Part shown: positions 1 through 64,000 of the stretch, one piece after another
Layout of the letters: every line of letters starts with the position of its first letter
Numbering within the stretch: position 1 is the first letter of the stretch
From: Eledone cirrhosa
Taxonomy: Eukaryota
DNA length: 64,000 nt
Assembly (NCBI GenBank): GCA_964016885.1
Contig: OZ024743.1
Coordinates: forward strand, 145,700,001 to 145,764,000
Direction of reading: 5' to 3'
Notes under the pieces: generated by a model
Seen by the model: only the letters and a program-made list of their open reading frames with translations
Told to the model about the DNA's origin: nothing
Databases searched by the model: none
Made by a program: the position numbers and the translations under genes

Positions 1-137
1 TGATATAGAGAGAAGGCCCATTCACTCGGGCCATTCTCGCCACTTTCACCCACCTTTCATAAAACTTGCTGGGGTACAGCACCTCTCTCTCCATCCTGAT
101 TCTTCTTCCAAAGTGGTATTTGAAAAAAAAGAATCAG
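1..137 (-). mobile_element. Tx1/L1-clade LINE fragment (ORF2 C-terminus), cut by window start
   Basis: Closely matches 14205-14340, the region encoding ...RFYERWVKVARMARVNGPSLYI of the Tx1 copy. Confidence 0.85.
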
Positions 138-155
138 GTATGTATACTTTAATAT

Positions 156-253
156 AGGTGATGAATTAGAAGAGTCGTGATGACGTCGGATAGAATGCTT
201 TTTTGTATTCGTTCCGGCTCTCTGCTCTCTGAGTTCAAATCTCACCGAGGTCA

Positions 254-292
<39 letters not shown>

Positions 293-293
293 G

Positions 294-345
<52 letters not shown>

Positions 346-365
346 CACCACTACTACTACTACTG

Positions 366-405
<40 letters not shown>

Positions 406-690
406 CACCACTACTACTACCACCACTACTACTACTACTACAACTACTACTACTACTACTACTTTCATTCTTTCGAAGTCGATTAAAAAAAATACCAGTC
501 TAGTACTGGGGTCGATCCTTCCTCTATATCTCTTTTTCATTTTCCTCTCTCTCACACTTTCTATCTTTCTCTGGAAGAAATCTGCTGTACACAGGCCTGG
601 GGAGGGATGGGCTCCATCAGGCTTAAAATGCCCAAGAAACGCCGTATGTCAATACGGCGCTCCTACGACTCTATCAGGAGTTACGGGACC
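156..690 (+). mobile_element. tRNA-derived SINE with internal microsatellite and ~130 bp 3' tail
   Basis: B-box GAGTTCAAATC and body tttcattctttcgaagtcgat...taccagt...ctggggtcgat shared with many copies in the window; tail 565-690 matches 1128-1250, 1850-1975 and 28752-28840. Confidence 0.8.
254..463 (+). repeat. (CTA/CCA)n trinucleotide microsatellite
   Basis: Directly visible; source of the poly-L and poly-V ORFs. Confidence 0.97.
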
Positions 691-1127
691 ATACTATACC
701 ATACTTTAATATATGATACATTTAAAAATTATCTTTATTATTTTCATTGAATTATAGAGTGTTGGAATGACAGATTAAATAAGTGCTGGATTAAATATCT
801 TGTGGTACCCAGTTACCTTCCCTTATGTTCTGAGTCCTAATTCCGATCCTTCTCTCCCCACAAACATACATCTCCGTAATCGACATTGACATTATTTCTG
901 AGGTGGTTAAAAAAATCTCTCTTATATAACTGTATGACCTTACATCAATGTAAGAAACCATTTTTGATGAATTTTTTGCTGAAATGTCGAACCTGTTTAA
1001 ATGATTTACTGTTCCTGGTTCCTAAAACTCCAGTTTAAATCCCTCCACGTTGGTTTTGTCTGTCAACCTTTAGGGATATCCATCCTCTTATCTATTTTTT
1101 GACATGCATGTATGATTGTATGAATGG

Positions 1128-1440
1128 ACCTGTAACTCATGATGAAGTCGCAGGAGTGCCGTCGTGATATACGGCGTGTTTTAGGCACTTTCAACATGGC
1201 GGAACTCATCTCCTCTCCAGGTCGGATCAGCTGATTTCTTCCAGAGAAGACGGGAAGGGTGGCTTGAGAAAGATATATAAAGGACGAATCAATTCCGGTA
1301 TTGGACTGGTACTTTTTTTATCGACTTCGAAAAGATAAAAGAAGTTTACTTCGACTGGATTTGAACTCAAAGAGCGTAGAGAGCCGGAACGAATACTTGA
1401 AATTATTCTATCCGTTCTAATGACTTTGCCAATTTGCTTC
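1128..1440 (-). mobile_element. tRNA-derived SINE with 3' tail
   Basis: ggatttgaactca (reverse B-box), actggtactt...tatcgac body, tail homologous to 565-690. Confidence 0.75.
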
Positions 1441-1584
1441 ACTTCAATTACTATGTTAATAGCCAAAGGAATAATAGTAATCATTATTGTTGTTTTTGTT
1501 CGTCAGAAAAATTCTGAATTATAAAGAAAAATGGTGGATTACATAAAATGGTCCTTAATCATAAGCTCTCCACTCCGCGAACAA

Positions 1585-1795
1585 CGAATGAAGGAGCCTG
1601 GTCACTCTCTCTCTCTGCTAAAATAACAGTCAAATCATCCTCAAACCAAACCAACAACGTCTTTAAAATGAACACATTGGATAATGTAGTCAAGGATACA
1701 CTATTCATAAAAGAAAAGATGGAGTGGTTACGATTGAAAGATGTTTGATCCTAGGTATGTTGGATGACGGCTGACTTGGGACTAGACAATAACTC
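1585..1795 (+). repeat. Dispersed repeat family (also ~7600-7680, 27010-27215, 42260-42460, 43790-43990, 51795-51960)
   Basis: Shared motifs ggtcactc..ctgctagaaatagcag-like, ggataatgtagtcc and ggaatg across copies in both orientations; class not determined. Confidence 0.6.
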
Positions 1796-1849
1796 CAACC
1801 CAAGAAGTTTAAATATCGATATACATGTCATTGAATATATATATCTTTC

Positions 1850-2185
1850 TCCCGTAACTCCTGGAGGAATCGTAGGGGCGCCATATTGACATACGGCGTT
1901 TGTGTGGCATTTTTAAACTTGGCGGAGCCCATTACTCTCCAGGACTGAATATATCAGATTTCTTCCGGAGAAGGGTAGATAGTGAGAAAGAGGAAATGAG
2001 AAAGAGATATAAAGAAGAATCTACTCCAGTACTTGACTGGTAGTTTTTTTTTTATTTTTATCGATCTTGAAAGGATGAAAGGCAAAATTGACTTCGCGGA
2101 GGGATTTGAAATCAGAAAGCAGAGAGCCGAAACGATTACCGCAAAGCCTTCTATCCGATGTTCTAATGACTCTGCCAATTCGCCT
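1850..2185 (-). mobile_element. tRNA-derived SINE with 3' tail
   Basis: aggatgaaaggcaaa...gggatttgaa...tctgccaattcgcc head plus the conserved tail at 1850-1975. Confidence 0.8.
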
Positions 2186-2439
2186 GTACTAAATCTTAAA
2201 ACAGAAATACTGCTAACATCAATTCTACAATTCTGCAAAAAAAATTTACAAAACTTTGTATGAAATCCTTCATGTTCAAAATTGAACTTTTATAAGAAAG
2301 CGAAGCTTTATTGAAATATAAAATAAATGACTTTACAATTCATTAACGTTTGCACATTTAAAAAAAAAAGACGAAAACGGAAGAGAAAAAAAAACATTAA
2401 ATAGCTAAAGAAAGTGAAAGGATGATAATCGCCAGACTT

Positions 2440-2570
2440 TCACCCTAGTCTAAGGGTTGTATCTCAGCTGCACTCCTCCCGATTTGGGAGAGGAAAACGG
2501 CGGTTCAGGGACCGAGGACCACAGAGGTCTCGACAGTGACCGGCATGGAAAGGAATCGGTCGGCCATGTC
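2440..2570 (-). mobile_element. Fragment of CRE-like LINE (restriction-like endonuclease end)
   Basis: Translates ...ADRFLSMPVTVETSVVLGP..., matching TDHFIFVSVAVETSGVFGP at ~40280-40340. Confidence 0.65.
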
Positions 2571-3342
2571 TCTTTTATAATACACACCTTAAATTAAAGA
2601 AACTGCATTTTAATAGAAATTGAAACTTAGTTTCTCGGCTATATACAACTTATAATCCTATATTCCGCTCTTTTAAAAAGATGCCCCAAATTAATTTTTT
2701 AATCTATTCCATGACCTTTGTACATCCCCTAGAAACGGTAATATTGATGTATTTGATATCCAATTATTGTAGAAGAGGCAAGGAACGGAAAGAGTGCTGT
2801 TGTGCGTGTGTTGGTGAGGGAAGTTTTACCAACAAACTGAATTACCTCCTTTGAGATGCAGCTTCAACATAAACACCAAACAAGGAAGGGCAAACAGTTT
2901 TGATTTTTTTTTTAATGAGATATTGTAAATCTATTATTAAAGGCAATGTTCTAAGACTGTCTTCTAGAACATTGCTATATTTAAATAACATAAAATATAA
3001 TTTAAAATGTAGCTTAAATAACATAAAATATGAAATATAATCACGTTTACGTTCGTAAATATTATATAGAAAATATAAAAAGTAAAAATTTTAAAAAACA
3101 AATTTCAAAAAAATATTTTTTAATATTACAGAAATTGGTAATTCCATTTATTTTACAGACTCTACCTATGATTACTCGAATATTTTTACTTGTGATGAGT
3201 ATAAATATTGCAACTTTATTTGCAAGGGAAGAAATACATTTATTTGTGTATATATGTGTGTATAATATTTTTTACACCACACATATAAACACGTGTGCGC
3301 ATACACACAAAGCTTTTCCTACCTCAGCCATATTATTACAAT

Positions 3343-3535
3343 AAGGGCGGTGGATTGGCAGTATCTGTAGAGGTCGGACGCCATGCTGTGCAACATAGAG
3401 TTACGTCCCTTTATTATCTGAGTTCAAATCCCGCCGAGGTTAACTTTGACTTTCATCCTTACGGGGTCTATAAAATAAAGCACCAGTAATGTATTGGGTA
3501 ATTGCTGGTCTTGTGCCAAAAGTAGAAACAATTAT
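3343..3535 (+). mobile_element. tRNA-derived SINE
   Basis: ggcggtggattggcagta head, GAGTTCAAATCCC B-box, 3' end tgtgccaaaagtagaaacaattatta. Confidence 0.85.
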
Positions 3536-3544
3536 TACAATAAG

Positions 3545-3900
3545 TTCACCTTCCAATCACAAGATCCCGAGTTCTGACCCGATATTTGTCTCTGTAAATA
3601 ATTATTTCTCCAAAGATAATCATACAATAAATTATTAAGATATCGTTTTTATCTTTAACCTCTCCCACGTGCCATTAATCAACAAACACTAAAGAATTTT
3701 TTCTTATATAAACCATTAAATTATCAAAACACAAATTTCCCAGCCAGTGTATCTGATCATATATCCGATAATTCTGATATATATGGAATACCAATCCTAG
3801 ACTGCACAAATTAAATACGCCCAATGTTATTGCCGTCGTTATTGACGACACGGGTCCACTAGTAAAGAAATAATTATTGCAACCTCTAACATAAAAAAAA
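3545..3900 (-). mobile_element. Old L1/Tx1-like ORF2 C-terminal relic (homologous to ~26430-26805)
   Basis: Two diverged copies align by eye; minus-strand translation (KDKNDILIIYCMIIFGEIIIYRDK) resembles L1-clade ORF2 termini; stops and frameshifts present. Confidence 0.4.
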
Positions 3901-4582
3901 AACAGTTCCATAAAAAAATTACACAAGTAGAAGGCAATTAATGTTATGTTATGAGGAAGAAATAAAGGGGTGTTCAAAGTTTTAGAGAATGGTCTTTCAT
4001 CATGAACAAACAAAGAAGAAAAATAGGAAAATTTCGGGAAAAGCAGTTTACAATGAAAACCGTGGTGAAATAATTAACAGGACTGGATGGAGAAGAACTA
4101 TATTTTAGAGAAAAAAGACAGTATTACTGCCAAAGGAGATTAAGGTGCATTGTGTGTGTGTGTGTGTGTGTGGTGAGTATTGCAGCTGAAGTACATAGTC
4201 TCCAAATTCATGACCTTTGATGTGTTTACTAGCATGCGTCAACACACACTGGACCTTTTTAATATTGGGAATAGTTTAAGATGGCTTAACAATTATAGGG
4301 CTGAACTTTTTACCAAAGTTTGCTCCCTTCCGGGCTTTCTTTTGGGTCTCGGGATACGAAACCTTTGTACATCCATCCCACGCCTCCCATGGCAGATCGC
4401 AGGCCCATCGTCAGTTCTTGCAGCGTTGGATGGAAACTGCGATATATTTTTCGAACAGGCTCCTCTACTTAAGGCCTGAATGTGTCCCTTGTTTTCCCGC
4501 TCGAATGACATCTATTATGAATACCTTGTTCTAGCACAAAGACATTGATAAATACACATGGTACAAGGAGAATCGGGAACAG

Positions 4583-4786
4583 AGATCAATAATTGTTTCT
4601 ACTTTTGTCACAAGGCCAGCAATTACCCAGTGCATTACTGGTACTTTATTTTATCGACCCCGTAAAGATGAAAGGCAAAGTTAACCTCGACGGGATTTGA
4701 ACTCAGAATGGCAAAGGCCGTAACTCTATGCGTCAAAGCATGGCGTCCGACCCTCTACCGATACTGCCAATCCAGATCAATAATTG
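4583..4786 (-). mobile_element. tRNA-derived SINE with 13-bp target-site duplication
   Basis: SINE body flanked by agatcaataattg at 4583-4595 and 4774-4786. Confidence 0.9.
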
Positions 4787-4799
4787 ATTTTGTCTCTGA

Positions 4800-6240
4800 T
4801 CTCTTCGCTTCTGTACTGAATATTCGTGTTTAGAGAGGAATTGATCTGTCAACTGATCACCATCTAATTGTCAGTAACCTGAGACTACCTCACACCACGA
4901 AAACCCACAAAACTTGGAGGTCCAGCTTGACCAACAAGATAAAGTGGGAAGCGCTGGTGAATAAGTCAGGAACAGGTATGCGGATACTATTGCATCCCAA
5001 TTCAGAGAACTCCCTTAGCAAAATGAGGACGTTGAAACTGACTGTTCAGCTCAGCAGATTCTGCTTCAGTTGAAATAACATTGAAAATAAGTCCAAAGAT
5101 AACACATGGGAAGACTTTGAGGTTAAGCTGGAATCCGACTTCAAATCAGCAAAGAAAGCGCTCTGGCTGACCATCCGCCGATATCGTAATAAGAGGTCCT
5201 CCTCAACACCTACTATCAAGAACGTGCATCATCGTGAGGTGGAGAGAATACTTTGCTGATCTCCTAAACCCGTTCACAACAGCATATTCTGATGTACACG
5301 AGGTGCATCTGGGAGCGATGGCTTACCTCTTAGAGACTGAGGTCATAAGACTAATTAAAATGCTCAAATGTGGACAAAGCCACTGAGGAGGATGAAATTC
5401 GGCCCCAGGTGTTAAAAGTCTTAGATAGAGAAGGTATTCTCTGGCTGACTCGTGTATGTCGAGTGGGCTAGATCTCTGAAAAGGCACCTAAACAATGGCA
5501 ATCGGGAGTGATAAACCCAATTTTCAAAAAGTGAGACAAGAGAAATTGCTCCAATTACCGAGGGATCTCCTTGTTAAGCCTCCCTGGTAAAGTCTATGCT
5601 AAGTGTCTGGCAAAGAGATGTAGGCAGATTGTCGAGCCCAATCTAGCTAACAAACAGTGTTATTTTCGCCCCGGACGCAGCACAGCCGAACAAATATTCA
5701 CACTGCGGCAGGTCTTTAATAAGTCGTGGGAGTATTACCAAAAGTTATATGCGTGTTTCGTATGACTGCGTTCCACGGGACTAGTTCTGGAAGGTTCTGC
5801 GTGAGTATAGGATCGATGGACAGCTTCTTGTTGCCCTGATCTTTTCATATGAATGCCCTGGTATTTGTGTTCGGATAAATGGTGCTAAATCAAAAACATT
5901 CAATGTGGGAGTCGGACTCCATCAAGGATGCGTACTGTTACCTCTCTTGTTCATATCTTCATGGACATGATTTGCATGCGCAGCCGGGTTTCAAGTAGTA
6001 TCAAGACTGGTGGGGCTGGAATTTGTGGACGACATGGTCTTACTTAACTTGTCAGAAGGTGATTTCCGACATGCACTAGATAGGTTTGCTATCGAGTGCT
6101 GCACGGCATAAATGAAAATCAGTGCTGCGAAGCCTGAGACACACGTCTTCTCAAAGAGGCCTGCGTAGTGCACTCTACATGTGAATGGAGTTCCTCTGAA
6201 ACAGGTGGAGAAGTTCAAGTATCTCGGGTCCATGTTCAGG
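4800..6240 (+). mobile_element. Decayed RTE-clade LINE (end of APE domain + reverse transcriptase)
   Basis: Motifs STDHHLIV, NYRGISLLSLPGKVY, FRPGRST-EQIFTLRQ, GLHQGCVL, FVDD, QVEKFKYLG; multiple stops and frameshifts. Confidence 0.85.
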
Positions 6241-7374
6241 AGTCACTCCAATTCTCTTCGTAGCACACACACTTCCCCGCACAAACACACACATACACGC
6301 ACATTACAACCCCTTGGGATTTATCTACTTTTGCTAAATCACATGTATACACAATACCCTTGCACACCTTATCTTGACAGTAAAACACTCTTTCCGTTGT
6401 AAGCCCCTAATCCATTAAACCGACTTCAGTTGATTATTTCACTATGTAGTCTTCATAGGGTAAACACTACTTTTCACGAAATTTTCTCTCTCTTTTTCCT
6501 CCCCTGCTTGTTCTTGATGAAACACCATTGTCTAAAACTTTGAACTCGAACTCGCATTTTTTCTTCTTTGGAATGTAAAATTAGTTACTTTCTACTTTTG
6601 TCTTTTTGTTTGTTTTTGTTTTTGTTGCTGAAATAGTTTTGGATATTTTATTGCCATGCACTGACGCAAGCATCCATATTGCCACTGGGTTGAAATTACG
6701 TTAACATTTAACAAAACTTGCATAGTTATTTAGTAGGCTGCCTTTTAGTAACTTTTTAAATAGTTTCTACTACTCAAAATTAATGAATAATTTCTTCCAT
6801 ATATTTAGGAGAGTGTATTTGAAAAATGTTTCTTTTATTTTTATTTATTCATTTATTTGTAAAACCGGTATGTGGAAACACTTCTTAATATATTTCTATT
6901 TTGTTTTGTGCCCGGATGATCTACTATTGAGCTAGAGGTTTATATTAACATTTTGGATAGTTATTATCTATAACTTCATGTATAAATAAGGAAGCATTGA
7001 CATTAAACAAATCCCTTATAGTCAAAATATCTTGCTTTTTAACGCGCCTATTTTATTGTGTACTGTCCTTATGGCTAAATTCATATGTTATTCAGAGCAT
7101 TTTAATATCGATTTGTGAGTATTTCCCTCAAGTATCATCCTTTAAATACTACACCGAGAAAAATAGAAAACTATTAATGCAGTTGAGGAAGGAAATGTTT
7201 TACATTTTTTGTAGCAATGATAACTTTTGAAATGTTGAATTTGTTTGAATTAACACGTTCAGTTCACTTAATTTTAATTAATTTAAATTTCAAGGATGAC
7301 TCTTTTGCTATTTTTGGTCAAAATTAACCATTCAGCTAATGATGCTATCTCCTCGTACCTGGTAATGAATTACC

Positions 7375-7460
7375 TTCCAGCGAATCAGCGACGCATACTC
7401 AATTCAGTGTCCTCCTATTCAACCGGTACCGTTCTTGATGATGAGCGCACACGCATTAGA
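7375..7460 (+). mobile_element. Fragment of CRE-like LINE
   Basis: NSVSSYSTGTVLDDERTRI matches NSVPSSSTGTLLDDECTCI read on the minus strand at ~40715-40775. Confidence 0.6.
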
Positions 7461-7698
7461 GGGCCCAGCACCTTAGTCTCCGCATATTTCCTTTTATTTC
7501 ACTTTCAACTTCCGTTCTATGAATGGATAGATCCTACCTGATTTTATATCCTACTTTACTTCTTCTTTATAAACTCCTCTTATAAACTTTTGAGTTTTAC
7601 CTGTTCATTCGACCTGATAGAAATAACAGATAAATCTCCCTCAAATCACATTATAACGTCTTTGAAAGACGGAATTGTAATTAGTTTTAGATATGCTA

Positions 7699-7947
7699 TC
7701 AGTAATATAATAAAAACCGTGTGTATTTGTCCGTAACGCACTAGAGGTGACCGAGGAAGGAAGGGGGGATTACGTTGACTGAGGAAGAAGGGGTTTATGT
7801 GATGACTGAGGAAGGAAGTGGGGTGAGAAATTATAGAAGACAACGGTCTAAGATTTGTCACACTGTCAACAAACAAACATCTCTTTTTTATATTATGTAT
7901 AGATATTAGAATTATCCGTCATTTTTGACGGCACGGGGACAGGTAGT
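7699..7947 (+). mobile_element. Possible small non-autonomous Helitron
   Basis: 5' a|TCagtaatataataaaa; 3' hairpin ccgtca-tttt-tgacgg followed by gtag|t (not a perfect CTAG). Confidence 0.35.
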
Positions 7948-8676
7948 GTCTTAATAAAGGACATGAAGCAAGCTAATGGAATATTTTTGTTAACAGGTCT
8001 AATTGTCAGGGCTGACTTATGGGAAGCTAAACAACAACCCCTCGAGACCTTCAGCCATCTTACTGATCATACATCAGCTTAACCCCTCAGCCGATTGTCA
8101 CGGTTCAGTTAATGTTAAATTCTCAAGATTAAGTTACAATGTAGAAGGGATATCGAATGATTGGATCGAGTCAATTACAGATAGTTCAATAAATTGCCAA
8201 TTTTATTTCAAAAAGCATAAAAAACTCAAACCTTAACAAATTAGGATCAAATTAACCTGCATTCATGAAGATGTCATTAGTATAAACTAGTGATTATAGT
8301 TAATCTAATGATCTCTAATTTATAAAGTTCCTTGGACAAATGATAAACATCTCGTTTCGTTAACACAGCTGTTGTTAAATTGGTTACCGAAATTAGGAAA
8401 GCCTAGAAAATAATTTCATATCCATTATCTGGTTTATATGTTCAATCCTAGCCTATGCAGGGCAATCAATTATTCCGTTCAAATCAATTCTATTTCAAAA
8501 CTAATTATTTCTCACGACTGTTCTCATACTTTCCTTGTTTGGATTTCACTTACACACCGTCATCGATAATGGGCTACATTGTAACTTAACTCTTTGCCTC
8601 ACCTTATCGATAAATATTCGCTGGTGGTATTGGTTATTCCTTTTTTCACCTAGCCCTTTTTCTCCTCTTCCAACCT

Positions 8677-8679
<3 letters not shown>

Positions 8680-8733
<54 letters not shown>
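8680..8733 (+). repeat. (TC)n microsatellite
   Basis: Directly visible. Confidence 0.97.
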
Positions 8734-8736
<3 letters not shown>

Positions 8737-8949
8737 ACGAATGCCTACAGCTCACTCAAACAGCTTAATTCTGGTTGGTTTCTATGACAATAAACAGAAG
8801 AAACTTTCCCTCCACATATAAACACACATACAGACGAACATAAATACACATACTTCAGACACACATACATATGCACGGGCACAAAATGTTTAAATAACAC
8901 AGATTTCGCGTAAAAAAAAACAGCCCCACCCACACACATTTTTATAACT

Positions 8950-9243
8950 GGGTAAAGGGTCAAGACTCCCTTCGGTCACGAATGATTTGCAGCTAGAAAT
9001 TTCCCCTCCGAGGCACAAGTCCGGGAAAGGTTGTTTGTAGAAGACCAGCAGTCGCCCATGCACACCAGTCTCCCTTCTCCACACCATTGATGATGTCCAA
9101 GGGAAAGGCAAAGGCCGATACAGATTAGCACCAGTGACATCACAACTCATTTCTACAGCTGAGTGAACTGGGGCAACGTGAAATAAAGTATTTTGCTCAA
9201 GAACACAACGCAAAGCCCGGTCCGAGAATCGAACTCACAAACC
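8950..9243 (-). mobile_element. Second tRNA-derived SINE family (CORE-like central domain)
   Basis: Minus strand gagttcgattctc B-box then gtgttcttgagcaaaatacttta...gttgccccagttcactcagctg; related to 62830-62945. Confidence 0.7.
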
Positions 9244-9839
9244 CATGCATGCACGCATATGTCCTCACTTTAGCTTATTGTCACTCTTAGAATTTCTACT
9301 GGCCTGTACACTCCTCTAAAGCGTATAGACAATAATAAAATTTGAAAATTTCCTTGAAAAATCACATCCCCAAAGCGAAATTTTAATTTTTGGAGAGTGT
9401 AATGCATACAATCCATTTTAGAATACCACCGCCAGGGAAAAATTGCAGCATAAAAGATGAATATCTCTTAGAAACTATGAATAAATATAACTTTATTTTA
9501 CGTAAATACCAGGCTCGTCAAACTACAGACATTTTAATAACAGAACCTCAACAATAGACCATTTACTGTCCACCCTATCAACCTCTCTTTTTATAGAAAA
9601 CTAGAAATTAGAGCACAAAAGGATCATGTCACCATTACTTTTAGTATTATAATTTCTTTAATTAATAAAAATAATAGCCAAACAAATCAAACAAAGAAAA
9701 TATCAATTTCACAAGACTGACTAGACAAAGTTTACTTATTATTTAGAAGCAATATCTAATCAGCTGAAGAACTAAGAATGAATCAACAAATAATTGTTGA
9801 CGAAGTATAAGGTACGAATGCGAAGAAAACCCCTGTTAT

Positions 9840-9975
9840 GGAGTACCATGAAAAAAAGAGCCCCAAAACGGGGAGAAATGGGGCAAAATGGGGAGATTTT
9901 ACATAATGAAAGCTATACCCATTTTCAAGTGGGTGGGAGATTTCCCCGACTGAGGGGGAAAGTTGACAGGTGTGC
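9840..9975 (-). mobile_element. MITE fragment (family of 48922-49102)
   Basis: Reverse-complement match to 48922-49070, including terminal gttgacagg. Confidence 0.65.
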
Positions 9976-10014
9976 CTATGTCAATCCGAATAAAAATAAC
10001 AATAGTAAAGATAA

Positions 10015-10460
10015 CTATGATTTCCGCTATAGGCACAAGGTCAGCAGTTTGGGAGGAGTGAAAAGTCGATTACATCGAACCCAGTGCATGACTGGTGCTT
10101 TATTTTATCGACCCTGTAAGGATGAAAGGCAAAGCTAACCTCAACTGGATTTGAACTCATAACGTAAAGGGCCATAACTCTATACCACAAAACTTGTTGT
10201 CCGGCGCTCTACCGATACTGCCAATCAGTAAAAATAACTATAATGGTTTCTTATATAGGCGCAAGGCCACCAATTTTGGGGGAGGAGAAAGTCGATTAAA
10301 ACGACCCCAGTACGTGACTGGTACTTTATTTTATAGACCTCGTAAGGATGAAATGCAAAGTTAGCCTCGGCGGGATTTGAACTCAGATCATAAAGGGTCG
10401 TGATTCTATGCTGCAACGCATGTTGTCTGACCCTCTACCGATACTGCCAATCTACCGCCC
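10015..10460 (-). mobile_element. Two tandem tRNA-derived SINEs
   Basis: Two consecutive bodies (~10015-10224 and ~10240-10460), each with ggatttgaactca and ccgatactgccaat. Confidence 0.85.
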
Positions 10461-10543
10461 TAGTAAAGATAAATATAATAAAACTCGATCGAGCGATGAA
10501 TAAAAAAGACTAAGAAAAGAGATGATCCAATCATTAATAGAAA

Positions 10544-11029
10544 CTAGCAGAAAAAGTGGTTTTCTGCTAGCATGTGTAGTGTGTATATTGATATTATACA
10601 CAAATATATATGCATGTAGATATGATACATCAAATAAAATCGTAATTGACAATGTACACAGAAATTGAACGAAGACGTTGTTACACTGTCTTATGTAATC
10701 AGTAACGTAATCCATGATATATTAAAAAAAGACGATATTATATATAAACTGCATTAGGAGAAAATTAGCGACGGAAATATATACGATATTTTTATAAGTG
10801 TTATAATATAACCGCCGCTAACCGGAAGTGTTGACATTTGAAAATGTTAAAGAAGTGAATCTTTAAATAAGCTATAAAATATATTTAATCAACAGCCACG
10901 AAATTTAGCACATAAATTATGTAATATTCATTCATTATTTATTCAAAGTAATCCAACTTATTTTACAAACGGGGTAAAAAAAATATATTCTGGACGCAGT
11001 CCCGCACTCCATCTTTATTATAGTTAAGA
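10544..11029 (-). mobile_element. Non-autonomous Helitron (inverted copy of 61469-62152)
   Basis: Minus strand a|TCttaactataataaag ... terminal palindrome ending CTAG|t; strong match to 61469-62152. Confidence 0.75.
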
Positions 11030-11527
11030 TTGAAATATCATCCAACAGATTCCAATTAGGAAATATATAAAGAAAAGTTTAAAAGGCAAATAAAACAAAC
11101 CAAAAGCTATTTCTGGTCTAGTAAGGCAAACCTTAAGTCCGTCGACAATATATGAAGCATATACACTTCAATGGTCAAACTAAAATCCTCCAAAACAAAC
11201 ACCTTTAAACTCTTTTTTCACTATTTGGGAAATCGTTTTCTATTTTGTTATTTTGGCGGGGATGGGGTGTATAAAAATAGTAAGATTAAACAAGCTATAG
11301 CTTATATACTTTTCACATATAAAACACCCTTTGGAGAAAATCTTTTGTATATAATGCGTACTTGACTTAGCTAGAATAAATTGGATGTAGCACTAACATA
11401 GCGTAATTCATAATAGAGGTGTATATGAAGATATATAAGGTATGTTTATGTATAATAAAGATATATAATTCTCGATATGACTATTTTAAGCTGTGATCAT
11501 GTCAGATCTATATCAGCTGCCGTATGA

Positions 11528-11576
11528 AAACGTCAGACTAGTGTTTCAGGATTTTTATCGTTCATCAGTGAGGTTT
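11528..11576 (-). ncRNA. Type I hammerhead ribozyme motif (minimal stem III)
   Basis: AAACCUCA-CUGAUGA-ACGAU aaaa AUCCU-GAAAC acua GUC-UGACGUUU: complete core, stem I 7/8 bp, GUC cleavage triplet. Confidence 0.75.
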
Positions 11577-11994
11577 ACTCACTGGCTACTGAGATTTAAA
11601 TAAGGTATTGCTTATATACTTTTTGCATATAAAACATCTGCTGGAGAAATTCATTTACATGTAGTGCGTGTTTGACTTGACTGGAATTAATAATATACAT
11701 AAACATATCATACATGCTTCCATATATACCTTTATCATGAATCGTGCTATTTTAGTGCTGCTACCAAATAATCCCAGCATATTCTTGTTTGTATATCTCT
11801 CCCCTTGATTTCCTCGTTTCTCCATGCTATCCTTGTCTTCTAAGTTTACTTTTTTGGGGACATTTTTTTCTATATTTTGTATATGAGTTTGGTTTAAATA
11901 TAATCTGCAATTTCGTCATTGGTCTCAGATTTCAAGGTTTGAAATCTGTTCTTGACATCTAAAAAAATCCAACGAAACAGATGCAGATATTGCG

Positions 11995-12220
11995 TAGTTA
12001 TCTGATCTAGCTAAGGGCGGTGAATTGGCAGTATCGGTAGAGAGTCGGACGCCATGCTTTGACGCATAGAGTTACGGCCCTTGCCATTCTGAGTTCAAAT
12101 CCCGCCGAGGTTAACTTTGCCTTTCATCCTTACGGGGTCGATAAAATAAAATACCAGTAATACAGTGGGTAATTTGCTGGCCTTGTGCCAAAAGTAGAAA
12201 TAGTTATCTGATCTAGCTAA
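11995..12220 (+). mobile_element. Young tRNA-derived SINE with 20-bp target-site duplication
   Basis: tagttatctgatctagctaa at 11995-12014 and 12201-12220 flanks an intact SINE body. Confidence 0.92.
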
Positions 12221-12300
12221 AGAAGGCCTACTACGGTTAAAAAGTGGGAATTGCAGCTGCGCAAATTGGCCTACACCTAAATGAGGCAAGAACTAAGTAA

Positions 12301-12301
<1 letters not shown>

Positions 12302-12331
<30 letters not shown>

Positions 12332-12710
12332 CTTCTTCTTGAGAGGGTCGTCGGGGGCAGAATCCTCAAACACTCCTTCCAGCGCGGGTCCTGTCAGAAG
12401 CAACCGTCTCCAACTGATCTGGCTGGATCCACAAGCGAGACCAGCCGAATTGAAAAGAGCGAATTTGGCGTTTACACCTATCTCTTTTATCCTGATTACC
12501 GAATGCTGGAGCTGGCGCATTACTGCACCAGCTCCTGCAATTATTGCACTTAATTCAGCCTCTTGCCTTCCATTACTCGTGAACACGTTCCCGAGATACT
12601 TGAACTTCTCTACCTGCTTCAGTGAAACTCAATTTATATGTAGAATGCCGGCTTCCTTGTGTCTTAGTTTTCACAGCATTGATTTTCATTCCAGCCATGC
12701 AGCACTCTAT
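12302..12710 (-). mobile_element. RTE LINE 3' fragment with (GAA)n tail
   Basis: QVEKFKYLG then FTSNGRQEAEL...GAVMRQL; ends in (GAA)n at 12302-12340. Confidence 0.75.
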
Positions 12711-12714
12711 TAAA

Positions 12715-13230
12715 AAAGAACAGTGTTTGTACTTTATCGGTTTCGCTTAAACAGCTTTTCAAAAGTTGATTTCTGTTTCTTGTTCTGTCTTTATATGTAT
12801 TTTCCTTGTGGTCATTTATTTGGGGTGGGATTTCGCCGGAATTATTTATGTACACCCGAATTTTAAATAAGTTATTTCCTCTTGGTGGTCTATATATGTG
12901 TTTGAGTGAAAGGAATTCACTGATTCACTTTTATCAAAGTGTCTGTCTGAGTTTAGTCTATATTGGTGTTTTCTTTGGTAAGTTGAGTGTTAGGCTTGTG
13001 TTATGTGAGTGATACCAGCATAGTTTTTTGTGTTCTTCATTTTTGTTTTCATCAAAAATGTTTTTTTCTGGGCTCTCTATTTTAAATTGTTCTTAATAGT
13101 TTGAAAAACAGTTTACGTTTTCCTCACATCTTCGTAATGAGATTCGTTCCTTGTTTTCACATTCTTGTTTCCATATTTCATAAACTTGATCTAGTAGTTC
13201 TCCGTCGTAATCTGTTGGTGATTTATATAT
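12715..13230 (-). mobile_element. Possible old L1-like ORF2 relic
   Basis: A-rich minus strand; ...LLKSCLSETDKVQTLFF weakly resembles the L1 C-terminal Cys/His region. Confidence 0.3.
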
Positions 13231-13934
13231 AAGAGGGTGGACTCTCATAAGAGCAATATCGAATACAAGTCTATCTCCTTATCAATACCTTTTATTGCAT
13301 CAAAAATATTACATAACAACCTTATTACTTAAGCTGCTGTCTGAAGAAGTCGTGTTGGTAATTGCGAGGTCGCAACACCACGCTATTATTAACGCTATAG
13401 AAATACGTGATTATGAATAAAATTATGAATAACTACTAGTCTTCGCATTTTATCAGTATTTTACGTATATTCTGTCGTAAACTACCAAACTTGTCTTTTA
13501 GGAATCTAACACCGTGTTATCTGATCCTGCTATTTCAGTCCCTTTTGTGCTTGCTTATTTTTTTCCAGACATATATTTGCAATCTTTGTGTTCAGCTTGC
13601 TTGTTTGTTTGTCTGTGTGTGGTTTGCAGATGCATTCTGTTTCTTGTGTTGTTCATCTCTTCTGAACGACACCTTGAAGTGTTGTGGCTCTAAACTATGA
13701 TTTCCAGACTTTGGCTACCGAAAAACCGGAAGTTTAGAGGGTCGGCTGAAGATCGAATTTTCCTTATATTCATTTTATCGGTCACGTACCCCAATTTTAT
13801 CCCGCTCCTTCATTCCTTTTTGTTTATATATATTAATGCACACTCACACATACATTCACACATACATATATCTATAGAGAGAGAGGTAGATAGATATAGA
13901 GTTAGATAGCTAGCTAGCTTGATAGATAGATATA

Positions 13935-15530
13935 TTTCTTTTATTTGCCACTAGGGCATCAATAGTGGGACAAGTACAAAGGGGGGAGTTTACACAAAAA
14001 GGCGTCCTCAATAAGGAGGAGGCAATAACAAAATATAAAAATAAAATAAGATATAACAAAAAATAAAATTTTTAACAAAATCCTCAATAGAGAGGAGGCG
14101 CCTTGGGGGGTCGCACACACCCCCGAAAAAAGTGTGCAACCCTTCTCCTCAGGAGCACAGAGAAGGGGTGCTCCCTTGGTCTTTCATCTTCCTCACCTAT
14201 AGTCTGATGTAGAGTGAAGGCCCATTCACACGGGCCATTCTCGCCACTTTCACCCATCTTTCATAGAAACGGCTGGGGTGCAGCACCTCTCTCTCCATCC
14301 TGATCCTTCTTCCGAAATGATATCGGAAGAAACGGACCAGTTGTTGGCCAGAGAGAAAGGTGCCCGACCTCAGTCCTTTCAGACGCGTCCACCATACAAC
14401 CTCTTTCGCCATGGCTATTACGCACAGAAACACCGCCTCTGCTTCATCTTTGAAGGGGGGAGGCGGCTTGATCATTACAATAGACTCGGTGGTCAACCGG
14501 ATCGGTCCCACCCTTGACAGCAGTTGTTCGACATAGCCCCACAGATCGGCTACGCCCGAGCAGTGTACTAATGCGTGTGCAACGGTTTCCTCGTCGCACA
14601 CGCATCTGGGACAGATCTTTTTGGCGGGGTCCCTACCCGGGCGCCCGTGTCTGTAGAGCCTTTCTCGAACGGGTAAAGCCCCTCGGTAGCACTGCCAGGC
14701 CAGGGACTTCTGGAAGTTGTCCATAGGTCCCGGGCTGAATGTCCTACCGAACAGGCTGGCCAGTTCGTCCTCCTCCATGTCTAGGGCTTCTCCGAGGGCG
14801 TCGTCGCACCTGCTGCGTACCAGCCCTCTATAGAATGTTGCGGTGGAGTCTCCACTGATAACCGGATCCGCCTGCCAGAGGGCGGTGAGCGCCTGGGCAC
14901 ACTCAGTGTGCCAGGCGCCCAGTTTTCTCGGTCTTTGCTTGACCCAGGATTGCAGCTCGGTGAGTGAGACGAGTCTGGGAAAGGTTCGTCTCACAAACGA
15001 GGCCCACACCGGTTGTCCGGTGAGGAATACGTAGAGGTGCCGTAGCCTTAATGCGTGTTTACGCATCATTAGCCACGGCATCCCCAGCCCTCCTTTCGAA
15101 GGGTGTTGACAGCAGATGGATCTCCTCACCATAGGAGCCCGCCTCTTCCAAAGGAATTGGAAGAGCGCGCGCTCCATCTTGGTGAGGGTTTCCCTTGGGC
15201 AGGGCACTACGGTCAGGCGGTAGTAGATGACGGACGCTATGTAGGTGTTCGCCACCTCCGCCCGACCTTTCAGGGATAGTTTGCAACTGGCCCACTTCTG
15301 GGTCAGTGCAAACACCCTGTTCGTAACCTCCGCCCAGTTTTTCTCCACCTGGAGGTCCGGTCCGAACCAGACCCCGAGCAACTTCACCGGGCCCTCCGTC
15401 CAGCGTCCGACGACGCCATCGGAGGGCATCGGTCTGCCCCTCCACGTGCCGAGTTGCAAACCGATCGACTTGTCCCGGTTCAGCTTAGCCCCTGTGAACT
15501 TTTCGTACTCCTCCAGTAAGGTGCCGACCG
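13935..15530 (-). mobile_element. 5'-truncated Tx1-clade LINE, copy A
   Basis: Open ORF2 C-terminal half (VKLLGVWF, GGLGMP, CPRC..ETVAHALVHC); 3' UTR ends gtggcaaataaaagaaat into TATC repeats; 5' break also abuts (GATA)n. Confidence 0.9.
14197..15530 (-). CDS. Tx1 ORF2 C-terminal portion (RT thumb, zf-RVT-like CCHC region), uninterrupted
   Basis: Part of ORF 14197..15720; LINE homology starts at VGTLLEEYEKFTGAKLN. Confidence 0.75.
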
Positions 15531-15548
15531 AGATAGATAGATAGATAA

Positions 15549-15622
<74 letters not shown>
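15531..15622 (+). repeat. (GATA)n tract between Tx1 copies A and B
   Basis: Directly visible. Confidence 0.97.
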
Positions 15623-15855
15623 TTCTTTATTTGCCACAAGGGCGGACAAGAAAAGGGGACAATACAAAGACATGCCAGGGATTTTACATACAGTCGTGTA
15701 AAAAATATAAAAACAAACAATTACAAGAATCGAAATCCCCAATAGGGGGGAAGCGTCACAAATGGGTTGTTTAATACCCCGTCGATAGAGCAACCCTCAA
15801 CTCCAGGAGCGTGTTGTGCAAATTCTCCTTTCTTCCTTTTGCTCTCTTCTTCAAC

Positions 15856-18800
15856 CTACAGGCTTATAAACAGAGAAGGCCCAATCACTCGGGCCATTTT
15901 CGCTTCATTCACCCACTTTTCAGTAAATTTACTGGGGTGCAGTGCCTCTCTCTCCACTCTGATTCTCCTTCTAAAGTGATACTTAAAGAAGGGAATCAAT
16001 TGTTGTCCGGAGAAAAAGGCATCTGTCCTCAGTCCTCTCAATCTCGTCCACCATATAACTTCTTCCACCATAGCCACCGTACAGAGGAAAACCGCCTCTC
16101 TTTCGTTTTTGAAAGAGTCTGGCGGTTTGATCCTTACTATGGACTCGGCAGTCAACTGGATTTGTCCCATACGCGACAGCAGTTGTTCTGCGTAGTTCCA
16201 CAGGTCGGTTACGCCCGGGCAGTGTACAATTGCGTGCAGGACTGTTTCAATGTCCTGCGCGCATCTTGGACACGTCCTCTTGGAAGGATCCCTGCCGGGG
16301 CGTCCGTGCCTGTAGATCTTGTCACGAACCGGTAGAGCTCCTCGGTAGCACTGCCAGGCCAGGGACCTCTGGAAGTTGTCCATAGGTCCCGGGCGGGAAT
16401 TCCTACCAAACAGACTGGTGAGCTCATCGTCTTCGACGCCCAGAGTCTCTCCGAGCTCGTCGTCGCCCTTGTAACGTACAATCCCTCTATAGAACGTCGA
16501 CGTGGAGTCTCCACTGATTGCTGCGCCCGCTTTCCAGAGGACTGTGAGCGCCTACAGTGCCCACACTGGTTGGGGGTCGGTGAGGAATACCTGGAGATGC
16601 CGCAGCCTCAGCGCGTGTTTGCGCATCATCAGCCACGGCATTCCCAGCCCTCCGTTTGAAGGGTGCTGACAGCAGACGGATCTCCTCACCAGCGGAGCCT
16701 GCTTCTTCCAAAGGAACTGGAAGAGCATGCGTTCCATCTTGGTGAGGTGTTCACGAGGACAAGGCACGACGGTCAAGCGATAGTAGATGACGGACGCTAT
16801 GAAAGTGTTCGCCACCTCCGCTCGACCTTTCAAGGACAGTTTGCACTCTGCCCACTTCTGGGTGAACGCAAACACCTTGGCCGTGACCTCGTTCCAGTTT
16901 TTCTCCACCTGGAGGTCTGGACCGGACCAGACCCCGAGCAATTACACCGGACCGTCCGTCCAGCGTCCAACGACGCTGTCGGACGTCATCGGTTTGCCTC
17001 TCCACGTACCGAGTTGCAAACTGACAGACTTGTCCGGGTTTAGTTTTGCTCCCGTCAGCGTTTCGTATTCTTTCAGTAAGTTGCTGATCACCCCGATTTC
17101 CGAGGTGCTCGGCACCATTATCGTCACGTCGTCGGCATAAGCCGATGCCGCTTTGCGCAGTCCCGGTTCTAGAGGGATGCCCTGTAACAGCTCCAATTTC
17201 CGCAGTAGTGGCTCTAGAGTCAATACATACAGAATGGAGGAGAGAGGGCACTCCTGTCGAATGGAACGCGTGATTGCGAACGGCTCCGATAGGTAGCCGT
17301 TCACCTTGACCCTCGAGCATATGCTGGTTTTGAATCGCCTCGATCCAGCCTCTGAAAACGGGACCGAAACCGGCCGCCTTGAAGACCTCTTCCAAGTATC
17401 GATGGTAGACCCTATCGAATGCCTTAGACTGATCCAAATTGATCAGAGCCCCACCGAAGCCGGGTTTACTACCCACCCTCTCTATGGTGTATCGCATGAG
17501 GTGGAGGTTGTCGTGTATGGACCTGGTCGGAATTGCATACGTTTGCGCTTTCCCTACCAGGTTCTCGACGACAAGCGCCAACCTCGTCACTAGCACCTTG
17601 GCCAAAATCTTTAACTCTGTGTTGAGCAGATTTATGGGCCTGAAGTTGTTAATTTCGTCCCTCTTGTTCTCGTCTTTCCTGATCAGCGTTACTACCCCCT
17701 TGCCTGCAGAACTGGGAATTCTCCCGTTCTGCTACCAATTGCAGTAGACAGCTTAGATGACCCCAGAGAACAAATCCAGCATGCCTATGTAAAACTCATA
17801 GGGTAGACCATCTAGACCGGGTGACTTGCGTTTCCCGCAGCGACCCAGAGCGTCCCGAATTTCAGTGTCCCTGATCGGTCTTTCGCAGAACTTGGCGTCC
17901 GTGTTCGAGAGACGCGGCAGGCCGTCGAGGTATGAACTAAAGTCCATTGCGCCGTTCGGCTCACCGTCGTTCTGCTCAAACAGTCACGCAAAGTGCTGCT
18001 GAAAGGCCGCGCACATTTGCTTGGCGTCAAGTAGCACGCGTCCGTTTTGGTCTCTCAAAGACCGAATCGTGGACTTGTTGCCACTTTTTGCCTCTGCCAC
18101 TCGGGCCCAGCTGACAGCTTTCGCTCCTTCGTTTCCTAGAGCACGTGTTTTGCTCCTGGCCTTCGTGTTTCGCATCGAAGAACTGGTCCAGTGCCGTTCT
18201 CGACGCTAACACTCTAGCCGCGTTGCCACTTCTAAGTGCCTCCTCTACCTTGGCTACTAGTTCTCTTTCTAGTTTGTTTTTTCTCTAAGGCTAACTCTCT
18301 GCTAAATCCTATCGATTATATTCTAATTGCTTTCTTGAGAGAGTACCACCATCTATTGTTGACGATGGCTCCCGTTAACTGTTGCTTGACTAGTCAACTT
18401 ATCCGTTCACTGTAAGCTTTACGTGCCGGCAACGACACGTTCAGCTTCCAGTATCCGGGTCCTTGTTTATGTGTTCTATCACGGTTGACTAAGCAGACGA
18501 CTAATTTGTGATCTGAATAGGCAACCATGTGCATTCGTTGACAGCTTAACATCTCCTTGTCCCTTTCTCTAATGAAGAACCTATCTAAATACGATCTAGA
18601 TGTCCCGCTGCGGTTTGCCCACGTCCACAGTGGTGCAGTCGGGAAATCCAGTCGATACCTATCGGCCAGTTGGAATCGGCCGATTAAAGTTTTGCGGCTG
18701 TTTCACCCCCACCCCCACCTCCACCTCACCCCACCCCTCTACTGGGACATGCTCCCACATAGTCCTATCGTGCGTCTAGGATACCATTCCAGTCCCCCAC

Positions 18801-19220
18801 TAAAAGTAAGGAGCGAGACGTTCCCAGAAAAGACTCTAGACGCTTAAAGAAGTCTGGCCGTGATTGCGATTGCCCGGTCGGAGCATAAACGGCCACCAGT
18901 CTGAAGGCTCCACCTCCAATACTGTTCACGCCTAGGACTACCAGTCTACTCTCCGGGTCCAAGTGTACTTGCTGTACTTCGACGTCAAGGTTCTTTCGAA
19001 ACATGACAGCCACTCTACCTCCACCTCCTGGCTGACAGAGAGATGCGTAGATCTCAAAGTCGTCGAAGATGGGGGTTAGTTGTTGCCTGTTGTGGATCCT
19101 GGACTCGGTGATGGCTATCACATCCATACCGTGTGACCTAAGGTCGTTTAAAAGTTGGCCCTGTTTCCAGGGCATCCCTAGGCCACGCACATTTACGCTT
19201 CCAACTCGTAAACTAACCAT
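15856..19220 (-). pseudogene. Tx1 ORF2: APE endonuclease, reverse transcriptase, C-terminal zinc finger (disrupted)
   Basis: SVNVRG, IAITES, VYAP, GDWN, SDHK, GPGYWKLN, KSPGLDGLPYEFY, LDQSKAFDRV, RQECPLS, YADD, CPRC..ETVLHAIVHC across frameshifted ORFs. Confidence 0.9.
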
Positions 19221-19261
19221 GTTGGTGAAGAAGAGTTGGAGAAAAAGGACGAAAGGTGCAC

Positions 19262-20828
19262 TTACCTTTTCGTTTCCTGGAGATCGGGTTGTTCAATCTC
19301 CATTTGGGTGCTGGATGGGGTGTTGGGTGGGGTGGGGAAACATTTTAACAGGACGCGGTTGATGGGTTTATGGCAGAGGCTGCCCACGTCCTGTGAAAAT
19401 TTATTTTTCAGGTCATTATAGGTTTCCATAGAAACCCTTATAAGTTTAAGGTGTGGAGACGATTCTGCCTTGACGAAAGTTTTGCCCTCCGTCTCCACCT
19501 TGGAGTTTTGGGAGATGACCTCCATCAAACTCTTGTTGTTTGTGTTGATGTATGCGCATTGTTGTTTGTGTTTTTGTTGTGTTGTTTTAGTTTTTTGTTC
19601 ATCCGGGAGTTTTCTTTTTATGGTGGGTGCTTGTATTTGGGTGGTGTTGGTGTTGGTTTTGCTGGTAGGGGGATGTTTGACTGTGGTGTTGTTTATGTTG
19701 TTGTTTGTGTCTGTGGTTGTGTGTTGGTGTTGGTGATTGGAGTTTTGGGGGCTTTGTGGTGTCTCTTTTTTTGTTTTTTTAGATTTCCACGGCTCTCCCC
19801 CTTCTTCATTTAAAGAAGGAGAAGCAGCTTCATCCGTCGATGAATAATCATCGTCAGGTGTGTGGGGTAGGGTTATGTTGTGTGGTGGTGGTGTTTCGGT
19901 GTGTGTGTTTGTAGTAGTGTTTGAGGGAGTGGGATGGGGTGGGCTGTGTTCTTCAGGGGTGTTGTCTCTGTTTTTTCTGTTGTTGTTGGTTGAGTGTCTG
20001 TTTGTTTTGGTGTGGTTGCTCGTTTCGTCTGTCGTTGTACTTGTGGTGGTGGTGTTGGTTGTTTTGGTGTTGGTGTTGGTAATAGTGTTTTTTTAATGAT
20101 GTTGTTGTTGTGTGTTTGTGAAGGACAAGAGGTTTTTAGGTGTGCTGTGCTACCACAGCGAAAGCAATGAAATTTTCGTCCTTCTACCGAAATGTTTATT
20201 TTGTTGTTATCATCGATGACGACTCTTTCGGGTATTTTGGAGAATCTCTCCGACCTCATTTGCAACAGAGTCTCTAAATCAGTACCCGTCCACCTTTGTC
20301 GAATAGACTTTCGTATCGAAAGAATCATATCAGTTTCTGGCTCTACGAAGCCAGCCAAGATCCACCAGATGTTAATGTTTGGGGGTATATATATTTTTTT
20401 TATTTGTGTCCTTTTTCCCATGTATCTAGGGAAAAAGGTGAATGCTTTTGACACCATTGGTGTCACAGAATATTTTTGGGCGAGTGTCTCGCTTTTAAAC
20501 AGTACTGAAACACTTCCGTACTGTTTTCCTTGTTGGAGTAAATCGATATTTGCTAGAATTTCCTTGAAAGTAGCTTCTATATCTGCTTGGCTAACAAATA
20601 TCAGCTTTCTCGTGGAATTGGACACAGTCCTAAAGGTGACTGATCTTCGAACTGTGTCTTCCTTTAAAGGGGTGAGTTAATTCTAAATCCACCTTTCTCT
20701 TCGAACGTTACAAATTTTCTCCCTTGCTGGAGCATATCTCTTGCATTGGAGATGTCAAGATTTATAAAATCTTGTTTTTTGTTCAGTTTCAGCGAAAGAC
20801 ATTTTCTTTTTTTTTGGTGTGGTGTTGC

Positions 20829-20874
<46 letters not shown>

Positions 20875-21210
20875 ATCGTTATCGTTGTTAGCCTCGGTAT
20901 TGGAAATCTCAGTTCCTTGACGAGGTGAAACATTATGTGTAGATGAATCTGTGGAGTTGTTGATGTCTTTTTCATGTGTATGTATGTTAATAGGTTTAAT
21001 TTCTGTGTTTTCATGTGAGTTAGTGTTATTTTTCTCCGCTTCGGCGGTAGGAATTGTACAATTTTCGAGTGGTAACATTTTTTTCTCTTTGTTGACAGTC
21101 GTATCTATGACAACGTCCATAGTAGCAGAAGCAGATATAACGTTGAAATCTGCCTCTTTCTCTCTATTTTCTCTATTGACGTTCTCCAGCGTTCCCTTCG
21201 TGTTATTCAT
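19262..21210 (-). pseudogene. Tx1 ORF1 (gag-like nucleic-acid-binding protein, disrupted)
   Basis: CFRCGSTAHLKTSC zinc knuckle (CX2CX4HX4C), Asn/Thr/Pro low-complexity linkers; lies upstream of ORF2. Confidence 0.8.
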
Positions 21211-21416
21211 GTTTGCAAAATTTGATATTTTAAAACAATTTTTAAATTAAATTTTCGCCCCTAAAGGGGAGAAAAATGGGATTACTACGCAGCTGACAAT
21301 TCAGCTTGGGGGTTAATCTACAAAATAATATGTTTTTTCAAACAATTTGTTCTGTTTTTCGTATATAAATTTACAAAAAATCTTACCGGCGATGTTTCAC
21401 GCGTCAGACAGAAAGA

Positions 21417-21417
21417 G

Positions 21418-21489
<72 letters not shown>
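21417..21489 (+). repeat. (GATA)n tract between Tx1 copies B and C
   Basis: Directly visible. Confidence 0.97.
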
Positions 21490-22627
21490 TTCTTTATTAG
21501 CCACAAGGGCGCAACAAGAAAGGGGACAATACAAAGACATGCCGGGGATTTTACATACAGTCGTGTAAAAAATATAAAAACAAACAATTTCAACAATCGA
21601 AATCCCCAATGGGGGGGAGGCGCCACAAATGGGTTGTTTAATACCCCGTCGATAGAACAACCCTCAGCTCGAGGAGCGTGTTGTACAAGTGCTCCTTTCT
21701 TCCTTTTGCTCTCTTCCTCAACCTAAAGGCTTATACACAGAGAAGGCCCAATCACTCGGGCCATTTTCGCTTCATTCACCCACCTTTCAGTAAATTTACT
21801 GGGGTGCAGTGCCTCTCTCTCCACCCTGATTCTCCTTCTAAAGTGATACTTAAAGAAGGGAATCAATTGTTGTCCGGAGAGAAAGGCATCTGTCCTCAGT
21901 CCTCTCAACCTCGTCCACCATATAACTTCTTTCACCATAGCCACCGTACAGAAGAAAACCGCCTCTCTTTCGTTTTTGAAAGAGTCTGGCGGTTTGATCC
22001 TTACTATGGACTCGGCAGTCAACTGTATTTGTCCCATACGCGACAGCAGTTGTTCTGCATAGTTCCACAGGTCGCTTACGCCCGGGCAGTGTACAATTGC
22101 GTGCAGAACTGTTTCAATGTCCTGCGCACATCTTGGACACGTCCTCTTGGAAGGATCCCTGCCAGGGCGTCCGTGCCTGTAGATCTTGTCACGAACCGGT
22201 AGAGCTCCTCGGTAGCACTGCCAGGCCAGGGACCTCTGGAAGTTGTCCATAGGTCCCGGGCGGAAAGTCCTACCAAACAGACTGGTGAGCTCATCGTCTT
22301 CGACGCCCAGAGTCTCTCCGAGCACGTCGTCGCCCTTGTAACGTACAATCCCTCTATAGAATGTCGAAGTGGAGTCTCCACTGATTGCTGCGCCCGCTTG
22401 CCAGAGGACTGTGAGCGCCTGAGCGCATTCAATGTGCCAGGCGCCCATCGTTTTCGGTCTTTTCTTCACCCAGGACTGCAGCTCCGTTAGCGAGACGAGC
22501 TGTGGGAAAGCCTGTCTCACAAACGGTGCCCACACCGGTTGGGGGTCGGTGAGGAATACCTGGAGATGCCGCAGCCTCAGCGCATGTTTGCGCATTCCCA
22601 GCCCTCCGTTGGAAGGGTGCTGACAGC
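21490..22627 (-). mobile_element. 5'-truncated Tx1-clade LINE, copy C (same subfamily as B)
   Basis: Near-identical to 15623-16670; 5' break abuts (GATA)n at 22628-22651. Confidence 0.92.
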
Positions 22628-22819
22628 GATAGATAGATAGATAGATAGATATGTGTGTGTGTTTGTGTGTGTGTCTGTCTGTCTGTGTGTGTGTGTATTT
22701 GGAAAATGGCTTACTAAACACTTCAAATCTCTTTTCCTTCTATATTAAATGTTAAACTAATGTATATTTTCATTGTACTGTATCATTTCCCTGTATTGTT
22801 TATCCGTATATTTTCACAT

Positions 22820-22842
22820 ACATACATATATATATGTGTGTG

Positions 22843-22909
<67 letters not shown>

Positions 22910-23056
22910 TATTTGCTACAAATACTACCATTTAACAAGAGTACAGGAACGAAAGTATGTATTTGTAACAAAGATGAGATTCTTTCTTTCTTTCTTTCTC
23001 TCTGTCTCTCTCTCTGTTTCTCTCTCTCTCTCTTTCTCTCTTTCTCTCTCTTTATT

Positions 23057-23095
<39 letters not shown>

Positions 23096-23178
23096 CTCTT
23101 TCTCCCTTTCTCTCTCACACACACACACTCTCTCACACACATACACACTCTCTCTCTCACTCTCTCTCTCTCTCTCTG
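22820..23178. repeat. Compound microsatellites (TA, TG, TC, TATC, CA)
   Basis: Directly visible. Confidence 0.92.
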
Positions 23179-24722
23179 CACCTCTTGGTGTGCCACTTTT
23201 CATATTTATTTCTTGTCCAAGTGTATTAGAAGTGATTGTGGAAAAGAAAAAAACACACTAATGTTACTTATTCAAACTGACTGAGATAAGTTAAGCAATG
23301 TGAATAAGAAAATGTCTTTTGAAAATGCAATACGTCATGAAATGGAGAGAACTACATTAAAATCATTGTTCAGTCACGGAAAATGTGTCCAGTGACACAG
23401 CAGAATTAATGTGATAGATCGGCATCTGTCTGAGAATATAGCTTTCAGGCATATACAAGTCAGTAATAATATGTAAAGTAAAGTAAATAGAAAAATAAAT
23501 AAATAAAAAGAAAGAAAGCTTTCACAAAGATATGAACCCTTGTGTTTAGAAAAGACCCCCAAATGAAGTAAGTTTCTTGAGGTAAGTGGAAATCTAATAA
23601 CTGCTTAAATCTTCTGAAAATTAACGTCTTTTCATATTTGACGTCAAAATTATGTCTCTTTTTTTGTTGTTGATACGATTCGTAATCGAAGAGAGCTATG
23701 TTTCTTAATGATTCAATTCATAACATTATTTAATAATGTTAAATTTAGCAGCAACTTTTCAGTAAATGAAATTCAGAAGTTACTAACATAATTTTAGTTG
23801 TTCAGAAAGAATAAGCAAACCTGAATATTGGATTTGGAGGGGGTATAGTATCCAAAACTGTATAACTTTCAATTTAAATTATCTATAAATATTAATAAAC
23901 TATAACATATCACCTCCAGATAAGAGTTCAAGAGTGAGCTACGCTGATAACAATTTGTGCAAACCTGACCTGATATCTTCATTATGAGTTTGATATCAGA
24001 CTATTGAATACGGTATCTGTTACTAAATCAATAGAAGAAAGAAACATTCTCTGGTGATACGATAGGAAATTAATATTCAATTAATTTGAGGTGATTAGGT
24101 TAAAGAAATCAGAATAAAAGCAATATTCGCAATATTTAAAAAGTTAAGTATATAAAGTGTTTGGTCATTCAGTATGTAAATGGCATCAACCATAATTAAA
24201 CGCCAAATTTTTCGCATTTGAACTACTTTTCCGGTGGACTCAATTCCCCACTACAGTTTCTATAACCACCCTTTACCCTTGCTCTCACACGCAAACACAC
24301 GCACATACACACACACAACTTCAGCTACTACACAATACACACCCACATTTACAACATTCGTATATACCACCCAACACACATATACCTCTGCACTCACATA
24401 ACCCTCAAAATCCTACTTTCTGGTGCATGCACGCGTATGTGCGCACGCCCGCACACACCACCAACACACACACTGACATCCCAGGGCTCTTGCTTAAGGA
24501 TGCGTGTGTGCTTGTGATCGCGTGGCACCAAGTGCCGCGGCTGTGGTACCGTTGGTGTTGAATCTTCCCAACATTCTCTCCGTCCCCACCACCTTTCAGC
24601 TCTATCCCCCTCCACGCATGGACTGACTTCACACTTTGTAGTTCAGCAACTTGTGGTTGTACCACCATATTGTCGGCTATACCACAAAAGGAAATATATA
24701 AGATAGCGATCATATTTGCTAC

Positions 24723-25063
24723 CGCATCCTTTGCAAGACAACCTCTTGAGACTGTTTTAAGTATGTGTGTATATATGTAAACGCAGAATTTTTGCCATCT
24801 GCAAGCGACGCCTGGGCTGGTTTGGGCACGCTTTGAGACTTCCCCCGGAGAGACTGGCGAACCAAGTACTTAAATGGAACCCACAGGGAAGCAGACGGAG
24901 GGGGCGACCCAAAATGAACTGGCGCCAGACAGTTGAGAGGGACCTGCGAGCGACAAACAGACAATGGCGGGACGCTGTGCAACTGGCTGCTGACCGAACG
25001 CGGTGGAACACTTTGATTGCCTCATGTGTCGCAAGACGCGGGAGCTTCTGAGTCTGAGTCTGA
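24723..25063 (+). mobile_element. RTE LINE 3' end with (CTGAGT)n tail
   Basis: RRLGWFGHALRLPPERLANQVLKWNPQGSRRRGRPKMNW...DRTRW, typical RTE C-terminus, followed by a short tandem tail. Confidence 0.85.
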
Positions 25064-25362
25064 GAATTTAATATACATATTTATATACTTTCCTACGTTA
25101 GTCAGTTCAAGGACGCGCTCACTCACAAAACTTTGCACAAACAAACAAACCTACACACGCATATGTACATACATGTGCACGCAAAATATACAATGATTAG
25201 CTCCCTTTCTAAACCTCTCTAATACCTAAGATAACCACTAACCAGCATATCTCCAAAATGACTGACTGAATACACACATGCTTATTCTCAAAAATGGTTT
25301 TTTTTCGATCCTTTTTCTTCTCACTCTCTATCTGTCTATTTCATCTTTTATTTCTCATTCTA

Positions 25363-25398
25363 TCTTCTGATGAAGAACTGGTGTCCGAAAGGTCGAGA
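25363..25398 (+). ncRNA. Degenerate minimal hammerhead-like motif
   Basis: UCUU-CUGAUGA-agaacugguguc c-GAAA-GG-UC-GAGA; core present, stems II and III poor. Confidence 0.4.
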
Positions 25399-25486
25399 CT
25401 CTTTTCTTAATATATCAAGCGTTAAAGTAATATATTTCTTCATTGTACTATTTGCTATCGTTCGCTTTGTTATTTCTATTTACTTT

Positions 25487-25491
<5 letters not shown>

Positions 25492-25579
<88 letters not shown>
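25492..25579 (+). repeat. (CA)n microsatellite
   Basis: Directly visible. Confidence 0.97.
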
Positions 25580-25580
<1 letters not shown>

Positions 25581-25860
25581 CTGTATGGGAGCATCCCAAA
25601 AGTCAGCTCAAAAGTGACACAGAGGAGACTGAGGTTAGCTGGACATGCTCACCGACATCCAGAGTTGACATTGCACTCAGTACTCCTTTGGGAGCCCCTA
25701 CATGGACACACTAGAAGAGGAAGACCAAGGTTAACGTATGTTGATGCCCTAAGGACAGACACTGGTCTGTTGGAGATGCAGGACATGGCAGCGATAATGA
25801 GGGACAGAGACCGCTGGAGAGAACTCGTCCATGGATCTCGGGAATTTTACCCGCCTTAGA
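25580..25860 (+). mobile_element. RTE/RTE-X-like LINE 3' fragment
   Basis: RRLRLAGHAHRHPE...LLWEPLHGHTRRGRPRLTYVD...MRDRDRWRE; flanked by (CA)n and (TAGA)/(TA)n. Confidence 0.8.
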
Positions 25861-25861
25861 T

Positions 25862-25899
<38 letters not shown>

Positions 25900-25980
25900 G
25901 TTATTCCGGGTTGAAACGGAGGTAACCACAGTAAGTAAGGTACTCAATACATAGTAGAGTATAACAGTTTTAATATAGAT

Positions 25981-26033
25981 GAGATTCTACAGGACTAGAA
26001 CTGTTTCATTCATAAGAAATCATCAGGAATCCC
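25981..26033 (-). ncRNA. Type I hammerhead ribozyme motif
   Basis: GGGAUUC-CUGAUGA-u UUC uuau GAA u-GAAA-CAG uucuaguc CUG-UA-GAAUCUC: full core, 7-bp stem I (one G-U), paired stem III, GUA triplet. Confidence 0.82.
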
Positions 26034-26078
26034 TGATGATTTCTTATGAATGAAACAGTTCTAGTCCTGTAGAATCTC
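26033..26078 (+). ncRNA. Hammerhead core copy lacking its own 5' stem I strand
   Basis: Same core and stems II/III as 25981-26033, but preceded by gaatcc rather than gattc. Confidence 0.6.
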
Positions 26079-26089
26079 ATCTATATTAA

Positions 26090-26161
<72 letters not shown>

Positions 26162-26164
<3 letters not shown>

Positions 26165-26210
26165 TCCTGATGATTTCTTATGAATGAAACAGTTCTAGTC
26201 CTGTAGAATC
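26162..26210 (+). ncRNA. Type I hammerhead ribozyme motif (third copy)
   Basis: GAUUC-CUGAUGA...GAAA-CAG...CUG-UA-GAAUC between (TA)n tracts. Confidence 0.8.
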
Positions 26211-26223
26211 TCATCTATATTAA

Positions 26224-26371
<148 letters not shown>

Positions 26372-28139
26372 CCATTTGTAACTCGTTGTATTTTCTATGT
26401 CATTGCTACAATAAGAACTTCGCTTTCTAATCACAAGGTCCTGCCTTCTAACGCCACATTTGTCTCTGTAAATAGTTATACATAGAATTCTGTCTATCAT
26501 GTGTACATATATGCTCAGCATTTATGTAATTATATCCTAGAAATAAATTATTAAAGTATCATTTTTATCTTTAATCATTTCCACAACATAAACTATAGGG
26601 TTTTTCTTATGCAAACTATCTTTATCAAAATGCAAATTTTCCAGTTTGTATTATTTTCCATATATCTTATAACCCTGGTATATATAGCATACCAATCCTG
26701 GACTAAAAAAAAATAAAATACATTCAACGCTGTTTCAGCCATTACTGACAGCATTGGTCCATTGATATAAAATAAGTTTTGTAGAAAATTTAATAACAAA
26801 TACAATTTCTAGAGATGAACAAAATGCAATGTTGTTCCTATCCATAAGAAGGTATCAAATTGTTGTCAGTAAAAGTTAAATTTCGGAAGAAGGTGGTGGT
26901 CCAATGCTGCAAGTATATGAACAGGGGATAGAGGGGAAGAGACGTGTGAATCGGAGGAGCTTGGGTAGAAGTAGATCACCACTAGCGAATTCAGATAAAC
27001 TTTTATAGTAACAATGGTTGTTGCTCTTGAAGTTTAGCCCCAGGTCGGCCTTGATTGAACAAACTTATAATCAAGGCCGTTTTACTTATAACCATTTTGT
27101 CTTTGTTTCTACGTATATATCCAGGACCACATTATCCTAGCTGTCCTTCCATTTTCTTATGGAGGGGATTTGTCTACTATTTCTACTATTTCTAGCAGGT
27201 TAAGCGGCCGTGTAATGGCGAACATTTTAGTTTGGTGTATCTAAATTTGTTTTAATAATCCTATTATTGGAGTGTCATATTCTAAAACTAAGTCAATAAA
27301 ATGTTACCTTAATTTATTTTTAATCCATCATATATAAACTAAAATCCCGTATCGTGTCTACTGAAAAATAGCTTTGTCATCATTGATATAGTCTCCTTCG
27401 TTAACTCGTAGTGGAGACATATGGAGAGTGTGTGTTGGCTAAATATGTTGGTTAAATACGCCTCTTTTGGTGATGGATGTAATTAAGAATATTTTGTGCC
27501 TAGCAATTGATCTGTCTCAGATATGCGAGAAATGCATTAGTGCAAAGTCCGCAGCTGTTCAGAACTGAAATAATTTGTTCTACATAGCTTTTCAAATGCT
27601 ATGTTATAGATATGTGGTTACCATGAGACACGACCAGAGGTTGTGAAAATTATTATGTTGTAAGTTAAATCTTAATGAGCGATAATGTGACTGCTAGTTG
27701 AATTTATCGGAAGAGAATGAGTATATGGACGACATAGGAGATAATTGGATTCCAATTAATGCAGTTCATAGGAAAGGTAAGGGATGAGTTTCTTGTTAGA
27801 TCTATCAAGGAAAACATTTTATAGATATTTGGTAGAAAGATAGTTGGCGTGTATTTGCATATGTCAGACGAAAGCAAGCTTCCAAAATAAATATTCTCTG
27901 ACATAAGCACAAGTCCACAAATCCCTGGAAGGTGAGCTAAGTTGATAAAATCGACCTCATAGTACTTAAATTTATTGAGACAAAGCCCAAGACATTCATA
28001 AATGCTGCAATAAAATTTTGGAAGATGAACGACAACCTTGAGATGCTGCACTTACATAAAAGAAAAATAAATATTTTCAATTTAAGATATTTATTGAAAG
28101 GTTAATGCCATTTCTTGAATCACCATCTAATATTTAAAG

Positions 28140-28325
28140 AGGAAATGAATGCCTCTTACAATATATTCTTTAACATAACAGAAATATAATTAAACAAACA
28201 ATTGGAGACACTGTTATACCAGCTGTTATTTGGAAGGATTCTGAACCTATCTTTAAGGTCATTCCTCTTAGTAACAATACAGTAAAATGTATTTATGAGA
28301 GTGCAGAAGATGTTGAAAATACAAT
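28140..28325 (+). mobile_element. hAT (Charlie/Buster-like) transposase relic
   Basis: ASYNI...KVIPLSNNTVKCIYESAEDVE resembles the IPLSxxTVxRRI motif of Buster-type transposases. Confidence 0.55.
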
Positions 28326-28751
28326 AAACTCAGCCAGGTAGATCATAGCGTGATTTAAACTCAGAATGTAAAGAGCTGAAATTATTCAATAAGAAATAAA
28401 GCGAAAGACGAAAACAATCGAATGAGGCGATCTACGTTTCTTTTATATATACACTCATGGGTCTGCATGATTTTGTAATATAAATGAAGAAAAAAGAAAC
28501 ATTTAATCAAAGATTTAACTCAGATTATTCAATTTAATGTTTAGAATAAAGGTATTTCAAGTCCTTTATATGTTAGCATAATAAAGATAAAGCCTACATC
28601 AGCTGGATTCAAACTCATAACTTAATAAAGGAATAATAATATATAAAATTGAAAGGTAGCCAATATGCGGGTCGAACGGACAGAATTTGCGTTGTCTTTG
28701 GAAATTGACAGATTTGACGTGAGAAATTAAGAAGTAGATGGAACATAAAAG

Positions 28752-29012
28752 ATCCCATAACTCCTTGTGGAATCGTAGTGGCATCGTCATATGGCGTATC
28801 TAGGGCACTTTTAAACCTGGCGGAGCCCAACCCTCTCCTTTCTATAGAAGAAGAATCGACCCCAGTACTGGGGTGTTACTTTTTTATTGACCTCGAAAGG
28901 ATGAAAGGCAAAGTTGACCACGGCGGGATTTGAACTCAGAGTGCGCAATGAGGTGGGACAAATACTATAAAGCATTCTATCCGACGTCTTAACGACTCTG
29001 CCAATTCGCCAC
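28752..29012 (-). mobile_element. tRNA-derived SINE with 3' tail
   Basis: SINE body ~28855-29012 plus tail homologous to 565-690. Confidence 0.8.
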
Positions 29013-29064
29013 TTTAGATGGAACATACACATCAACAAACATTTACAAATGTATAATATGCAAG

Positions 29065-29280
29065 CGCAAGTATGGCTGTGTTGTTAAGGAGGTCATTTCG
29101 CAACCACATAGTTTCGGGTTCACTCCTACTGCGTAGCACCTTGAACAAGTGTCTTTTGCTAAAGACCAAAATCTATACAAACCCGGGGGGGGGGGGGGTA
29201 AGTGTGTGTGTGTGTGTGTGTCCTTGTCTGTATCTATCTTTATGTCCCGTAACTTAGCGGTTCAACAAAAAAAGAGATCG
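29065..29280 (+). mobile_element. CORE-like tRNA-derived SINE (also ~41380-41700, ~49143-49480, ~62830-63050)
   Basis: ggctgtgt(g/t)gttaag...gggttc...gcaccttg..caagtgtct motif recurs in these copies. Confidence 0.7.
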
Positions 29281-30682
29281 GTGGGTAGGTAGGTAGACAG
29301 TATGTAGGTAAGTTATATCAAATCTGACAGCTGGTTAGGCTGATATTTTACCTGAATTATCGTTTACATCAGTTTCCGAATCTAACTTAAGTAAGACATA
29401 TATTTGGCCTAAAATAAATCCTACATAGACACCAGTATAAATATTGCTAGACTGTGATAATCTTATATCCATTAATTGAATGATATATCTTCTTGAATTA
29501 TCTTACTCAGACACTAGATTGAAGAAATTTGTTTTGTGATTTATGTAGGATTTTTTCTCGTTTGGGTTGTGTGTCTATGTTTGTTGTGTGCGCGCGCACG
29601 TGTTTCCTTATGACAGGCAGCATAGATTATTTTTGTTGGTTTCTCATTGTCAGAAAGTGTCAAAAAGATCAAATGTTGAGAAAGAAGATTAAGAAGTTTC
29701 GTTTATCAACATCCCTTGGCAACACAGTTACACAGTAACTATAGCTTTTTATGGCATCTATATTTTCTTTCTATCTCGATATAATGGTTTTCAGACGTAT
29801 TGAAATTTAATGATTGAAAGATGTTTCAATTTTTACATCCTATTCATATCATATTAGAACTCAGTATAAATTGTTTTTAATATAATTGTAGAAAATAAAA
29901 GAGTACAGAAATAACACTATACTCAAATTTTCCTTTATTTTCACGTGCTACAAGAAGATAGACCTCTTCCGGTCCATGAGACACTAGAATTTCTTACAAA
30001 TGTACTAATATCTTGCTCTGGAACCCTGACTCCAGCCTGACTAGGAGTAGGAAGCTGTGATTCCCTGATGTTATCTCTAGGGATACGGGAATCAGCAGAC
30101 AGGACCTGGGGGCAGCGACGGGGGACGGGGGATTCTGGGGCATGAGAGTGAGATCCATCATCTCGACAGTAGTCGACGAGTGATGATGATGTGACTTAGT
30201 TAAGAGTAGCAAGAACAGTTTGTTCATCACTACCAAGTGTTAAATGAAAAAAATATTCGTTTGAATTCAGGTTTATGTGGCTCAAATAGCTGTCAGAATA
30301 TTACTCAGGGATTGGCTAAATACCAAAATACCACCTGAGAGATCCGCTAAAGGATCGATATCAAAGAAAATGTAGCGAAACCGAATAAGGATACAAATAT
30401 ACAAACAGGAGTCAAGGATACTGATGGTGATTTAGTCAAGGGACCGACAGAAACATATCGTTATGCGACATAATGTACACACTGGGAATCTACATGTGTG
30501 TGTAAAATTGCTAGTTGGTTTGCATGATGTGTGCTTAAGATAGAAATGAACTTTTCAGGTGTGTACATATGTATGCAAAATGCATGTGAATCTGTATGGT
30601 GTGAAGATATGTGTTTTAATGTAAGTGAGCCTGCAGAAAGTGAATGAACAACGGTCTCAGTACTTTTGCAAATATATATAAA

Positions 30683-31574
30683 CTAGCTGACGTACCCAGC
30701 TTCGCCTGGGTAAACAGATGATAAGAGAAGACAGGTAAAAGAGAAAATGACTGTATTGGATGTTTGTCTGGTTACAGTATGAGGCGAGTCTGTGGTGTCT
30801 GTGTGATACAGAAAACAGTAAAAAAAAATCTTCCAGATATACCAGATTCTTCGTTGTACCGTTTGTACATAGTATATGAACAATTCTAGGTGCTCCCACC
30901 TAGAATAGTGACCTCTAGGAGATCTTCTGCCTGGCTGTAAAACGTGTATCATTGCATAGACGTGGTTGTTCCACGTTTCTCAAAAGGATGATGGAAGTTC
31001 CAATCTTTTATATTATATGTAGATATAGATGTAGATAATTAATATAAAAGATGATGCTCAGCCAGTTCGTCTTCAACCATCGCAGCACACCGTCGCTGCT
31101 TGGCTCCAGTGTTTTGTTGGCGTTGGTCAGCCAGCTCCTCTTCATTCATGGCGGCACGTCTTGCCTCTGAAGTTCGGTGTTCCGATGGCGCTGTTCGACC
31201 TGTTTTTCTTCATTCCTGGCTGCACGCCATCGCCGCTGTAGTTCACTGTTTGATAAAGTCGAATTGCTTTTACTTTCTGTGGAACGCTGCACGCACGCAC
31301 ATACACACACACACACACACACATAAACATACGCGCACGCACACACACATAAACATACGCGCACGTAAATACACACGCACACATGGTAATAGTTACAGCG
31401 TTCACTTTGTCTCTCTGTTTCTTACTTTCCCCTCTCACTCCCTCATTGGCATTATGCATATTAATTTAAGTTTGGCGTCGTTGAGGTGGGCGGAGTCGTT
31501 TGAAACCTATGAACCAATGATAATAGAGAATTATGACACACGGAATACTGACGTTGTTGAATTTAATATATAGA
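30683..31574 (-). mobile_element. Helitron internal-deletion derivative (array unit 5)
   Basis: Minus strand TCtatatattaa... to hairpin tacccagg-cgaag-ctgggta + cgtcagCTAG|t; keeps both ends of the large element. Confidence 0.85.
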
Positions 31575-32072
<498 letters not shown>

Positions 32073-35000
32073 CTAGCTGACGTACCCAGCTTCGCCCGGG
32101 TAAGCAGATGATAAAAGAAGACAGGTAAAAGAGAAAATGACTGTATTGGATGTTTAACTGGTTACAGTATGAGGCGAGTCCGTGGTGTCTGTGTGATACA
32201 AAAAACACTAAAAAAAATCTTCCAGATATACCAGATTCTTCATTGTACCGTTTGTGCATAGTATATGAACAATTCTAGGCGCTCCCACCTAGAATAGTGA
32301 CCTCTAGGAGATGGTTCATCTTCTGCCTGACTGTAAAACGTGTATCATTGCATAGACGTGGTTGTTCCACGTTTCTCAAAAGGATGATGGAAGTTCCAAT
32401 CTTTTATATTATATGTAGATATAGATATAGATAATTAATATAAAAGATGTCCTTCAATGTAAAAAAGGTCCCTATTTACTTGAAATAGTTTATACAAATG
32501 CCAAATTAATATGGATATGGATAACATGCTTATCTATAAGTGGTCAGCTATAATAATAAAACAACAAATTATATGACACAAAAATTTATTCAGTAATTTC
32601 CAGGCTCTTAGCCACTGAGTAATAGACGGTCAATGTTACCCAGAGTTCAACTCGGGGAGGTGGCCTTCTACTTCAAAAATAGAATCGTTTTTCAATATTA
32701 CTCTAGCCCTGGCCGGCCATAGGATCTAACCTTTTTGCTAGACTCAGCATATGATGAGGTTTTATTACCACCGCAATCAGAAGCGATAAATTTGAAGACA
32801 ATTTCTACCAATACTTGTTGGTATTTATTGCGCAACATAGCAGTGAAAGCAATTTATACCAATACTTGTTTGTTTTTATTGCTCATAACGACATTAAATG
32901 ACATTGAACGTAAATGATAACTCTGTCAAAGCTCACAATACTGATCAAAGGACACCAATATCCGAATCATTTACGTCGTTTATTGATAGCATTAAAGATA
33001 TGCATACATCAGCTCAAAGCTTCATTATAGACAATATTCAGGGTTGTTCTTCTGTTAGTGGTATCAATTGCAAATGTTATACCATCAGGATCGCACACTT
33101 GAGATGCAGCAACATACAGTTGCCCATGGCTGACTGCTGGATCATTCAAGTAGACACCGACTCGCTTGAAAGTCTGTCCCTGTGCCTTGTTGGCAGTCAT
33201 GGAGAAGGCCAAATTGACGGGAAACTGTCTCCTTTGCCAAATGAATGGCAGCAGATTCTTCCCTTGGTCTCAGCATGATCCTCGGAATGAGAACCGATTC
33301 CTCTCTGCCTGGGAGTTTATCTTCTAAAACCGTTAATCAATCTCTCAACAATCAATCTGGTACCATTGCAAAGACCCATTTTATGATTGATATTTCTAAG
33401 CAATATAAGCGGCATACCCTTTTTCAACCTCAAAATATGTGGGGGAAATCCGGGTATTTGAAGTGAATTCAGATACTCAGTCGGAACATCCATATTGTTC
33501 TGCTGATTATGCTCCATTGCATCCGCACTGACGGTCAACTATTCCTCTCCAGGAAACATTCCGGCTACTTGTGAATTTATTTCATCGACCGTTGCATTCG
33601 TATGAGTTAGAATAACGCGTTCCGATATCCAGGAGATATTCTACCAAAAAGCATTCAAATTAGGGAACACCCAGTCAATCAATGCTTGGCGGTCCAGTGG
33701 CATGACCAAATGGTCTGGGATTCTTACAGTCTGATTATCACCAACGTGTGGCAATTCATCGTTTCCCAACTGCGTCAACCATCGGCCGTATGTCTCAGCC
33801 TCTTCGTTTTTGCCCGAACATACGAAGTCGCATATTATCGTGTAATCGCAAAACTCTGAAATGGCGTTACAATGGGGTCTTTTTCAGACATGCATCGACA
33901 ATTTGCGTTCTTTGAGCATTCCTAACAATTGGTAGCACCTGTCTGAAATCGCCACCAAGAACTGAATGGCAGGTCACTACCGCAGATATCTCTGAAAGAT
34001 CTGTCCAATGCCTCCAGCAAATATATGTGTGCCATTGGAGCCTCGTCCCAAATAATCAGAGACGTATTGCGTATAAGGCCCGTGAGTTCACTTTGTCCTG
34101 TAATGTTACAGACACTCAACTCATCCGGAGCCAATGGAGCCTTGAAGCATGAATGGAAGGTCCTTCCATCACTCAGCAAAGTGCCAGCGATCCCACTGGT
34201 GGCCACAGGGAGAGCAATCTTCCTCTGAGCTCTGCCTGTCGATAACATAGTGTTGAAACAGAATGTCTTTCCGGTGCCTCCTGGAGCATCTATGAAAGCA
34301 CAAAGTTGCTCATTAGTGGAAATCGAATGGAGAACGCCATCGACCAATTCTCTCTGAGATTGGGTCAACATTGGCATACGTTCATCCACAATACGTTGCT
34401 GTTCCAGTGGATCAAACTGGAATAGTTCCCTCCGATCGAGTGGCAACCGTCTTAGCTGCAATCTCATGTTCAATGCTAAGAGTTGCCGCATTTCTTCATC
34501 AGGAATTGGCAAATTGAAATCTGTTAAACATTTGAAATGAACTTCAAGCAGTTGCTCAATATTGAGCAAAACAATAGCTTTCATCAAATTTTCATCATCG
34601 ACCTGAAGATGATGCCTAAAATCATCAGCCATAATTCCCCAATCGGCAGGATTGCAGAATCCTAGAATCGTGACAAACAAATGCCTTATTTGAGATGGCA
34701 TCTGTGTTGTTCCTGCAGCTTCCATGGCGTTATTCCATTCAGCGTCATCCTGAAGGAGTCCCAGATGCACACACACAGCCTGGTATGTTTCATATTCCAC
34801 GCCATTGATTGTTTTCAAATCAGCGAAGCTCTGTTTACCTCTCGAAAAATCACTATGCAACAGAATTCGGAGATAAAACACATCATCAGATGCTGGATGG
34901 ACATTACAAACCCGTCCAATAGTCATGAATCTCAACTTTTGTTTTCTATCATTCCATTTCTTTCCCTTCTTATCCCACGTATAGTGCGAAGGGAAATCGC

Positions 35001-38000
35001 AGTAGAGTTGCCTTTCATCCGGGTTCAAAGCATGTTCCCTATTATGCTTGAACCACTGTCAATTCCGTCTTAGGTGGTGGTGCGTTAGCAATTCTTTCGA
35101 CACCTATTCTAGTGTCCTGAAAACAGACCATTTGCCTATTCTCTAACTGAACCGTCAGTTTCTGAACGCTGGGTTTGCGTTCATTGAGATCAAAATCGAA
35201 CAATCTCCAGCAAGCTTCGCTAGATCCAATCGAGCGAACATCCTGGAACCTGCCAACTTCATCTCCTTGGTTCGCTTCCTCATTCCTGACATTGATCATT
35301 GCCCGATCATGACCTTTGTAAACATATTTGAATAGATATTTGCAAGCTTTCACTGAGCTACAAATTTCCACATTAATATGACAACGATATTTCATAATCA
35401 AATATGGATTGTATGGCACAACCCATTGATTAGTAACCTGTCTACCGTTTACATTTTCGACCAAACCGCCATCTGCAGGCGACCGTTTTCTGTATGAGGG
35501 ATGAGCATCCCCTTCGGTCCAGGAAGTGTTCGTGACAAAATATTTCTGAAAGTGCTTACTGCATTGGCCATTTTTCATGCAAGGCGCTTTCCGATTTGCT
35601 ACTCTGCATTGGTTGTGCACCATTGACTTTGCCACCAAGTTGCGTAGTGCCTCATTCTCCGGCAGTTCAGCACACACAATGCTGTCGACATCCTCAGCAC
35701 ATCTCAATTTGCAATCTCTATGTAAAATGATCAGCAAATGTGCATGTGGCAATCCTCTTTTTTGGAATTCCTCCAAAGATTCTCTCTTTTTCCACATCAT
35801 CCATTATCTTTTTCAGATATCCTTTGAATACTCTTGCCACAATATCAGGACGGTTCTTTGGCTGTTGTCCTGGCAAAAGTGCATCCTTAATATCAGTCCA
35901 TTCAGGATTGCATGTAACCGTTATAAACAAATCTGGCTTTCCAAACTTTCTGACAATAGCCATTGCATCCTGATAGCGAATGTTCATATATCTCGGGCCG
36001 CCGATGAACGACGATAGCAAAATGATGCGTCCACCAATTTGCTTGTAATTGGCATCATCGGCTGTTATCGCATCCTGTATATTATTATACAATTCAGCTC
36101 TGATATGTTGCTGATGTGTAGCTATATAATTTAGCCTTTGATTTTCGATCTTTGCGAATGCCATACAACAGTATTCCTGGAACAATCTGCTGGCTTGAAA
36201 TAGCGCATTTCTCTGTTGATTCCTCTCGTTCAAATGGAACGCGTAAAAGTCGCGAATCGAATTATTGTGTCTATTGCCACCTCCCTGCTGATGCTGATTC
36301 TCATGATCATCGAAATGAACAGACATGTTCCATCCATTTTCACCTTTTGGGAATAAAAGAACATAATGCAATGGATTGTATGCCCTATTTGACTCATTGA
36401 TAGTTTTGAGATCACCATCTCTGAGATTGAGGACGATATCTCTCGATCCAGGCTTATCGTCCATCAACACAGCAACTTCACGAAATCCTTCAGGGGCATT
36501 ATATCGCCGTTCGTGTTGATTCCTTGGCACTGCGTCAGCCTTAATCACCAATGTTTGCTGTTAAACATTTTGCAGTTCAGCCACCAACATGAAATCCATA
36601 ACATAAGGATTACACTGTCTAAGCCATGGTTGCAAATCACAAATGAAATCACTTAACCTTTGCCGTTCAAGTTCAGTTATATTTCCAGGCAACTTCATCC
36701 AACCGATCCTGATATCCTCCTCCGATTCACTATAATCTGGATCGTTAACGTAAATTTGAGCGAATCGAGGCCTCTCTCTTGGGGTAACTTCTAAATTACC
36801 GATACAATGATACAAACGGCCTTGAATGACTACATTCGGTTGCCATGCTCCACTCTCAAACATCTCACTAACTCTCTGCGATGCTAAAGATAATGAATTG
36901 TTAATTTGCCGCGAATATTTGCGCAGTAATTTACCTCGGTCTCCTTGATCACCTCACATACTTAGTATTTTAAACTCCGGTGACTCCTCATCATCCGGCA
37001 TTCGCAAGGGTTCTAGTTGAACTGCTCCTTTATGACAGCACATTGTGGTCCACGTCTTTTCGTGCCTCCAAAGCAATGCTCCATAATGTGGACACTCTGC
37101 TCGTCCATCTGAAAATGACACGGTTGACATGATCCATTTTTAATATCATACGTACGCCTTCTAGACTCTTTACTGGAATGAGGAGCACTTTGGCGACACA
37201 TTCTCTGAACTTCTGTATTGCGCTGGCGCTGTTCAGCCAGCTCCTCTTCATCCATCGCAGCACGCCGTTGCTGCTGAATTCTGACCATCTGCTGATGATG
37301 CTCAGCCAGTTCGTCTTCAACCATCGCAGCACGCCGTCGCTGCTTGGCTCCAGTGTTTCGTTGGCGTTGTTCATCAGCTCCTCTTCATTCATGGCGGCAC
37401 GTCTTCGCCTCTGAAGTTCGGCGTTCCCATGGCACTGTTCGACCCGTTTGTTTTCATTGCTGGTTGTACGCCGCCGCCGCTGTAGTTCACTGTTTGATAA
37501 AGTTGAATTGCTTTCATTATCAGTATTCATTTCGAGCAATTGTCAAAAGATGACACAATAATAAATATAAAAGATGTCCGTCAATGTAAAGAAAGGTCCC
37601 TATTTACTCCCTTCACAACTCTGTGTATGTTAGACTGACAGACAGGCACACAGACAGATAAACTGCGTGGCGATTGTGGAACACCACACACGTACACGCA
37701 TGGAAACGCGCACACGCACGCAAACGTACACACACACACACTCACACATGTTGATAGTTTTTACTTTCTGTGGAACGCTGCACGCACGCACACACACATA
37801 AACATACGCGCACGTACATACACACGCACACATGTTAATAGTTATTGAACACAGCGTTCACACTCTCCCCTCTCATTCCCTCATTGGCATTATGCATATT
37901 AATTTAAGTTTGGCGTCGTTGAGGTGGGCGGAGTCATTTGAAACCTATGAACCAATGATAATCGAGAATTATGACCAACGGAATACTGACGTTCTTCAAA

Positions 38001-38012
38001 TTAATAAATAGA
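32073..38012 (-). mobile_element. Decayed autonomous Helitron (unit 3)
   Basis: 5' TCtatttattaa at 38012, 3' hairpin + CTAG at 32073-32076, internal Rep-helicase coding region. Confidence 0.93.
33009..37539 (-). pseudogene. Helitron RepHel (HUH Rep endonuclease + PIF1-family helicase), frameshifted
   Basis: PDLFITVTCNPEW, EFQKRGLPHAHLL (HUH), YLFKYVYKG, DAPGGTGKT (Walker A), IWDEAPM, GLCNGTRL, FSMTANKAQGQT, HGQLYVA. Confidence 0.93.
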
Positions 38013-38791
38013 CTAGCTGACGTACCCAGCTTCGCTCGGGTAAACAGATGATAAGAGAAGACAGGTAAAAGAGAAAATGACTGTATTGGATGTTTGTCTG
38101 GTTACAGTATGAGGCGAGTCCGTGGTGTCTGTGTGATACAAAAAACACTAAAAAAAATCTTCCAGATATACCAGATTCTTCGTTGTACCGTTTGTGCATA
38201 GTATATCAACAATTCTAGGTGCTCCCACCTAGAATAGTGACCTCTAGGAGATGGTTCATCTTCTGCCTGGCTGTAAAACGTGTATCATTGCATAGACGTG
38301 GTTGTAAAAGATGATGATCAGCCAGTTCGTCTTCAACCATCGCAGCACGCCGTCGCTGCTTGGCTCCAGTGTTTCGTTGGCGTTGTTCAGCCAGCTCCTC
38401 TTCATTCATGGCAGCACGTCTTCGCCTCTGAAGTTCGCCGTTCCGATGGCGCTGTTCAGCCCGTTTTTCTTCAATCCTGGCTGCACACCGTCGCCGCTGT
38501 AGTTCACTGTTTGATAAAGTCGAATTGCTTTTACTTTCTGTGGAACGCTGCACGCACGCACACACACATAAACATACGCGCACGTACATACACACGTACA
38601 CATGGTAATAGGTAGAGCGTTCATTTTGCCTCTCTGTTTCTTACTCTCCCATCTCACTCCGTCATTGGCATTATGCATATTAATTTAAGTTTGGCGTCTT
38701 TGAGGTGGGCGGAGTCGTTTGAAACCTATGAACCAATGGTAATCGAGAATTATGACACACGGAATACTGACATTCTTGAAATTAATATATA
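38013..38791 (-). mobile_element. Helitron internal-deletion derivative (unit 2)
   Basis: Same ends as unit 3; CTAG at 38013-38016 joined directly to TC of unit 3. Confidence 0.85.
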
Positions 38792-39651
38792 CTAGCTGAC
38801 GTACCCAGCTTCGCCCGGGTAAACAGATGATAAAAGAAGACAGGTAAAAGAGAAAATGACTGTATTGGATGTTTGTCTGGTTACAGTATGAGCCGAGTCC
38901 GTGGTGTCTGTGTGATACAAAAAACACTAAAAGAAATCTTCCAGATATACCAGATTCTTCGTTGTACCGTTTGTGCATAGTATATGAACAATTCTAGGTG
39001 CTCCCACCTAGAATAGTGACCTCTAGGAGATGATGGTTCATCTTCTGCCTGACTGTAAAATGTGTATAATTGCATGGACGTGGTTGTTCCACGTTTCTTA
39101 AAAGGATGATGGAAGTTCCAATCTTTTATATTATATGTAGATATAGATATAGATAATTAATATAAAAGATGATGCTCAGCCAGTTCGTCTTCAACCATCG
39201 CAGCACACCGTCGCTGCTTGGCTCCAGTGTTTCGTTGGCGTTGTTCAGCCAGCTCCTCTTCATTCATGGCGGCACGTCTTCGCCTCTGAAGTTCGGCGTT
39301 CCGATGGCGCTGTTCGGCCCGTTTTTCTTCATTCCTGGCTGCACGCCATCGCCGCTGTAGTTCACTGTTTGATAAAGTCGAATTGCTTTTACTTTCTGTG
39401 GAACGCTGCACGCATGCACACACACATAAGCATACGCGCACGTACATACACACGCATACATGGTAATAGTTACAGCGTTCACCTAGCCTCTCTGTTTTTA
39501 ACTCTCCCCTTTCACTCCCTCATTGGCATTATGCATATTAATTTAAGTTTGGCGTCTTTGAGGTTGGCGGAGTCGTTCGAAACCTATGAACCAATGATAA
39601 TAGAGAATTATGACACACGGCATACTGACGTTCTTGAAATTAATAAATAGA
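38792..39651 (-). mobile_element. Helitron internal-deletion derivative (unit 1)
   Basis: a|TCtatttattaa at 39651; hairpin + CTAG at 38792-38795. Confidence 0.87.
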
Positions 39652-40131
39652 TATGTTCTTGCCATCACGTTCTCTAAATTAATATTAAGTTTGGAAAGGG
39701 GACAAAGTAAAATTTTCGATGTAGAAATTTCTCTATTGTGAAAAGTGATAACTGCAAAGAAAAAGACGTCTGTTTGGAATAGATACCATATTTTTTCTGG
39801 AAATGTCATCTACAATATAATAACATGTGTGCCAACATATTCTTTAACTATCATACACTTGATCCAACTAAGAAGCGTCTTCAAAATCACTGGATCTGCT
39901 AAAAATAAAAGACAAACAGGAAATGAAAGAAACGGCCTTCAAATTAAACCAAAATGGCTTTAAACATTACACATTTAATAATGTAGCCCTGAGTCCAGCA
40001 TTGCTGAACAAAACGATGAGAAGAACAAAAAAGACAGGAAAAGAAGGAAAAGAGTAAGAAAAAAATAATTATGCAACTAAAGAAAGATAAAGTGGGAAGC
40101 CACAGGCTCAACACCCAGTCTGAGCAGTGTT

Positions 40132-41365
40132 TTAGCTGCGCCTCGCTGACAAAATGGTAAGGGTACTGCCATGGAGAATGATCAGTGATACCAGCTGCAA
40201 CAGCCACTCTACCTCACGGAGCTCCTTCCTCAGGTGGGTTATTTTGCTTCCTATTTTACGAAGGAAATAATCAATGCGGGGACCGAAGACGCCTGAGGTC
40301 TCGACGGCGACCGATACGAAAATAAAGTGGTCGGTCAAACCCCTGTATTTAGTTATCTTCCTCTCGTTTGCATTGCGGATGGTGGTACCTGGATTTGCGA
40401 CCGAAGTGACAAGGTTGGAAGCGGAGAACGAGTTGCAACCTGTTGCGTCCCAAATTAGGGATTTACCTCCTTCAAATAGGAAGAGGGTTATTTCGTTGAG
40501 GTGTTTACTATCAACACGGTCGAGGCCAACTGGCTCCAATTTTGACGGGAAGCCGAGGCTTCTACTGATGATGTCGTTCTGAGCAGTGTGTAGGGAAAAC
40601 TGGCCTGTACTATAGTGCATGATAGAGGGTGAAAACCGAACATGTCGACAACAGCTCGCATCACGGCATTTGTGTGGCTCCTACACCCAGAGGCCAAGGT
40701 GCAAGGCCACTCCGATGCAAGTGCACTCATCATCAAGAAGGGTACCGGTTGATGAGGAAGGCACAGAGTTGAACCTCACGCCGCTGTTTGGTTGCGAGGC
40801 TGACAGAGGCAGGTGAGACGCTGTTTAGTCCAAGGAAGACTCAATCCGCCTGACGGTAGACCTGCACTTGACGTCGTCCTAATTACGTTGGATATATGTA
40901 TACTAGGGGGCGGCAAAGCCTTCGTCTGTCCAATCGGCCAGAGCTGACTCCATTTCCATCAGGTTCACGTCAGGTTCTACCGTCTTTCGGGGGACCTCAC
41001 TGATGAAAATGCGGCTAATTGCAATAGGCCGGCAGTGCCAGGTCTGAAGTGGAACCGGAGGCCGAAGCCACCGAATTTCACGGGGAGTTCCGCCTGTTGC
41101 CTGCCAGCGCTATCAAAATTGACATTGCAGATGTGTTCAGCACAGCGTCGGGTAGTGATATCGAGCTCAACGAGGTGATCTGCGAAAGGATGACAAAGCG
41201 CACAGCATGAAGATGAGTTTGGGAAGGACAAAACAGTTCCTTGGTTGGAAGAGCGCCAGATGCGCGTCAATGAAGCGCAATCACTCCGTCTTCCTCGACA
41301 GGTCTGCATACTTAGTCTGTAGGCACTATCGTATGGCTTTCGGAAGGATTGGCGAAGATCCATAA
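40132..41365 (-). mobile_element. CRE-like non-LTR retrotransposon 3' portion (RT end, CCHC, restriction-like endonuclease), decayed
   Basis: LPVKFGGFG, HPLSC, HTAQNDII, IWDAT, KITKY, VAVETSGVFG motifs typical of RLE-encoding LINEs. Confidence 0.8.
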
Positions 41366-42861
41366 TGTGTGAGGGGTGGTGGTCATGGCTGTGTGGTTAA
41401 GGAGTTCGCTTCGCAACCACGAGAGTTTGGGTTTTGTCACTCTTCACGGCACCTTGACAAAATATCTTCCACTATAGCCACGGATTCACCAATATCTCAT
41501 GTAGTGAAATTTGGTGGACAGAAACTGCAGAAACCCGTTGTGTGCGTGTATTTACATTTGTGTCTGTCTCAGTTTATGCCACGTAACTTAGCAGTTCAAC
41601 AAAAAGATATCGATAAAATAAATACAAGAAGAACAAGTATTGGTGTTGATTTAATCGACTAAATCCTTGAGGTGCTTCGGCAGGGCCGAAGTCTAATGAA
41701 TGAAACTCGTCAAAAGATAAAAGAATACTGAAAGGTAAACGACACTAAAGACTTGGCAAGTATTTAGATTGTATGTGAGAGTGTGTGCGTGAAAGAGAGC
41801 GATTGAGTGATGTGTGTGTGTGTGTGTGCGTGAAAGAAAGCGATTGGGTGATGTGTATGTGTGTGCGTGAAAGAGAGCGATTGAGTGATGTGTGCGTGCA
41901 TACATGTGCATACATGTGCGTGCATACATGCGCGTAGAAAAAAACAATATTGTGAATTTTAAAAAAATGCTATTAAGGGGCAATTAATATGTGTTGTTGC
42001 GTCAGCTTAAAATGTCAGGAGAATTGAAACATTAAAACATTCAAACATTCTCCAAATTTACAAACAGTCCCGCGGGGAAGAAGCTTAACATTTATCAAAA
42101 ACTCATTAAAAAAATACATTCATAGAGACCCTTCAGGTCTCAAGTTTTCTTGTAAATATTTCCTGTAGAAGAATAATTGAATTATCGAAGTTTTAAAGAA
42201 GTTAACAACAATAATTAATAACAACAACAACCAACAACAATAACATAAAGATGCCAACGTGTGATCGGCTTCGTGGTCGTTCGACCTGTTAGAAATGGCA
42301 GCCAAATTTACTTCAAATCATACTATGCCGTCATAAAGAACGAGCGTGTTGGATAATGTGGTCCTTAGTTTCTTGCGCACAGGAAAAGACGGGATGGTCG
42401 TGACTGGAATGCCTTTCATCATAGTTCTGTTCAATTGGTGTTGACCATGGGTTAAACAACAACAACAACGTACATATATATAATGCCTGAGAATTATACG
42501 AGAAAGGAAATTAAAACTTGTGATGTCTATGCTTTGGAAGAGGGACACGGGGTGGTAAGGGAATCGAAACCCGTTCGCTGAATTGGTTTACCGAAAGAGA
42601 ATTGTCAGTTCTAGATACACAGACTCTAGATACACAGACTCTAAATGCACGTAAACATAATGCTGGTTCCTTTTGCTGTTATTAGTATTTTATAAGTTTA
42701 TAATGGAGAGAAATTAAATTTTGAAGTATTCATGCATTTCTAAATGACGAGTAAAGGAGCTGCATTTTATTCAACACAGAATCGAAATAGAACAAATACG
42801 TTATTCAAATTTAGAGGAGCCCAACAGTATTTACCAAAAATACAAATAGAAAGAATGTCAT

Positions 42862-42943
42862 CGGACCTGTCAACTGTCCCCGTCCGAGGCACTTTTTTTT
42901 CATTGTACTCCCCGTTTTGGGTTTTTAGCGGTTGGTAGGTCTA
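42862..42943 (+). mobile_element. Short MITE (family of 48922-49102)
   Basis: Imperfect TIRs cggacctgtcaac / gttggtaggtcta. Confidence 0.6.
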
Positions 42944-43222
42944 CTGACATAGAGAGGCAATATTGTTAAACTGATAAATGGTATCTGATAAATGGGGAGA
43001 GAAAGTGGAGAGACAAGTCATGTAAATTTGAAGCAGAGAGAGCCATGAAAGTTTGAAAAAACACAAAGAGTGAGCGGGGAGTAATAGAGGGGGGGGAGTA
43101 AAAGGGAGAAGACAGACGGTGCAGATGATAGAAAGAAAAAGAAAAAGAAGAGACAAAATAGAAAAATATGAAAAAAGAAGACCAGACATATGAGAGAGAC
43201 AAGAAGAACAAATTTAAACACA

Positions 43223-43420
<198 letters not shown>

Positions 43421-44436
43421 AAGAATAGAGAGAATTATTTTTTTAAATACAATAGTCAAGACAAATTCTGACAAAAGATTAATATTTTATGGTGAATAAG
43501 AAGGTGAAGGTGAGGGTTTAGTATGATGATAGTGATGGAGTCGATAGCTACTTGGTGGCGGTGGGGTGTTAAGGTGTTGATGGTTTCGTTGTGACGTTAA
43601 CAGCTGTAGTAAAAAAAAAATAGATAACAGTGGCAATGGCTTCTGATTGTTATAGTTATTTCGTTATTAATGTTGATGTATAGTAATCTGCACTAAACTC
43701 TACTCGAACAGACATATGCTTGAATAGAAACCCCGTCGTTCCATCGACATTTTTCATGTTAGAATCCCGTCTACGTTGTTATTATTGTTGGTGAGGATTT
43801 GTTTAACCCTAGCGAACAATGATCAAGCCGACTTATAATCAAAGCGTTCCAACCACGATCATGCAACCTTATTTTCAGAAAATGTGTTCAGGATTACATC
43901 AGCCGATCCAATATAACCTTTTTTTCCCAAAATGGTACGGTGTCATCTGTTGAAAATGGCTGCTGTTTCTAAAACGACTACGTAGAGACTTTCCTGTTAA
44001 TTTGTTCCGCCTGAGATTTGTGAATACAGTCCTTAAGATTAAGTCGGTTGGAAGATTTTTTTTTATGTTTTATGGAGTTGTGCTGATACACATATGAATA
44101 GTGTAGAAATATGTATAACGACATCTATCCTGTTTTGGAAATAGTATGCTGTTTTTATTGCAGGAAAATAGATACATAGGCAGATATTTATAGTAGAAAT
44201 CCGAGTTATGGTTTCCCAACTTTTTCCTACCGAAAAATTGTCAATTCGGAAGAGTCGGCTAACAATCGAAAATCTATTGTTATTGTGGCGTTTGTCCAGT
44301 TCTCCAGTTGTCATTGTTTTCTTTCGTATGCATACTGTTACGTTTTCCACGTGCTTGTGTTTTGTCCTGTTTTCCACTCATGCCCAATGATGTAATAGTT
44401 ATCTATAAATATCTGCCTATAATATCTGCCTAATAT

Positions 44437-45340
44437 CTGATCAGCATTACTACGCCCCTGCCTGCAGAACTGGGAATTCTCCCGTTCTCCTGCCAGTTGC
44501 AGTAGACGGCTTTGAGGAGGCCAGAGAACAAGTCCGGCATGCCTATGTAAAACTCGTAGAGTAGACCATATAGACCGGGTGATTTGCCTTTCTCGCAGCG
44601 GCCCAGAGCGTCCCAGAGCGTCCCGTATCTCAGTGGCTGTGACCAGTCTTTCGCAGAACTCGGCGTCCATGCTCGAGAGACGCGACAGGCCGTCGAGGTA
44701 TGAACCGAAGTCTATTGCCTCGTTCGGCGCACCGTCGCTCTGCTCGAACAGTTGCGCAAAGTGCCGCTGAAAGGCCGTGCACATCCGCTTGGAGACAGAC
44801 AGATAGGCAGATAGGCAGATAGATAGGTAGATAAATATAGAGTCAGATATATAGACATATAAATGCTGTTTTTATTGCAGGAAAATAGATATTTTCCTGC
44901 AATAAAAACAGCATTTATATGTCTATATATCTGACTCTATATTTATCTACCTATCTATCTGCCTATCTGCCTATCTGTCTGTCTCCAAGCGGATGTGCAC
45001 GGCCTTTCAGCGGCACTTTGCGCAACTGTTCGAGCAGAGCGACGGTGCGCCGAACGAGGCAATAGACTTCGGTTCATACCTCGACGGCCTGTCGCGTCTC
45101 TCGAGCATGGACGCCGAGTTCTGCGAAAGACTGGTCACAGCCACTGAGATACGGGACGCTCTGGGACGCTCTGGGCCGCTGCGAGAAAGGCAAATCACCC
45201 GGTCTATATGGTCTACTCTACGAGTTTTACATAGGCATGCCGGACTTGTTCTCTGGCCTCCTCAAAGCCGTCTACTGCAACTGGCAGGAGAACGGGAGAA
45301 TTCCCAGTTCTGCAGGCAGGGGCGTAGTAATGCTGATCAG
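44437..45340. repeat. ~451-bp-arm palindrome with 2-nt spacer
   Basis: 44437-44887 is the reverse complement of 44890-45340; identical ORFs on both strands in the ORF track. Confidence 0.93.
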
Positions 45341-47504
45341 GAAAGACGAGAACAAGGGGGGCGAACTAAGCAACTTTAGGCCCATAACTCTGCTCAACAC
45401 GTAACTCTGCTCAACTCTGCCCGTGGGAATTTAAAGATTTTGGCCAAGGTGTTGGCAACCAGATTGGCGCTTACTATCGAGTACCTGGTAGAGAAAGCAC
45501 AAACGTGTGCAATCCCGACGAGGTCCATACACGACAACCTCCACCTCATGCGATACATAATAGAGAGGGTGGGGCGTAAACCCGGCTTCGGTGGAGCTCT
45601 GATCAATTTAGATCAGTCTAAGGCATTCGATAGGGTCGACCATCGATACTTGGAAGCGGTTCTCAATGCGGCTGGTTTCGGACCCGTCTTCAGAGGCTGG
45701 ATCGCTGCAATGCACACCAACATCTGCTCGACGGTCAAGGTGAACTGCTACCTATCGGATCCATTCGCAATCACGCGTTCCATCCGACAGGGATGCCCTC
45801 TCTCCTCCATTCTGTACGTGTTGACTCTGGAGCTACTACTGCGGAAGTTGGAGCTGCTGCAGGGCATCCCGTTGAAACCGGGACTGCGGAAAGCGGCGTC
45901 GGCTTATGCCGACGACGTGACAGTAATGGTGTCGGAAACCTCGGAAATCGGGGCGATCGGCAACTTACTGCAGGAATACGAAAGGCTCACAGGAGCAAAA
46001 CTGAACCCGGACAAGTCTGTCGGTTTGCAGCTCGGAACGTGGAGAGGCAAACCGATGCCGTCCGACGACGCTGTCGGATGCTGGACGGACTGACCAGTGT
46101 AATTGCTCGGGGTCTGGTTCGGTCCGGACCTCCAGGTGGAGAAAAACTGGAACGAGGTCACGGCCAAGTTATTTGCGTTCACCCAGAAGTGGGCAGAGTG
46201 CAAACTATCCTTGAAAGATCGAGTGGAGGTGGCGAACACTTTCATAGCGTCCGTCATCTACTATCGCTTGACCGTCGTGCCTTGTCCCCGTGAACACCTC
46301 ACCAAGATGGAACGCATGCTCTTCCAGTTCCTTTGGAAGAAGCAGGCTCCACTGATGAGGAGATCCGTCTTCTGTCAGTACCCTTCCAACGGAGGGCTGG
46401 GAATGCCGTGGCTGATGATGTGCAAACATGCGCTGAGGCTACGGCATCTCCAGGTATTCTTCACCGACCAACCGGTGTGGGCACCGTTTGTGAGACAGGC
46501 CTTCCCGCAACTTGTCTCGCTGATGGAGCTGCAGTCCTGGGTCAAGAGGCGACTGAAGAAGATGGGCGCCTGGCACATTGAATGCGCTCAGGCGCTCACA
46601 GTCAAGCGGGCACAGCAATCAGTGGAGACTCCACTTCGACATTCTATAGAAGGTTAGTACATCACAAAGGCGACGACGTGCTCGGAGAGACTCTGGGCGT
46701 CAAAGACGACGAACTCACCAGTCTGTTTGGTAGGACTTTCCGCCCGGGACCTATGGACAACTTCCAGAGGTCCCTGGCCTGGCAGTGTTACCGAGGAGCT
46801 CTACCAGTTCGAGACAAGATCTACAGACTCGGACGCCCCGGCAGGCATCCAAGAGGACGTGTCCAGGATGCGAGCAGGACATTGAAACTATCTTGCATGC
46901 AATTGTACACTGCCCGGGCGTAACCGACCTGTGGAACTACGCAGAACAACTGCTGTCTCGTATGGGACAAATTCAGTTGACCGCCGAGTTCATAGTAAGG
47001 ATCAAACCGCCAACTTCTTTCAAAAACGAATGAGAGGCGGTTTTCCTCTGTACGGTGGCTATGGTGGAAGAAGTTATATGGTGGACGAGATTGAGAGGAC
47101 TGAGGACAGATGCCTTTCTCTCCGGACAACAACTCATTCCCTTCTTTATTTGCCACTTTAGAAGGATAATCAGAGTGGAGAGAGAGGCACTGCACCCCAG
47201 TAAATTTACTGAAAGGTGGGTGAATGTAGCAAAAATGGCGCGGGTGATTGGGCCTTCTCTGTATATAAGCCTGTAGGTTAAAGAAGAGAGCAAAAGGAGC
47301 ACTTGCACAACACGCTCCTGGAGTTGAGGATTGTTCTATCGACGGGGTATTAAACAACCCATTTGTGGCGTCTCCCCCCTATTGGGGATTTCGATTGTTA
47401 AATTTGTTTGTTTCAATATTTTTACACGACTGTATGTAAAATCCCCGGCATGTGTCTTTGTTTTTTCCCCCTTTCTTGTGCGCCCTTGTGGCAAATAAAG
47501 AAAT
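44985..47504 (+). mobile_element. 5'-truncated Tx1-clade LINE, copy D (subfamily of B/C)
   Basis: LDQSKAFDRVDH, RQGCPLS, YADD and C-terminal zinc finger; 3' end ggcaaataaagaaat; both flanks are degenerate TATC/TGTC repeats. Confidence 0.92.
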
Positions 47505-48010
47505 ATATATGTCTGTCTGTCTGTCTGACTAACTGTCTATCTCCCTTTCTGTCTGTCTGCCCTATCTATCTACCTGCTTATTTAAGCAAATAAAGAAATA
47601 TATCTGACATCCGATCTATCTTTCTACCTAACATTCTCTCTATCAACCTACATATCTACCTATCTATCTACCAACCTACCCGTCTATTTATCTGTTTGAC
47701 TCTCTATCTATTGCTATCTATTTATGTATGTTTACTAATGTATCTATCTTCAGACAATAATAACAACTATAAAACACAAATCACAGTAGTACAGTCTGAA
47801 GATAAATAGATACGCAGGTAGAACAAAACCATTATTGTAATTATTGTGATTGATTTAAATTAATGTAGAATGAAATACGATGATGGCCGAAGTCACAAGA
47901 GCGAGAAAGTCAAAGAAGACTCGAGAATTCATGCATCCTTACATAGAATTTTGTAATCAAGAAATTATCAAATTAAATCTTTTTTTTTGCTATATATATA
48001 TATATTTAAA

Positions 48011-48110
<100 letters not shown>

Positions 48111-48261
48111 AAAAGGTATGACCCCGACGGCATAGCTCAAGCTGTTTCGACGGCTATTTCTGGACTAAATTAGAATTTTTAGCCCAGTAAATAAATCTAC
48201 CCCAAGTATTGAGTACTCTGGTGCGTTATGGTCCATCTGGTTCCTTACCACAATTCCTTCG

Positions 48262-48437
<176 letters not shown>

Positions 48438-48921
48438 ATATATATTTTCATGTATGTGCATGTATAAATATTTATTTATGGGGGGTGCGTGAATTCGTGC
48501 GTGTAACAAGTAAGAGGTAAATTATATCTTGCACTTGTCTTGCAGCATAAACTAAAAATATATTTTTTTATCTGCTGCCAGATTATGTTTTGTCAGTCTC
48601 GCTGGGACATGTGATATAATGCTGAATATAAGTTCACAACGGCCTATATGGTTATCAGAGAAAATACATTTGATTTCGAACCTAGAAACCTCATTTTACT
48701 CAGAACTATTTTGTTTTCCCTTGTTGTAATTGTTGTTTTATTACGAATGTATGACAACGTTAAGAAATACTACTTTATTTTTTAGTTGGTAAATAGGAGG
48801 AATATGAGATAGAAGTGACTGAATGAGAAATAAACAGATAGATTGTTGTCGTTGTTGCTTATCCGTGCCCAACCCTACTCAAGCGGACTTATGATCAAAA
48901 GCATTTCAAATATGACCATTG

Positions 48922-49102
48922 CAGACCTGTCAACGGAGAGATCTCCCACCCACTTTCAGGTGAGTGAGAGATGTCTTCTCTTGTGAAAATGAGTATAATT
49001 TTCATTATATAAAATCTCCTCATTTTGCCTCATTTCTCCCCGTTTTGGGGCACTTTTTTTTCATGGTACTTCCTGTTTGGGTTTTAGAGGTTGGCAAGTC
49101 TG
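48922..49102 (+). mobile_element. MITE with ~13-bp TIRs (hAT-like, superfamily uncertain)
   Basis: cagacctgtcaac ... gttggcaagtctg (11/13 match); flanks ccattg / ccatta. Confidence 0.7.
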
Positions 49103-50367
49103 CCATTACATCATTCTATTTTTCAGGCATGATGGACCACCTGGGCATGGGGTACGTGGTTAAGAAGCTCACTTTGCAATCATGAAGTACCGGATTCGAT
49201 CCCATTGTGTGGCATCTTGGACAAGTGTCTTTACCATATTCTCGGGAGGATCCAAGTCTTGTGGGTGAAATTGGATGGATGTGAACCGTGTGGAGGTTAG
49301 CCAGATGAATTGTATCTGTAATTCAAAAATCAAACCTTATCACATATTGTTTTACGCTGATTATGACTGAGAATTATGTAAAGGGTACATGTCTGTAGAG
49401 TACTCAATTACTTAGACGTTCATTCACGAATTCAATTTATCAAACACTTGAATGCTCGTCGTCGAAACCGAATTACATTACTCAGTGTATTCTTCTTTCT
49501 ATTAAGTTGGTAGGATGTGATTTGATGGATGTTTTGTTGTTCTTTCTAGCAGAGTCGCCTTGGTCGAAGTCAACGTTGCTTTTTATCTTTCTGAGATCGA
49601 TAAATAATGTACCAGCCAATGGTGGTAAATTGATGAAGCCGTTAGAAACTCGGATATGTTGCCTTGTGCTATTTGTTCTAGCTCTTGACGTTCTAACTTC
49701 AAATCCCGCCGTGGACTACTCGGATGGTCACCCGGTTTAACAGCAGCACCTGGCCCTCGAGAACCTCGGACCAGTCCATTTCTCTATGTTGAGAATACCT
49801 TCCTCTCCCTCACTAGTAATAGAGGCCCCTGAAAAAGATAATAGGCACTGCCCTTCCTCCTGGCTAAATGATATAACAAAAAGGTTGAATAGTTACGTGG
49901 AGCCTACCACGTAGACAGATATGTTGATACAGACAGATGAAATATCTTGTAAACCTTATTGAGTTATTATAAAATACTTCGCTTTCACGTAACTGATTTG
50001 GTTTATTGAGAACTTTTGGCAGGGGTGGTAGGAATGGGAAAAGAAACCTTGATTCATGAGTTATCCCCAGACCAGAGACATAGGCTGAATACTTGCAGCC
50101 GAGTGGGACTCCACTAAAGATCCCACGGGACAGATGGTAATGATATATGTGAATATTAGAACCAGAAACTTCGTGGAGATTTAACTCTTCTTTTAGGAAG
50201 ATAGTTTTTCTTGTCCAAAATTAGCGGACGTGTGTGGGGTGAAATATCTTCTGGCAAGAATCGAAAGAAATAATATGCCAATATTAATAAAAAACGATAA
50301 TAAAAACTAAAGGATTTTTTTTGTTTCTAATCTGTAAGTTCAAATTGGCCAAGCTGTTGAAAGCCGT

Positions 50368-50402
<35 letters not shown>

Positions 50403-50553
50403 ATACTTTGGGAGGGTCATGTTGCCAATAAGAAACACACGCACCAGTTGCTTTCACTTCAATCTAATTTATTATATATTTATAAATTTACAAATTTATA
50501 AATTTCTGGTTGGTTGGTTGGTTCCACAACCAGATAGTTGTTTATATATATAT

Positions 50554-50598
50554 AGTCATAGTTCTTTCGTCACACACTCTGTGACCTCTTCAGTGACT
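50554..50598 (-). ncRNA. Type I minimal hammerhead ribozyme motif
   Basis: AGUCA-CUGAAGA-g GUCAC agagugu GUGAC-GAAA-G aa C-UA-UGACU: full core, perfect 5-bp stems I and II, minimal stem III. Confidence 0.78.
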
Positions 50599-50714
50599 GG
50601 GGATTTCTTTCTTCGTTTCTGAACCTTTCCTTTCTAACAATATCCAAAGTATAACAATATCGGTTTCAACACACGATTTCAGATAAAGAATCTTGCTAAA
50701 CAAATTCAGAAACG

Positions 50715-50772
<58 letters not shown>

Positions 50773-50776
<4 letters not shown>

Positions 50777-51503
50777 GAAAGGTATAGAAATTGTTGTAGC
50801 GAGAAGCTAACAGTATTCCATAACATATATGCGACTATGGCGTCAAGATGGGTAAAATAGTTAACGTAAGATGTAGGGAAAATAATTCAAACTCATTTCA
50901 AAAGAGAATCAGGATATAAATTCATCCACAGAATTTAGTGAAATCCAGGGAAAAATCAATAGAGCCTTAACTCATGATAAAATAAAGTCTAAAATACTTA
51001 TCCTTCAATTTGGAAAAACATCAAATGCTCTGTATAGTCTTAAAGACTATTTCATGAAAACTTTCAGTGGAGATGGTCACGGTTGGATTTCAATCGTCAG
51101 CAGATCTCAACCAGATAACCAGGACTCTCACAGATTTATAAGCCAAAAAGGGAATTTTAAAACTGGCTAGTTCACCATCATGCGTGATTATGAAAAACGC
51201 ACATGAGGAAAAACGGGGCTAGTGACGTCAGAATGAAGCGAATGTTTGTTTACAAGAAATAACAGTCAAATACATTCTGAAAAAAACTCTACAAAAGGAG
51301 TTCAGCAAAAAGCAATATTATCGCAGTTTTTATTAAAAAAACCGGGATTAGTCACAAATAATTTAAGCACTCTAGGAAAAAAATCCGAGTATAAATATAT
51401 AAATGAAAGGGATAGAAATTGTTGTAGCGAGAAGCTAACAGTATTCCATAACATATATGCGACTATGGCGTCAAGATGGGTAAAATAGTTAACGTAAGAT
51501 GTA
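50773..51503 (-). mobile_element. Hammerhead-bearing non-coding element with 103-bp terminal direct repeats (628-bp period), retrozyme/Penelope-like
   Basis: 50773-50875 repeats at 51401-51503 (one mismatch seen); flanked both sides by (TA)n; contains the hammerhead at 51029-51104. Confidence 0.7.
51029..51104 (-). ncRNA. Type I hammerhead ribozyme motif with long loop II and stable stem III
   Basis: UCUG-CUGACGA-u UGAAA (~28 nt) UUUCA u-GAAA-UAGUCU uua AGACUA-UA-CAGA. Confidence 0.75.
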
Positions 51504-51528
51504 TATATATATATATTATATATATATA

Positions 51529-51625
<97 letters not shown>

Positions 51626-51662
51626 GGATTGGACACTACCGTAAACTCTTGGTAGATTTATC

Positions 51663-51723
<61 letters not shown>

Positions 51724-53711
51724 TTTCTGTTAGTCAGGGCAGGATTTATAACCAACCAACTTAGAACTCGATGTAGTTTTGATAAAGAAGTCTCTATGTG
51801 GTCACTCGAACTGCTGGAAATGACAGCTGAATCTACTTCATGAAATGCCCTACCCTTTGGAAGGGAAAGAATATACTGAATAATGTAGTCCTACACATAC
51901 ACTAGGGTCACGGCTGGAATGAATTTGATGGGTTTTCTCAATCAGGGCTCACCGGGGACTGCACAGTAATAACAATAATATCTAGAAGCAATAAGTATAT
52001 GGAACAATTATTAAAGAGCAACGGCGAAAGTTGTTGCAAAGTAACATCATCATTATCATCATCATCAACAACAACAAGATCAACGACAACAATAACAAGG
52101 AGAATGAGAAAGTGGAGGAGAAGCAACAACAATAACAAAGGAAAAGAAAGTTTGAAGTCAAGTTAGTTCACTAGCCATATCTGAATGCTAATTACAAAGT
52201 TGTTTTGAAACTTGCAGAGGAGTATGCTGATATTGGTACAACGCCAGTTTTCAATCATGAGAAAATACACCTCTACCTTCTGTAATTAAATTCAATCTAA
52301 GTTTACTAATTTAATTTAATGGCGTAACCTAATTTTGATTCCAAGTGATCGTCACTCGACTTCATTTATGTCACAAATGTTCTTGAGGAAAATATTAATG
52401 TCACGCAATATACTCTTCCCTTCCTTCGTAATTCTGAAGCCTGTATTCAAATAAAAAGTAATTATTTTCATTGCTTTTTTCCCATAACGTTTTCCAGTAG
52501 AGAGTCATTGGTGCAGGAGAACGAGTGAATAGTAATCTTATTCAATTTAAATTTCATTCTTACATAGAAATTTATCAGAATATTTCTTTATTGTGAAACG
52601 GACACTTCAACCAATGAAACTTAATCCATCTAACTCTTTTTGTTTTGAATTTTAATATATCTTCAGCTACATCTATTAATTATTTCTTGTTTGACTTGAT
52701 TACTTGCTTCTTGTAGGATAGAAAACTGTTACTACAAGTTTCTTTTACTGTGAGTATATCAACATCACTGTAGCTTATCCCTTTATCATATTTCTTTATA
52801 TTTGGATGCGTACATCTACACCACTGAAAAGAAACGTAATACTCAGGTACCATGTCACCATTGTACCACATATCTATCTATATCGGTACATTTTCCGTCA
52901 CTATTCTTTAATCATTTTTGCATAAGGGTATTAATATATGCACATATATAAAATATATATGAACTGTTCATACACCTAATATTTATAGAGATGGTATGGG
53001 CTCTGCTGCATGAATAATAAAGTAGCAAAACTAGATCGTAGAAGAACCATAGGAATATAAGAGAAATAAATAGGCACTGGGTACAAATATTGTGTATTAG
53101 ACATTGATTTATATAGAATGAAATGTTTCATTGTTTCCTGAAATACACATCAAGTACAACGTATGTTTCAGAAAAAAAACTAGTATTTTAGCGACAGTAC
53201 TTGAAAATTAATGAGTGTTTGACAGACGGTGATTACTTCAATTCTGCTCGAGAGAAAGATTTCTTTCAAAGACTAGTATCCTATTCAAAAATGGATCTGT
53301 CTGTCATTGTATTAACTTCGTAGAAACAGGCGATGCTTCACCGAGGAATGATACACCAAAATCAACAAGATTTGGCAAACGAGCCCATTATGTACGATAC
53401 ATCAATAAATAGCCCATAATATGCTTGCTGTCCTAATTCTGATATCATTGGACGCCAGATAATATCTTAGTCACTGATATAAAAATCAGAAAATTACTGA
53501 ACGCAACCAGAATCTGCTACATCAATAGTGTTATTGACAACATTTACCTAAAACGAAAACAACGTAACAGATAATTAACAGCAATCAAGACAACATTCAA
53601 ATGTCATAATTTCTTTACTATGTACCAATCGTTGAGTGGTACCATGGATCACGTCCCTGAAAATGAGATAAACAATATCATGTTTGTTAGAAAAAAGCTA
53701 TTTAGAAAATA

Positions 53712-54560
53712 TTGGGTTGGACAGAAATTTCCAGTCGTTTTTCAAAAGGAGGAGTTTTCTGGAAATGCTGAAGGCTGCGCATGCGCACATATATAAGAAG
53801 TGTCGTTCGTATGCACTATGTGCATTTCTCATTTTCTGTAATACCGTCAAAGAGCAAGTAATATGGATCTATCTGACTTCAGCGACCAGTAACTGTGTGA
53901 GCTGGTAGAAGCCAATCTACGCCATACATCACGTCAATTCTCCGGAGAGCTTGAGGCATCGAAAACAACCATTCTCAATCACTTGTATGCAATAGGAAAG
54001 GTGTCCAAACTAAACGAATGGGTACCCCACAATCTGACTGACCGTAATCATGAATGTCGGGCGGCAGCTGCGACTTCTCTGCTCTCCTACGGATTGCAGA
54101 ACCACTGGTGATGAGAAATGGTGTCTTTACATTAATGTCAAACGCAAGCGATCGAGCGTTGATAAAGAGAGTGCACCACAACGGCAAGCAAAGGCTGGTC
54201 TCCACCCTCGCAAGGCCCTACTGGGTGTCTGGTGGAATGGGAAAGTTGCCATCCCCTACACGCTGCACCGAACACCAGCATAACCTCTGACCTCTGTTGC
54301 CAACAACTTGGCAGATTAACGGCAAAAATCGCGTAGGTGCACTAACACCATGGTATTGTACCATGGTATTGTTCCTTCATGTTGACGCTCGGCTGCATAC
54401 ACCAAGGACGACTCGACAGAAGCTGCTGGAGCTAGGTTGTGAGGTTCTGCCTCACCAACCGTATTCGCCCAACCTCATGCCTACAGACTATCACTTTTTT
54501 CTCTCAATGAGCAATGCAATGCAGTCAAAGACCTTCGCCAATGATTGCGATTATTTTAAC
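53712..54560 (+). mobile_element. Decayed mariner transposon
   Basis: ta|ttgggttgg TIR-like start; WVPHNLT, TGDEKW, HPRK..LGVWWN, HVDARLH (HDNARPH-like), PYSPNLMPTDYHFF (YSPDLAP-like). Confidence 0.88.
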
Positions 54561-54705
54561 TTGTAAAATTTTCGTAATTTTACAAAACGCCAAAATCACT
54601 AAAATTCAATATTTCACAGCTGATAACCAACAATGTACAGTCAGAAAAACTGACTTGTTCTACCTCGAGAAAACATCAGAAAGTTTCATTGATGAAAATG
54701 TATAC

Positions 54706-54746
<41 letters not shown>

Positions 54747-54996
54747 ATATTAAAATTCTAGTAAAAAGTTGTTTCTATGTTTGATTAAGACTACAATGCC
54801 GCTTAGTCCTTGTGGTTGGAGATCAGTCCTCTCTCTGTTGAATGAAACCAATATCAAGGCGTAGGTAAATTAGTGTCGACATATCTAATACAAGTAACAT
54901 TTTAAAAAATCTTCTTGTTTCCATTTATAAATATCATAACAGTTCCATTGATGATAGACTGTCACTGAGAATTCATCGCACCCTAAAAAAACAGTC

Positions 54997-55795
54997 AGTG
55001 CTGAATATAATAATGGTTTCTACCTTTGGCACAAGGCCAGCAATTACCCAGTGCATTACTGGTACATACAGTGCTGAATATAATAATTGTTTCTACTTTA
55101 GGCACAAGGCTAGCAATTACCCAGTGTATTACTGGTACTTTATTTTATCGACCCTGTAAGGATGAAAAGCAAAGTTAACCTCGGTGGGATTTGAACTCAG
55201 ATCGTAAAGGGCCGTGAATATAATAATGGTTTCGGATTTAGGCACAAAACCAACAATTTGGGGGAAGAAAAAAATCGATTAAATCAAACCCAGTGTGTTA
55301 CTGATACTTTATTTTATCGACGCCGTAAATCCTTACGGCGTCGATAAAATAAAGTATCAAAGTTAACCTCGTAGAGATTTGAACTCAGAAAGTAAAAAGA
55401 CGTAACTCTATGCTGTAAGTGCCGAATATAATAATGGTTTCTGATTTAGGCACAAGGCCAACACTTTGGGGGAGGGAAAGTCGATTAAATCGATCCCAGT
55501 GCATTACCAGTACTTTATGTTATCGACTCCGCAAGGATGAGTGGCAAAGCTAACCACACAGGATTTTAAATCAGAACGTAAAGAGCCGGAACAAATACTA
55601 CTACGCATCTGTCCGACACTCTAACGACACCGCCAATCCACCGCCCTTAGTGCCGAATATAATAATAGACCAAGAATTATCCCATGCATTACTGGTGCTT
55701 TATTTTATCGACCCCGTAAGGATGAAAGGCAAAGTTAACCTCAGCGGGATTTGAACTCAGTCCGTAAAGGGGTGTAACTCTGTGCTGCAAAGCAT
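54997..55795 (-). mobile_element. Cluster of about five tRNA-derived SINE copies/fragments
   Basis: Repeated SINE bodies, each preceded by a gtgc(t/c)gaatataataat-like flank. Confidence 0.85.
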
Positions 55796-56197
55796 TGCAT
55801 GATTTGTTGGCAACAGTTGCATTGCATGATTTGTTGACAACAGTTGCAAAAAGAAATTAATGGTTTCTTTGCAATACTTCATGATAGCAATTAATAAAAT
55901 TCGAAAACTTCATAATAGCAATTAATAAAATAACTAGTATGATTCTCTTAAATGCAGCTTTCTTGCTTTCTGCCTAATCTTTTCGAAAGTCTTTGGAATT
56001 CAGCCAGCAAGTACCATCTGCTGACAGGAAGTATGTAAATATAGCTGTTACATGCTATCCTGTAGACTTCCTTTTTCACTGTATTTCCTGTCTGCGGGTA
56101 GATCCACAGTCAAGCTATGATTTTTTTATATTGGCTCAAAACCACAACTCATAAGGTAGAATATAAACCCTCAGTATTTAACTGCTATGTATTATTT

Positions 56198-57110
56198 TGG
56201 ATTGGCAGTATCGGTAGAGGGTCTGACGCCATGCTTTGCAGCATAGAATTACGTCCCTTTATGGCCTGAGTTCAAATCCCGCCGAGGTTAACTTTGCCTT
56301 TCATCCTTACGAGGTCGATAAAATAAAGTACCAGTAATACACTGGGATAATTGCTGGCCTTGTGCCAAAAGTAGAAACAATTATTTTGTCATGGCAAGAA
56401 GGATGAAAGACAAACTAAACTGTTTCATTCAACGATCCTACAAGACGGCGCCTTTTGTCCGAGAAATACATCCAGAAAAGGACAAATAATATACCTCTTG
56501 TCTTGCCCAATAATAATAAAATAATAATTGTTTCTACTTTAGGCACAAGGCCAGCAATTACCCAGTGCATTACTGGTACTTTATTTTATCGACCCCGTAA
56601 GGATGAAAGGCAAAGTCAACCTCGGCGGGATTTGAACTCAGATCGTAAAGGGACGTAACTATGCTGGAAAGCATGGCGTCCGACTCTCTACCGATACTGC
56701 CAATAATAAAATAATAATGGTTTTTGATTTAGGCACAAGGCCAGAAATTTGGAGGAACGGGAAAGTCGATTAAATCGACCCTAATGCATTACTGGTGCTT
56801 TATTCAATCGAACCTGTAAGGATGAAAGGCAAAGCTAACCTCTGCGGGATTTGATCTCAGAACATAAAGGGTGATAACTCTGCGCTGCAAAGCATGGTGT
56901 CTGACGCTCAACCGATACTGCCAATCCACTACCCTTATAATTATACTTTCTTTAATTATGATAATAATTATTTCTACTTTAGGCACAAGGCCAGAAATTT
57001 GGGGGGAGGGGTATATTCGATTAAATCGACATTAGTGCGTGACTGGTGCTTTATCTTATCGAACCTGGATGAAAGGAAAAGCTAACCTCGGCGGGAGTTG
57101 AACTTAGAAC
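56198..57110. mobile_element. Four tRNA-derived SINEs (one +, three -)
   Basis: ~56198-56385 (+); ~56525-56702, ~56715-56935 and ~56965-57110 (-). Confidence 0.85.
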
Positions 57111-57112
57111 TT

Positions 57113-60100
57113 CCATGCCTGTAGAGTTGGAAAGACCACTTACCAGCAAATTGTTGGGAAGGGAGCACTTCCCTCTCCACCCTGATTTTCCTTTTCAAAT
57201 GAAATTTGAAAAAGTTAACCAGGCATCACCGAAGAGGTAAGTGCTCGTCTTCAGCCCTTTCAAACGCGTCCACCACGCGCAAATGCTGCAGCGCAGTCAG
57301 GCGAGGCTTAGGACAAGGCTCGGCGGTCAGGCGGTAGTAGATGACGGACGCGACTTACGCGTTCGCCACCTCCGCTCGACCTTTCAAGGATAGCTTCCCC
57401 TCAGCCCATTTTGGGGAGAGAGGCCACCCTGCACATCAACTCGTGCCAGTTTTTTGCCCGTCTGGAGGTTCGGACCGAACAATTTAACCGGTCCGTCCGT
57501 CCAGAACCCGACGACGCTGTTGGACGGCCTGGACCTGCCTCTCCAGGTGCCGAGCCGCAGGCCTGCCGACTTTTCCTGATTAATCATTGCTCCTGTCACC
57601 GCCTCGTATTCTCTTAGTGTAGTGACGATCGCCTCGATATGTTTGGTACTCGACACCACTACGGTGACGTCGTCGGCATATACTGACACGGTTCTCCCGC
57701 ATCCCAATTCGCACGGGATATCCCTCAACGTCTCCAGTTTGTGCAGTAATGGCTCGAGATCAATACGTACAAAATGGACGAGAAGGGACATCCTTGGCAA
57801 CTGAGCGCATGATGTTGAACGGTTCCGAAAGGTGACCGTTCACTCTAACCACAGAACAGATGTCGCTGTGCATGGCAGCGATCCAGACTCTGAAGACGGT
57901 CCAAAGCCGCCCGCCCTCAGGCCCACCGCCAGATAACGATGGTCGACACTATCGAAATCTTTCGACTGATCTAAATTGATCGGAGCCAGGTTCGTTAGCT
58001 ACCTGTGCCAGGTTCGTTAGCTACACTCTCCACGATGTATCGCATGAGGTGGAGGTTGTCGTGGATGGATCTGTCTGGAATGGCACATGTCTGCACCTCT
58101 CCCACCAGACCACTGACGACTGGCGCCAACCTCTTTACTAGCACCTTGGCCAAAATCTTGAACTCTGCGTTTAGCAGAGTTATAGGCCAGAAATTTCCTA
58201 TGTTCTCCCTCATGTTCGGGTCCTTTCTCAGCAGCTTTACCGCTCCTCGGCTCACAGAGCTGTGAATTCTCCCGTTCTGCGGCCAATTGCAGTAGACGTC
58301 CGCCAAGAGGTCGCAGGACAAGTCTGGCATGTGTACGTAAAGCTCGTAGGGCAGACCATCCAAACCAGGCGTTTTACCCATCGTGCAGTCAGTCATTGCT
58401 ACCCGTACTTCAGCAGCTGTTATCGGCTTTTCGCAACACTCCGCCTCAATCGCCGAGAGCCGCTGTAGACCGTCGAGGTAGGCACTAAAGTCCATCCTGC
58501 GATCCGACCCACCGCTGCCCCCTAACAGCTGAGGGTAGTGCCGCTGAAAAGCTGCACACATTTGCCCGGGTTCAAGTTACATGTGCCCGTTGTGGTCCTC
58601 CAACTCGAGGCTTTGTTGCCACGACGCGCCTCCGCCACATGGGCTCATCGAACGATTCTCGTTCCCTCGTGTCTGAGAGCAACCGCACTCGCTCTGACAA
58701 CGCAGCGTTCGTGATTTGCGTTGAATAATTGGTTGAGGGCCAATCTCGCCGCAAGTACGTCGGTCGCGATGCCTTTACTAAGCGCCTCGTCTAATTTTCT
58801 AAATCGTTCTCCCTTTGCTCTATTTTTCTCTATTGCTAACGCCTTACTAAACCTAATCGTCTCTATTCTAATCACCTTTTTCAGGGCGAACCACCATTTG
58901 TTGTTGACGACTGCCCCCGTCAACGCCCACTTAACTAGTTCGCTATTCCGGTCTCTGTAGGCTTTGCGCGTTGTCAGCAACGCGTTTAGCTTCCATTTGC
59001 CGGGTCCCTGTCTATGAAGCCTATCTAAGTCGACTACACAGATCACGAATTTGTGGTCCGTGTAGTCGACTATCTTGAATTGCGACAACCTATGCTAGAA
59101 CTATCTACTTCCTTACAAAATACTCTATCTAGATACGATCTGGATGACCCGATGCGGTTTGTCCATGTCCACATTGGTACATTCGAGAAATCCAGTCGGT
59201 ATCTGTCAGACTGTTGGAAACTTCTGAGCAGGTTTGTGAGGCTTTTACACCCTCATTCCCTATCCGCTGATCCTACACAATCTCAGCGTGCATCCAAGAT
59301 CCCGTTCCAATCGCCCACTAACATTAAAGAGCAGGAAGTTCTCTAGTCGCCTGGAGAAATCAGACCGCCCTGCCCCTGTCGGAACATAAACAGCCACTAG
59401 CCTAAAAGCATAGCCTTCACTGCTGGTCACGTCCAGCACCACCAACTTACCTTCTGGGTCCAGGAAGATTGTCCGTATCACGAGATCCAGACCTCTCCGA
59501 AACACAGCGCCTCCACCTCCCGATCCCAGCCGGTTTGGAGATGCGCACACATCGTAACCGCCGAAGATGGGTGCGAAGGCATGTGCCTCTGAAATTCTGC
59601 TCTCGCTGATGGCCACTACATCTATGTTCATTGACCTGAGATCGTTGAGCAGGTGACCCTGCTTCCATGACAACCCCAGGCCGCGTGCATTTATGCTGCC
59701 TATTCTGAGTAAGCTCATGTTGAAAAGAAGTGGGAAAAGATGGGAAAGACTACTTACCTCAGTTCTTGTGGAGAAAGCATGGTTTTTCCGTCATTCTGAC
59801 TATTTGTGGTCCTCTCCGGAAGGATGTCTTTATATATCCTTTTGGAAAGTGTTTGCCGGAAATCTCTGATGTCCTTCGGGAATTTTTCTTTAGGGCTGTG
59901 TATGTTTTCTGTGAGATAAATGTGATTTGTATGTGTGGCTGGTATGAATTTTGCGGTTGTTGTGTTGTTTTCCTCTGTGATGCTGGTGTTGTGTTGGATG
60001 TAGTGTAATAATTGTTTATTGTCATGCTTAATGCCGTGAAGTGTTTCGTTTTGGTCGTTTTGTTGCGTTGTTGTGGTTGCACGTGTGGGTTTGTTTCTGT

Positions 60101-61200
60101 TTCGCTTTTTGTTGGTGTTTTTTGTGGTGGTGGTGGTGGTGGTGTTGGGAATGGTGAGGGTGTTGATGTTTGTGGAGATGGGGCTGGCGATGCTCATATG
60201 GGTGGTGGTAGTGGTGGTGGCGGCGTCGCTGTCTTAACTTTCTTGTTTTGTTTTTTTTTGTTTCGCCCCCTATTTTTTTTTTTTTTAGAATGAAGGAAGA
60301 AGATTCTTTCTTTACTGGTTTCTTTTTTTTTTTACAGATAGTTTTCCACCCCTCCGCCTCATCACAATCCGTCTCCAGTTGTGAGAGGTCGGGGAGTGGA
60401 CTATCTTCCATAGGCGTTGGTGTTGCTTGTGGGGCGGTAGATTATGATGGCGCTACTGCTTCTTTTGGCGTGGAGGGTGGTGCTGGTGAAGGTTTTGCTA
60501 CCGTTGCTGCTGCTGTTTTTGCTGGTTGAGTCAGTGGGGTAGGCAGGAGAGGTGGCCTGAAGGCAGCAGGGTTCCATCGCCACAAACGACACACCTTGGC
60601 CTCTACCTTCGATAATTCCGGTAAGGTGGCTGCCGTCATCGAGATCTATCACCCCCGGAATCTCATGGATGTTTTTTCTGATCCGCTTGGATCAGTAGCT
60701 CCATTCCAGATCCGGAACAGTTCTCTTATTTTATTTTTATGGCCTCGATGACTGTTGGGTCGTCCTCGCGGGCGGCAGCCATCAGCCAAGGAATTTCTAT
60801 GGCCGGCGGATCCTGGATTACCCTCACTCTCACGAGCCTTTGTCCGCAGTAACTTGAGACAAATGTGAGCTCGTCGCTCTTTAGTGAAGCCATGAAGTGC
60901 TTTCTGGCTTCCTGTGGGGTTGCAAAGAACACATCCACGGTCCTATACCTTCGTCCACATATGATGTCGATTTTTCACGTATGATGTGAAGGAAAGAACA
61001 TCATGATACTGGATGTTAGCAATTTGCAGCAAGATGTGTAGCCTGTAGTAGTATCATGTTATTAGTATGAAACGTACCTCCGACTCCGTCAATCTATTGT
61101 CGACGTGGTCTTTTAGATCTGTTGCTCAAGCTCTTGGTGTTAAAGGCCCGTTGAGCCGGCTGGCTAATTAGCATTCTCATTTGACCAAACCATTTTACGA
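57113..61200 (-). mobile_element. Older, divergent Tx1-clade LINE (ORF1 + ORF2 with deletions)
   Basis: ORF2 start MSLLRIGSINARG, VAISES, TDHK, GPGKWKLN, KTPGLDGLPYE, YADD; upstream low-complexity ORF1 remnants; 5' boundary approximate. Confidence 0.85.
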
Positions 61201-61468
61201 ATCGTTAGACAGTCAGCAACCGTCTACCTGATGTCTTTGTTTCTGATCCGATGGCAGTGGTGGTGGTGGTAGTGATAATATTGGTCACACAAACTTGTGC
61301 TGAATTTGATACATCATCTGAAAACCACCTCTTCAGTACAAAACCTGAAGCTTTGAAGTATTTCACAAGCCACGTAATCTATTCGAGATGACAACTACTG
61401 TGAGTGCTGCTACCACGCGCTCCATTGCAGTAATACTGAAACACGGAAGGGAGCGTTATCCTATTTTA

Positions 61469-62152
61469 TCTAAACTATAATAAAGGAAGGTCTGCGGGAC
61501 TGCGTATGGTTTATTTTTTTTATCCCGTTAGTAAAATAAGTTGGATTACTTTGAATAAATAATTGTTTTTACTTTCGGCACAAAGCCAGCAATTACCCAG
61601 TACATTACTGGTACTTTATTTTATCGACCTCGTAAGGATGAAAGGCAAAGTTAACCTTGGCGGGATTTGAACTCAGATCGTAAAGGGACATAACTATGCT
61701 GGAAAGCATGTCCAACCCTCTACCAATTCTGCCAATCCACAATGAATGAATATTATATAATTTATCTACTAAATTTCGTAAACAAAAATAATTTCGTAAA
61801 AATAAATAATTTAAAATTGACTTCTTTCCACCACTTCAACTACCATATATATAGAAAGAGAGAGTGTGTGATGTCAACACTTCCAGTGGCGATCACTTAA
61901 ATAAACATACTAATTTTCTGTCACTAATTTTCTCCTAATGCAGTTTATATATAATATCGTCTTTTTTTAATGGATTACGTTACTGATTACATAAGACAGT
62001 GTAACACAGTCTTCGTTCAATTTCTGTTTATGTTGTCAATTACGATTTTATTTGATGTATCATATCTACATGTATATATACTTGCGTATAATATCAATAT
62101 ACACACTACACATGCTAGCAGAAAACCACCCAAAGGGTGGTTTTTCTGCTAG
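61469..62152 (+). mobile_element. Non-autonomous Helitron with a SINE inserted at ~61560-61740
   Basis: a|TCtaaactataataaag ... ctagcagaaaa-ccaccc aaa gggtgg-tttttctgCTAG|t; homologous to 10544-11029. Confidence 0.78.
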
Positions 62153-64000
62153 TTTATATAATGGCTGACCTGGACTGAAGCATACCAACCAGACGTAAAA
62201 ACTTTCGAAACTTTCTCTCCGAATAGAAAAATAGGCAGAAAGAGGAAAGAGAGATATAGATAGAGGGAGAAAGTAGGAGAGAGATACAGAAAGAGGAAGA
62301 GAGATAAAAAGACAGAAATACAGATAGAAATACAGATAGAAGGGCAAAGAAATAGACAGTCAGAGAGAGGCAGATATGCAGACAGGGAGGGGGAAATCTT
62401 ATCTTCGATTATCAAAAACCATAATTTAAATGTTAATGATAATTATTTTTCATAATGAAAATTATTTTTTCAAACTTACCTTTAACTTTGACATTTTTAG
62501 AGATCGGAGTAGTGGAGAGTGGCCGAGAGTGAGAAAGAGAATGAGAATGAGATTGGATGAGGTGGGGTTGGGGGAAATAAATAATTTTTATCTTGGATAA
62601 AAAGATAAAAATTAATTTGAATGTTAAAAATATTTAAAACATCAAATCCTGTTGGAGATATAACGCTTTTAAAAGAACAGATACGACATTAACATTTTTG
62701 TTAAATATTGAACATGTAATCAGTTTTAATTTGAGACATTTTATTGAGAACGGTTTCAGCTGGGAATATCTAGGATGGAAAGAGAAATTGAGCTGGACTG
62801 AAATAACCGAAGGAAAATGGTTCAGGTGAAGGCACGTAGCTACGTGGTTAGAGTTGAATTCGCAATCGTGAGGTGGCGCGTTCAATTCTCGGGCCGGGTA
62901 ATGCGTTGTATCCTTGAGCAAGACACTTTATATCACGTTGCTCCTTCTGCCAGGGTTGCGACCGGTAGATAGTATCAGCAATGGAAAGACCAATGGAAAC
63001 ATTGTTTTCTTGATCCGATATGGCGAGGTTCACCCCTCTCGGCAAGTGAATGAGGTCTGGATCTTGTCGCTCGATCAGAGCGAGTGAAACTACCGATGAA
63101 GTAAAGATTTATTGGGGGTAATTCCGTTCCAGAACCAGATTTTTTTAATTATTTAAAATGCATGAAAACATTTTTAAAAACATTTATTGTGTATGTATGC
63201 GCCTTTTAGTATGTGTGTGTGAATGCGCGTGCGTGTGTGTGTAGGCGCATGCATGTGAGTGTGTGTATGTGTGGGACTCTGAATGGGCATGTGTGTGTGC
63301 GTAGTTGGAATTTTAGCTACATTTGCTCTCCTAAAATTAAATATAGTCACCGTCCGGTAAGAAAGACATATTTTAATGTGAACGATGTGGCACAGGGGTA
63401 CCATAAGACCTGGCGCCGATGTTTGCTATGAAGACAACTATAGCTGTCTCCTCGTAAGAAAAAAAATGTTTTTTTTCTTTGGCGAATTACCCACCTTTAC
63501 GTGTGTAAAGTCGCCGGACCTATGATAACAAATGAACCATGTGTTTTTCATTACAGTCAAACATTGCTGTCTAATAAACGAACAGCAGAAGGCCTCAAAC
63601 AAACATATGTGTGCGTGTGTGTGTCTGTGTGTGCGCGCTCGCCTACCTACATATAAATGATGTCGTAATAAGGACCAGAAGTCTCTCACTACTGTATACA
63701 TACATGATGATGGCTGCAACTCGATTTTGAGTAATGCCATCGCTTGATACTTAAGCATGATCATCACGAACATGGCTTCCTAGTCCTGCTGGAGACTAGC
63801 TCATGGGCAGCAATACCATGCATCGCAAAAAAATGTCACATATCAAGCGATGCCTGCGAATGTATTTGCCCAAAAAGAAAAACTGGGCTACACCATTGGA
63901 TGTAAACGAAGTTGCAGGTTTTATATCAGAGTGACCTTCTCCTAGAGAAATGTCTTAATGAAAACTAGAAGTCTCTCGTTCCACAAAAAAAAATACTTTA

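Follow-up and report, generated by a model that had tools for sequence, protein, structure and literature searches.

The window analysed here, a stretch of 64,000 nucleotides from the genome of Eledone cirrhosa, harbored a stack of three LINE copies (A, B and C), all lying on the minus strand and separated by nothing but (GATA)23 and (GATA)21 spacers; GATA-type repeat also bordered both outer sides of the stack (Table 1). The same layout was obtained by direct sequence reading, TRF, a repeat finder and BLAST against a full-length relative. An initial sequence-only reading had announced three copies of the same orientation with GATA-only spacers, and had the truncation points of copies A and C as well as the full-length 5' end of copy B adjoin GATA-type repeat; both points were confirmed. 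The truncation of a fourth copy (D) likewise adjoined a repeat, as was then claimed, but at 44980 instead of 44985 and with a repeat of degenerate TATC type. All four copies displayed gtggc(a/t)aataaa(a)gaaa leading into tatctatc, the terminal motif already considered as common to the subfamilies.

Table 1. Features of the window related to the LINE copies and their flanking repeats
Feature	Position	Strand	Evidence or remarks
C-terminal piece of ORF2 from a subfamily-A-like copy that the window start interrupts	1..136	-	87.5% identity to positions 1199-1326 of copy A by BLAST
(TATC)n tract, degenerate (minus-strand reading)	13880..13934	-	Copy A 3' flank, outer stack end
Copy A, 5'-truncated, subfamily A	13935..15530	-	Sequence reading, BLAST, domain search
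A/B spacer, (GATA)23 on the plus strand, i.e. (TATC)n in element sense	15531..15622	-	TRF, 23.0 copies, 97% matches
Copy B, subfamily B, full length (5.79 kb) with frameshifts	15623..21412	-	BLAST, ORF and domain searches
Copy B 3' box	15623-15690	-	
Copy B zf-RVT piece	15856-16551	-	
Copy B RT pieces	16751-17731 and 16942-17442	-	
Copy B APE piece	18765-19292	-	
Copy B ORF1 region	about 19262-21246	-	CX2CX4HX4C knuckle within 19873-20676
Copy B 5' UTR	up to 21412	-	
B/C spacer, (TATC)n array and CTCTCTT linker	21413..21489	-	Directly upstream of copy B 5' end; TRF, (GATA)21 at 21406-21489, 96% matches
Copy C, 5'-truncated, subfamily B	21490..22627	-	BLAST, 94.0% to reference
(TATC)6, i.e. (GATA)6 on the plus strand, other outer stack end	22628..22651	-	Directly upstream of copy C truncation point
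Degenerate TATC/TGCC/TGTC compound repeat	44936..44979	+	Directly upstream of copy D
Copy D, 5'-truncated, B-like	44980 to about 47502-47503	+	BLAST, 86.6% to reference
Copy D 3' flank: TATATA, (TGTC)n, then degenerate TATC units	47504..47700	+	

What remained of copy A was the C-terminal end of ORF2, including zf-RVT, together with 3' UTR and terminal box. With the 3' 1.6 kb of a copy found elsewhere with both ORFs open it shared 98.4% identity; BLAST gave 77.9% between copy A and the B-type reference, and 75.7-83.2% between copies A and B. Copy B itself matched that reference at 91.7-96.1%, displayed broken frames and lacked ~100 bp near 16552-16554 relative to other copies; copy C matched copy B at 93% over the compared 300-nt stretch. 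A look-up of RNA records with the 3' part of copy B listed none.

Both ORFs were open in two subfamily-A copies elsewhere in the genome. The open ORF2 of the copy at locus L128 (1145 aa) displayed the Pfam domains Exo_endo_phos at residues 27-227 (E = 2.4e-7, above cut-off) and RVT_1 at residues 512-755 (E = 3e-24); zf-RVT at residues 976-1032 scored 25.1 bits, just below the cut-off of 27.5, and 27.0 bits in window copy A. APE, RT and zf-RVT domains were also encountered on pieces of window copy B. With an N-terminal APE followed by an RT in a single ORF, the family is an APE-type non-LTR retrotransposon, and the variable 5' truncation, target-site duplications and lack of terminal repeats expected from APE-type LINEs were present. 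The APE-then-RT order is that of human L1 ORF2p, which was also the best solved relative of the L128 ORF2 (PDB 8sxt, 8uw3 and others; E = 1.9e-46 over residues 7-857). R2 proteins reached about 1e-18, and the R1Bm and TRAS1 endonucleases gave no match at E <= 0.01 in this search of solved structures. Membership in the L1 group (L1 and Tx1 clades) is supported, and placement in the Tx1 clade within that group is plausible. Mollusc surveys give L1-Tx1 or Tx1 but not L1 proper (PMC10294476), and 13 recently active L1-Tx1 families are listed for O. vulgaris (PMC13282606 Table 1). HMMER against the protein library returned 40,726 matches at E <= 1e-3, the best full-length ones being 42-44% identical. 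No protein labelled Tx1 or L1 came out of the word-index searches or of HMMER, for which a cluster check covered 10 matches; across these searches the closest named protein, at 63% identity, was a hypothetical one from Argonauta hians.

ORF1 displayed one CX2CX4HX4C knuckle (Pfam zf-CCHC, E = 0.0027, 18.2 bits, below the cut-off of 20.8), and Pfam detected no RRM in it. It differs in this from mammalian ORF1p, which is not known to have a CCHC knuckle. Combinations of RRM and/or CCHC zinc knuckles, Type I-like, are described for ORF1 of the Tx1 clade (PMC5203782). A single-sequence structure model of the L128 endonuclease domain was unusable (mean pLDDT 36.3).

Copies elsewhere in the genome were sampled as the 40 best-scoring loci of ~825 candidates per probe, some of which duplicate one another (L013 and L019 are segmental duplicates, L011 and L033 have a common 3' flank). 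A conserved 3' box with GAAA-NN-(TATC)n behind it was common to at least five subfamilies, between which the NN linker varied. In this sample of best-scoring matches, sense TATC was present in 31 of 39 3' flanks and antisense TATC in none (0/39); as a minimum, ATCT or ATATATCT followed every sampled copy. The GGCA or GGCT variant of the box correlated with a tail starting by ATCT or ATAT (counts 14, 5, 3 and 12; Fisher p = 0.005), and the first bases after the conserved box (GAAA-NN-TATC) were directly seen to be inherited with the element lineage. The box folded only into a weak 8-pair hairpin (-4.14 kcal/mol). That its AATAAA places RNA cleavage inside the downstream repeat was set aside as a loose idea, off-array copies being devoid of poly(A).

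At full-length 5' ends, at least two sense-strand TATC units were found within 24 nt upstream in 46 out of 50 cases and antisense units in none (0/50), again among best-scoring matches. The background for at least two tandem TATC units in the upstream 24 nt was 362 out of 399,040 (position, strand) pairs, or 0.09%, as measured on 20 stretches of 10 kb drawn at random from this genome; no match to the LINE family was present in 200 kb of random genome sequence. Upstream tracts ranged from 0 to 33 units, and a CTCTT-type linker recurred at the 5' junction in several subfamilies. Since the base following the run was T in 40 of the 42 5' flanks where a perfect run was found, the 5' junction lies in a fixed phase, ...TATCT. 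The four full-length ends without TATC were located in (TC)n (L010 and L048), in an AT-rich site (L041) and in (AAAT)n (L049).

Of 39 3'-anchored copies, 14 were full length, 13 of which displayed the upstream tract, and the others ended at many different internal points. Before counting, nine ambiguous copies were removed from the 25 that were not full length; among the 16 clean 5'-truncated copies, eight had at least two perfect units within 60 nt upstream (nine with the 24-nt criterion). Truncated copies adjoining TATC upstream comprised A, C and D of the window and those at L005, L014, L017, L021, L024, L025, L032 and L037. As L018 and copy D sit in a (TCTG)/(TGTC)-type repeat, target specificity may be looser (TNTC) or vary by subfamily. 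The operational criterion of Kojima for a microsatellite-specific LINE is one sequence type in >20% of flanks (PMC4494074); sense TATC occupied far more than this in the present samples, both at full-length 5' ends and in 3' flanks.

Seen from the target side, tblastn matches to the LINE proteins accompanied 15 of the 23 (TATC)8 arrays considered (the first 23 on contig C1) and none of 17 (CATA)8 arrays (Fisher p = 1.3e-5). Such a LINE was present at over half of the long TATC arrays in the sample. Six arrays (L100, L103, L105, L106, L111 and L118) had a LINE on their downstream side only and unrelated sequence upstream. Head-to-tail stacks were common: a motif search placed 19 of 50 5' ends just behind the 3' end of another copy, and contig C1 displayed four full-length copies of different subfamilies with (TATC)8-17 spacers. 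Stacked copies were unlike in subfamily and truncation point.

Off-array copies were rare and their tail was limited to one or two TATC units; at L003 and L004, GAAA was followed only by ATATATCT(A) and then by the target-site duplication. Such duplications, 8-17 nt long, were recognized at L003, L004, L006, L021 and L022, and those of L004, L021 and L022 started with TATCT. The L003 insertion site was AT-rich and contained no TATC unit. Copies L006 and L022 had landed, with target-site duplications, in the one- or two-unit tail of a resident copy. The proposal that each insertion regenerates its target thus held in a modest form, one or two units being brought along and such tails being hit by L006 and L022; with respect to long arrays it did not hold, the evidence supporting that these are split by insertion rather than created by it.

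The near-constant position in TATC/GATA repeats, the single orientation and the frequent stacking make it likely that the repeat is sought as a landing site. Within (TATC)n/(GATA)n the orientation of these L1/Tx1-group LINEs is constant, and very probably they select this microsatellite as integration target. Junctions were base-precise and strand-specific, and this was directly seen in full-length copies, in truncated copies and in several subfamilies. The view of the sequence-only reading, that the repeat is a target and more than a 3' tail, was accordingly strengthened by the 5' ends (46/50 against 0/50), by the truncated copies (8/16) and by the arrays (15/23). The check it had proposed, on enrichment, strand and phase of (GATA)n in both flanks, revealed in our samples an enriched repeat, in sense orientation only, with a fixed 5' phase.

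The mechanism would be of the target-primed reverse transcription class. At its end, the RNA of the element would carry one or a few UAUC units copied from the repeat behind each source copy, and within an array it would be the GATA strand that the endonuclease nicks. Base-pairing of the released ...GATA-3' end with the UAUC tail would then prime cDNA synthesis and would fix both orientation and register. Insertion would divide the array into two halves that are both still targets, so that later insertions would accumulate head to tail, while a rare off-array insertion would leave one or two TATC units, themselves later targets. Our view of the RNA tail, of the nick site and of the succession of events is inferred from sequence. 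Among characterized elements, SART1Bm depends on a minimum of three TTAGG units, its endonuclease being held as the main determinant of target choice (PMC7265360), and for R1Bm, reverse transcription starts accurately only when the RNA includes downstream target sequence (cited in PMC7265360).

A more far-reaching view, which we regard as possible but doubtful, is that at least five subfamilies live in a self-renewing partnership with one microsatellite: an RNA-borne UAUC copy would home to (TATC)n, more than half of the long arrays would be occupied and split into fresh targets, and off-target events would seed new arrays. LINE and microsatellite would then co-amplify, and a homing tag carried by the RNA would be reprogrammable in principle.

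It is unlikely, though less so than the alternatives considered below, that RNA-DNA pairing alone sets the target, with loose endonuclease nicks or pre-existing nicks in fragile microsatellites among which only ...GATA-3' ends prime on UAUC. The L003 site without TATC unit implies that nicking outside TATC is possible, the tail start is templated by the element, and annealing of short target-like RNA was proposed for SART1Bm and R1Bm (PMC7265360). However, the target-site duplications starting with TATCT, together with the fixed phase of the 5' junctions, suggest sequence-selective cleavage of both strands, and the endonuclease is the primary determinant in characterized site-specific APE LINEs (PMC7265360, PMC4494074).

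The repeat could also be the element's own 3' tail, produced by reverse-transcriptase slippage, in which case insertion would be random and stacks would arise from chance tails between neighbours. Every sampled copy was indeed followed by at least a short ATCT-like start, and microsatellite tails are common in LINEs (PMC10294476), but this explanation is already contradicted by the 5' flanks, where sense TATC exceeded the expected 0.09% by far and adjoined truncated copies too; moreover, off-array tails were restricted to one or two units and arrays with a LINE downstream only had unrelated sequence upstream. It is therefore very improbable. No better is the assumption that the upstream tract is a repetitive 5' end of the element itself, carried by full-length RNA: the tract was commoner in full-length than in truncated copies and the CTCTT-type linker recurred, whereas copies truncated at many internal points adjoined TATC as well and tract length was highly variable. 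Least credible is a passive association, by which LINEs and GATA repeats gather in low-recombination regions or stacks form by tandem duplication or unequal crossing-over, since in spite of the segmental duplicates in our sample and of Drosophila Waldo-A and Waldo-B, most likely accumulated passively near CA repeats (PMC3812793), it is already contradicted by the strand bias (46:0 at 5' and 31:0 at 3' ends) and the precise junctions, in addition to the dissimilarity of stacked copies, the empty CATA arrays and the random sequence devoid of family matches.

Its probable selection of (TATC)n as integration target places this family among LINEs of comparable habit. A handful of motifs is known for microsatellite-targeting APE LINEs, and the basis of their specificity is described as poorly understood (PMC3812793). 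Kibi on (TC)n and Koshi on (TTC)n in teleost fishes are likewise L1/Tx1-group APE LINEs preferring one microsatellite motif, as are, for microsatellite preference, the crocodilian Tx1 families on (TTCC)n/(TTTC)n (PMC4494074, PMC3812793). Several related families with one targeting habit are common to that group and to the TATC LINEs, which differ by a TATC tetranucleotide instead of a pyrimidine-only motif and by a mollusc instead of a vertebrate host. SART1Bm and TRAS1Bm, LINEs of silkworm telomeric (TTAGG)n, are also strand-specific within a short tandem repeat of which few units are enough, and their RNA has, in its 3' region, a short target-like sequence able to anneal to the nicked strand (PMC7265360). 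They display a poly(A) tail at the junction, whereas in TATC LINEs the repeat directly follows the conserved GAAA-NN without poly(A); their targets are telomeres rather than interstitial microsatellites. SART1Bm and TRAS1Bm belong to the R1 clade, as do Waldo and Mino, while Dong is a member of the R4 clade with a restriction-like endonuclease rather than an APE. Dong on (TAA)n, Waldo on (ACAY)n, Mino on (AC)n and Togen on (TG)n are further microsatellite-specific non-LTR retrotransposons with other motifs and from other clades, the NeSL-related Togen having a restriction-like endonuclease, unlike the APE of TATC LINEs (PMC3812793, PMC4640811). L1, which primes on poly(A) at loose TTTT/AA sites, is not microsatellite-specific, in contrast to TATC LINEs.

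No TATC- or GATA-specific LINE was found in the literature searched, Repbase and subscription journals lying outside this search. Fish and crocodilian LINEs already display this habit, for which TATC/GATA would be a new target; the family is a real new microsatellite-targeting LINE, adding a non-homopyrimidine tetranucleotide target and a mollusc host. It also provides an unusually rich natural data set (several subfamilies on one target, hundreds of copies, stacks, mini-copies, target-site duplications at off-target events, copies whose ORFs are both open), from which bench work can tell apart what the endonuclease and what the RNA tail contribute. For annotation of this genome, long GATA/TATC arrays serve as markers of nested LINE stacks, a large proportion of them being LINE junctions.

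Some minor features were observed besides. The flank common to L011 and L033 extended beyond the array (88% over 262 bp); a second TATC-seeking element was considered there and rejected, most other matches being a common SINE-like repeat. In the window, a (CA)n-type repeat came next after the (TATC)6 tract bordering copy C, and the 3' flank of copy D enclosed a mini-copy at 47583-47606 (+) consisting of the 3' terminal ~20 nt only.

Copies A, B and C formed a minus-strand, head-to-tail trio of LINEs within 13500-23200, which was delineated concordantly by sequence reading, TRF, a repeat finder and BLAST with a full-length relative (the B-type reference). All four approaches confirmed the sequence-only reading of three copies from two subfamilies with nothing but (GATA)n, in tracts of 23 and 21 units, between them; its claim of a common orientation held for copies A to C and had to be limited to these because copy D lies on the opposite (plus) strand. 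Read in the sense of the elements, the repeat around copies A to C is (TATC)n. By BLAST, copy A shared 77.9% identity with the B-type reference and 75.7-83.2% with copy B, and copy B was devoid of ~100 bp near 16552-16554 that were present in other copies. Each window copy ended 3' with GTGGC(A/T)AATAAA(A)GAAA, two variable bases and TATCTATC. Pfam domains Exo_endo_phos, RVT_1 and zf-RVT were matched on pieces of copies B and A.

LINE copies and adjoining GATA tracts in the window
Feature	Position	Strand	Description
Degenerate GATA tract	13880-13934		outer boundary of A-B-C stack
Copy A	13935-15530	minus	5'-truncated; subfamily differs from that of B
(GATA)23	15531-15622		sole sequence between A and B
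Copy B	15623-21412	minus	full length, 5.79 kb; reading frames broken
(GATA)21	21406-21489		sole sequence between B and C
Copy C	21490-22627	minus	5'-truncated, B-type; 94.0% to B-type reference
(GATA)6	22628-22651		other outer boundary of stack
Copy D	44980-47502	plus	5'-truncated

A degenerate TATC/TGCC/TGTC tract precedes copy D, and (TGTC)n with degenerate TATC units lies on its 3' side. The 5' junction and first ~360 nt of copy D were present twice, in a near-perfect palindrome (44437-45340, centre ~44888) where 44437-44797 is an inverted copy of 44980-45340 and the degenerate TATC tract is mirrored about an AT-rich centre; either an inverted duplication or a fault of the assembly could account for this.

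Related copies were gathered from the same 3.0 Gb genome with two probes, 238 nt of the 3' UTR and 200 nt of the 5' end of copy B. Each yielded ~825 candidates, of which the best 40 were scored, all at least 95% identical. From these, 39 non-window 3'-anchored loci and 36 5'-anchored loci were fetched, the latter excluding the match to the window itself and three others that overlapped loci sampled before. Full-length copies occupied 14 of the 39 3'-anchored loci and were pooled with the 36 into 50 full-length 5' ends. Nine of the 25 other copies (L002, L009, L035, L013, L019, L023, L026, L028 and L034) were set aside as ambiguous because the boundary drawn by BLAST stems from 5' divergence, internal rearrangement or interruption. 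The paired loci L013/L019 and L011/L033 had flanks or internal rearrangements in common within each pair, which makes them segmental duplicates or else insertions into copies of a single repeat; each was treated as a separate locus wherever counted.

These flanks disclosed a target-specific LINE lineage that is real and well supported. At least two tandem sense TATC units were found within 24 nt upstream of 46 of the 50 full-length 5' ends, a sample from best-scoring matches, while antisense units were found upstream of none. The same criterion was satisfied by 362 of 399,040 (position, strand) pairs (0.09%) in 20 random 10-kb stretches at seeded positions of the same genome, which gave no BLAST match to the family. 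Sense TATC also followed 31 of the 39 3'-anchored copies, and antisense TATC none. In the sampled copies, enrichment and strand thus upheld the proposal that (GATA)n behaves as a target and not merely as a 3' tail. Among the 16 unambiguous truncated copies, eight had two or more perfect units, in phase, in the 60 nt upstream (nine by the looser 24-nt criterion). At least two units occurred on at least one side of 26 of the 30 non-ambiguous copies, and on both sides of 17.

The four exceptions among the 5' ends lay in (TC)n (L010, L048), AT-rich DNA (L041) and (AAAT)n (L049, which also adjoins an apparent mini 3' end). Some B-type copies lay in other repeats: both flanks of L018 were (TCTG)n/(TGTC)n and not (TATC)n, with a 19-nt duplication within (TCTG)n, and a (TGTC)-type repeat was likewise found at 47510-47559, in the 3' flank of copy D; TNTC-type units may be tolerated, or one sub-lineage may have changed its target. 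The sole antisense-type junction seen, at L104 (C1:5361407-5362658), joined a TATC array to a reverse-complemented LINE 3' end without the terminal AATAAAGAAA and is probably a rearrangement.

The same association was apparent from the arrays. The (TATC)8 pattern had 65,199 + 61,949 overlapping matches genome-wide. With 600 nt considered on each side, 15 of the first 23 (TATC)8 arrays along contig C1 matched ORF1 or ORF2 of the family by tblastn. None of 17 control loci, the first ones carrying (CATA)8, did so (Fisher p = 1.3e-5). As L119-L122, all among the 15, are a single locus, the proportion by locus becomes 12 of 19. Six arrays (L100, L103, L105, L106, L111 and L118) displayed, by eye, a LINE solely downstream and unrelated DNA upstream, which excludes an origin as the tail of a copy lying upstream. 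Two insertions were located outside any array. L003 lay in AT-rich DNA, flanked by a duplication no shorter than 8-9 nt, whereas L004 occupied a lone TATCT and its duplication, TATCTTATGGCGATGCC, spans 17 nt; in both, the tail after GAAA was ATATATCT(A) only. Duplications starting with TATCT were also encountered in L021 and L022. That each insertion regenerates a target was modestly supported, as L006 and L022 had landed in the tail, 1-2 units long, of a copy already in place, but the element does not itself make the long TATC arrays.

The last ~60 nt were conserved in at least five subfamilies, which otherwise differed in their 3' UTR, and all of these ended in GAAA-NN-(TATC)n with a common register and a subfamily-typical NN. 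Within subfamily B, an internal GGCA/GGCT variant tracked the tail start ATCT/ATATATCT (counts 14, 5, 3 and 12; Fisher p = 0.005). The first bases of the apparent repeat are therefore copied from the element RNA. Where a 5' flank had a perfect TATC run (42 flanks), the base following the last such run was T in 40, so that the junction phase is fixed; typical strings were TCTCTT, TT, TA or TC, then TCTG(C/T)CTGACGCG. Because of these junctions and by analogy with SART1Bm/TRAS1Bm and R1Bm (excerpts of PMC7265360), we propose target-primed reverse transcription: a presumed nick in the GATA strand would let that strand pair with a putative short UAUC tail of the element RNA, and endonuclease and pairing may each contribute to the choice of site. 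Mini-copies comprising no more than the element's terminal 17-30 nt (…GC(A/T)AATAAAGAAA…) were located within or beside TATC tracts, at 47583-47606 and in the flanks of L036, L049 and L062; they look like reverse transcription halted almost immediately.

Head-to-tail stacking is general in the family. A motif search placed the 3' end of another copy immediately upstream for 19 of the 50 full-length 5' ends, and inspection by eye did so for 14 of the 36 5'-anchored flanks. At C1:22,191,510-22,214,368 (L118-L129), five arrays of 8-17 units, 5.4-5.8 kb apart, separated four full-length LINEs of different subfamilies, head to tail, with no LINE in the 10 kb on either side. Two of these four, the subfamily A copies L128 and L129 (98.4% and 94% nucleotide identity to copy A), carried an open ORF1 (470 or 442 aa) as well as an open ORF2 (1145 aa), and subfamily A therefore looks recently active. 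Open ORF2s were found in none of 19 long B-type copies (longest piece 662 aa); B-type mean pairwise identity was 95.1% over the last 900 nt (31 copies).

The open ORF2 displayed Exo_endo_phos (27-227), RVT_1 (512-755) and zf-RVT (976-1032; 25.1 bits, slightly below cut-off), and ORF1 one CCHC knuckle scoring under the Pfam cut-off. Its best solved relative was human L1 ORF2p (E = 1.9e-46, residues 7-857); R2 proteins reached about 1e-18, and the R1Bm and TRAS1 endonucleases gave no match in this search of solved structures. These features support placement in the L1/Tx1 group, within which the Tx1 clade named by the sequence-only reading is plausible. The nearest named protein, at 63% identity, was from Argonauta hians and is annotated as hypothetical; it is in keeping with an octopod host, as is an octopus-like SINE. 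Mollusc surveys give L1-Tx1 as the L1-group LINEs of these animals (PMC10294476; PMC13282606 Table 1), and octopus repeat papers, in the portions available, mention L1-Tx1 with no insertion target.

Microsatellite-targeting LINEs described in excerpts of PMC3812793, PMC4494074 and PMC4640811 include Waldo (ACAY), Mino (AC), Kibi (TC), Koshi (TTC), Dong (TAA), crocodilian Tx1 (TTCC/TTTC), Togen (TG) and some HERO families. The present element is of the same kind, with a new motif and a new host. No GATA-, TATC-, TCTA- or AGAT-specific LINE was found in searches of open full-text literature, in line with the sequence-only reading, to which no described GATA-specific Tx1 was known. The main value of the element lies in the rich natural material it offers for understanding microsatellite choice by APE LINEs.

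The window also harbored a distant LINE of the same group (57311-59691, minus strand; 67.8% to the B-type reference over 2.4 kb) and a SINE-like repeat, which we take to be octopus-like (10028-10452; 226-nt unit, 1.9 tandem copies), with many dispersed copies in the window and fetched loci. (ACT)70 was located near its start (254-463), and a 69-nt tandem repeat formed two blocks (38318-38505 and 39229-39363) ~900 nt apart.

What the first reader, a model, noticed from the sequence alone, without database searches (positions are those of the whole stretch)
50773..51503. 1.16-mer of a 628-bp hammerhead-containing monomer inserted in (TA)n
The first 103 bp are repeated almost perfectly at the end, both ends abut (TA)n, and there is no meaningful ORF. 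A complete hammerhead lies inside the unit rather than at its edge (51029-51104, minus strand; 6-bp stem III, long loop II, AUA site near 51033). Terminal redundancy with an internal cleavage site is what reverse transcription running more than once around a circular RNA would leave. This is the clearest retrozyme-like insertion in the window, and the monomer looks long compared with the few-hundred-nt animal retrozymes I recall.
Basis: partly seen in the sequence, partly recalled or inferred. Interest (0 to 1): 0.8.

Follow-up and report, generated by a model that had tools for sequence, protein, structure and literature searches.

The report
Ribozyme retroelement with fixed copying start
This is one of thousands of copies of a non-coding, hammerhead-ribozyme-bearing mobile repeat that sits in TA microsatellites with one fixed end and one random end, a known kind of element (animal retrozyme) whose copy pattern suggests it is likely reverse-transcribed round a circular RNA by a Penelope-type enzyme.

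Summary
The 103-bp repeats match at 102 of 103 bases, the period is 628 bp, both flanks are (TA)n, no coding frame is recognisable, and a type I hammerhead lies on the minus strand. The insert belongs to a large family (3,291 exact terminal motifs in a 3-Gb genome) of 20-bp stubs, 1.x-mers and arrays of up to 42 units.

Copies are not free circular permutations. The RNA-sense 3' end is fixed (113 of 120 insertions start at unit base 1-4) and the 5' end is random, so '103 bp' is only this copy's truncation point and LTR/TRIM is refuted. Copying passes the cleavage site (0 of 100 copies stop there). Units within one insertion share a haplotype. The ribozyme core is conserved, with only N7 free and a compensatory stem II change.

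Best reading: a non-autonomous Penelope-mobilised retrozyme, target-primed from an internal site, likely on a religated circle; an uncleaved multimer template is not excluded. No RNA data were available, no partner element was identified, and a 628-bp unit is within the published range. This copy has one ribozyme with a stem I mismatch and is probably a dead end.

The parts
50717..50773 (.). (TA)n target tract at the fixed (RNA 3') end
50774..51503 (-). whole insertion: one 628-bp unit plus 102 bp of a second; RNA sense is the minus strand
50774..51401 (-). full 628-bp unit; 50774 is the fixed family end, the inferred start of reverse transcription
50820..50830 (-). internal TA-rich site (unit bases about 47-57): hotspot for the variable end, almost never a start
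   Evidence: 35 of 79 unselected ends at unit base 54-57; 1 copy genome-wide starts there
51027..51106 (-). type I hammerhead: stem I 51106-51101/51032-51027 (mismatch at 51105 in this copy), core CUGACGA 51100-51094, U.U 51093:51054, stem II 51092-51088/51059-51055, GAAA 51053-51050, stem III 51049-51044/51040-51035
51032..51033 (-). predicted cleavage site, 3' of A17 (AUA), 259 nt upstream of the fixed end
   Evidence: hammerhead consensus
51082..51111 (-). possible pseudoknot, GUUG 51111-51108 with loop II CAAC 51085-51082 (conserved, no covariation; inference)
51223..51230 (-). TGACGTCA, a CRE-like word (label recalled); promoter role untested
   Evidence: intact in 27 of 33 diverse units
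51390..51401 (-). conserved 12-nt TA-rich unit junction next to the fixed end; inferred priming site
   Evidence: 329 exact junction matches; 28 of 33 diverse units identical
51402..51503 (-). 102-bp 5'-truncated second unit (pseudo-LTR-like); its length is specific to this copy
51502..51719 (.). (TA)n tract at the variable (5'-truncated) end, interrupted by a 42-bp repeat

Best explanation
The insert is a 5'-truncated copy of a non-coding, hammerhead-bearing tandem retroelement family with one fixed end at (TA)n, likely mobilised by a Penelope-like reverse transcriptase/endonuclease that would start at an internal TA-rich site and copy more than once round a self-cleaved, religated 628-nt circular RNA. 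Shown: fixed 3' end, random 5' end, TA targeting, read-through of the cleavage site, one haplotype per insertion, a conserved ribozyme, and intact RT plus GIY-YIG elements in the genome. Inferred: (1) sources with two or more ribozymes are transcribed on the minus strand; (2) the hammerheads cut out unit-length RNA and a ligase closes it; (3) the Penelope-like protein nicks (TA)n and primes at the unit junction, 259 nt downstream of the cut; (4) synthesis stops at random, often where the cDNA end can pair with target TA. This copy stopped after 730 nt. It has one ribozyme with a weakened stem I and could not release a monomer by itself.
For: Left end at unit base 1-4 in 113 of 120 insertions, including those found with internal queries. 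Right ends run from base 24 to 628. 51 of 79 unselected copies are 60 bp or shorter and 9 of 79 exceed one unit. 0 of the first 100 of 1,639 matches over the cleavage site stop there; 153 units pass it and one stops at base 263; the junction has no insertion in 105 sequences. Adjacent units are discordant at 84 of 1,724 shared polymorphic sites (4.9%) against 25.4% for random partners. Eight locus-private alleles are shared by both copies in 45 1.x-mers, against 0.0035 per cross-locus pair. Young insertions have 0-3 differences between units. Polymorphic columns: 1 of 36 in core plus stems I and III against 105 of 524 elsewhere (p=0.004). N7 takes C, G or U. A stem II pair is U-A in 22 and C-G in 11 sequences. 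RT plus GIY-YIG ORFs are present, and two such families carry a sense hammerhead roughly 150-200 nt before a (TA)n end. Internal initiation by a Penelope-like RT (PMC11167929) and circular retrozyme RNAs in other animals (PMC7229834) are published.
Against: No RNA, circle or cleavage was observed. No autonomous partner shares detectable sequence with the unit (16 ORF ends tested; best hit a 22-bp match). In vitro, a Penelope-like element did not need its hammerhead and used unprocessed RNA. Haplotype sharing could also come from homogeneous source arrays, gene conversion or rare unsampled subfamilies, and arrays of two or more units show later local duplication. The circular fold is only moderately stable (z -4.3, -2.6, -1.0 in three units), and the consensus fold shows almost no covariation outside the ribozyme. 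The predicted pair probability of stem II is 0.03 in the commonest copy and stem I is 0.0 in this copy. The stem II compensatory change is probably one event. Two copies (L073, L243) start elsewhere without (TA)n.
Confidence: 0.6

Rival explanations
1. Same family and enzyme, but the template is an uncleaved linear multimeric transcript from tandem sources. RT starts internally at a junction, and the hammerhead acts at another step or is carried along.
For: Hammerhead mutants did not affect insertion in vitro and no RNA-seq reads ended at the cleavage site for an anole element (PMC11167929). Long arrays exist (42 units, 7.45 units). An earlier AI note (e1-7810660, unchecked) reports a similar tandem pattern for a unit without a ribozyme.
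Against: Many distinct haplotypes are each fixed across all units of an insertion. 5' truncation alone would shorten multimers every generation (inference). There is no sharp peak of 5' ends as a fixed transcript start would give. The ribozyme is conserved across subfamilies 10-13% apart.
Confidence: 0.27
2. RT copies a linear self-cleaved monomer and jumps from its 5' end to the 3' end of the same molecule, giving tandem cDNA without a covalent circle.
For: It explains read-through and one haplotype per insertion.
Against: The cleavage junction is base-perfect with no inserted bases in 105 sequences, and almost no copies stop there. Jumps are usually leaky and imprecise (recalled).
Confidence: 0.07
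3. Truncated 3' tails (pseudo-LTRs) of an ordinary autonomous Penelope-like element.
For: The end structure is the same as in autonomous families here. The partner may have been missed, since only top-scoring or first-listed copies were read.
Against: In the copies read that extend past unit base 616, the sequence runs into (TA)n or the next unit, never an ORF; the junction is fixed in 329 exact matches.
Confidence: 0.04
4. LTR/TRIM-like element with fixed 103-bp repeats, or a satellite spread only by DNA recombination.
For: Some arrays were expanded locally.
Against: Repeat length differs from copy to copy and most copies are shorter than one unit. Even the 42-unit array keeps the fixed end and (TA)n flanks.
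Confidence: 0.02

Closest known systems
Non-LTR retrozymes of animals (Cervera & de la Pena 2020, PMC7229834; Li, Clavereau & Pollet 2026, 10.64898/2026.07.22.740005)
   Same: Non-coding, low-GC (33%) tandem units with one type I hammerhead each; monomers to long arrays; co-occurrence with Penelope-like elements. A U.U at the base of stem II also occurs in axolotl HHR_Amex2.
   Different: Stem III has 6 bp plus A-U rather than 1-2 bp, so it should not need to dimerise (inference). Loop II is 28 nt. The unit is longer than the 170-400 nt of the 2020 paper but inside the 51-972 bp of the 2026 preprint. Most copies here are dispersed truncated insertions, not arrays. Expression and circles are untested.
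Endonuclease-positive Penelope-like elements and their non-autonomous partners such as MRC1 (Craig et al. 2021, PMC8557442; Frangieh et al. 2024, PMC11167929)
   Same: Fixed 3' end, 5' truncation, partial tandems forming pseudo-LTRs, occasional inverted 5' pieces, microsatellite targeting without visible target duplication, internal start of copying.
   Different: No ORF, and no sequence link to an autonomous family was found. One start site is seen rather than the two that give the 30-40-bp tail.
Hammerheads of fungal and protist Penelope-like elements (Cervera & de la Pena 2014, PMC4209133)
   Same: Type I with a long helix III, active as monomers.
   Different: Found here in an animal, in an ORF-less tandem unit; no sequence comparison was made.

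Membership tests
non-LTR retrozyme | type I hammerhead in each unit | tested here: met
   no Rfam model matches
non-LTR retrozyme | head-to-tail tandem units, dimers to multimers | tested here: met
non-LTR retrozyme | non-coding, low GC, no fixed LTR pair | tested here: met
   PBS and PPT were not searched separately
non-LTR retrozyme | co-occurring autonomous Penelope-like elements | tested here: met
non-LTR retrozyme | highly self-paired monomer circle | tested here: inconclusive
   z -4.3, -2.6, -1.0 with 25 shuffles each; weak consensus fold
non-LTR retrozyme | self-cleavage and circular RNA in vivo | not testable with these tools
   needs a cleavage assay and RNA data
non-autonomous Penelope-like element | fixed 3' end, variable 5' truncation, partial tandem | tested here: met
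non-autonomous Penelope-like element | microsatellite/AT-rich target | tested here: met
   (TA)n on the left in nearly all regions; a TA run on the right in 60 of 79
non-autonomous Penelope-like element | 3' end homologous to an autonomous partner | tested here: inconclusive
   none among 16 ORF ends and 46 loci, out of 10,595 GIY-YIG candidates
LTR retrozyme / TRIM | fixed-length terminal repeats, type III hammerhead in the LTRs | tested here: not met
   variable repeat length; single internal type I motif
autonomous Penelope-like element | RT plus GIY-YIG ORF | tested here: not met

The most novel reading that the evidence does not exclude
The family records in the genome the step that has been proposed for animal retrozymes since 2014-2020: a Penelope-type enzyme starts at one exact internal site on a ribozyme-made RNA circle, rolls through the sealed cleavage junction and lays down identical units. 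Its monomer-competent long-stem-III hammerhead and very young copies would make it a direct test system.
Probability: 0.45. Interest if true: 0.62.

Novelty: new member of a known kind. Interest (0 to 1): 0.4.

Why it matters
The class is known, but how animal retrozymes are copied back into the genome is stated as a hypothesis in the papers read (PMC4209133, PMC7229834, the 2026 preprint), and the one in vitro study found the hammerhead dispensable (PMC11167929). This family gives a mapped start site, read-through of the cleavage site, single-template insertions and very young copies with identical units. That makes the circle-versus-multimer question testable with a few RNA experiments. The window copy itself is an ordinary truncated insertion.

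Tried and rejected
Free circular permutation: rejected, one end is fixed. Priming at any TA-rich site: rejected, 1 copy starts at the second TA site against 3,291 terminal motifs. Run-off from a linear cleaved monomer: rejected. Dimeric-circle template for alternating arrays: rejected. In L251 and L252 only the inner units repeat while the outer ones differ, which fits later local duplication; two of these arrays had been picked because alternate units lacked the search pattern. Growth by random units inserting into junctions: rejected by haplotype concordance. Homology to the C-terminus of a GIY-YIG ORF (22-bp match): not above shuffled scores. TATA box at 51140: intact in only 12 of 33 units, so not claimed; the bacterial promoter scan is not relevant. 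Rfam: nothing. Sequencing runs: no RNA holder listed, three runs from one study hold the unit; no reads were laid, so polymorphism and expression are open. Target-site duplications cannot be read inside (TA)n. Earlier findings by sequence and by place: none. PMC12602865 passages were not informative.

Full report
Observation. The insert at 50774-51503 is one 628-bp unit plus 102 bp of a second, between (TA)n tracts. No frame is recognisably coding. A descriptor scan of the whole window gave three hammerhead candidates, one of them this minus-strand motif with A17 at 51033; Rfam finds nothing. Unit positions below count from 50774 on the plus strand, so RNA sense runs from high to low.

Family. 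The window lies in a 3.0-Gb genome, G000. The terminal motif has 3,291 exact matches with 0 for the reversed control, the cleavage-site motif 1,639 and the unit junction 329. These are lower bounds because each pattern misses some subfamilies. Subfamilies 87-98% identical to the window unit have units of about 625-646 bp. Arrays of 42 and 7.45 units occur and keep the same ends.

Ends. Among 120 distinct insertions over 60 bp, 113 begin at unit base 1-4. Of the other seven, three start at base 1 with an internal deletion or rearrangement, one is a continuation after a nested insert, one is an inverted piece, and two (L073, L243) are unexplained. Part of this set was found with terminal queries and is biased, but the copies found with internal queries behave alike. 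Right ends spread from base 24 to 628. I followed the first 100 terminal matches on contig C1; 79 distinct starts were scored, after leaving out internal junctions, loci fetched earlier and duplicate rows. Of these, 51 are 60 bp or shorter, 35 end at base 54-57 (a TA-rich internal site; a few of these end slightly earlier and drift into the target TA), 9 exceed one unit, and 60 have a TA run on the right. Only one copy genome-wide starts at that second TA site, so the start is specific and not simply any TA. This is the target-primed pattern of Penelope-like elements (PMC8557442, passages).

Cleavage site. None of the first 100 of 1,639 matches stops at the site. 153 units pass it, one copy ends at base 263, and no bases are inserted there in 105 distinct sequences. 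The template is therefore continuous across the site: a circle, an uncleaved multimer, or a very precise jump.

One template per insertion. Outside four long-array regions that were left out, adjacent units differ by 2.7% against 5.8% between loci, and by 4.9% (84 of 1,724) against 25.4% at shared polymorphic sites. In 45 1.x-mers, which local duplication cannot create from a sub-unit copy, 8 alleles seen nowhere else are shared by both copies (6 insertions) and 68 are unshared; the cross-locus control gives 7 in 1,980 pairs. A young subfamily has insertions with 0-3 differences between units, several with their own haplotype. Against over-reading: longer arrays show later block duplication, gene conversion is possible, and 'private' is relative to about 120 sampled insertions.

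Ribozyme. In 105 distinct sequences the 12 core positions average 98.9% identity, while N7 is C, G or U. Polymorphic columns number 1 of 36 in core plus stems I and III against 105 of 524 elsewhere (p=0.004; 62 rows, not fully independent). On 34 hand-picked diverse sequences, 94.6% of cells pair, and one stem II pair is U-A in 22 and C-G in 11, probably one event; the outermost stem II pair fails in 20 of 34. The U.U at the base of stem II is tolerated in active hammerheads (PMC3088659, passages) and present in an axolotl retrozyme (PMC7229834); the young subfamily has A-U there. The window copy's A51105 drops the predicted stem I probability from 0.37 to 0.0, and stem II is not favoured by the energy model in either copy. 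Activity is untested.

Partner. GIY-YIG domains are abundant (10,595 candidates, 150 scored), and two of four ORFs scanned carry RT plus GIY-YIG. Two families have a sense hammerhead roughly 150-200 nt before a (TA)n end, one with the same U.U (read by eye). None of 16 ORF ends aligns to the unit above shuffles. The partner is inferred, not identified.

Mechanism and rivals. The circle is preferred because it explains read-through, single-haplotype multimers, their regeneration despite truncation, and selection on the ribozyme together. The uncleaved-multimer rival stays open because an anole Penelope-like protein initiated internally and did not need its hammerhead in vitro (PMC11167929). I put membership of the retrozyme/non-autonomous Penelope class at about 0.9 and the circle mechanism at 0.6.

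Literature seen. Li et al. 2026 preprint: parts 1-3 of 5, abstract to discussion. PMC7229834: parts 2-4 of 6. PMC4209133: parts 1-2 of 4. PMC11167929: parts 1-2 of 4. PMC8557442, PMC3088659 and PMC12602865: passages. In these texts the circular template is proposed and I saw no junction mapping for retrozymes; searches listed no such study. No supplements were read; those of PMC7229834 and the preprint may hold junction data.

Verdict. Real, and a new member of a known kind, with useful genomic evidence on an open mechanistic point. Interest 0.4.

Noticed in passing
window 50397-50635 (minus): 3' end of another hammerhead-bearing family, 84% identical to the UTR behind a GIY-YIG ORF in L032 and hit in 34 loci. 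Its hammerhead (about 50600-50555) was read by eye and missed by my scan.
   Followed up: partly
window 25899-26230: Second hammerhead family (U.U at the base of stem II, GUA site), with two copies in inverted orientation around (TA)n; hit in 37 loci.
   Followed up: partly
window 51624-51665: 42-bp repeat between TA tracts, 100% identical in L121 (twice, near an 830-aa Penelope-like ORF) and in L154.
   Followed up: partly
L112, L126, L148, L157, L041: Other hammerhead families in the flanks, several in tandem (spacing about 459-511 bp), one with an 8-bp stem III. The genome seems to hold many retrozyme families.
   Followed up: no
L164, 3' UTR after about 4197: Penelope-like 3' UTR with a possible U3-A8 core-variant hammerhead, read by eye.
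   Followed up: no
G000:C4:175240218-175266192 (L122-L124): 26-kb array of 42 units with a recurring variant lacking bases 124-195, i.e. higher-order repeats. Another long array lies at G000:C2:378.11-378.14 Mb.
   Followed up: partly
L073 and L243: Two copies that start at unit base 419 and 404 without (TA)n; deletion or an alternative start is unresolved.
   Followed up: partly
window 14197-22739, 44338-46657, 57384-59790 and 33922-37542: Decayed non-LTR (endonuclease plus RT) elements and a Helitron-like helicase/Rep region, judged by eye from the translations.
   Followed up: no
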